Of a stretch of DNA of 32,000 bases, positions 1-32,000 are shown piece by piece. How positions within the stretch are numbered: position 1 is the first letter of the stretch; each line of letters starts with the position of its first letter. The position numbers and the translations under genes are program-made. The notes under the pieces were generated by a model. It saw nothing but the letters and a program-made list of their open reading frames with translations, had not been told where the DNA came from and made no database searches. Source of the stretch: Candidatus Saccharimonadota bacterium (lineage in GTDB: Bacteria > Patescibacteriota > Patescibacteriia > 2-12-FULL-60-25); the NCBI GenBank assembly GCA_963718585.1, contig OY970357.1, positions 600,001-632,000 on the forward strand, read 5' to 3'.

Positions 1-283
1 CGACGAACACGTCGATCGGCGCGAGGCGCGTCCCTTCGGGCGCTTGTCCCGCCAGCCGCTCCCCGGTCGCGGGATCGAATTCCGCCTGATGCATCCGGCA
101 CCGCAGGACGTTCCCGCATAACTCGGTCGTGCCACCCATGTGCGTGCAGGCATTCACGTAGGCGCGCAGGGTCCCGTCACGATTGACTGCGATCCCCTTG
201 CGCGGGCCGTACGCGAACGTTGAAGAAGATCCATCCCGGATCTCCCCTTCGCGCGCGACAAGGACCTTTCGCCGGATCGACAT
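1..283 (-). CDS. Rieske [2Fe-2S] domain protein, 5' part only (runs off window start)
   Basis: My own minus-strand translation from ATG 283-281 gives MSIRRKVLVAREGEIRDGSSSTFAYGPRKGIAVNRDGTLRAYVNACTHMGGTTELCGNVLRCRMHQAEFDPATGERL... It carries the Rieske C-x-H ... C-x-x-H pattern (CTH / CRMH). It is absent from the ORF track because no stop lies inside the window. Confidence 0.7.
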   Translation of the reverse strand, partial: MSIRRKVLVAREGEIRDGSSSTFAYGPRKGIAVNRDGTLRAYVNACTHMGGTTELCGNVLRCRMHQAEFDPATGERLAGQAPEGTRLAPIDVFV

Positions 284-290
284 GGTCGCG

Positions 291-296
291 ATTATG
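291..296 (-). promoter_or_regulatory. -10-like CATAAT, 7 nt upstream of the Rieske ATG (leaderless-type arrangement)
   Basis: Read directly: CATAAT cgcgacc ATG on the minus strand. Confidence 0.3.
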
Positions 297-1032
297 ACGG
301 ATCGTCCCCTTCCTGTCGATCCGTCTCCTCTCCCCCCATATCGTAATCGAACAGGTCTTTTTTGATCGAACCTTTGGTCATCATATGGAGTTCGCCGAAG
401 AGATATTTCATCGCGATGGAAAGACGTCCGTCTTTTTCCAACCGACGGACGGACGCGGCGATCGGGTGTGACCGCAAGATGCCGAACGTATGCCCCTGCT
501 TTTTGGCGCGCTGGACATAGTCATGGTCTTCCGCGAACACGACATCCTCATCGAACCCATTGATCCCGTGATGCGCATGCCGCCGCACGAGGATGCAGAA
601 CCCAGGCGCATGCGGACGGATCTTTTCGGTCGCGATGACGTAGGCGTTGTATGCTTCGTGCAACGCGCGATCGATCGGCTTGCGACTCAACGGCCTCACT
701 TTGCATGTCGCGACATCGAGCCCTTTGCGATCCATCTCTGCGACGCATTCTTCGAGGAACTTGCTCGACGGCAACTGCACATCCGCGTCGAAGAACGCGA
801 TGATGTCACCTTCCGCATGCAAAGCCCCTTTGTTCCGTCCGGGACCCGGCATCCCTCCTTCGACCACGCGGGCGCCGTACGACGTGGCGATCTCTGTCGT
901 CGTATCCGTGGAATGCGCATCCGCGACGATCACCTCATAGTCTTTGAACGTCTGCGCCTTGATCGTCTCAAGGAGCTTTGGAAGCATCTTTTCCTCATTT
1001 TTGACCGGGATCACGATAGAAACGCGTGGCAT
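292..1032 (-). CDS. Glycosyltransferase family 2 (GT-A fold)
   Basis: ORF track 292..1053. I moved the start to ATG 1032 (MPRVSIVIPVKNEEKMLPKLLETIKAQTF...EVIVADAHSTD), a typical GT2 N-terminus. An FDAD (DxD) motif is present, and TATAAT lies 6 nt upstream of this ATG. Confidence 0.8.
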   Translation of the reverse strand: MPRVSIVIPVKNEEKMLPKLLETIKAQTFKDYEVIVADAHSTDTTTEIATSYGARVVEGGMPGPGRNKGALHAEGDIIAFFDADVQLPSSKFLEECVAEMDRKGLDVATCKVRPLSRKPIDRALHEAYNAYVIATEKIRPHAPGFCILVRRHAHHGINGFDEDVVFAEDHDYVQRAKKQGHTFGILRSHPIAASVRRLEKDGRLSIAMKYLFGELHMMTKGSIKKDLFDYDMGGEETDRQEGDDPS

Positions 1033-1038
1033 AGATCC

Positions 1039-1044
1039 ATTATA
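1039..1044 (-). promoter_or_regulatory. -10 TATAAT, 6 nt upstream of the GT2 ATG 1032
   Basis: Read directly: TATAAT ggatct ATG on the minus strand. Confidence 0.4.
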
Positions 1045-1501
1045 CGCGAACATGCTGCATCGCGTACGCCGCGATGCCCGCCGCGACCGCGACGTTCAAC
1101 GATTCCTTCGTCCCCAGCTGCGCGATGGACACGAGGTCATCACATCGATCGCGAAGCGTGGGCGGGATGCCGGTGACTTCATTTCCAAGCAAGAGCGCGG
1201 TCATTTCCTCCGGCTGATAGGACGCGAGATCAAGAGCCCGCGCATCCAATTCAAGTCCGACGATGCGGAATCCATCCGCATGCAGTTCATCGATCACAGA
1301 GACGACATCTGTCCGCTGTTCCCAGGTGACGCTCTGCTCCGCACCGAGCGCGGTCTTCCGCACACCCGGATGGTCGCCCGACGGCGTGTATCCCGTGATC
1401 CACAATTTCGTCACGCCGAGTGAATCACAGGTACGCAACAAGGACCCCACGTTCTGCGCGGAGCGGATATCATTCGCGATGAGATGGAGGACGTTCGACA
1501 T
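1040..1501 (-). CDS. SpoU/TrmH-family RNA 2'-O-methyltransferase
   Basis: 153 aa. N-terminal NVGSLLRTCDSLGV and C-terminal LLLGNEVTGIP...SIAQLGTKESLNVAVAAGIAAY match the SPOUT knot motifs. Confidence 0.8.
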   Translation of the reverse strand: MSNVLHLIANDIRSAQNVGSLLRTCDSLGVTKLWITGYTPSGDHPGVRKTALGAEQSVTWEQRTDVVSVIDELHADGFRIVGLELDARALDLASYQPEEMTALLLGNEVTGIPPTLRDRCDDLVSIAQLGTKESLNVAVAAGIAAYAMQHVRV

Positions 1502-1548
1502 GATCGAAGATTTGGGCTAGCCTACGCTAAACTTTGCGTTTTGTCACT

Positions 1549-2904
1549 ATGCGATTCGGACACCGCGTCCGCGGGATCATCGAACGCTACGACCAAAAGG
1601 GCCGTGGTGTCCTTGAGGTCCCGGAGACGAAGCCGACCGTGGGTCACGGCACCTTCGCCGTCCCGTTCACAGCGGTCGGCGATGAGGTGACCGCGCGATT
1701 CGTGAGCCGCGACCGCGGTATGAAGATCGCCACGCTCGAACACATCGAGACGCCGAGCCCGGATCGGGTCTCGACGCCCTGCCCGCATGCGGGCGTCTGC
1801 GGGGGTTGTCTCTGGCAGCACCTCGCCTATGAGGCGCAGATCAAGATCAAACACGGCATGATCGATGCGGCCTTCGCGAATGCCGGACACGATGAACGGA
1901 TCGGAACGTTCATCCAAGCCGCGGAAAAATTCCATTATCGCAACCGCATGGATTACGCCGTCGGATGGAATGGGCAGATCGGATTGAAGGAATATGGTTC
2001 CTGGTCACGATACGTGGATCTTTCGACCTGCCTCTTATTGAATGACGGCGTCGGTGAGATCCTCCAGCATGTCCGCGATTGGATGCGCGATGCCGACCTC
2101 CAGCCATATGATGCGAAATTCTACACCGGAGACGTGCGTTACGTGGTGATCCGTGAAGCCAAACACACGGATCAGCGCCTGATCACCCTGGTCGTCAAAG
2201 ACGCGTCACGCGTCAGCGAAGCGCACCGCTCCGCACTTGAGGTCATCCTGTCCCCGTATTGCACATCCCTCCTGCTCGGCGAGCAGTCGCTGAAGACCGA
2301 CCTCTCTCACGCACAGAGATTCGACATCCTGAAGGGCGAACCGTGGTTTGAGGAGGTCGCGAACGGCGTCACCTACCGCATCCACCCCAACTCCTTCTTC
2401 CAGACGAACACGACCATGGCGGAAGAACTCCAACGCGTCGTGAAGGACTACGTCGGCGCACCGAAGACCCTGCTCGATCTCTATTGCGGCCTCGGCTTCT
2501 TTGGGATCTATCTCGCCAAACAAGATCCGTCATTGCACGTCTCCGGATACGAGATCGATGCCGAGGCCATCGCGCTTGCGACGCGGAATGCGAATGCGAA
2601 CGGTGTCGCTGACCGATGCGTCTTCACCTCCGGGCCCGCAGAAGATCTTTCTTGGAAAGATATCGACGCCGACTGCGTCATCCTCGACCCGCCACGCGCT
2701 GGCCTGCATCCGAAGGTCCTCAAGACCGTCATCGAAAAACGACCTGAGACCATCGTGTACGTTTCGTGCAACTACCATCGCCTCGTCGAAGAACTGAAGG
2801 AGTTCAAAGAACACTACACGATCGAAGATGTCGGAGCCCTCGACCTCTTCCCGCACACGCGTCACGTCGAAGTCGTCGTACGGATGGTCAAAAAAGATCT
2901 TTAA
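1549..2904 (+). CDS. RNA (uracil-5)-methyltransferase, RlmD/RumA/TrmA family (TRAM + Fe-S Cys cluster + SAM MTase)
   Basis: ORF 1534..2904; ATG 1549 is preferred over TTG 1534. Cys cluster PCPHAGVCGGCLWQHL, then FFQTN, LDLYCGLGFFG (SAM site), DPPRAG and VYVSCN motifs. Confidence 0.8.
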   Translation: MRFGHRVRGIIERYDQKGRGVLEVPETKPTVGHGTFAVPFTAVGDEVTARFVSRDRGMKIATLEHIETPSPDRVSTPCPHAGVCGGCLWQHLAYEAQIKIKHGMIDAAFANAGHDERIGTFIQAAEKFHYRNRMDYAVGWNGQIGLKEYGSWSRYVDLSTCLLLNDGVGEILQHVRDWMRDADLQPYDAKFYTGDVRYVVIREAKHTDQRLITLVVKDASRVSEAHRSALEVILSPYCTSLLLGEQSLKTDLSHAQRFDILKGEPWFEEVANGVTYRIHPNSFFQTNTTMAEELQRVVKDYVGAPKTLLDLYCGLGFFGIYLAKQDPSLHVSGYEIDAEAIALATRNANANGVADRCVFTSGPAEDLSWKDIDADCVILDPPRAGLHPKVLKTVIEKRPETIVYVSCNYHRLVEELKEFKEHYTIEDVGALDLFPHTRHVEVVVRMVKKDL

Positions 2905-3311
2905 CCCGACAATGGGTAGATCATGAGGATCCCCATGGTGAGAAAAAACAACACCGGGAATGCGAGGGCATACCATACCAGCCGACTCCGCGGATGTTCG
3001 TCCCGCACGAGCCACCTGACCCCTGCGAAGATCATCGCCCACTCCGCGCAGACCACCGCGCCCACGAACACGATATATCCAACGGAAGAATACGGACCAC
3101 GGATGATCAGATCGAGGACATGCAGGATCGGCAGACTATAAAGCAACAAAAGAACGAATGCGATCCCAGAAACCCAGCCCGAGAGCGTATGCGGTTGTCG
3201 TCCTCCGTTCCACCCAAGAACGAAGCTGATGAAGAGCAACGAGCCACCGAAAAAGGCGCCGAGGAGACCGGCGGTCGCGTAGGGATGATCTGAAAACCAT
3301 TTCGTGCGCAT
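2901..3311 (-). CDS. Hypothetical integral membrane protein (about 4 TM)
   Basis: 136-aa ORF made of four hydrophobic stretches. Third-position GC bias is consistent with coding. TAGAGT lies 7 nt upstream of the ATG. Confidence 0.55.
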   Translation of the reverse strand: MRTKWFSDHPYATAGLLGAFFGGSLLFISFVLGWNGGRQPHTLSGWVSGIAFVLLLLYSLPILHVLDLIIRGPYSSVGYIVFVGAVVCAEWAMIFAGVRWLVRDEHPRSRLVWYALAFPVLFFLTMGILMIYPLSG

Positions 3312-3315
3312 CTGC

Positions 3316-3321
3316 TATACT
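3316..3321 (+). promoter_or_regulatory. -10 TATACT, 7 nt upstream of the era ATG
   Basis: TATACT ctatcgc ATG. The whole divergent intergenic region is only 17 nt. Confidence 0.4.
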
Positions 3322-3324
3322 CTA
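3319..3324 (-). promoter_or_regulatory. -10 TAGAGT, 7 nt upstream of ATG 3311
   Basis: TAGAGT atagcag ATG on the minus strand. It overlaps the era -10 by 3 nt. Confidence 0.35.
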
Positions 3325-3328
3325 TCGC

Positions 3329-4183
3329 ATGAGATCCAGTTTCGTCATGCTCGCCGGCCGATCCAACGTGGGGAAATCCACGTTGTTGAATGCGATCGTC
3401 GGTACCAAGGTCGCGATCACGACACCCAAACCCCAGACCACCCGCCACCCGGTCCGGGGGATCCTGCACGATGCCCGGGGACAACTCGTCTTCGTCGACA
3501 CGCCCGGCGTCTTCCTCGGCCGGAAGGATCGCGTGTCCAAGGCGCTGAACGAATTCGTCCACGAGACGCTTGAGGGCGTAGATGCCATCGTCTATGTCAT
3601 GGACCCGACGCGCGAGATCGGTCCGGAGGAGGAATATATCCAAAACATGCTTCGCGCCGTGAAGATCCCCATCGTCGCCGTGATCAATAAGGCGGACCTC
3701 CCCATCCTCGCGCGACCATATCTGGAGACCTACAGGGCGGTCGATGTCGGCCAGATCGAGACGCTCAACATGAGCGCAAAGAAGCATAAAGAACTCAACC
3801 GTCTCGTTGACGTCCTGTATGAGATCGCCCCTGAAGGCGAACCGCATTATCCGGATCTGCAGCTGACGGATCTCGGACACAATCAATGGCTCGAAGAGCT
3901 CATCCGGGAAAAGGTCTTCCTCGCCCTTGACGAGGAGATCCCATACAGCACCAAGGTCTCCCTTGAGGATCTCGAGGTCCGCCCCGATGGCTCGCGCTAT
4001 ATCGCCGCGAACATCTGGACCACGGACGACCGTTATCGAAAGATGATCATCGGCGCGAAAGCGCAGAAGATCAAAGCGATCAGCATGGCCGCACGCAAGG
4101 AAATGGAGGCGGTCTCCAACATGAAGATCTTCCTCGAGCTGCAGGTCAAGGTCGATCCCAAATGGCAGGAACGATTCGTGTGA
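3329..4183 (+). CDS. era: GTPase Era
   Basis: G1 GRSNVGKSTLLN, G3 DTPG and G4 NKAD motifs with a C-terminal KH-like region, 284 aa. TATACT lies 7 nt upstream of the ATG. Confidence 0.9.
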   Translation: MRSSFVMLAGRSNVGKSTLLNAIVGTKVAITTPKPQTTRHPVRGILHDARGQLVFVDTPGVFLGRKDRVSKALNEFVHETLEGVDAIVYVMDPTREIGPEEEYIQNMLRAVKIPIVAVINKADLPILARPYLETYRAVDVGQIETLNMSAKKHKELNRLVDVLYEIAPEGEPHYPDLQLTDLGHNQWLEELIREKVFLALDEEIPYSTKVSLEDLEVRPDGSRYIAANIWTTDDRYRKMIIGAKAQKIKAISMAARKEMEAVSNMKIFLELQVKVDPKWQERFV

Positions 4184-4184
4184 T

Positions 4185-4955
4185 ATGGCATACGGTTCTG
4201 AAAATCCCTTCCGCGCGCCATCGAGACGCGGCCGCCGACCATCGCCATTCTCGATGCGCATGGAAGGTCCACGCACGCCCAACGAGATCGCACGCGCCCG
4301 GAAGGAACGCGCGCAGGGACATGAACCCGAAGCTGGGATCGAGCACATGCCGTCCGTCACAGATCTGTACGCCTATCTGAAGACGCACGGACATGAAGAA
4401 GCGTGTGCGAACGCCTATTCATGCGACCCCTGGAAATACGAACCCGTCCTCTTTGAGGACCTCATCGATATCCGCGCGACCACGAACGATGCGGTGGCGT
4501 TGCGTGAACTACGGGGCCTGATCCGCGCCGGATCGTGGATGACCTATGAACGCCAGACTCCGGAAGACCTCCGATCGCATCTCAAGACCGTGCGCACACG
4601 CGAACAGCAAGAATGGGAATGGCGGATCCGAAACGCCGACCCGGACACCTCAAAAGAGTATCGCGAAGGCATGAAAGAAGAGATGGAGGATCTGGATCAG
4701 GTCGAGCATGCCTTACGGATGCACGCCGTCGGTGAGGAAGCAGCCAAAGCAGCGAAGACCGTTGAAGACCTCGCAGCGAGTGCCTGGCTCGAGTTGAAGA
4801 AACAGGTCGCCGCAAATGGTTTAGAATGGGACGATGTCCCACACGCGTCGGAAACGCGTCAATTATACAAAGAGGTCGAAGGGCTTCGACCGTTGCGCGA
4901 CGAGCTCTACTTCCGATCCCTGTACCCGAATCTCGCCACGCACGGGCGAGCATAA
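4185..4955 (+). CDS. Hypothetical protein, start-coupled to era (start uncertain)
   Basis: The ATG sits 1 nt after the era stop. 256 aa with a basic, disordered-looking N-terminus and an acidic helical remainder. I recognise no motif. Internal ATGs (e.g. MPSVTDLY...) are possible alternative starts. Confidence 0.5.
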   Translation: MAYGSENPFRAPSRRGRRPSPFSMRMEGPRTPNEIARARKERAQGHEPEAGIEHMPSVTDLYAYLKTHGHEEACANAYSCDPWKYEPVLFEDLIDIRATTNDAVALRELRGLIRAGSWMTYERQTPEDLRSHLKTVRTREQQEWEWRIRNADPDTSKEYREGMKEEMEDLDQVEHALRMHAVGEEAAKAAKTVEDLAASAWLELKKQVAANGLEWDDVPHASETRQLYKEVEGLRPLRDELYFRSLYPNLATHGRA

Positions 4956-4975
4956 CCCCCAAGGCCGTTGGGGTG

Positions 4976-5004
4976 TTGACAGGCCCTTCAAAACGACATA
5001 GTCT
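4976..5004 (+). promoter_or_regulatory. Sigma70-like promoter TTGACA-17-TAGTCT
   Basis: TTGACA at 4976-4981, a 17-nt spacer, TAGTCT at 4999-5004. Lies upstream of the small CDS 5071..5301. Confidence 0.45.
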
Positions 5005-5070
5005 GGCTGAACTGCGTCCTTTTTTTCTTTGGCTTGAATCTGGAACATCCAAACATCGCGAGGTTGACTG

Positions 5071-5301
5071 ATGGCCAAACGCAAAGACAACGACCCGTTC
5101 AACGGCTCCTGCCGCGGGATCACCCAACACAAGATCGACGAGCTGATCGTGGACGATCACGGGGTCGATGCGCTCCCGCAGCGCACGAGTGAACCGCCAA
5201 GCAAGCCGTTCCATCCCCGCGCCACCGCGGAGGAGGACATCGACGGGCAGCTCTCCTTTGCGCGCGACATCCCGGCGGTCCTCCAACCGGATCGCGACTG
5301 A
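5071..5301 (+). CDS. Small hypothetical protein (76 aa)
   Basis: Strong G/C third-position bias. GAGG lies about 10 nt upstream of the ATG. The gene has its own TTGACA-17-TAGTCT promoter (4976-5004) and a hairpin + T6 terminator (5325-5357). Confidence 0.5.
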   Translation: MAKRKDNDPFNGSCRGITQHKIDELIVDDHGVDALPQRTSEPPSKPFHPRATAEEDIDGQLSFARDIPAVLQPDRD

Positions 5302-5324
5302 CCGCACTCGAGGCGGATCGACTC

Positions 5325-5357
5325 TCCCCGTCCCTGATCCAGGGGGCGGGGTTTTTT
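5325..5357 (+). terminator. Rho-independent terminator
   Basis: CCCCGTCCCT gatcc AGGGGGCGGGG followed by TTTTTT. Confidence 0.7.
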
Positions 5358-6247
5358 CATTCTTTGATGATGTCCTTGATCTCTGTGATCTCGTAATCGT
5401 ACAACCCGCCAAAGTCCATTCCACCGGGGTTCCCGATCTTCATACGCAGAATGAGCGGATCATCCGGATTATCAAGGATATCAATGGTTCCGAACCAATT
5501 GGTCGCCCGGATGACCTGCACGGTCGTCGTCGTCCCATCGACGAGCAGATCATCGGTCCCGGTCGTCGCCGTGGTCAGGAACACATCCGTCCGATCGATG
5601 ACCGCATTGATCCGACTCTGGAGATCTTTGACAACGGAAATGACGGATGCGTCCGTCGAGCGCGCACGATCAAGGAACTCCCCGTCCTCCACACCGTACT
5701 TCAATGTACTCTCATGGACCTTTGAAAGATCTTCGAAGACGTCCTGCGAGATCCACAGACCCCCGGAACCGGCTGCAGATTGCTCTCCGTTCCAGTAGAT
5801 CGGCGGATAGAGCTCGTGCGAACTCTGGAGGTTCGTTTCATTCAGCGTCCCGACATACTGCTTGTTCACGAGTTCAGGCTTTCCCGTCTTCACGTTCGGC
5901 TCCGTGATCTGTGTGTCCGCTTTCCACTGCAAAGACGAAAGCACGCGCGGCGCATACCGTTGAAGTGCGATGGTCCGCGTCACCTCCGGCCCGTAGCCAA
6001 GGGTCCTCGCATATGCAAGTCCCGGCCCGGTAAAGGATTCACGCATCGTAATGACGCTCGACGCCTCCGGAATGATCTTTTTCGCGGCTTCAAGAGGATC
6101 TGCGGCCCCTGTGCCGGTTGAGGACGCGCCCGTACTCGTGCTCGTCGGAAAATGGAGCCCCGACCCCTGAGAAATGGCGCAACCTGCCCCAAAAGTCACA
6201 AGAAGCCCCAAGGCCATAGCGACCCGTATCGCATGCTGTGTTCGCAT
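5357..6247 (-). CDS. Hypothetical lipoprotein
   Basis: Signal peptide with lipobox MRTQHAIRVAMALGLLVTFGAGC followed by an S/T/G-rich linker. No recognisable domain. Confidence 0.65.
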   Translation of the reverse strand: MRTQHAIRVAMALGLLVTFGAGCAISQGSGLHFPTSTSTGASSTGTGAADPLEAAKKIIPEASSVITMRESFTGPGLAYARTLGYGPEVTRTIALQRYAPRVLSSLQWKADTQITEPNVKTGKPELVNKQYVGTLNETNLQSSHELYPPIYWNGEQSAAGSGGLWISQDVFEDLSKVHESTLKYGVEDGEFLDRARSTDASVISVVKDLQSRINAVIDRTDVFLTTATTGTDDLLVDGTTTTVQVIRATNWFGTIDILDNPDDPLILRMKIGNPGGMDFGGLYDYEITEIKDIIKE

Positions 6248-6255
6248 AAGTCCCG

Positions 6256-6261
6256 ATTCTA
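6256..6261 (-). promoter_or_regulatory. -10 TAGAAT, 8 nt upstream of ATG 6247
   Basis: TAGAAT cgggactt ATG on the minus strand. It overlaps the stop codon of the upstream gene. Confidence 0.3.
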
Positions 6262-6885
6262 TTGGTTCGAATAGTTGACGACAAGGAGCACTTCGTCAAC
6301 CCCCGGGACCTCGGGCTGGTCCGTGATCTGTAACGTGACCGAAGCCCCTTGCCGTAATGCCGTGATCAATTCCGTGTGCGTCTCTGCATTCGTGGACGAG
6401 GTGTGCTCCATGCCCGCCTTGTCAAAGAGGTCCGCATATTCCGCAGTAAGCGCACCTTGTGAGGTCTGAAGATTCTTCCACCCGATCGTCACCGTATCTG
6501 TCGAGGCGATATCCTTTCCGAGCGCATCGAAGGCGCTGTTCGCCGCCGCTGAATTACCGCTGCCCGATGAGACCATGTTGCCGAACAACTTCACCGGCGC
6601 GTAGATGACCTGCCGCATCTTACTCTTGCTGCTTCCCCGCGCCAGGGTCATGCTCACCGCCTGATCCAAGTGCGGTGGGACGAGATCCTTGGGATAATTC
6701 GTCGGGAGCGCGCCGATCGGCTGGATCCCCGGACCGGCCAGCGTCTGAAAAAGAAAAAATCCGCCGATGATCGCCGCGATGACAAGGAGAAGACATCCCC
6801 CGCAACAGATCTGCCACCAAGGACGTCCACCGCGTTCCGTCTCGCGTACTTCGACCGGTTCTGAGGCCGCCTGTTCGTTTTCCAT
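6259..6885 (-). CDS. Hypothetical membrane-anchored exported protein
   Basis: ORF track 6259..7047. I moved the start to ATG 6885 (MENEQAASEP...) because the longer form overlaps the divergent bcp gene. One N-terminal TM segment (LLLVIAAIIGGFFLF). TATGCT lies 6 nt upstream of the ATG. Confidence 0.6.
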   Translation of the reverse strand: MENEQAASEPVEVRETERGGRPWWQICCGGCLLLVIAAIIGGFFLFQTLAGPGIQPIGALPTNYPKDLVPPHLDQAVSMTLARGSSKSKMRQVIYAPVKLFGNMVSSGSGNSAAANSAFDALGKDIASTDTVTIGWKNLQTSQGALTAEYADLFDKAGMEHTSSTNAETHTELITALRQGASVTLQITDQPEVPGVDEVLLVVNYSNQ

Positions 6886-6891
6886 GCCGTC

Positions 6892-6897
6892 AGCATA
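6892..6897 (-). promoter_or_regulatory. -10 TATGCT, 6 nt upstream of ATG 6885
   Basis: TATGCT gacggc ATG on the minus strand. Confidence 0.35.
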
Positions 6898-6978
6898 CCT
6901 GAGCCCCTTCCCCGCGTCGAGATGACCCATGGCTTGCCCATGTTCCCGACCGGGTCTATCATACGCAGAACAGTCGCT

Positions 6979-7446
6979 ATGGGAAAAACAGCAAAAACCT
7001 CCCCCTGGTTGGGCAAGACCGCGCCGGACTTCACTCTCATCGATCAAAACGGTGCGACTGTCTCATTGAGATCATTTAAGGGCAAACAACGGGTCATTCT
7101 CATCTTCTATCCCGGCGATCGGACACCAGGTTGCACTATGCAGTTGTGTGCGATCCGTGACGATTGGCAGAAGTTCATCACCGCGGGGATCGCCGTCTTT
7201 GGGATCAACCACGGAGACGCCGGGAGCCATCGACGATTCCGTGATGATTGCGGCCTCCCCTTTCCCCTGCTCGTGGATGCGGATAAGAAGGTCAGTTCGA
7301 AGTTTGACGCGACGTACAAGATCGGTCCGGTCAATGTGATCCGTCGCACGGTCGTCGGCATCGACACGAATGGCACGGTCGTGTATTACCGAAGAGGAAT
7401 ACCGAAAGACGCGGACATTCTGAAGGCGATCCTCACAAAAAGCTAG
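6979..7446 (+). CDS. bcp: Thiol peroxidase, Bcp-type peroxiredoxin
   Basis: GKTAPDFTL...ILIFYPGDRTPGCTMQLCAIRD matches the Bcp/PrxQ active site. The start is set to ATG 6979 (the ORF track starts at 6922). Confidence 0.85.
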   Translation: MGKTAKTSPWLGKTAPDFTLIDQNGATVSLRSFKGKQRVILIFYPGDRTPGCTMQLCAIRDDWQKFITAGIAVFGINHGDAGSHRRFRDDCGLPFPLLVDADKKVSSKFDATYKIGPVNVIRRTVVGIDTNGTVVYYRRGIPKDADILKAILTKS

Positions 7447-7507
7447 AAGCTGGAATCTTGATGCGATCGATCGGTCCATCGCTCACCTCAAGATTCTAGA
7501 TCCTAAC
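7443..7507. repeat. Inverted arrays of a degenerate heptamer (CTAGAAG-like), locus A
   Basis: The left arm is CTAGAAG CTGGAAT CTTGATG. A 23-nt spacer follows. The right arm is CTCAAGA TTCTAGA TCCTAAC. The region ends 13 nt before the sod ATG. Confidence 0.7.
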
Positions 7508-7520
7508 GACATACCTTCAT

Positions 7521-8123
7521 ATGAAGACCGAATCCAAACCCCTCCCATTTTCCGGATCCCTGCAGGGCATCTCGGACAAGACGATCGCGATCCATCACGA
7601 CAAGCTGTACGCCGGCTACGTCGCGAAGAAGAACGAGATCACAGAGAAGCTTGCCCCGCTGATGCAGGGCGGCGACGTCAGCAAGGCCAATCAGACCTAT
7701 TCTGACTTCCGCGCACTGAAAGATGGCGAGACCTTCGCCACCAACGGCGTCTATCTCCACGAATACTACTTTGACGTGCTTGGCGGCGACGGGGCGGCAT
7801 CCGGCTCGCTCGCAGACGCGCTTACTGCACAGTACGGTTCGTTGGAAAACTTCATGACCTACTTCACGGCCTGTGGCATGGCCGCGCGTGGTTGGGTCGT
7901 CCTCTGCTGGGACAGCAAGGAAAAGGAGCTCCGTGTGTACACCGGCGACGCTCATAATCAGGGCGGCGTCTGGGGCTGCCTCCCGCTCATCGTCCTCGAC
8001 GTCTATGAGCACGCCTACTTCATCGACTACGGATCGGACCGCAAGTCCTACATCGCGGACTTCTGGAAGAACCTGAACTGGGCCAAGGCGACGGAGTTGT
8101 ACACAGCGGCAAACAGAAGCTAG
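7521..8123 (+). CDS. Fe/Mn-family superoxide dismutase
   Basis: The metal-ligand pattern IHH...Y (N-terminal), LHEYYF and DVYEHAYF (D-x-x-x-H) is present. 200 aa. Confidence 0.85.
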   Translation: MKTESKPLPFSGSLQGISDKTIAIHHDKLYAGYVAKKNEITEKLAPLMQGGDVSKANQTYSDFRALKDGETFATNGVYLHEYYFDVLGGDGAASGSLADALTAQYGSLENFMTYFTACGMAARGWVVLCWDSKEKELRVYTGDAHNQGGVWGCLPLIVLDVYEHAYFIDYGSDRKSYIADFWKNLNWAKATELYTAANRS

Positions 8124-8196
8124 AATCTGGAAGCTGGAAGCTAGGATAAGGAGATCCGAACCCTAAGATTCTAGATCCTAACTTCTAAATTCTTGA
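8113..8196. repeat. Inverted arrays of a degenerate heptamer, locus B
   Basis: The left arm is ACAGAAG CTAGAAT CTGGAAG CTGGAAG CTAGGAT AAGGAGA. The right arm is CCTAAGA TTCTAGA TCCTAAC TTCTAAA TTCTTGA. The 18-mer AAGATTCTAGATCCTAAC (8165-8182) is identical to 7490-7507. Confidence 0.75.
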
Positions 8197-8201
8197 AACA
8201 T

Positions 8202-8729
8202 ATGATCCTCATCGACCACAAAGCCCCCGATTTCTCCAACGTCCCCGCCTACCAAAAAGGCGCGGAAGACAAGAAGGTCAACCTGTCCGACTACAAGGGC
8301 AAGTGGCTCTGCTTCTTCTTCTACCCGCGGGACTTCACCTTCGTCTGCCCGACGGAGCTCAAAGGCTTCTCAAATGCCGTCGAAGCGTTCCGCAACATGA
8401 ACTGCGAGATCCTCGCCGCCTCCACAGACTCCACGTGGTGCCATAAGGCCTGGTTCGAACGCGATCTCCCCGAAGTCGCCTATCCGGTCCTCGCGGACAC
8501 GAGCCTGAAGATCGCCCGTGATTACCAAGCTCTGAATGAAGAGAATGGCGAAGCTCAGCGCGGACTCTTCCTCATCGACCCGGAAGGGACGGTGAAATAC
8601 CTCCTCGTGAGTGCCGGCTCGGTCGGTCGCTCGGTCTCCGAGACGCTCCGCGTCCTCGAGGCGCTCCAGTCCGGTCAGCTCTGCCCGGTGGAATGGAAGC
8701 CTGGCGAAGCCACACTCGGAAAGGCGTGA
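8202..8729 (+). CDS. ahpC: Typical 2-Cys peroxiredoxin (AhpC/Prx1 subfamily)
   Basis: FFFYPRDFTFVCPTEL (peroxidatic Cys) and C-terminal LCPVEWKPGE (resolving Cys). ATG 8202 is preferred over TTG 8193. Confidence 0.85.
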   Translation: MILIDHKAPDFSNVPAYQKGAEDKKVNLSDYKGKWLCFFFYPRDFTFVCPTELKGFSNAVEAFRNMNCEILAASTDSTWCHKAWFERDLPEVAYPVLADTSLKIARDYQALNEENGEAQRGLFLIDPEGTVKYLLVSAGSVGRSVSETLRVLEALQSGQLCPVEWKPGEATLGKA

Positions 8730-8753
8730 CCCTCCCGTCGTGAAACAAAAAAA

Positions 8754-8777
8754 CACCTCCGGCATCGGAGGTGTTTT
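8754..8777 (+). terminator. Rho-independent terminator after the peroxiredoxin gene
   Basis: CACCTCC ggcat CGGAGGTG followed by TTTT, preceded by an A-run. Confidence 0.7.
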
Positions 8778-8780
8778 GAA

Positions 8781-8832
8781 AAAGAAAAGCGCCGCGGCCC
8801 CGCCCTTCGAGAAGAGCGGGGCAACGCGGCGC
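8781..8832 (-). terminator. Rho-independent terminator after the repeat-protein gene
   Basis: Long GC stem GCGCCGCGGCCCCGC ... GCGGGGCaaCGCGGCGC. On the minus strand it is followed by TTTTCTTT. Confidence 0.6.
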
Positions 8833-8850
8833 TGACGAACGAAAAAGGTG

Positions 8851-9579
8851 CTATGCGGCTACAGGCGGATCCGCGACCAGGACGAGGAAATTCCCGTCAG
8901 CACCCAAACCTAACGGGAAGTTCCCTGCGAGCCAAAGCTCATGAAGCGGCTTGAACTGCGCCGCCTGGTCTGATTTTCCCGCGAGAATGAAGCCTGGCGG
9001 ATAAAAGAGAGAGGTCACGAGCGAGTCTAGGAGCGAATTCACGAACGTGTCCCGGATCATCATCCAGAGCGAGTCCGCGAGCGTGTCACCCAACGTGCCT
9101 TGGTGCAAGGCCCGAAGCGTGGGCCGGAGCGAGGCCATGATCGAGTCGCCGAGCGAGGCTCCGAGCGAGGCCACGATCGATTCTAAGAGCTCGTCCGCGA
9201 GCGTGTCGCCGAGCCAAGTCTGGAGCGATTCGCCGTGCGAGGCTTGGAGCAAATCGCTGAGCGAGGCTTGGAGCAAATCGCTGAGCGAGGCTTGGAAGGA
9301 GTCGCGTAACCAGGTCTGGGGCGATTTGTCGTGTGAAGCTTGGAAGGAGTCGCAAAGCGAGTCCCGAAGTACTCGCATGTCCGACATTTGATACCCCCTC
9401 ACTTTTTTTGACTCTTGCCAAAAGATCGCATTATTTGCGCGATCCTGAAGATCATGTAGCGCAGGCTTCAACTCGAGTCCCCCGTAGAACGGCCGGAGGA
9501 GGTCCACGATCTCCGCGCCTTTTTCAGGAAAACGCGAAGTCCAGAATTCCAGGAACTCTGCTTTGGATTTTTCAGTCAA
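8851..9579 (-). CDS. Hypothetical protein with about 15 tandem 8-residue xxSLxDSL repeats
   Basis: ORF track 8851..9678. I place the start at TTG 9579 because GGAGGA lies 9 nt upstream and a TTGACG-17-TATATT promoter sits at 9643-9671. The central region reads RDSLCDSF QASHDKSP QTWLRDSF QASLSDLL QASLSDLL QASHGESL QTWLGDTL ADELLESI VASLGASL GDSIMASL ... A terminator lies at 8781-8832. Confidence 0.6.
   Translation of the reverse strand: MTEKSKAEFLEFWTSRFPEKGAEIVDLLRPFYGGLELKPALHDLQDRANNAIFWQESKKVRGYQMSDMRVLRDSLCDSFQASHDKSPQTWLRDSFQASLSDLLQASLSDLLQASHGESLQTWLGDTLADELLESIVASLGASLGDSIMASLRPTLRALHQGTLGDTLADSLWMMIRDTFVNSLLDSLVTSLFYPPGFILAGKSDQAAQFKPLHELWLAGNFPLGLGADGNFLVLVADPPVAA
9241..9288. repeat. 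Perfect 24-bp tandem duplication inside the repeat-protein CDS
   Basis: GGCTTGGAGCAAATCGCTGAGCGA occurs twice (9241-9264 and 9265-9288), followed by a degenerate third copy. It encodes the repeated QASLSDLL unit on the minus strand. Confidence 0.9.
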
Positions 9580-9642
9580 TGTTCGGTCTCCTCCATTTCC
9601 GTGTTCCGCACGGCCGGTCCGCTTCGGATGAAGCGATGGTGG

Positions 9643-9671
9643 AATATACAACAAAAAGAGGGTTTCGTCAA
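9643..9671 (-). promoter_or_regulatory. Sigma70-like promoter TTGACG-17-TATATT for the repeat-protein gene
   Basis: The minus strand reads gagggTTGACGaaaccctctttttgttgTATATTccacc. A GGAGGA Shine-Dalgarno sequence and TTG start follow about 55 nt downstream. Confidence 0.55.
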
Positions 9672-9683
9672 CCCTCAAACAAT

Positions 9684-9746
9684 GTCATTCCGAGCGTAGT
9701 CGAGGAATCTTCAAGTTGAAGATCTCTCCGCGTTGGTCGAGATGAC
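9684..9746. repeat. 63-nt imperfect palindromic intergenic element (GTCATTCCGAGCG...GTCGAGATGAC)
   Basis: The outer arms are GTCAT / ATGAC. The central perfect stem is ATCTTCAA g TTGAAGAT. The element sits just upstream of the -35 of the repeat-protein promoter. Confidence 0.6.
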
Positions 9747-9750
9747 AACG

Positions 9751-9772
9751 CAAAAGAGGGCTCATCGCCCCC
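9751..9772 (-). terminator. Terminator after the glutaredoxin-like gene
   Basis: On the minus strand: GGGGGC gatga GCCCTC followed by TTTTG. Confidence 0.45.
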
Positions 9773-9819
9773 TTATTTGTTTGGCTACTCCCTACCGTCT
9801 ACGGCCTACCGCCTCTCCG

Positions 9820-10062
9820 CTATGCTTTCTGCTTCATCCCCAACGCCTCTTCCAGCGCATTCTTGTTCCAGCCGACGATGATCTGGCCGTCGATGTCGAT
9901 CACCGGCACGCCCATCTGACCCGACTTCTTGACCATCTCATTCGCGGCCGCGGGATCGGCAGACACGTCGATGTCGGAATACGCGACGTTCTTCTCCTTC
10001 AGAAACTCTTTGGTGAGTTTGCAGTAGGGACACGTCGGTGTGGAGTACACGGTGACTTTCAT
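9820..10062 (-). CDS. Glutaredoxin-like protein (NrdH/YruB-like, CPYC)
   Basis: MKVTVYSTPTCPYCKLTKEFL...GVPVIDIDGQIIVGW is a thioredoxin fold with a CPYC active site. The start is set to ATG 10062. Confidence 0.8.
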   Translation of the reverse strand: MKVTVYSTPTCPYCKLTKEFLKEKNVAYSDIDVSADPAAANEMVKKSGQMGVPVIDIDGQIIVGWNKNALEEALGMKQKA

Positions 10063-10115
10063 ATGGAAAATTCTGTGTGAAGTATACCACACCAAGTTAT
10101 CCCCACCCTAAAGGA

Positions 10116-11615
10116 TCACAGTTTCTGCAAAAAGCGCACCAATAATCGGACACCGAATCCCGTAGCACCGTACGGTTGATCCGGTCGCGATTCCCGCTCC
10201 ATGTACGACGGACCTGCGATGTCGAGATGTGCCCATGATGTCTTCCCCACGAACGGCTTAAGGAAATTCCCACCTGCGATCGCACCCGCCTGTCCCCGTG
10301 CGCCCGTATTCTTGAGATCCGCGATCTTGGACTTCACATGCTCCATGTACGGTTCGTAGAGCGGCAGTTCCCAAAGGAGCTCCCCGGTCTCCGCACCAGC
10401 CATGATCAGCCGCTGACCGAGCTTCGCATCATTCGTCATGATCCCAGCGATGTCCTCACCAAGCGCAGAGATGCACGCGCCGGTCAGCGTCGCGAGATCC
10501 ACGATCATCTGCGGCTCAAGCGTCTTCGCGTACGCAAGAGCATCCGCAAGCGTGACGCGACCTTCTGCATCCGTATTGATGATCTCGATCGTCGTGCCAT
10601 CCATGGCTTTGACCACGTCTCCGGGACGATACGCGCTCCCGCCTGGCATATTCTCGACCGCGATGAAGACGCCATGCACTTCCACCGGAACTTTCAACGC
10701 TTTCAACGCCGCAAAGAGTCCGATGACAGATGCCGCTCCCGCCATGTCGATCTTCATGGTGGTCATCCCATCTCCGGGTTTGATGTTCAATCCGCCCGAA
10801 TCAAAGGTGACCGCCTTGCCCACGATCGCGACCTTCTTCTTTGCGCGCTTGGGCTTGTAGCTCAAATGGACCGCGAACGGCGGATGTTGAGACCCACGTG
10901 CGACCGCCAGCGCCGCTCCCATCTTCTTTCGCTCCATCTCTGCACGGTCCATGACCTTTACGGTGATACCACCGCCTGCGAGATCCTTTGCCGCCTCGGC
11001 CATATCCGCCGGCGTCATATCGGCAGAGGGGGTATTCACAAGATCACGCGCCAGGATGGTCGCACGCGCCAGCATCTCCCCAACAGCGACTCCGGCCTTC
11101 ACATTCCGTCTTTCACGCGCCGTCTTCACGCAAACGGTCGCTTTTTTGATCTCATGATTCCGATTCTCTTTTTTCTTCAACGGACCGTGATAGATATGGA
11201 ATCGGTAGGCGGACAGGTGAAGCCCTTCGGCCAATGCCTGCGCCTCCGCTTTCAGATCCCCGACCCCGTGCACGGTCGTCACGACATGGACGGCTTTCAC
11301 GGCATAGGCCAACTTCACGATCGATCCGCCGATCCGACGCGCCAGATCCGGCGTGAAGCGCTTCCGATCGCCAAGTCCGATCACGGCCACACGCTTCACG
11401 TTCACCTTCCCGAACGTCGGAAAAATAAGCACCTGAAACGCCTTTGCCTCGTAATGATCCTGCTCAATGAGTTTTGCGAGATCCCCGCCAAGCGCCGTAT
11501 CGACCGCGATGGCCGCATCGCTCCATCCCCGTTTCCCCGTGCCCTGGAATATCCCGACGACCAACAGGTCGCCAGCGACGGCAATGGGATCTTTATCGAA
11601 AATCTCGATCTGCAT
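10116..11615 (-). CDS. pepA: Leucyl aminopeptidase (peptidase M17)
   Basis: VGKAVTFDSGGLNIK and NTDAEGRVTLADAL signatures. 499 aa. Confidence 0.9.
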   Translation of the reverse strand: MQIEIFDKDPIAVAGDLLVVGIFQGTGKRGWSDAAIAVDTALGGDLAKLIEQDHYEAKAFQVLIFPTFGKVNVKRVAVIGLGDRKRFTPDLARRIGGSIVKLAYAVKAVHVVTTVHGVGDLKAEAQALAEGLHLSAYRFHIYHGPLKKKENRNHEIKKATVCVKTARERRNVKAGVAVGEMLARATILARDLVNTPSADMTPADMAEAAKDLAGGGITVKVMDRAEMERKKMGAALAVARGSQHPPFAVHLSYKPKRAKKKVAIVGKAVTFDSGGLNIKPGDGMTTMKIDMAGAASVIGLFAALKALKVPVEVHGVFIAVENMPGGSAYRPGDVVKAMDGTTIEIINTDAEGRVTLADALAYAKTLEPQMIVDLATLTGACISALGEDIAGIMTNDAKLGQRLIMAGAETGELLWELPLYEPYMEHVKSKIADLKNTGARGQAGAIAGGNFLKPFVGKTSWAHLDIAGPSYMERESRPDQPYGATGFGVRLLVRFLQKL

Positions 11616-11634
11616 AGACGTCTATCTTGGTATG

Positions 11635-11666
11635 AAAACGCCCCGGTGTCCAAGTGGACATCGGGG
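11635..11666 (-). terminator. Terminator after the HAD hydrolase gene
   Basis: The 12-nt arms CCCCGGTGTCCA / TGGACATCGGGG form a near-perfect hairpin. On the minus strand it is followed by TTTT. Confidence 0.6.
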
Positions 11667-11685
11667 CGGGGGTCAAGAGCGGATC

Positions 11686-12540
11686 TCACCCGAGCGGGGT
11701 AAGACCCGGGAGGCGGGGCAATCTGAGGTATGCAGGCACCACCTCTTGCTGATCCCGCTGGACGAACCGACCGTCCTTGGCGGTGAAAAAGCTGACGCCG
11801 TTCTTTTGGCGATCGTTGACCCAGATGATCCCATCATTCGGACCTTTCAGGATCTGCGTCAAGAGCGTGAGATCGGGATTGACGGCAAATGCCGTACCGA
11901 CCCGTTCAAGGACCGGGAAGTCAGTCATGGTGTCGCCGAGCGCGATGGAACGGCGAAGATCGAGACCCATTTGGTCCGCGACCTCCTCCATCACCCCGCG
12001 CTTGTCCATGATCGTTCGCGCATTACGCTCACCCGTGTAGCGTCCGTTCCGGACCTCGTACTCGACGCCATAGATGAGGTCGAACCCCATCCGTTCGCCG
12101 AACGGCTCGGCAAGTTCGCGGGGCGAACCCGTGATCCCGATGATGGGACCGCGCTCCTTCCCCGGATGCGCGGCATAATGCCGGATGAGCATCCGCGGGA
12201 AGAGATAGGTCTGGCTCCCGAGGTCTTCGACGAGGCGCGCCGCGATCCGCTGGACGCTCGCTTGCCGCAGGCCGACGAAGAAGGTGTCGATCGCTTTGAC
12301 CGCCGCGCGCATCACGGGCTCGTAGTCGTACGTGCGTTGCTCCTTGTAGATCTCGAGCTCACGGCGCAACGGTTCGACGGTGTCCCGTTTGGACGGGTAC
12401 CGCTTGGCGCAGACGAGCATCAACTCGATGAGCCATTGCTTCGTGAAGAGCGTCCCGTCCAGGTCAAAATAGACGCCGGCCGGATACTTCAATCTCCGCC
12501 TGAGCGCGGCGATCCGCTTCGGGGTCGGTGTTACGCGCAT
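11686..12540 (-). CDS. HAD-superfamily hydrolase (HAD-IB / SerB-like)
   Basis: Motif I YFDLDGTL and motif IV GDTMTD. ATG 12540 is preceded by AAGGAG (aaaaggagaaagacATG). Confidence 0.75.
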   Translation of the reverse strand: MRVTPTPKRIAALRRRLKYPAGVYFDLDGTLFTKQWLIELMLVCAKRYPSKRDTVEPLRRELEIYKEQRTYDYEPVMRAAVKAIDTFFVGLRQASVQRIAARLVEDLGSQTYLFPRMLIRHYAAHPGKERGPIIGITGSPRELAEPFGERMGFDLIYGVEYEVRNGRYTGERNARTIMDKRGVMEEVADQMGLDLRRSIALGDTMTDFPVLERVGTAFAVNPDLTLLTQILKGPNDGIIWVNDRQKNGVSFFTAKDGRFVQRDQQEVVPAYLRLPRLPGLTPLG

Positions 12541-12577
12541 GTCTTTCTCCTTTTGAGGTGCGTGCCCGTTCTGTATC

Positions 12578-12610
12578 AAAAAACGGCCTCCGCGTCAATC
12601 CGGCGACCGT
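12578..12610 (-). terminator. Terminator after the VKOR gene (possibly bidirectional)
   Basis: A 10-bp imperfect stem ACGGTCGCCG / CGGAGGCCGT followed by TTTTTT on the minus strand. A T-run is also present on the plus-strand side. Confidence 0.55.
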
Positions 12611-12618
12611 CTCTTTTT

Positions 12619-13173
12619 CTACTTTAAGAGGAAGAACAACCCCGCACCGCCGACCGCAACGTATGCGATGAAAGAAAGGAAGATGAATTTCAATTCCGCG
12701 ATCGCGTCCTTCCCGCCGAGCTCTTCTTCTCCCTCGAACCAGGACAAGGCGAACAGCACGGTCGCCGCCGCCGCAGAGCTCAGGCACCAGATGCAATACG
12801 CATGGATGTCATACGTCTGGACGAATGTCAGGAAAGCCGACTCAAAAAAGCCGATACCCGCCGCAAGGATCGTGAGCGTGGTCCAGAACTTCGGGCGATG
12901 TTTGGGGGAATACACACGGATCACGAGCAGGGCGATCACGAAGAGGTAGAACACTACGCCCAAAAGCGGACGCGGGATCCCGAAACTGTATGCCCATTTC
13001 GACGCGCGAACGAGCTCGCATCCGGACACGATCCCACACACGATCGGCGCATCCGTCGTGTAGGTGATGAGCAGATAGACGGACGCAAAGAGGCCGATCA
13101 GTGACGACCAGAGCATGGCGCGTCGCACCATGCGCATCCGTTTGGTATTCACGCGTCTGCGGAAGAATCGCAT
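12619..13173 (-). CDS. Vitamin K epoxide reductase (VKOR) family membrane protein
   Basis: Multi-TM protein with a loop Cys pair (VCGIVSGC) and a CIWC redox motif in a TM helix. The start is set to ATG 13173, directly after the nuclease stop at 13175. Confidence 0.75.
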   Translation of the reverse strand: MRFFRRRVNTKRMRMVRRAMLWSSLIGLFASVYLLITYTTDAPIVCGIVSGCELVRASKWAYSFGIPRPLLGVVFYLFVIALLVIRVYSPKHRPKFWTTLTILAAGIGFFESAFLTFVQTYDIHAYCIWCLSSAAAATVLFALSWFEGEEELGGKDAIAELKFIFLSFIAYVAVGGAGLFFLLK

Positions 13174-13174
13174 A

Positions 13175-13816
13175 TCATTTTTGTCCGTTGCATGTCGTCG
13201 GGCTCCAGAGCCCACGCTCATGCAGTTTGGCATCCTTTTGGAGATCGCTCAACTGCTTTTTCCGCTTCGGGTCAAGGGGGAAAGACAGATATGCATACGC
13301 ATATCCATCACGCACCATGGCGGCATTCAGATCGGTCCCGTCCGCGAGATAGAGATTACGGAGGAGACGCCCGTACTTATCGACCTCATCCGCCAACGGA
13401 TCCGACACCAGACGGATACGCTGTCCATCCGCATACGCGTGCATGCGTGCAGACGCCTCTTTACCGAAGCATTCCACCGGCTTTCGCGGATCCACGGTCT
13501 CTGGCGTATTGATCCCGAGGAAACGGATCCTCCACGTCTTTCCATCCGCATCCATCTTCGCATCAAGCGTATCCCCATCGACGACCTTCACGACCGTCGC
13601 ATTCGTCGTCGTCGCTTCCGTGGACGTGACCGCGACCTCCTGCTCCGAGGAACTCGTCGCAACGACCTGGAACGCGGCCGTTCCCGCATCCTTCGGCGTC
13701 GCCGACGCCGGCGTCGGCGTGGACGACGTCCCGACGAGATACGTCGAGATCGCCGCGAACGCGAGCGCGAGGAGGATCTGATAGAGCCGTTTCCGGTGAG
13801 ACATCGCGGACATCAT
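13175..13816 (-). CDS. Secreted thermonuclease (staphylococcal nuclease / SNase family)
   Basis: The start is set to MMSAMSHRKRLYQILLALAFAAISTYLV (signal/anchor). VVDGDTL, RFLGINTPE and DKYGRLLR motifs are present. Confidence 0.8.
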   Translation of the reverse strand: MMSAMSHRKRLYQILLALAFAAISTYLVGTSSTPTPASATPKDAGTAAFQVVATSSSEQEVAVTSTEATTTNATVVKVVDGDTLDAKMDADGKTWRIRFLGINTPETVDPRKPVECFGKEASARMHAYADGQRIRLVSDPLADEVDKYGRLLRNLYLADGTDLNAAMVRDGYAYAYLSFPLDPKRKKQLSDLQKDAKLHERGLWSPTTCNGQK

Positions 13817-13866
13817 ACCCGAGCCGCGCGGAGTCGGACAGGTTTGCGCTGGACCAGGCCGTCGCG

Positions 13867-13872
13867 TACCGT
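13867..13872 (+). promoter_or_regulatory. -10-like TACCGT, 7 nt upstream of the Smr ATG
   Basis: TACCGT atgcggc ATG. Confidence 0.25.
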
Positions 13873-13879
13873 ATGCGGC

Positions 13880-14218
13880 ATGAACGAGCGTCCGAAGAAC
13901 CCGTTTTCGGAAAAAGAACCCGCGACCGATCCATTTGAAATGGCGATCTTCGCGGCAGAGCTTGGCGACGCTCCGGAGATCGACCTGCATGGCATGGACG
14001 TCCCGCTTGCCGTCAGCCAGCTCGATCAATACATCAATCACGAATTCGTGGCCGGCAGTGAAGCCGTCAAGATCATCCACGGCCGCGGAACTGGAAAACT
14101 TCGAGATGCGATCCACGCGTATCTGAAAAAACAGACGGAATTGGTCGCCGCATTCCGCGACAGCCGATCACCCGGTCAACAGGGCGGTGTGACCATCGCC
14201 GCGCTCCATCGACGCTAG
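13880..14218 (+). CDS. Smr domain protein
   Basis: The real start is ATG 13880 (MNERPKNPF...). IDLHGM and KIIHGRGTG Smr motifs are present. The 5' part of track ORF 13115..14218 is antisense to the nuclease gene. Confidence 0.8.
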   Translation: MNERPKNPFSEKEPATDPFEMAIFAAELGDAPEIDLHGMDVPLAVSQLDQYINHEFVAGSEAVKIIHGRGTGKLRDAIHAYLKKQTELVAAFRDSRSPGQQGGVTIAALHRR

Positions 14219-15087
14219 CGGATCGCGGCGATCAAACGGTCGATCGCGGCGGCAGGGAGCGTCCCCGTCGCCCGATCGTGAATGGCATCCAGCCGATCGA
14301 TGTTCTTCAGCGTCTTTCGCATCGCGCAGAGATCCGTCACGTGCGTGACCAGTGCCGAGACCGAAGCCGCACCGGCCGACCGCAAGACGCACGCCGCGGC
14401 CTCGAGCGTCCCACCCGTATCCGTCAGATCATCGACGATCAGGACGCGGGCCTGGGTGATCCTCTTTTCCCGGATATCGATCTTCGCGACCACGCCGTCG
14501 GATGTGCGCTTCTTCTCGATCACGGCATATGGAACACGCAATCGTTTTGCCGCGGCCCGCGCGCGGAACCGTGCGCCATGATCCGGCGCGACGACGAGAG
14601 TGACCGCACGCTTCGGCAATAACCGTCGTTCATCGAACGGCAGGACATTGTATAGGTCCTTTTGGAATGCGCGGACAAAAGCATCACTGTGCGCATCAAG
14701 CGTCGCGATCTTTCCGTACACCTCGCTCAACATCCGCCCGACCACGAGACCTCCGGGGGTCTCCCCTGCCTTCGCGACGCGATCCTGCCGACCGTATGCG
14801 ATCCACGGAGCAAGAAGATCCGGTTTCATTCCGTTCGCCCGACACCCTTCTCCAAGCATGGTCAAACGCAGGATCCGATCCGATTCACACGGGGCATCGC
14901 CGACCACAAGGACCCGCCCTTTTCCAGATGGAACGTTGATCTTCAACTCTCCGGACGGATAGTGATCCGACTCGACCAAACGCACCGTTGCACGCAAACG
15001 ACGCGCGACCGCGCGAACGAGTTTTTCCTCATCGCGGAACCCGATGATGTGATCAATGCGCTTGCCCATGGTGCTGTAAAAGCTCAA
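14215..15087 (-). CDS. prs: Ribose-phosphate pyrophosphokinase (PRPP synthetase)
   Basis: YGRQDR, DAHS and the PRPP loop LIVDDLTDTGGTL. The start is ambiguous (ATG 15087 or 15069); either overlaps the upstream gene end. Confidence 0.8.
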   Translation of the reverse strand: MSFYSTMGKRIDHIIGFRDEEKLVRAVARRLRATVRLVESDHYPSGELKINVPSGKGRVLVVGDAPCESDRILRLTMLGEGCRANGMKPDLLAPWIAYGRQDRVAKAGETPGGLVVGRMLSEVYGKIATLDAHSDAFVRAFQKDLYNVLPFDERRLLPKRAVTLVVAPDHGARFRARAAAKRLRVPYAVIEKKRTSDGVVAKIDIREKRITQARVLIVDDLTDTGGTLEAAACVLRSAGAASVSALVTHVTDLCAMRKTLKNIDRLDAIHDRATGTLPAAAIDRLIAAIR

Positions 15088-15694
15088 CGACTTCTGCGTC
15101 TGTCACCTGTGGGAAATCGTGGTAGAACGCTCCGACCGCCGTATAGGGGGTTGGCATCTCGAGCACGATGACCTCATCGGCCTCGCTCTTCAATTCCGTG
15201 ATCGCCTCTGCGGCCCCGTGTGGGACGGCAAGCACGATCTTTGCCGCATGCTGATGCTTCACCGCCGCGATCGCCGCGCGGATCGTGAGTCCGGTCGCGA
15301 TCCCATCATCGATGATGATCGCGGTCTTTGCCGTCAGATCTCGCAACGGCTGCCCGTCACGGAATTTCTTGACCCGCCGTTCTGCTTCCTTCCGTTCCTT
15401 GGTCACGACCTCCCCGAGGATCTTTTGGTCCGTGGCCGCACGTTCCGCCTCATTCCAGACCACATCCCCCGTTTCGGCCAAAGCACCGATCGCATACTCT
15501 TCATTGAACGGCGCACCGATCTTCCGCGTCACGATGACGTCAAGTGGAAGACCAAGCGCTTTTGCGACCTCCACACCCAAAACGACGCCTCCGCGCGGCA
15601 ATGCGAACAGACAAACGTCCGGTATTCCGGCATACGTCTTCAGCGCCTCGGCGAGTGCCCTCCCCGCTTCGACCCGATCTTTGAATATCTGCAT
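15053..15694 (-). CDS. Phosphoribosyltransferase-domain protein (type I PRTase, substrate unknown)
   Basis: ALPRGGVVLG and IIIDDGIATGLT PRPP-binding motifs. The start is set to ATG 15694 (MQIFKDRVEAG...). TACACT lies 6 nt upstream. Confidence 0.75.
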   Translation of the reverse strand: MQIFKDRVEAGRALAEALKTYAGIPDVCLFALPRGGVVLGVEVAKALGLPLDVIVTRKIGAPFNEEYAIGALAETGDVVWNEAERAATDQKILGEVVTKERKEAERRVKKFRDGQPLRDLTAKTAIIIDDGIATGLTIRAAIAAVKHQHAAKIVLAVPHGAAEAITELKSEADEVIVLEMPTPYTAVGAFYHDFPQVTDAEVVELLQHHGQAH

Positions 15695-15700
15695 GCGGCC

Positions 15701-15706
15701 AGTGTA
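15701..15706 (-). promoter_or_regulatory. -10 TACACT, 6 nt upstream of the PRTase ATG 15694
   Basis: TACACT ggccgc ATG on the minus strand. Confidence 0.35.
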
Positions 15707-15841
15707 GCAGATGCGTTGACGATGTTCCGCAATTTCCCTATGCTTGGCCCGCAAGAGCGTCTTTTTGTGCTATTTGTCCGGGACATCAAGACGGGCAACG
15801 ACCGTCACAGAAACGCCCATTTCACCCATCGTCACTTTTGC

Positions 15842-15912
15842 TCGGGGATCGTCTAATGGTAGGACAGCGGCCTTTGAAGCCGTGAATCTAGGTTCGAGCC
15901 CTAGTCCCCGAG
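15842..15912 (+). tRNA. tRNA-Gln (anticodon UUG), CCA not encoded
   Basis: Hand-folded cloverleaf: acceptor TCGGGGA/TCCCCGA, D arm GTCT-AATGGTA-GGAC, anticodon arm GCGGC-CTTTGAA-GCCGT, T arm CTAGG-TTCGAGC-CCTAG, discriminator G. Confidence 0.85.
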
Positions 15913-15954
15913 CAGAACGGATGATGAACAGATACGGAAAGGCCCTAGATCTGA

Positions 15955-15978
15955 GTCGATCCCTCGTTCCCGAGCAGG
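15955..15978 (+). repeat. Degenerate copy of the 3' half of tRNA-Gln
   Basis: GTCGATCCCTCGTTCCCGAGCAGG versus tRNA positions 15893-15916 TTCGAGCCCTAGTCCCCGAGCAGA. I counted 19 of 24 identical by hand. Confidence 0.6.
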
Positions 15979-16014
15979 ATCCGCGCGTGGGCTGGTCAAC
16001 GGATGACCGGGGGG

Positions 16015-16020
16015 TATAAT
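16015..16020 (+). promoter_or_regulatory. -10 TATAAT upstream of the lipoprotein gene 16054
   Basis: A perfect TATAAT 33 nt upstream of the ATG. The -35 is weak (TGGTCA). Confidence 0.4.
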
Positions 16021-16053
16021 AGGCCGATACTCAATATCCACCCTTTTTTTCGT

Positions 16054-16710
16054 ATGAAGAAATACCTTCTCTCTCTCGCGGTCCTCTCCCTCGCCGGTGC
16101 CGGCTGTGCCGCACCAACGGCCACTCCCGCGCCCCAAGCACAAACGCCCTCGGCGGAACAGCAGCAGAATGCGGAAGTCGTGCCTACCCAACCGACGTCT
16201 CCGACGGCCAATGTCGATATGGAGGTCCAGGACGCCATGAAGTCACAGGAAGACAATGCCCTCGTGATCCACGATCAGCCGGCAGGAGACGAGATCTTCG
16301 TTCCCTACGTCAAACTCTACAAACAGGGGTACCTCGTCATTCATGTGGATGAAAATGGAAAGCCTGGCGCTATCGTCGCGGAATCCGACCTCTTGAACGC
16401 CGGCGACAACGTCTCGTTCTACATCAAATACAAGCCGCAGCCGGGACGGCACTTCATCGCCATGCTCCACATCGACAATGGCAACGGGAAATGGGACAAC
16501 GCGACCACGGATAAACCGGCCGTTGACAGCAAGAACAACATCATCATGACTCCATTCGTCGCGATCGACACCAATGCGATGAATGACTCAGAGATGAATG
16601 GCGGCGCCACGAGCGACACGACCGGAACGATGATGAAAGCAGAGGATCAGACCGACACCGGGAAGGATGAGAATAGCGAATCGAACACGTCTGATTCGAT
16701 GATGCAGTAA
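16054..16710 (+). CDS. Hypothetical lipoprotein
   Basis: The start is set to MKKYLLSLAVLSLAGAGC (lipobox). TATAAT lies at 16015-16020 upstream, and a bidirectional terminator lies downstream. Confidence 0.65.
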   Translation: MKKYLLSLAVLSLAGAGCAAPTATPAPQAQTPSAEQQQNAEVVPTQPTSPTANVDMEVQDAMKSQEDNALVIHDQPAGDEIFVPYVKLYKQGYLVIHVDENGKPGAIVAESDLLNAGDNVSFYIKYKPQPGRHFIAMLHIDNGNGKWDNATTDKPAVDSKNNIIMTPFVAIDTNAMNDSEMNGGATSDTTGTMMKAEDQTDTGKDENSESNTSDSMMQ

Positions 16711-16723
16711 GCCGTACACAGAC

Positions 16724-16755
16724 AAAAAAACACCCCTGACCGGGGGTGTTTTTTT
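16724..16755. terminator. Bidirectional terminator between convergent genes
   Basis: AAAAAAA CACCCC tgaccg GGGGTG TTTTTTT. Confidence 0.75.
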
Positions 16756-17581
16756 ATAGTGGCATGACTTTGTGCGACGGCCCGCATCGAACGGCATCCG
16801 AGAGATCGACCACGCATGCGCGATACCAGCGTGGCGCGTGGTAGAACGCCGGATCTTCGTAGATATCATCCGTAAATGAGGCCACGCCCGGGTCTCGGAC
16901 CTGCGTCAGATACCCATCGTATGGATAGGAGAGATCGGCATGCTCGAATGACCGGACCAGGGCTATGTATTTGTAGCTCCCTCCAAGCGACGTCGGCGGC
17001 GTCCATGTCAGTACCGCGCCCCCGTCCGTCGGAACGGCGGAAAGCACGAGCTCGCCAGATGGAGCGTCCAGGATCTGGGCCGTGGGCGTCGCGGTCACGA
17101 GCGTATCCGGCAGGTCAATGACCGGTGCGGGAGCGGGAACCAAGGGAGCCGTGACCGCTGATGCAAGGGAAACGGAGGGCACCGGGTCTGCGGCGATCGG
17201 CTCACTGACCGTCACCGAGACCTTCAATGGCTTGGAACAGGTCTTGTCCCCTGTCGTCAGATCGGCACAAAGCCGGTACCAGTAGGTACCGCTCTCCGGT
17301 GGAGCATCTTCCGCGTTCGTGGAATAGCGGTTGTCCGTGGTCGCCACCTGATCCCCGGCATCCGGCGCGGTCGGTCCGTCCGGCGTCGTACGGACGATCT
17401 CATACATCTGAAAATGCTTCGCATCCGGATACCGTGACCACGTGAAAGCGACGTGATCGCCGACGGCTTTGGCGGTGAAGGTCCAGCTGTAGTCCAAAGA
17501 GACCGTGGCATTCGCGGCCGTGCTGGAGAGAAGGGTCAGGACCGCACACAACGCGGCGATCGATGGAAGATATCGTTTCAT
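16754..17581 (-). CDS. Secreted protein with two FN3-like modules, each ending WYRxC...C
   Basis: Signal peptide MKRYLPSIAALCAVLTLLSSTAANA. Internal duplication FTWSRYP...GTYWYRLCADLTTGDKTC versus LTWTPP...PRWYRACVVDLSDAVRC. ATGA overlap with the upstream gene. Confidence 0.6.
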   Translation of the reverse strand: MKRYLPSIAALCAVLTLLSSTAANATVSLDYSWTFTAKAVGDHVAFTWSRYPDAKHFQMYEIVRTTPDGPTAPDAGDQVATTDNRYSTNAEDAPPESGTYWYRLCADLTTGDKTCSKPLKVSVTVSEPIAADPVPSVSLASAVTAPLVPAPAPVIDLPDTLVTATPTAQILDAPSGELVLSAVPTDGGAVLTWTPPTSLGGSYKYIALVRSFEHADLSYPYDGYLTQVRDPGVASFTDDIYEDPAFYHAPRWYRACVVDLSDAVRCGPSHKVMPL

Positions 17582-18036
17582 ACCTTTTCGACGACCTTAC
17601 GCGCCTCATCCAGCGCCACCATCCATTTCGGGATCTCTTCAGGCGGAAGTCGTACGAGTGCAGACAGCATCGCAAACCGTTCCGTCGGAGACAAGGGCAG
17701 AGACAGCATCTTTTCCCAGGCTGGAACGATGGCGTCCGGAAGATCGATGACCCGGTAACGCTTCGACAAGAGCCAGTGAACGAGCGCGGGGCGGAACCCC
17801 TGCTCTCGAGGCATGACGCGCACTTCGACCATCACATCCGTACTCTCCGATGGTGATTCGATCAGGACATCACGAAGTGATGGGATCCCCTGCGTTTGCC
17901 AGGATTCGAACGCACTCCCAAGTATCCGCTCTCCATCCGCATTCAACGATGCATGCGCCAACGCGCCATCAACGACCGACACATCACCGAGATGCTCGCC
18001 GATCGCATCGAAGATCAATAGAAGAGACGTTTTCAT
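17578..18036 (-). CDS. Hypothetical cytoplasmic protein (152 aa)
   Basis: The start is set to ATG 18036 (MKTSLLLIFDAIGEHL...), 1 nt after the upstream stop at 18038. No signal peptide or TM segment. No motif recognised. Confidence 0.5.
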   Translation of the reverse strand: MKTSLLLIFDAIGEHLGDVSVVDGALAHASLNADGERILGSAFESWQTQGIPSLRDVLIESPSESTDVMVEVRVMPREQGFRPALVHWLLSKRYRVIDLPDAIVPAWEKMLSLPLSPTERFAMLSALVRLPPEEIPKWMVALDEARKVVEKV

Positions 18037-18037
18037 A

Positions 18038-19567
18038 TCATGGATGTTTTGTCGGAGCTTTCGACAGAAGAATATCCGCATGTTCCAGCATCTTTCGATG
18101 GAATGCAGCTTTTTGCTCTTGAGAGTAGCCTCGAAACAAAACGTCAATCTTTTTGATACTCCACTGAAGATCTCCAAGAGCCCATAACGTATCTGAATAC
18201 CCATTCCAGCTATTCGCTCGGGCATTCATCAGACCTTCAAGCATCGAATCCCAATCGTATATCGCTTTCGCCTCAGATGCTGTCTTTCCGATCATCTCTC
18301 GCTCTTCCTGCATGTGCAACATATCAAGAGTCTTTTTTTGCCAAGCGAGGTCTCGATCCGTGAATGATCCTTTTGGTGAATTTCGAGCTTCGTTGACCGT
18401 CGTGATGATCTCGTCAGTGAGGACTTGTTCGGCTTTTCCTGTGTCCAGGATGTCACGGTATGCGTCACCAGACAATGCACGCTCCGCCGAGTTGATCCGT
18501 TTAGCTCCTTCCCATGGTCGGTACGAAGGATCGATCTTCTGAAAATACCATTTCACCAATTCCGCATTTACATATGCGGACTGCGGCTCGGCCTCATAGT
18601 CCCCGCGAAGGTTTTCGCGGAATTCACGCTCCCATGCACTCCACGTCGTCACCTGCGGGTCCGTTTCCGTCAACGCCATGCGCATCAACTCTGCAAAATA
18701 CTCCTTTGTCCGATTCCGAAGTTCCGCTTTATCCCCTTTTTGCACAATGATCGATTCCGGATACGCGAATTTAGGCCGACCGGGATCGCGCACAGCCTGC
18801 TCGACAAGGTAATGCAGCTCCAAGGCTTCATCCGCGGTCAAGGTCGGCGACCATTCCCAGTCATTCGCATGCGCGAATTCATGAATTAATGCTCCCTGAA
18901 AAAAGAGCCGATCAATGGCCCTCGACTTATTCGTCTTCACGTCAAAAGATGAAACCACGATCTTTCCCGGTCCTCCGTCTGTGGATCGTGTGAAAAAGGC
19001 ATAATCCTCGTCATGTTCCAAGCCCTTGTAATGGCTCACTTCATGCTGAGGCGCAACGACGACCTCCCCGATGGCGGCCGTGGAACGCCACGGCGCAGGC
19101 AGTGCGTCAACGTACGCACGGACATGGGCCTCCGGTGTCCCGATCCGTTCGAAATTTTTATAAGAGATCGAGCGATGTTCGGATTCGTTCACGGCACGGT
19201 GCGCGCGGCTCATCTGCTGATGTGCAAGCGCGGCCGCCGCGTCCCCGGTCGTCTGATCAAGGACGACCGTCATCTCCGTCTCTGACGGAAATCCCTTTTC
19301 TGATCCCCTCAGAGCTTTCATTGCCGCCGTCTCAGAAGCGGCTTCCTGGCCACGCAGATTGACACCGCATCCCGCGATCCCGTTCGTGCTCGCTAAGAAC
19401 GCGCCGAGCGTCGCGACCTTCTTTGCGGAGCGCGACAAGGAAGAACACATCGCCTCGCGCTGCTTCTTCTCCCGCGTTTCAGACGACGGATGTCGCTCCT
19501 GCGTCTTTGTCTTGCCCGGCGAGACTTTCGCCTCTGATCCGCGGCTGCCTCCTTCGGGTCCGCGCAT
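18038..19567 (-). CDS. Putative zincin-like metalloprotein (HExxH) with lipoprotein signal
   Basis: IHEFAHANDW is encoded at 18869-18883, with EYFAE about 60 residues downstream. The internal ATG at 19450 gives MCSSLSRSAKKVATLGAFLASTNGIAGC (signal + lipobox). The longest ORF starts at ATG 19567, 1 nt after the ftsX stop. Confidence 0.6.
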   Translation of the reverse strand: MRGPEGGSRGSEAKVSPGKTKTQERHPSSETREKKQREAMCSSLSRSAKKVATLGAFLASTNGIAGCGVNLRGQEAASETAAMKALRGSEKGFPSETEMTVVLDQTTGDAAAALAHQQMSRAHRAVNESEHRSISYKNFERIGTPEAHVRAYVDALPAPWRSTAAIGEVVVAPQHEVSHYKGLEHDEDYAFFTRSTDGGPGKIVVSSFDVKTNKSRAIDRLFFQGALIHEFAHANDWEWSPTLTADEALELHYLVEQAVRDPGRPKFAYPESIIVQKGDKAELRNRTKEYFAELMRMALTETDPQVTTWSAWEREFRENLRGDYEAEPQSAYVNAELVKWYFQKIDPSYRPWEGAKRINSAERALSGDAYRDILDTGKAEQVLTDEIITTVNEARNSPKGSFTDRDLAWQKKTLDMLHMQEEREMIGKTASEAKAIYDWDSMLEGLMNARANSWNGYSDTLWALGDLQWSIKKIDVLFRGYSQEQKAAFHRKMLEHADILLSKAPTKHP

Positions 19568-19568
19568 A

Positions 19569-20483
19569 TCACTTCTTCAAATACTTTCCGACGGCAGCCC
19601 AGGATGACAATCCGACAAGGAACGCGAGCGTGCCGCCTTCGGCGAACAAGAGGCTCCCCGCGTTTACGAGGAAGAATGTGCGCAGCCCCGGGTCCGTGTT
19701 GTCAAAGACACCCTGCAAACGCGGATCCAGATACGCCGCGACCGCCATCACGACCCCCGCCGCGACAAGCAATGCCAGAAGCGCAAGAAGGATCCCCTCC
19801 AGCACGAACGGGATCCGGACATACGCGCTCGATGCACCGACCAAGCGCATGATCCCGATCTCTTCCCGCTGCGTATAGATCGCCACGCGTACGGTGTTGT
19901 ACACGATAAGGATCGAGAAAAGCGCAAAGATCGTCACGAGCCCGATACCGAACAGCTCGACCGAATGGCTCAAGTCGCGCACCCGCGCGATGGTATCCGC
20001 GTGGTCCTCATAATCCTTGGAGGCGATCGCAAAATCGAACTGCGGATTCTTGAGTGCGTCGACGAGGAAGGGATAATCATCCGGTTTGTCTGCTTTGAGC
20101 ACGAGGACGGCGCCAAGCGGATTCCCATCGAGTTGATCGAGCGCTCCGAGGACCTTTGGGTCGTCTTTATGATGTTCCTTGAAACGCGTAAGCGCATCGT
20201 CGGCGGAAAGCAGGTCTGCGGATGCGACTTGTGGCAGGCCCGCCATGAAAAAACGCGCCTGTTGGAGCACCGCCTCCGGAGTCTTGGGCTGGAAATAGAC
20301 GGAGACGTCGATCTTATCCTCGAGCTGCGCCACCGCGTTGTTCAACAGGACATGGACACCGACAAGTACATTGACCGAGAGGAGTGCGAGAAAAAGCACG
20401 AAGATGGTCGTGAGCGCGAGCCACATATTGCGCGTGAAGTGCTTCCACGCGGCCATGACAGAACGACGAGCGGTAATGAGCAT
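19569..20483 (-). CDS. ftsX: Cell-division ABC transporter permease-like protein FtsX
   Basis: Directly follows ftsE. Topology is N-terminal TM, extracytoplasmic domain, then three C-terminal TM segments. The start is set to ATG 20483 (MLITARRSV...), 4 nt after the ftsE stop. Confidence 0.8.
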   Translation of the reverse strand: MLITARRSVMAAWKHFTRNMWLALTTIFVLFLALLSVNVLVGVHVLLNNAVAQLEDKIDVSVYFQPKTPEAVLQQARFFMAGLPQVASADLLSADDALTRFKEHHKDDPKVLGALDQLDGNPLGAVLVLKADKPDDYPFLVDALKNPQFDFAIASKDYEDHADTIARVRDLSHSVELFGIGLVTIFALFSILIVYNTVRVAIYTQREEIGIMRLVGASSAYVRIPFVLEGILLALLALLVAAGVVMAVAAYLDPRLQGVFDNTDPGLRTFFLVNAGSLLFAEGGTLAFLVGLSSWAAVGKYLKK

Positions 20484-20487
20484 GGGG

Positions 20488-21174
20488 TCAGGAAGGGAGG
20501 AGATACTTCCCCTCGGCATGATCGGAGATCACGCGTCCGTCGGACAGCGTGATGACCCGACGGCGAAGGGCATTCACGACCTCGCGATTATGGGTGACGA
20601 GGACGATGGTCGTGCCAAAGGAATTGATCTTTTCCAGCAGATCGATGATCTCGCGCGTGTTGATCGCGTCGAGATTCCCGGTCGGCTCATCCGCGAGAAG
20701 GATCTTTGGCCGATGGACGAGCGATCGGGCGATCACCACACGCTGCTGTTCCCCGCCGGAAAGCTGGAGAGGGAACCGTCGTAGCTTCTCATCAAGTCCG
20801 ACGATCTTCAGCACCTGCGGCACGACCTCCCGGATCCGCTTGGAGGGGACGCCAGCCACTTCAAGGGCAAAGGACACGTTCTCATAGACGGTCTTTTTCG
20901 GAAGGAGTTTGAAATCCTGGAACACCACGCCGATCTGACGACGGAGGTACGGCACATCCCGTTTCGGGATCCGGGTGATGTCCCATCCCCCGATCTCGAT
21001 CTTCCCGCGTGTCGGCCGCTCCTCGGCGATCAACATCTTCGCCAACGTCGTCTTGCCTGCACCACTCTGTCCGACGATGGACACGAAATCCCCCGGTTTG
21101 ATGGTCAACGAGATATCCCGGAGCCCATGGACGTCCGGCGGATAGGTCTTGGAAACATGTTCAAGCGTGATCAT
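20488..21174 (-). CDS. ftsE: Cell-division ATP-binding protein FtsE
   Basis: Walker A GQSGAGKTT, signature LSGGEQQR, Walker B ILLADEPTGNLD. 228 aa. Confidence 0.9.
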   Translation of the reverse strand: MITLEHVSKTYPPDVHGLRDISLTIKPGDFVSIVGQSGAGKTTLAKMLIAEERPTRGKIEIGGWDITRIPKRDVPYLRRQIGVVFQDFKLLPKKTVYENVSFALEVAGVPSKRIREVVPQVLKIVGLDEKLRRFPLQLSGGEQQRVVIARSLVHRPKILLADEPTGNLDAINTREIIDLLEKINSFGTTIVLVTHNREVVNALRRRVITLSDGRVISDHAEGKYLLPS

Positions 21175-21184
21175 GGCAAAAAAG

Positions 21185-21958
21185 TTATGGAGCGCTCGCG
21201 ATCTGCGCCGTGCTTGATGGCATGACGGGATCGACCGTCACATTGACGAGTCCAAGTGACAACGGGGCAAGTTGCTTGAACGCGACGGAATCCAGATCGA
21301 TCACGCGGTTCGGGAAGAGATTCCGGTCCGGGCCATAGTCATTGACCGTGACCACGACCGATGTTTCCGGATGATCGGTGAGACTGACCCGTAACTGTGT
21401 GCCTTTGGGAAAATCCGGCGAGGCCGCACAATCACAATGCTTATAACTGTACCAAGTGGCAGTCCCCTGTCGCAGACCGATCGGAGATGATTCCAGTTTC
21501 GCCGCAACATCCGGACCGACGCGCGCTTCCATATATCCATCACGCATCACTGTCGGCGGATGCACGGTCGGTGCAAACGGCGCCGTGATCGCAAGTCCGT
21601 ACTGATCGAATGCGGCCGATCCCGGCGGTTTGATCCCGAGACGGACGCCTTTAGGACCAAAGAGATATGAGCTCGACCATCGAGCCGTGACAGCCGATGT
21701 CGTCGGATCGAATGTGACATCCAATGTTCCCGGAGCAATGACATCACGCGCATCCCACGAGATCCGAACCTGTCCATCGAATAACTTCAGATCCACCGGA
21801 TGGCCGATGAATCCCCAGTCGATATACAACGTCGCGGTCTGGATCGCAGGAACGGCGACTGGTGTGACGGTCTCTGCTGCGAAAATAGGCATCGACCAAG
21901 ACGCCGCGGTCAGCGTCACCGCGACAAAGAATGCAGACAATCCCCTCGCACGTTTCAC
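21185..21958 (-). CDS. Secreted RlpA-like double-psi beta-barrel (DPBB) protein
   Basis: C-terminal GTATWYSYKHCDCAASPDFPKGTQLRVS...VVVTVNDYGPD...VIDLDSVAF resembles the RlpA/DPBB_1 domain. The start is placed at GTG 21958 (KRARGLSAFFVAVTLTAASWSMPIFA signal), with TATCTT 6 nt upstream. The ORF track extends to 22021. Confidence 0.6.
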   Translation of the reverse strand: MKRARGLSAFFVAVTLTAASWSMPIFAAETVTPVAVPAIQTATLYIDWGFIGHPVDLKLFDGQVRISWDARDVIAPGTLDVTFDPTTSAVTARWSSSYLFGPKGVRLGIKPPGSAAFDQYGLAITAPFAPTVHPPTVMRDGYMEARVGPDVAAKLESSPIGLRQGTATWYSYKHCDCAASPDFPKGTQLRVSLTDHPETSVVVTVNDYGPDRNLFPNRVIDLDSVAFKQLAPLSLGLVNVTVDPVMPSSTAQIASAP

Positions 21959-21964
21959 GAAGAA

Positions 21965-21970
21965 AAGATA
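21965..21970 (-). promoter_or_regulatory. -10 TATCTT, 6 nt upstream of GTG 21958
   Basis: TATCTT ttcttc GTG on the minus strand. It lies downstream of the tRNA terminator. Confidence 0.3.
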
Positions 21971-22076
21971 GCAGATAAGCGAAAAATCGCCTACTGGGGA
22001 AAACAGACGATCGGATCGCACAGAAAAAAGAAAAACCCATCTCGGAAGCTGCTCTTTTGATTCGGATCCCGAAACG

Positions 22077-22103
22077 AAAAAAGCTCCGTAACGGAGCTTT
22101 TTT
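22077..22103 (-). terminator. Terminator after the tRNA-Gly/tRNA-Thr pair
   Basis: AAAAAAGCTCCG taa CGGAGCTTTTTT; symmetric A/T runs flank the hairpin. Confidence 0.7.
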
Positions 22104-22106
22104 CAC

Positions 22107-22181
22107 TGGAGCCAGTTCCGGGATTCGAACCCGGGACCTCTGCTTTACGAAAGCATTGCTCTACCACTGAGCTAAACTGGC
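22107..22181 (-). tRNA. tRNA-Thr (anticodon CGU), CCA encoded
   Basis: The reverse complement folds as GCCAGTT-TA-GCTC-AGTGGTA-GAGC-A-ATGCT-TTCGTAA-AGCAG-AGGTC-CCGGG-TTCGAAT-CCCGG-AACTGGC-T-CCA. Confidence 0.9.
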
Positions 22182-22182
22182 A

Positions 22183-22257
22183 TGGAGCGGGTAAGGGGAA
22201 TCGAACCCCTCTCCTAGGCTTGGGAAGCCCATATAATAACCACTATACGATACCCGC
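22183..22257 (-). tRNA. tRNA-Gly (anticodon CCC), CCA encoded
   Basis: The reverse complement folds with acceptor GCGGGTA/TACCCGC, anticodon arm TGGGC-TTCCCAA-GCCTA and T arm AGGGG-TTCGATT-CCCCT. It lies 1 nt from tRNA-Thr. Confidence 0.9.
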
Positions 22258-22288
22258 TCGGGGCGGTGTTGGGCGTCGAGAGACTATC

Positions 22289-22318
22289 AAAAAGGGCGTC
22301 CCGCCGCAAGGGTCGCCC
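22289..22318 (-). terminator. Terminator after the SurA-N-like gene
   Basis: On the minus strand: GGGCGACCC ttgcggc GGGACGCCC followed by TTTTT. Confidence 0.5.
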
Positions 22319-22333
22319 TCCCCATCCGCGCGA

Positions 22334-22954
22334 TCACTGATCGAACTTCAGGTAGATCTTCACATCCGGATCCGCCATACGCTGCCCCACCGCGCTTTCC
22401 ATCATGACATATTGCTCCTGCGTGTCGGTCGAATACGTTGCCGCCACACGCTCCTGGAGGATCGCGGGACGCAGGACCTTCTGCCGGAACTGCTCCTCGG
22501 TCCAGTTGTAATTATCGTGCAGGTATTGGCCGACATCCGGGATCGTCGAGCTATTGGCCGCAATGATGGCGGCAAAATCTGTCCGCACATCGTCATCTGA
22601 GACGGTCACGTTACGTTGATCCGCCATATCCGCGACCGCAATGTCACGAAGAAGACTTTGCAGCCCCTGCTTTTCAACATCCGGGGTCAACGGCTGCGCC
22701 GAACCCGCCTGCTTGGCTGCATCCGAATTCAAGAACACCTTCAACGTATCGCGCATGTCCAAGAAATCTCCGTACGTCACCGTATGGGTCCCGATCTTCG
22801 CGGCTGGGAGCCAGGACCCGACCTGACGGACGATCGGATTATCACTTCGTTGGACATACACGGCGAACAGGATCCACGCGGCAGCACCGATGATGACGAT
22901 GAACGCGACCAGACCGATGAGGATGGCGCGCATCCGATTGATTTTCAGCTTCAT
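22334..22954 (-). CDS. Membrane-anchored SurA-N-terminal-like chaperone domain protein
   Basis: N-terminal TM segment (AILIGLVAFIVIIGAAAWILFAV) followed by a helical domain resembling the SurA N-terminal/PpiD-like region. ATGA overlap with the upstream gene. The assignment is tentative. Confidence 0.5.
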   Translation of the reverse strand: MKLKINRMRAILIGLVAFIVIIGAAAWILFAVYVQRSDNPIVRQVGSWLPAAKIGTHTVTYGDFLDMRDTLKVFLNSDAAKQAGSAQPLTPDVEKQGLQSLLRDIAVADMADQRNVTVSDDDVRTDFAAIIAANSSTIPDVGQYLHDNYNWTEEQFRQKVLRPAILQERVAATYSTDTQEQYVMMESAVGQRMADPDVKIYLKFDQ

Positions 22955-23394
22955 AATGAGGATGTAGTTTCAGGTTGAGATGCAGAGAAAAAATAGTCCC
23001 ACCAAAGTTCCGGGTTCGGGGTCGTGAGCCGTTCGCTTGGGATATCCGCGAACGCGGTGATGTCTTTCGGTGCGCTTGTCGGCGCCTCCCAACCCGAAAG
23101 GACAATGACACGTTCGTCGGGTTTTTTCCACCCGAGCCGTTCCCGCGCTTCCACGTCAAGCGTGTCTGTCGCGGTCAGTGATTGGGTCAGCTCCATGAGT
23201 TTGGACTTCCGTCCCTCCAGGGCCGTAGCCTGCTGATCAAGGGCGTGGATCTCCCGGTCCACGGTCCACCCCTTGTACGTCTCACGAACCGTTGAGACGC
23301 CGATGAGCAGCAAGATCGCGATGTTCGCCGCGAGAAAGACCGGCCAATGGATGACCGTCTTCCACTTTGGCGGCTCAGACTTCCCTCGTCTCAT
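22951..23394 (-). CDS. Septum-formation initiator family protein (FtsB/DivIC-like)
   Basis: Short cytoplasmic tail, one TM segment (VFLAANIAILLLIGV), a coiled coil (IHALDQQATALEGRKSKLMELTQSL) and ARERLGW. The start is set to ATG 23394, which forms an ATGA overlap with the upstream stop. Confidence 0.6.
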   Translation of the reverse strand: MRRGKSEPPKWKTVIHWPVFLAANIAILLLIGVSTVRETYKGWTVDREIHALDQQATALEGRKSKLMELTQSLTATDTLDVEARERLGWKKPDERVIVLSGWEAPTSAPKDITAFADIPSERLTTPNPELWWDYFFSASQPETTSSL

Positions 23395-24071
23395 ACATTT
23401 CGATGGGATGTCCATCCCTCGGGCGGTTCGGCGGTCTTGAGAAAGGATTCCGTCGCGTCACTCTTGGCGCGTGCTTTGAGGATGGACTCGATGCGCCCCA
23501 ACTCCTCTACGGAGAACCCTTCCAAAAGTTTTGTGATCCGCCGAAGGGCTTCTTGACGCTCCGGCGCGAGATCGGTCCGCTTCGGTGTCGTCGCATGCCG
23601 AAGATCGTTGATCGCTTCGCCGACGAGCTCCGGCTTCGGGATCCGTCGCGCTTCGATCGTGACGCGTTCGGCCGCCACGCGAAGCGTCCCCATGCCAAAG
23701 ACCGTTTCCGCGATCCCATGTCGACGCCAGGAAACGTCCTGGATCGAGGCGACGGGCGCCTCGCTCACGATACGGGAAAAGACCCCTTTTTGGTCCACAT
23801 CCACGATCCGCGTCGTTGTCACGATCAGCACATCCGCATCCCAGATGATGAACGTTCGGATCGCCACCACGACGCCGATGATGACGGACGCGAGGAAAGC
23901 GATGACACCTGGGATCCCCCAGGCGAACAACGGGAATAACAGGAAGAACGGGATGACGATGAGCAAAAATGCCCCGAACAGCCCCGGGAACAATGTGATC
24001 GCGTGGCGCCGGGAAATGAGTTTGACGTCTTCTGCGTCCTTGAGCTGAAGGACGTCCTCAAGCTTTAACAT
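23391..24071 (-). CDS. Membrane protein with bacterial PH (bPH_2/YdbT-like) domain
   Basis: Two TM helices, then IVTTTRIVDVDQKGVFSRIVSEAPVASIQDVSWRRHGIAETVFGMGTLRV. TAATCT lies 7 nt upstream of the ATG. Confidence 0.55.
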   Translation of the reverse strand: MLKLEDVLQLKDAEDVKLISRRHAITLFPGLFGAFLLIVIPFFLLFPLFAWGIPGVIAFLASVIIGVVVAIRTFIIWDADVLIVTTTRIVDVDQKGVFSRIVSEAPVASIQDVSWRRHGIAETVFGMGTLRVAAERVTIEARRIPKPELVGEAINDLRHATTPKRTDLAPERQEALRRITKLLEGFSVEELGRIESILKARAKSDATESFLKTAEPPEGWTSHRNV

Positions 24072-24078
24072 GGCCTCT

Positions 24079-24084
24079 AGATTA
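24079..24084 (-). promoter_or_regulatory. -10 TAATCT, 7 nt upstream of ATG 24071
   Basis: TAATCT agaggcc ATG on the minus strand, immediately after the murE terminator. Confidence 0.35.
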
Positions 24085-24088
24085 GCGG

Positions 24089-24123
24089 AAAAAACGGACC
24101 CGCGCCAGACCGCGGATGGCGCG
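24089..24123 (-). terminator. Terminator after murE
   Basis: On the minus strand: CGCGCCA tccgcggtc TGGCGCG, then ggtccg TTTTTT. Confidence 0.5.
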
Positions 24124-24130
24124 CGATGAA

Positions 24131-25441
24131 TTACGTTCGTCCAAGACGCATCAGCGCCTCCCGTGCGATCTTCCGATCGTCGCTCGGGATCTTCGTCCCG
24201 TTCGGGCCGGCGATGACCGGCTCATTCCCCTTTCCCGTGAGGAGAACGATATCCCCAGGCCGCGCGAGTTCGATCGCTTTTTGGATCGCTTCGTGACGAT
24301 CGAGGATGCGGAACAATGTCTCCCCGTCCCGTTTGCCGGCCGCTGCGGCGGCATTCGCCACATCATTGATGATGGTCATGGGATCATCGTCGTACGGATC
24401 CTCATTCGCCACGATGGTGATATCCGCTCGTTCTGCAGACAGACGCCCGATAACGGCGCGACGTGCGACGTCCCGTCCGCCGCCGGCCGAACCGGTCAGA
24501 TGGATGATCTGTCCATCGCCCTTGTATCGATCAGCGACATCGAACAATTTCCCAAGCGCAGCAGGCTCATACGCGTAATCCACGATGACCATGAATGGCT
24601 GCCCCTCATCGATCCGTTCATAGCGTCCCGGCATCCCCGGAACCAACGCGATCTTTTGCAGCACCGCATCCAACGGAAGACCGAGAGATGTCGCGGTTGC
24701 GATCGCGGCCATCGCATTCTCCACATTGATCTGCCCCGGCAGATCTACGGATCCCCGGTGCCCATCGACCATGAACGACGTTTTCCATCCTTCGTTCTTC
24801 AGATCCGTCGCGTTCAGACCTTCCCCCATACCGATCCCATACCAGACCACATGGTCGAGTCCGGGGACGACAAAGTCCTTGGCGTGTTCACTCATCCGAT
24901 CAAGCACGGCGGTTTTCTCGATCCGGACACCATCCCGCGTCTTTCGCATCGAACGTGCAAGATGCCGAAAGAGCTCGATCTTCGCCTGCTTATACTTCTC
25001 AAACCCGCCATGCGCCTCGATGTGCTCCGGTGTCAGATTCGTGAAGATGCACAGATCGTAATTGATATGACGATGACGGTCCTGAACGATCCCCTGCGAT
25101 GACGTCTCAACGACCGCATATCGACACCCGGCCTTCACCATATCCGCCAAAAGCTTTTGCAGCTGGAACCGTCCGAGCATGGTCATCTTCGAGGCGTTCG
25201 TCCATTCCCGATCCCCGATCTTGAAGAGTGCTGTCGTGCTACACCCGGTCTTCGCCCCCGTCGCTTCGAGCGCCTTGGCCGTGAGATACGACGTCGTAGA
25301 TTTGCCGTTTGTCCCGGTCACGCCCACGACGATGAGCTTTTCCGATGGCCAGCCATACCGGGCCGCCGCGAGCCACGAGAGCACACGATGATACGCCCGA
25401 AATACGGGCGCAGGGACGATCTTCCGGATGGCGTTCAACAT
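24131..25441 (-). CDS. murE: UDP-N-acetylmuramoyl-L-alanyl-D-glutamate--diamino acid ligase (MurE)
   Basis: Mur ligase P-loop VGVTGTNGKSTT, then NLTPEHIEAHG and the C-terminal LTGKGNE region. 436 aa. The position of the mDAP-specific DNPR motif reads NEDPY. Confidence 0.85.
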   Translation of the reverse strand: MLNAIRKIVPAPVFRAYHRVLSWLAAARYGWPSEKLIVVGVTGTNGKSTTSYLTAKALEATGAKTGCSTTALFKIGDREWTNASKMTMLGRFQLQKLLADMVKAGCRYAVVETSSQGIVQDRHRHINYDLCIFTNLTPEHIEAHGGFEKYKQAKIELFRHLARSMRKTRDGVRIEKTAVLDRMSEHAKDFVVPGLDHVVWYGIGMGEGLNATDLKNEGWKTSFMVDGHRGSVDLPGQINVENAMAAIATATSLGLPLDAVLQKIALVPGMPGRYERIDEGQPFMVIVDYAYEPAALGKLFDVADRYKGDGQIIHLTGSAGGGRDVARRAVIGRLSAERADITIVANEDPYDDDPMTIINDVANAAAAAGKRDGETLFRILDRHEAIQKAIELARPGDIVLLTGKGNEPVIAGPNGTKIPSDDRKIAREALMRLGRT

Positions 25442-25448
25442 GAGGCCG

Positions 25449-25454
25449 AGTGTA
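25449..25454 (-). promoter_or_regulatory. -10 TACACT, 7 nt upstream of the murE ATG 25441
   Basis: TACACT cggcctc ATG on the minus strand. Confidence 0.35.
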
Positions 25455-25493
25455 GGTGGTTTTGAGAAAAATGTCGAAAAGAAGGGTATGTTC

Positions 25494-25522
25494 TTGCCAC
25501 GTAGCTCTAAGCCGGGTAGGGT
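25494..25522 (+). promoter_or_regulatory. Possible promoter TTGCCA-17-TAGGGT for the DHOD-like gene
   Basis: Hexamers read directly. AAGGA lies about 7 nt upstream of ATG 25553. Confidence 0.3.
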
Positions 25523-25552
25523 CGGCGGGCACCTTCCACAGAAAGGAATCCG

Positions 25553-26554
25553 ATGCCTGGTCTGTCCCTGCGACTGGGGACGGCGACGTTCCCTTCAGTC
25601 ATGTGCGCCTCCGGTGCCATGGGCTTTTTCGGTGAGGGCTATCCATTCCACGAAAAGCTCGGACCGTTCAAGCCGGATTTTTCCGGCATCATGCTGGTCA
25701 GCAAGACCGCGACCTTCCGCCCTCGGCTCGGACCGGATCGCGGAGGCGGGAACATGCCGCTCAAAACGGATGGCCTGACACCGACCGAACTCAAGCCCGC
25801 GTGCATCCACGTCACCCCACGCATGTGGCTCGGTGGATACGCGCTGAACGCGGTCGGATTGAGCAATCCCGGGATCCGGGCCCTCCTATTTGAAGGCCAC
25901 TGGCAGAAACGCACCGACCCGACGATCATCTCCGTGATGTGCGTCGGCGGATCGAGTGATGAACGGATGTTCGAAATGCGTGGGATCGCCGCCGCCCTCG
26001 AACGAGTGCTTCCGGAATTTTCCGCGCCCGTCGCCATTGAACTCAACGTCTCCTGCTCGAACACAGGACGTGATCCGGAAGACGACGTCCGCAGTGCGGA
26101 ACAACTTCTGAACATCGCGAACCGTCTCCGGCGTCCCGTCCTCGTCAAAGTGGATCTGCTTGCACCGGACGACATGCTCTTCAGCATCGCACGCCATCCG
26201 ACATGCAGTGGCATTACCATGAGTAACGCCATCCCATGGCGGTCACTCCCAGATCGGATCGACTGGAAGAAGCTCTTCGGAACTGACGCCTCTCCGCTTG
26301 CCCACTTGAGCGGTGGGGCTCTCTCCGGCGCACCGCTCCTTCCCCTTGTCCTTGAACGGATCCTTCGTCTCAAAGACGCCGGTTTTACCAAACCGATCGT
26401 GGCCTGCGGCGGCATCCTCTCCCCGGAAGATGCCCGCGTCCTGATAAAAGTCGCGCGCGTGGACGCGATCCAGATCGGATCTGCCGCCTTCCTCCGCCCG
26501 TGGCGGATCCAAAAGATCGCCCGTGCCGCACACGATGCGTTCTGCGATCGCTAG
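25553..26554 (+). CDS. Dihydroorotate dehydrogenase-family TIM-barrel flavoprotein (divergent)
   Basis: NAVGLSNPG, IELNVSCSNTG, GGALSGAPLLP and IVACGGILSPEDA...IQIGSA match the class-1 DHOD/DHPD-like scaffold. The N-terminal region is atypical. Confidence 0.65.
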   Translation: MPGLSLRLGTATFPSVMCASGAMGFFGEGYPFHEKLGPFKPDFSGIMLVSKTATFRPRLGPDRGGGNMPLKTDGLTPTELKPACIHVTPRMWLGGYALNAVGLSNPGIRALLFEGHWQKRTDPTIISVMCVGGSSDERMFEMRGIAAALERVLPEFSAPVAIELNVSCSNTGRDPEDDVRSAEQLLNIANRLRRPVLVKVDLLAPDDMLFSIARHPTCSGITMSNAIPWRSLPDRIDWKKLFGTDASPLAHLSGGALSGAPLLPLVLERILRLKDAGFTKPIVACGGILSPEDARVLIKVARVDAIQIGSAAFLRPWRIQKIARAAHDAFCDR

Positions 26555-26558
26555 ATCT

Positions 26559-26587
26559 CCCGCCGTTCATCAACGGCGGTTTTTTTT
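26559..26587. terminator. Terminator between convergent DHOD-like and CDP-alcohol transferase genes
   Basis: CCGCCGTT catc AACGGCGG followed by TTTTTTTT. Confidence 0.7.
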
Positions 26588-27170
26588 ATAACCCGTACGT
26601 GTACAACGACACGAGTGCGAACATGATGGCGAGCGACAACGTCCCAATGGATACGGGGACAAAGAGGTCGATCCCGGACCACCGCGCGATCAAAAGTGCG
26701 GTGACCCCCGTGCATTGCAGGAACATCTTCGCCTTTCCTGCCCAATTCGCACTGATGTATTCCCCACGCTTCTTCCGGCGATAGACGGCCGTGATGACGA
26801 TGGCGACCTCGATGAACAGGATCACGCCGGCGAATACTGGATTGATCTCATGCGCCACGAACAAGAAGACCATGGAACCGATCAGAAGCTTGTCGGCGAT
26901 CGGATCCGCGATCGTCCCCCAAAGTGTGATCAGCTTTCGCGTCCGGGCCAAGGACCCATCAAGGACATCCGTAAATGCCGCGACGAGGAACAGAGGGACG
27001 ACAACGACCCACTGACGCTCCCAGAGGTAATACAAGATGAACGGCGTCATGAGGACCCGCAGGATCGTGAGGTGATTCGGCTTCACGTCGTGGGGAATGA
27101 GCCGAAGGATCGTCCGCGCTAAAAATCGGTCATGAGGATAGACCCGGACATTCTCATTGGTCATGAACAT
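26586..27170 (-). CDS. CDP-alcohol phosphatidyltransferase family protein
   Basis: Exact D-G-x2-A-R-x8-G-x3-D-x3-D motif (DVLDGSLARTRKLITLWGTIADPIADK). About 6 TM segments. Confidence 0.85.
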   Translation of the reverse strand: MFMTNENVRVYPHDRFLARTILRLIPHDVKPNHLTILRVLMTPFILYYLWERQWVVVVPLFLVAAFTDVLDGSLARTRKLITLWGTIADPIADKLLIGSMVFLFVAHEINPVFAGVILFIEVAIVITAVYRRKKRGEYISANWAGKAKMFLQCTGVTALLIARWSGIDLFVPVSIGTLSLAIMFALVSLYTYGL

Positions 27171-27174
27171 ACGA

Positions 27175-27312
27175 TCAGAAGCTAGAAGCTAGAAGTTAGA
27201 AGCAAGAAGTGAGGGATATGGTGCGACCTATGTGTGACCACTCTCCTGGAGTCTAGTTCCTGAACTCTTTGTACCCATTCTAGATTCCAGATCCTAGCTT
27301 CTCGATTCCAAC
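27175..27312. repeat. Inverted arrays of a degenerate heptamer, locus C
   Basis: The left arm is TCAGAAG CTAGAAG CTAGAAG TTAGAAG CAAGAAG TGAGGGA. A spacer of about 61 nt follows. The right arm is TTCTAGA TTCCAGA TCCTAGC TTCTCGA TTCCAAC. Confidence 0.75.
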
Positions 27313-27337
27313 CCCCATGCTACCATAGCCCCTACAC

Positions 27338-29485
27338 ATGAGCGACCGCCTCAAAGACCTTCTCGCAAGCCTGGTGATCATCCTGGTATTCATCGCATCT
27401 CGGATCGGGGTCATCCCAGGTGATGTCTTTTTCCGTTTTGCCGCGCTTTTCGCCTTGATCTTTCACGCGCAGATCCTTGGCCGGCGTCTCCTCCGGACCG
27501 GCGGTTGGGCCTCACAGACCTCCTACGGCGCCCTGGTGTTCCTCGCGATCCAATCACTGGCCCAGACGGCTTGGTTCTATTCTGGAAGACCCCTGGGGAC
27601 GACGAGCGATCTCTGGACCATGACTGCGGCCATGGTCATCGCCGACCTTATCGCGCTTATCGGCTCATCCGAACCGCACCAGGACAAAGCGACGACATGG
27701 GATCTTCGCAAAGGTCTTCTGGCGACGCTCCTCGCCGGCGCAGGCATCGCGGCCCTGGCGTTCGTCCTCCTCGGCGCATTTCGTGGTTCGACCGCGGTAA
27801 GCATCCGGACTCCATGGCCACTCCTCCTGCCCGGCACCCTCACCGCGATCGCACTCATCTGGATCACCTCAGCGCTCACCGGATGGCTTACGCGCTCTGC
27901 CGCTCTGGCCGCGACGCTCGCCGGCGTCGGGATCGGAGCCACGACGGCCATTGCCCCGCTTCTCTATCGTATTGGCTACGGATTTGATGGCTTCCTCCAC
28001 ATCGCAAGCGAACGGATCATCATGGCAACCGGCACGCTCTCTCCGCGTCCGTTGTATTACATCGGGCAATACGTCTTCACGACGTGGTTCGCCCGCAACG
28101 CCGGCCTCCCCATCGAAGCGGTCGACCGCTGGCTCGTTCCGATCGCCGCCGCGTTCCTCATTCCATTCGCCCTGTACGTGGCCCGGCGTGAGAGCGAAAC
28201 CGCCCTCCTCCCCTTCATCCTCTTCCTTGTTCCGCTCGCACCGTTTGTCGCAACGACGCCTCAGGCCTTGGCGTACCTCCTGGGACTCGCCGCGCTCCTC
28301 CTCTGCCGCGGATTGCATACCGATCGTGTCTCCGCGCTTGGACCATTCATCCTCGCTGCGTGGAGTGCAGCCATCCACCCGCTCGCCGGCGTTCCCTTTC
28401 TCTTCATCGTCTTCGCGCTCTGGAGCGCCACCGAATGGCAAAACACCGCGGTTCGTCGGATCATGCGAGGTTTCGCCATCGCTGCGGCCGTCGGTGCTGC
28501 GGCCGCAGTTCCGGCCCTCTTCGCCATCCTCTCCCGATCCGGCACGGACATCCGCTGGGATCCTGCTCTGCTCTTCCATCCAGACCCCTGGCTGTCACTC
28601 GCCGGTCAGCTCATCCCTTGGCTTGGAAACGTCTTCGCAGTCTGGCCCGGCTGGGCATCCCTTGCCCTGCGCGCAACCCCTGCGATCCTCATCATCGCCT
28701 TGATCGTCGCCATCCGTCAGTCGCGCGGTGTCGACCGGTGGCGCGCGTCCCTTCTCCTCGGCGCAGCCGGCGGCCTTCTCCTCTCCAGCGCGGCGCTCAA
28801 ATCCGCCGGTGATTTTGCATTCCTCATCGATTATGAGCGCGGAAACTATGCGGACCGCCTCATCCTCCTCGCGATCCTCTGTCTCATCCCGTTCACGATC
28901 GATCCGATCGCGCGTCTTTTGGAAAAAGCCCGCACCCGTCCGCTGATCACGATCGCGCTCCTCGCGACCTGTGGCGCATTCGCCGCGGGACAATCCTACG
29001 CCGCGCTCCCCCGCTATGACGCGGTCGAAGCCGGACACGGATGGAGCGTTGGTCAAGCGGACATCGACGCGGTCAGAGCCATTGATCACGATGCCGGCAC
29101 GCGGCCGTACACGGTGCTTGCCGACCAAAGCGTCTCCGCTGCCGCCGTCTCGCAGTTCGGATTCAAACGATACAATGGCGACATCTTCTTCTACCCGATC
29201 CCGACCGGAGGAAGGCTCTACGACACATTCCTCGCCATGACCTACAACGAACCGTCGCGGGATACGGCCAAAGACGCTGCGCGACTCGGCGGGACGGATC
29301 TCGTGTATGTCGTCTTGAACGATTATTGGTGGAATGCGGAACAGCTCGCAGACGAGCTCTCCGCGATCGCAGACAAGACCCTCCCCATCGGAGATGCCAC
29401 GCAGGGCTTGGGCCGAAGCGCGACCGTCTACGTCTTCGACGTCAGCACGTCTTCCAGCCGAGCGACACACCCCTCCGGATCGTGA
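27338..29485 (+). CDS. Large polytopic membrane protein (715 aa), possible GT-C-like glycosyltransferase
   Basis: About 14-16 hydrophobic segments followed by a soluble C-terminal domain of about 150 aa. It sits next to two GT4 genes. The GT-C assignment rests on architecture and context only. Confidence 0.65.
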   Translation: MSDRLKDLLASLVIILVFIASRIGVIPGDVFFRFAALFALIFHAQILGRRLLRTGGWASQTSYGALVFLAIQSLAQTAWFYSGRPLGTTSDLWTMTAAMVIADLIALIGSSEPHQDKATTWDLRKGLLATLLAGAGIAALAFVLLGAFRGSTAVSIRTPWPLLLPGTLTAIALIWITSALTGWLTRSAALAATLAGVGIGATTAIAPLLYRIGYGFDGFLHIASERIIMATGTLSPRPLYYIGQYVFTTWFARNAGLPIEAVDRWLVPIAAAFLIPFALYVARRESETALLPFILFLVPLAPFVATTPQALAYLLGLAALLLCRGLHTDRVSALGPFILAAWSAAIHPLAGVPFLFIVFALWSATEWQNTAVRRIMRGFAIAAAVGAAAAVPALFAILSRSGTDIRWDPALLFHPDPWLSLAGQLIPWLGNVFAVWPGWASLALRATPAILIIALIVAIRQSRGVDRWRASLLLGAAGGLLLSSAALKSAGDFAFLIDYERGNYADRLILLAILCLIPFTIDPIARLLEKARTRPLITIALLATCGAFAAGQSYAALPRYDAVEAGHGWSVGQADIDAVRAIDHDAGTRPYTVLADQSVSAAAVSQFGFKRYNGDIFFYPIPTGGRLYDTFLAMTYNEPSRDTAKDAARLGGTDLVYVVLNDYWWNAEQLADELSAIADKTLPIGDATQGLGRSATVYVFDVSTSSSRATHPSGS

Positions 29486-30498
29486 CGTGTGAGGACGCGG
29501 CGAGCGGCTTCCGCGTCTGAACCTTTTTCCAACGCCGCGCGGATCCCGGCTTTCAATGCGTCGACATTCTCAGGCGGCACGATCGTCCCCGCTCCATCCA
29601 GCGTCTCTTTGACGCCACCTACGTCTGCGGCGACGATCGCACACCCAGTAGCAAGCCCTTCGAGGATCACCGTCGGCTGATTCTCAAGCAGACGTGACGG
29701 AACGACCAAGACACGATGTGACCGCATGCGCTCGCGTACGGCCGCGTTCGACAAAGCACCTTCCAGATGGATCGTCGGATCCCCGATCGCGGCGATCTTC
29801 GTACGCAGAGAACCGTCACCGATCAACGTGAGCCGCTTTGCGCGATCACGAAGCGCAGGCCACGCATCGATAAGCAGGTCCACGCCCTTATCCGGATCAA
29901 GCCGACCGGCATAGATGATCCCGTCTGCCGCAGATGTCTGCGGACTCGACCCTGCAGAGATCGGATTCGGGATGACGCTCGCGGATGCACCCGCAAAAAG
30001 ACCGAACGCCCGGTGCGCATCCAAGAGCCATGCTGTCGGCGACACGACCGCATGTGGAGTCCCCATGGAAACGGACCGCACCGCACTCCATGACGACCGC
30101 CAGACGGTCCGAAGATCTCTGGAGCGACCGTCCCACAGAATGCGTCCGGACGGTTCGAAGATCTGAACATCGTGAAGCATGTGCACCCATCGGACCGAGG
30201 AGGCGATCTGATGCGGCGTATGAAACCCGCATCCGGTGAGATTATGGGAGAGCAGGACGTCCGGCCGCCAATCGCGGATCTCACGGACGGTCTCGTTGCG
30301 CGCGCCAAGATCACACATGTGGAACCAGAGGCGACGGAGCGCGCCCATCTGACCAAGACGCACAAATTGCGGTCCCGGCCCCCAGACGCGGATCTCGTGG
30401 CCCCGGCTGCGGAGGAGATCCGCATACATCCCCGCGATCACGCCCGCACCGCCGCGCGATTCCGGCGGAAACGCATTGGTCAGGATGGCGATGCGCAT
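29428..30498 (-). CDS. Glycosyltransferase family 4 (GT-B)
   Basis: MRIAILTNAFPPESRGGAGV N-terminus and a C-terminal VVPSRLLENQPTVILEGLATGCAIVAADVGG (E-x7-E-like) region. Confidence 0.8.
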   Translation of the reverse strand: MRIAILTNAFPPESRGGAGVIAGMYADLLRSRGHEIRVWGPGPQFVRLGQMGALRRLWFHMCDLGARNETVREIRDWRPDVLLSHNLTGCGFHTPHQIASSVRWVHMLHDVQIFEPSGRILWDGRSRDLRTVWRSSWSAVRSVSMGTPHAVVSPTAWLLDAHRAFGLFAGASASVIPNPISAGSSPQTSAADGIIYAGRLDPDKGVDLLIDAWPALRDRAKRLTLIGDGSLRTKIAAIGDPTIHLEGALSNAAVRERMRSHRVLVVPSRLLENQPTVILEGLATGCAIVAADVGGVKETLDGAGTIVPPENVDALKAGIRAALEKGSDAEAARRVLTRHDPEGCVARLEDVLTSKT

Positions 30499-31562
30499 AG
30501 CTTCTGATAGACGGCGACCAATCCATCGATGTGACGCGACCAGGTGAACCGTTCGAGGATGCGCGCCCGCGCCGCAACGCCAAAGGCATCGCGCATCTCC
30601 GGATTTTCCAAAAGGAGACGCAGGTGCGCCGCCAACTCCGGAGCATGACCCGCCGGGGTCAAAAATCCCGTCTCTTTATCCGCGACCACGGTCCGAACAC
30701 CCGGAAGATCCGAGGCAACGACCGGAACGCCGCACGCCTGCGCTTCGAGCGCGACAAGACCGAATGCCTCGGCACCGGACGTTGAAGGAAATGCCAAGAC
30801 GTCGCCACGTCGATAGACGCCTGGCAGATCCGCCTCTGCGACGCGACCGAGGAACGTCGTCCGTTCCGCGATACCGAGTTCTCTCGCAAGCCGCTCAAAT
30901 CCGGGACGAAGATCTCCATCCCCCGCCAGGATCAAATGCGTGTTACGGGGTAATTCCACGAACGCCCGAAGGAGCACGTCCACTCCCTTGAAGGCATGTG
31001 CCTGGTCCATCCCACCGACGAACACGACCGTCCGCTCGAGCTGCGGGTTTCGAACGTCACGCTGCGCAGGCTTGAACCGCTCTTCATCCACACCGAATGG
31101 AAGCTCGATGACACGATCCGCCCATGGGGCGAACGACGCGTGTTCGACATAGTCTTTGGATGACGCAAAGAGAGCATCCGCAGCATCAAGGGTGCGGCGT
31201 TGCAGGAACATCCGATGCAGATCAAAGACAAGACCTTTCAACCCGGTCGCCGTCGCATCCATATGCAAGGTGATAGCGAGCCGTTTGATCTCTCCTTCCC
31301 GTCGCATCTTCGCGACATCGCCCGCTGTGCCGTAAAACGGATAGTGGAGGTGGACGATGTCTGCATCGCGGACGCGATCCAACAGGCACTTTCGGTCGAG
31401 AGATGCCGCATTCCCAAATGACCATCTCACCGGGATATTCCCAGGAGAAACGAGCGCGGCATCAAGGCCACGCGCCCGAAGCCGTTCGACCTCGGTCGCG
31501 GCCACGCGTCCGATCCCGCCGATCTGCGGCGGCGCGACGCACGAGAGATGCACGACCTTCAT
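30480..31562 (-). CDS. Glycosyltransferase family 4 (GT-B)
   Basis: MKVVHLSCVAPPQIGGIGRVA N-terminus and C-terminal AFPSTSGAEAFGLVALEAQACGVPVVASD. Confidence 0.85.
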   Translation of the reverse strand: MKVVHLSCVAPPQIGGIGRVAATEVERLRARGLDAALVSPGNIPVRWSFGNAASLDRKCLLDRVRDADIVHLHYPFYGTAGDVAKMRREGEIKRLAITLHMDATATGLKGLVFDLHRMFLQRRTLDAADALFASSKDYVEHASFAPWADRVIELPFGVDEERFKPAQRDVRNPQLERTVVFVGGMDQAHAFKGVDVLLRAFVELPRNTHLILAGDGDLRPGFERLARELGIAERTTFLGRVAEADLPGVYRRGDVLAFPSTSGAEAFGLVALEAQACGVPVVASDLPGVRTVVADKETGFLTPAGHAPELAAHLRLLLENPEMRDAFGVAARARILERFTWSRHIDGLVAVYQKLCASPS

Positions 31563-31566
31563 ACCA

Positions 31567-31908
31567 TCAGGAACGATCGCGCTCCGGAAGATCCTTCAAC
31601 GCATCCTTTCGTACGATGTCCGTCAACTTCCGCTCCAATCCATCGATCGCGACGAACGATTTGAATACCAAGAAGAAAAGCGCGATGACGGATGCGTACA
31701 GGATCAAGTCCGCACCGCGGCCGACGCCGAAGAGATTCGCGACCGTTGTCGTGGTCTGAGGCAGGAGTACGACGATCCCGGCGCCGATCCACAACGTACT
31801 CCACGCCAATGCTTCTTTGAGAGAGATGACACGCTGACGCATCCGCCGCCAGGTCGCGACAAGGACGAGGAGCAGGACGAGGAGCAGGACGATCTGAATG
31901 AGGGTCAT
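31567..31908 (-). CDS. Small membrane protein, DUF2304-like
   Basis: The start is set to ATG 31908 (MTLIQIVLLLVLLLVLVATWRR...). 3-4 TM segments plus a C-terminal amphipathic tail. From memory it resembles DUF2304 proteins, which usually follow a GT2 gene. Confidence 0.55.
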   Translation of the reverse strand: MTLIQIVLLLVLLLVLVATWRRMRQRVISLKEALAWSTLWIGAGIVVLLPQTTTTVANLFGVGRGADLILYASVIALFFLVFKSFVAIDGLERKLTDIVRKDALKDLPERDRS

Positions 31909-31910
31909 AG

Positions 31911-32000
31911 TCAGTTTGAAAAGATACCGAGAAGGAGTTGCCATGCGATCTTCATCGCATCCGCAGACTTTTGTCCTTTCGCCAAAGATTCGGGCGTATA
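31911..32000 (-). CDS. 3' end of an upstream co-oriented gene (product unknown)
   Basis: My own translation of the minus strand gives ...YTPESLAKGQKSADAMKIAWQLLLGIFSN*. The stop lies 2 nt before the next ATG. Too short to identify. Confidence 0.3.
   Translation of the reverse strand, partial: YTPESLAKGQKSADAMKIAWQLLLGIFSN

Follow-up and report, generated by a model that had tools for sequence, protein, structure and literature searches.

A zincin-like protein family encoded behind ftsEX in Candidatus Uhrbacteria as a possible FtsEX partner of a new kind

The locus described here raises the question of whether FtsEX can be coupled to an HExxH zincin. FtsEX is the paradigm of an ABC 'transporter' without a transported substrate: it passes force through the membrane and in this way turns on hydrolases of the cell wall. 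Its partners are EnvC in E. coli, PcsB in S. pneumoniae, CwlO in B. subtilis, and RipC in M. tuberculosis and C. glutamicum, EnvC being a catalytically dead LytM protein. HExxH zincins are not known as a usual peptidoglycan hydrolase class. The CPR/Patescibacteria have tiny genomes from which many division genes are missing, and the Uhrbacteria are ultra-small and uncultured. In the window analysed here, a stretch of 32,000 nucleotides of a Candidatus Uhrbacteria (Patescibacteria) genome, ftsE and ftsX are followed by the gene of an HExxH protein and by two further genes, which a first-pass annotation had proposed to form an FtsEX-controlled module. The FtsEX partners known to date all combine a coiled coil, by which they bind FtsX, with a LytM, CHAP or NlpC/P60 domain (review PMC11627006), in agreement with the earlier statement that none is an HExxH zincin; a zincin partner would therefore be new. 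On the basis of gene linkage, we assign a probability of roughly 0.45 to the reading that the zincin-like protein, with the 152-aa product of the adjacent gene (p152), may be the output of ftsEX and hence a partner of a new kind.

The ftsEX operon and its conserved neighbours

The features of the locus are as follows.

16724-16755, both strands: intrinsic terminator, hairpin and T-run, closing the operon and a convergent DUF7282 gene
16754-17581, minus strand: p275 gene, last gene, predicted secreted protein with two putative Fn3/Ig-like repeats
17578-18036, minus strand: p152 gene, small protein, predicted cytoplasmic
18038-19567, minus strand: zincin-like protein gene, 509 aa from 19567 or 470 aa from 19450, unannotated family
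18065-18643, minus strand: C-terminal all-helical domain of the zincin-like protein, about 190 aa, eight helices at 270-462 of the model
19451-19567, minus strand: region before the 19450 ATG; with the 19567 start it encodes 39 residues of basic/acidic N-terminal (cytoplasmic) tail, with the 19450 start it is a 118-nt spacer
19569-20483, minus strand: ftsX, with the ATG at 20483 giving 304 aa; 20519 is the start of the longest ORF
20488-21174, minus strand: ftsE, ABC ATPase with TIGR02673 and ABC_tran matches
21185-22021, minus strand: rlpA-like gene, DPBB_1 domain, first gene of the conserved block

Re-reading of the sequence bore out all previously listed ORFs and junctions. Five minus-strand genes (ftsE, ftsX, the 509-aa HExxH ORF, the 152-aa ORF and the 275-aa ORF) are closely packed, with one strong terminator after them and spacings of 4, 1, 1 and -4 nt from ftsE to p275. 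The ftsE TGA is followed by 'cccc' and the ftsX ATG at 20483, the ftsX TGA (19571-19569) by 't' and the zincin ATG at 19567, and the zincin TGA (18040-18038) by 't' and the p152 ATG at 18036, while p152 and p275 meet in an ATGA overlap (17581/17578). The terminator reported at 16724-16755 is strong on both strands by folding (-20.0 and -18.9 kcal/mol; z = -4.5 and -4.7); it was absent from the pattern-scan list and was picked up by folding. The reported lack of a hairpin or T-run in 19451-19568 also held, with no terminator-like site, no Rfam match and no unusual fold (z = 0.11) found by scans and folding of 19440-19580.

The same gene order, with a gap of 1-9 nt after ftsX, was seen again in dozens of related genomes, so that the tight packing exceeds chance; order and near-zero spacing have persisted while identity fell to about 17% for the zincin and 27% for p152. 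Judged from this layout, the block rlpA-like/ftsE/ftsX/zincin/p152, with p275 in some cases, is a single predicted operon characteristic of Candidatus Uhrbacteria.

FtsE matched TIGR02673 over residues 1-214 of 214 (284 bits, cut-off 264.85) and ABC_tran in Pfam (E = 4.7e-37). FtsX scored 39.8 bits for FtsX_ECD (PF18075, cut-off 23.5) and 48.6 bits for the C-terminal permease domain (PF02687, cut-off 25.5), and stayed below the NCBIfam equivalog cut-offs (147 vs 255), a shortfall expected of a divergent CPR protein. Its 304-aa form aligns end to end with the 303-306-aa FtsX proteins of relatives, and the gene call at locus L001 is 304 aa. The RlpA-like gene described immediately upstream of ftsE does encode an RlpA-type domain (DPBB_1, 40.9 bits, cut-off 28.8, Pfam), which was the only one detected, Pfam and NCBIfam searches returning no SPOR domain. 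Full membership of the RlpA family can be ruled out by that result together with a TIGR00413 (rlpA) score of 23.8 bits, far under the cut-off of 82.15. The true start of the gene probably lies downstream of the GTG at 22021. A homologue precedes ftsE in 46 of 57 loci, as well as in L072, L074 and L077.

The zincin-like protein, p152 and p275

The zincin-like protein had no Pfam, NCBIfam, PADLOC or PHROG match and no PDB sequence match, while an exhaustive phmmer search returned 82 relatives. Profile searches with the three proteins encoded after ftsX placed none of them in a characterised family, and all three appear to fall outside such families. The motifs first noticed in the sequence were located at residues 229-233 (HEFAH; 18869-18883, minus strand), on the predicted active-site helix, and 289-293 (EYFAE; 18689-18703, minus strand) of the 509-aa form. 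Among 60 sequence-detectable homologues, both histidines of HExxH are invariant and its Glu is at least 90% conserved, as are Glu289 (E250 in 470-aa numbering), 56 residues after HExxH, and A253 (470-aa numbering) within EYFAE. Glu289, the first Glu of EYFAE, is the candidate third zinc ligand.

The AF2 model of the 470-aa form (pLDDT 87.7, pTM 0.86) has a zincin-like core, with HExxH on helix 178-195, the Glu on the next long helix (241-261) and a small mixed beta-sheet ahead of the active-site helix, plus a further conserved helical region on the N-terminal side and, at the C-terminus, a helical domain that begins near a conserved W-Y-x3-DP-x-F/Y-x-PW-E motif. Foldseek against the PDB gave no match at E <= 0.001 and no close solved relative; the best match was 4l7a, a putative Zn-metallopeptidase from Bacteroides (E = 0.12, prob 0.89, TM 0.25/0.41), followed by 1g12 and MMPs with E above 1, and the only top matches that make sense are zincins. 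With HExxH on one helix and a conserved Glu, some 56 residues on, in the long helix that follows, the predicted layout recalls that of gluzincin-type zincins. A candidate likeness is to MtfA/peptidase M90 and the anthrax lethal factor type, gluzincins with a distant third ligand, and the E-[YF]-[FW]-A-E motif of the family resembles the ECFAV of MtfA. Unlike these families, the window protein has no significant Pfam or PDB sequence match, and it adds the N-terminal helical region and the 190-aa C-terminal domain.

A clean lipoprotein starting at 19450 had been proposed. The alternative ATG does yield MCSSLSRSAKKVATLGAFLASTNGIAGC, a signal or anchor segment (19367-19450, minus strand), with the lipobox IAGC (residues 64-67 of the 509-aa form) after a 10-12 residue h-region and an n-region of 11 residues (start 19450) or 50 (start 19567). 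This start is nevertheless uncertain, because the reading frame extends back to within 1 nt of the ftsX stop in this locus and to within 1-9 nt in most related loci, and because N-terminal tails are the rule in the family, with 11-120 residues preceding the hydrophobic segment. Of 60 members, 28 carry a lipobox-like Cys and the remainder a Cys-less hydrophobic anchor. For the P0004 cluster, gene callers differ (502 vs 475 aa). Overall, the predicted architecture runs from an N-terminal hydrophobic anchor, which may carry a lipobox Cys, through the zincin-like core with HExxH and the Glu to the helical C-terminal domain.

By gene neighbourhood, p152 is the most constant companion of both ftsX and the zincin: 35 of 38 Uhrbacteria loci, and none of 8 outgroup loci, have a homologue no more than 2.6 kb downstream of ftsX. 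Searches for a signal peptide, a TM segment, or a Pfam, NCBIfam or PDB match in p152 returned nothing, and its homologues have lysine-rich tails. In p275, a signal peptide is visible in the translation; a precomputed PF25832 (Fn3_SaeA_2nd) match exists for P0084 and P0085 and is 'faint' for the L071 homologue, and hmmscan against a local Pfam copy gave no PF25832 match. Homologues were found only in L045, L006, L007, L010 and L071, plus a candidate 243-aa gene in L074, which suggests a clade-specific add-on of a small clade.

Linkage to ftsX, loss of the active site and competing readings

Linkage was assessed in 38 informative Uhrbacteria loci and 8 outgroup loci, all selected by FtsX alone. 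A zincin family member lies directly after ftsX in 26 of the 38, starting 1-9 nt after the ftsX stop or overlapping it, and in none of the 8; seven Uhrbacteria loci lack the zincin and have p152 immediately behind ftsX, and in three both genes are missing. With family members taken by phmmer rank, five of seven informative look-ups were ftsX-linked, including the three nearest relatives looked up. Homologues thus sit after ftsX far above chance, in line with the first reading of the sequence, and the linkage appears well supported. Pairwise distances between zincins follow those between FtsX proteins (Spearman 0.57, Mantel p < 0.001), much as FtsE distances do (0.64), a correlation that speaks to shared ancestry, not interaction, and that indicates vertical co-inheritance with ftsEX. 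In an NJ tree, linked copies form the backbone and unlinked copies two derived clades. By these phylogenetic indications, the zincin is inherited together with ftsEX and the arrangement is old.

The conserved HExxH on which the proposal had been built was, by contrast, only partly upheld: it is kept among the 60 homologues described above, but HExxH and the Glu are both gone from about 20 of the 26 copies linked to ftsX, six of these 'degenerate' assignments resting on weak HMM E-values (1e-4 to 6e-3). The degenerate copies retain their position and the C-terminal helical domain, which is their best-kept part, HMM positions ~290-490 contributing most of the score of HExxH-less orthologues. Such copies are predicted pseudo-enzymes, as EnvC is, and since most linked orthologues lack the motif, catalysis is not the conserved trait of the linked gene. 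Intact paralogues are found away from ftsEX (L058, L060-L063, L066-L070, L075), often still paired with p152, among neighbours that include housekeeping genes (SBP_bac_5, RNase J, a tRNA synthetase and ribosomal protein L25 were seen); a T4CP-like neighbour is seen for distant members only, the short L066 and L067 lying directly behind a TraG/VirD4-like coupling ATPase. With intact copies in such surroundings, the family is not dedicated to FtsEX.

These paralogues in unrelated neighbourhoods are what would be expected if the zincin were an operon passenger, that is, an independent tethered surface protease engaged in surface-protein processing or peptide scavenging and receiving no FtsEX signal. 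A mean identity of 17%, indicating very fast evolution, and a GC3 of 0.57 (0.70-0.75 in neighbouring genes) fit a dispensable surface protein, the protein has no coiled coil, and small CPR genomes pack unrelated genes tightly. We nonetheless find this explanation somewhat unlikely: the position behind ftsX has been held, with vertical co-inheritance, throughout the divergence to that level, and dead copies are still kept with their C-terminal domain, whereas loss would be expected for a passenger protease that had become inactive.

The near-constant presence of p152, including the seven zincin-less loci in which it directly follows ftsX, would also suit a scheme in which FtsEX has p152 as its true cofactor and the zincin is a variable accessory of p152, the two making up the conserved functional pair, docked to ftsEX via p152. 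p152 adjoins unlinked zincins (L058, L066, L067, L075), forms a tandem second zincin/p152 pair in L002/L059/L064, and precedes the zincin in L074 (ftsX, p152, zincin). However, p152 is predicted to be cytoplasmic and the zincin domain extracytoplasmic, leaving the short N-terminal tail of the zincin as the putative bridge, and four paralogues (L060-L063) have no p152, so that we regard this scheme as quite improbable.

The two-gene unit, its tandem duplication (L002/L059), rapid divergence and low GC3, and the coupling ATPase ahead of L066 and L067, could instead recall a conflict or mobile cassette inserted after ftsX, with the zincin as a secreted or surface toxin or conjugation-associated protease and p152 as its immunity protein or partner. 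Against this, PADLOC, PHROG and BFVD gave no match, no toxin-trafficking domain was recognisable, and no integrase or transposase was seen beside the block in the window; the zincin is anchored in the membrane of the cell that makes it, inheritance is vertical with ftsEX and catalytically dead copies stay in place. A cassette is thus highly improbable.

Under the preferred reading of an FtsEX partner, the zincin would sit on the outer face of the membrane beside the FtsX extracytoplasmic domain, serving as local output for the mechanotransducer. Copies with an intact HExxH, among them the one in the window, might be peptidases that ATP hydrolysis by FtsE gates or positions to cut a septal envelope substrate, with peptidoglycan stem peptides or a surface protein as candidates; where HExxH is lost, the protein could act like EnvC as an adaptor or activator of another hydrolase, the co-encoded RlpA-like enzyme being the obvious candidate. 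On the cytoplasmic side, p152 may bind FtsE or the zincin tail as a cofactor, and p275 would be a late, lineage-specific addition. The reading is weakened by the seven loci with p152 and no zincin behind ftsX and the three with neither gene, by the intact paralogues elsewhere, and by the lack of a long coiled coil, the element by which every known partner binds FtsX (PMC11627006). Its most specific form, in which a three-part transmembrane module of membrane-tethered gluzincin (active peptidase in some lineages, pseudo-enzyme adaptor in others), p152 at FtsE or the zincin tail and RlpA-like glycosidase replaces the coiled-coil hydrolase partner, is possible, if doubtful. Of the FtsEX-controlled module first suggested, the linkage and the uncharacterised families have held, but HExxH is mostly lost in linked copies and intact paralogues occur away from ftsEX.

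Significance and comparison with known systems

If the three-part form is true, an entirely different class of enzyme can be driven by FtsEX mechanotransduction, and decay from enzyme to adaptor has happened repeatedly, in parallel with EnvC. A conserved HExxH-zincin partner would widen the output range of FtsEX, supply a second independent example of such decay and be one of few concrete leads on wall remodelling during division in CPR/Patescibacteria. Should the zincin only hitch-hike, a new, fast-evolving surface metalloprotease family of about 100 members, currently without annotation and restricted to one candidate class, would still have been found.

RlpA is a septal lytic transglycosylase. 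The window protein shares with it the DPBB_1 catalytic-type domain and differs in its far lower TIGR00413 score and undetected SPOR domain; its gene holds a conserved position upstream of ftsE.

For p152, a possible analogy, with a role suggested by gene linkage, is offered by SteA/SteB of Corynebacterium (PMC6705760) and SweC/SweD of B. subtilis (PMC6705773), accessory factors needed with FtsEX and its hydrolase. These are likewise small, cytoplasmic-side or membrane proteins, but no sequence similarity to p152 was found.

By its domains, the zincin falls outside the EnvC/PcsB/CwlO/RipC class: no LytM/M23, CHAP or NlpC/P60 domain was matched in Pfam or NCBIfam by the window protein or its 60 homologues, neither CC_PcsB nor another coiled-coil family matched the zincin-like protein, and the longest helix of the model has 29 residues. 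Unlike those partners, the zincin has a predicted HExxH zincin-like fold, no long coiled coil, an anchor of its own and possibly a cytoplasmic tail. Like them, it is a predicted extracytoplasmic protein genetically tied to ftsEX, and some Firmicutes partner genes also lie directly after ftsX; in Erysipelothrix (L057), ftsEX is followed by the gene of a PcsB-type coiled-coil M23 protein, a precedent for a partner gene in this position. Here, too, a cell-wall enzyme gene, the RlpA-like one, lies in the same operon, and the zincin family mixes competent and dead members, as the known partners do with PcsB and RipC on the one hand and EnvC on the other.

The ftsEX gene block and its surroundings

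The ftsEX genes lie in a minus-strand block (16754-22021) that runs from an RlpA-like gene through ftsE and ftsX to ORFs of 509, 152 and 275 aa, whose products are referred to below as the zincin (470 aa if translation starts at 19450), p152 and p275.

21185-22021, minus strand: RlpA-like DPBB gene, first in the block
20488-21174, minus strand: ftsE, passing the TIGR02673 equivalog cut-off
19569-20483, minus strand: ftsX, with both the FtsX extracytoplasmic (FtsX_ECD) and permease domains present
18038-19567, minus strand: zincin ORF, 509 aa, third from ftsE and directly after ftsX
17578-18036, minus strand: p152 ORF, 152 aa, after the zincin
16754-17581, minus strand: p275 ORF, 275 aa, last in the block
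16724-16755, both strands: bidirectional terminator, a perfect hairpin with a T-run, closing the block

The first-pass annotation had described five closely packed genes from ftsE onwards, and direct reading of the sequence bore out every detail, the ftsE/ftsX, ftsX/zincin, zincin/p152 and p152/p275 junctions being TGA-cccc-ATG, TGA-t-ATG, TGA-t-ATG and an ATGA overlap, respectively. The RlpA-like gene said to lie immediately upstream of ftsE does encode a DPBB_1 domain, and the strong terminator proposed at 16724-16755 proved to be the strongest hairpin of the region, with fold energies of -20.0 and -18.9 kcal/mol on the two strands (z = -4.5 and -4.7). A pattern scan for consensus terminators picked out nothing convincing on the minus strand within the block, though its negatives should be read with caution, since it also overlooked the 16724-16755 hairpin; a pattern scan for sigma-70-like promoters on the minus strand inside the block was negative as well, which is weak evidence given that CPR promoters may differ from the consensus. 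The start region of the zincin, described earlier as free of hairpins and T-runs, agreed with that description: 19440-19580 had no Rfam match and folded no better than shuffled sequence (z = 0.11), and an RNA element or attenuator there was rejected on these grounds.

On the other side of the terminator, which it shares, lies a convergent DUF7282 lipoprotein-like gene (16003-16710, plus strand), whose position after p275 is kept in four related loci (L045, L006, L007, L010). Upstream of the block, on its strand, two genes for tRNA-Thr(CGT) and tRNA-Gly(CCC) (22107-22257) stand between it and the DivIC gene. SurA_N-like and DivIC/FtsB-like genes, overlapping each other (22334-23415, minus strand), and, further upstream, a Mur ligase gene (24131-25441, minus strand) place the ftsEX block in a division and envelope neighbourhood. 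Two ORFs in this part of the window, one of 715 aa (27338-29485, plus strand) and one of 226 aa with hydrophobic segments (23391-24071, minus strand), had no Pfam match at E <= 1e-4.

The zincin family and its predicted fold

The zincin is encoded on a 1,084,458-bp contig. Pfam, NCBIfam, PADLOC and PHROGs assigned no known family to the zincin, p152 or p275. A word-indexed protein search with the zincin or p152 retrieved only the query itself, and profile searches against PDB sequences gave no significant match for either, whereas exhaustive phmmer with the 509-aa query yielded 82 cluster representatives, 12 of them with E below 1e-30. When Pfam was run over 60 zincin homologues and over the p152 of the window together with 26 of its homologues (27 sequences), only scattered sub-threshold matches emerged, such as SprT-like and Peptidase_M91 in two members each.

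The HEFAH and EYFAE motifs noticed on first reading occupy residues 229-233 and 289-293 of the 509-aa form, preceded by a lipobox, IAGC, at 64-67. Across the aligned homologues (n = 60), both histidines of HExxH are invariant, and three further residues each reach at least 90% conservation: its Glu, Glu250 (Glu289 of the 509-aa protein) and Ala253; other recurring motifs are RP[KR]FxYPE[SG]I, E[YF][FW]AE and W-Y-x3-DPxFxPWEA. We take the EYFAE motif to resemble that of MtfA/M90, although no search gave such a match. A further motif conserved throughout the family, [GL]-[FL]-P-S-x3-M (residues 92-99, window 19271-19294), lies in the N-terminal helical region before the catalytic core, with P55 and M60 each at least 90% conserved (alignment A2); this segment may serve as a pro-segment, or else in auto-inhibition or docking.

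An AlphaFold2 model built from the 60-sequence alignment (pLDDT 87.7, pTM 0.86) begins with a helical region and a small beta-sheet. HExxH lies on helix 178-195 and the conserved Glu on a long helix, 241-261, and the C-terminal domain consists of eight helices (270-462). Foldseek returned nothing at E <= 0.001 against the PDB or the viral BFVD; its top match was a putative Zn-metallopeptidase of Bacteroides (4l7a, E = 0.12, probability 0.89), followed by other zincins among noise. The domain is best called zincin-like and is probably of gluzincin type; its family has neither a solved nor a curated relative.

Every member carries a single N-terminal hydrophobic segment, ended by a lipobox-like Cys in 28 of 60 and resembling an uncleaved anchor in the others, with 11-120 residues ahead of it. 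In the window and most linked loci (those with a zincin-family gene beside ftsX), the reading frame extends upstream without interruption to within 1-9 nt of the ftsX stop, and gene callers differ over the start, assigning 502 aa or 475 aa to members of a single cluster. The open frame and the N-terminal tails of the family make translation of the 39-residue tail probable in at least some members. A clean lipoprotein starting at 19450 may be an alternative reading; with either start, the protein is predicted to be tethered to the membrane, outside the cell.

Linkage to ftsX and loss of the HExxH motif

An FtsX scan with one genome per GTDB species gave 56 loci. The 45 whose FtsX shares at least 46% identity with that of the window belong to Candidatus Uhrbacteria or unclassified Patescibacteria. 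Many loci (L011, L016, L017, L019, L021, L023, L027-L029, L033, L036 and others) are titled 'uncultured Gammaproteobacteria' or 'Candidatus Methylomirabilis', titles that seem mistaken for MAGs or contigs of Patescibacteria type (some TPA records) whose FtsX is 50-64% identical to that of the window. HMMs of the zincin family and of p152 were run over all ORFs of the FtsX-selected loci, and linkage was counted in the 38 loci of Uhrbacteria type that extend far enough downstream. The expectation that homologues recur downstream of ftsX held: ftsX was followed directly by a zincin-family member and then p152 in 26/38 loci (24 scored, plus L045 and L028, which have the same arrangement with over-extended longest ORFs), as against zincin or p152 in 0/8 outgroup loci (Kerfeldbacteria-like CPR and one Erysipelothrix). 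Elsewhere among the 38, p152 came directly after ftsX (seven loci) or after one intervening ORF (two), and three loci had neither gene.

A second sample took zincin-family members by phmmer rank, independently of context. Five of these (P0002, P0004, P0006, P0014, P0027) were ftsX-linked, and one (P0038) lay at a contig edge. At the P0006 locus (L074, 2569-5181) p152 and the zincin have swapped places with respect to the window: a 150-aa p152 homologue comes first after ftsX, then the zincin and a 243-aa protein that may be the p275 equivalent. Two others (P0007, P0010) lie away from ftsX, yet each is beside a p152 homologue. These copies and the seven loci with p152 alone would fit a reading in which p152 is the true FtsEX cofactor and the zincin its variable accessory; we consider it unlikely.

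The unlinked P0007 (L058, 2469-4890 and 6957-11503) has as neighbours a YkuD L,D-transpeptidase, an SMC-like ATPase, a VanW/PG_binding_4 protein and the products of three genes without annotation (509, 161 and 94 aa); in the same MAG, ftsX is directly followed by p152 on another contig (L016). Tandem pairs (ftsX, zincin, p152, zincin, p152) occur in L002 (2719-6609, one contig with L059) and L064, their zincin copies only distantly alike and with HExxH intact in both.

A metagenome scan from a 13-sequence alignment returned mostly unlinked copies, a sample skewed to intact HExxH by its search patterns (HExxH and RPKFxYPE). The neighbours of unlinked copies were housekeeping genes or a TraG/VirD4-like ATPase (L066, L067). 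The zincins of these last two loci (L066, 2767-6917; L067, 2540-6988) are short, distant members (355 and 459 aa) with intact HExxH, each directly behind an 830-860-aa TraG/VirD4/HerA-like ATPase and followed by a p152 homologue, a context that hints at a connection, outside Uhrbacteria, with type IV secretion or systems resembling conjugation. In a neighbour-joining tree the linked copies form the backbone and the unlinked ones two derived clades. Zincin and FtsX pairwise distances correlate (Spearman 0.57, Mantel p < 0.001), against 0.64 for FtsX and FtsE, with mean identities of 77% for FtsE, 59% for FtsX, 27% for p152 and 17% for the zincin; the association is thus of long standing and has descended vertically, while the evolution of the zincin is very rapid. 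With ATPase-associated copies on one side and this vertical descent on the other, a conflict or mobile cassette appears very improbable.

Along the zincin gene, GC3 declines from about 0.69 near the 5' end through 0.46 to 0.30 in the last third (18038-18700), compared with 0.70-0.75 in neighbouring genes; low values also mark p152 (0.63) and the RlpA-like gene (0.59). Recent horizontal acquisition had been considered for this GC dip (18-19 kb), but vertical co-inheritance with ftsX argues against it, and fast or relaxed evolution is more likely.

Conservation of HExxH, on which the first-pass proposal depended, stood only in part: invariant as its histidines are in the 60-sequence alignment, 20/26 linked orthologues in the FtsX-selected set lack the motif, which is kept in L002, L017, L021, L035, L036 and L045. 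The window zincin and its nearest relatives retain the full motif. In the other linked copies it is absent from the whole protein and the EYFAE Glu is gone too, the homologous segment reading, for example, HRAIAAANDW (L022) or VRATVSSSDW (L026). Most of their HMM score comes from the C-terminal domain together with a short stretch near the N terminus, and six of the assignments are weak (E 1e-4 to 6e-3) and call for caution. By the tree, HExxH was lost at least three times. Hence what stays constant in the linked gene is not catalysis but some property of its non-catalytic parts. In those lineages the protein could well be an adaptor, on the model of EnvC with its inactive LytM domain (PMC11627006).

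Companion proteins and comparison with known FtsEX partners

No signal or TM segment was found in p152, and its single-sequence structure model (pLDDT 60) was too poor to use. In its alignment G50 is invariant, and G35, A84, W88 and E119 are at least 90% conserved. Some homologues bear long, basic, lysine/serine/proline-rich tails, C-terminal in L024, L027 and L031 and N-terminal in L006, L007 and L010, the latter with a CPxxCGC motif; these features support a cytoplasmic location and, judged from sequence, suggest nucleic-acid or membrane binding, or a metal site. In p275, a Sec signal precedes two Fn3/Ig-like repeats with a precomputed match to PF25832 (Fn3_SaeA_2nd), while a local Pfam scan gave nothing; a word-indexed search found one further homologue (P0085, 51% identity). 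The protein is confined to a small clade (L045, L071, L006, L007, L010, and possibly L074), and in L006, L007 and L010 it occurs without the zincin.

The earlier proposal of a new FtsEX module is supported in part: the zincin and p152 are linked to ftsX, p275 is limited to its small clade, and HExxH is missing from most linked copies. Our preferred reading, held tentatively (probability about 0.45), makes the zincin and p152 functional companions of FtsEX in Uhrbacteria; they would add a variant to the partner theme, with an active peptidase in the window lineage and a pseudo-enzyme elsewhere. Going by linkage, the zincin would dock on the FtsX extracytoplasmic domain and act on a substrate in an ATP-gated manner, p152 would act on the cytoplasmic side, and the RlpA-like enzyme would have a role in the module. 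The correlation between zincin and FtsX distances reflects shared descent and is no evidence of contact. That the zincin is a protease travelling as a passenger of the operon is, given its recurrence after ftsX on one hand and its unlinked copies beside housekeeping genes on the other, rather doubtful.

Our literature search found no paper tying FtsEX to an HExxH zincin, nor any on FtsEX partners in Patescibacteria. A 2024 review lists coiled-coil partners only (PMC11627006), and the accessory factors SteAB (PMC6705760) and SweCD (PMC6705773) have been documented. The zincin differs from the known partner class in having neither its coiled coil nor its hydrolase domain. Even so, it is plausible that the zincin works like this class. 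At the Erysipelothrix locus, the genes after ftsEX encode a coiled-coil M23 protein of PcsB type and an S41 protease, the classical arrangement and a precedent for a partner gene in exactly the zincin's position.
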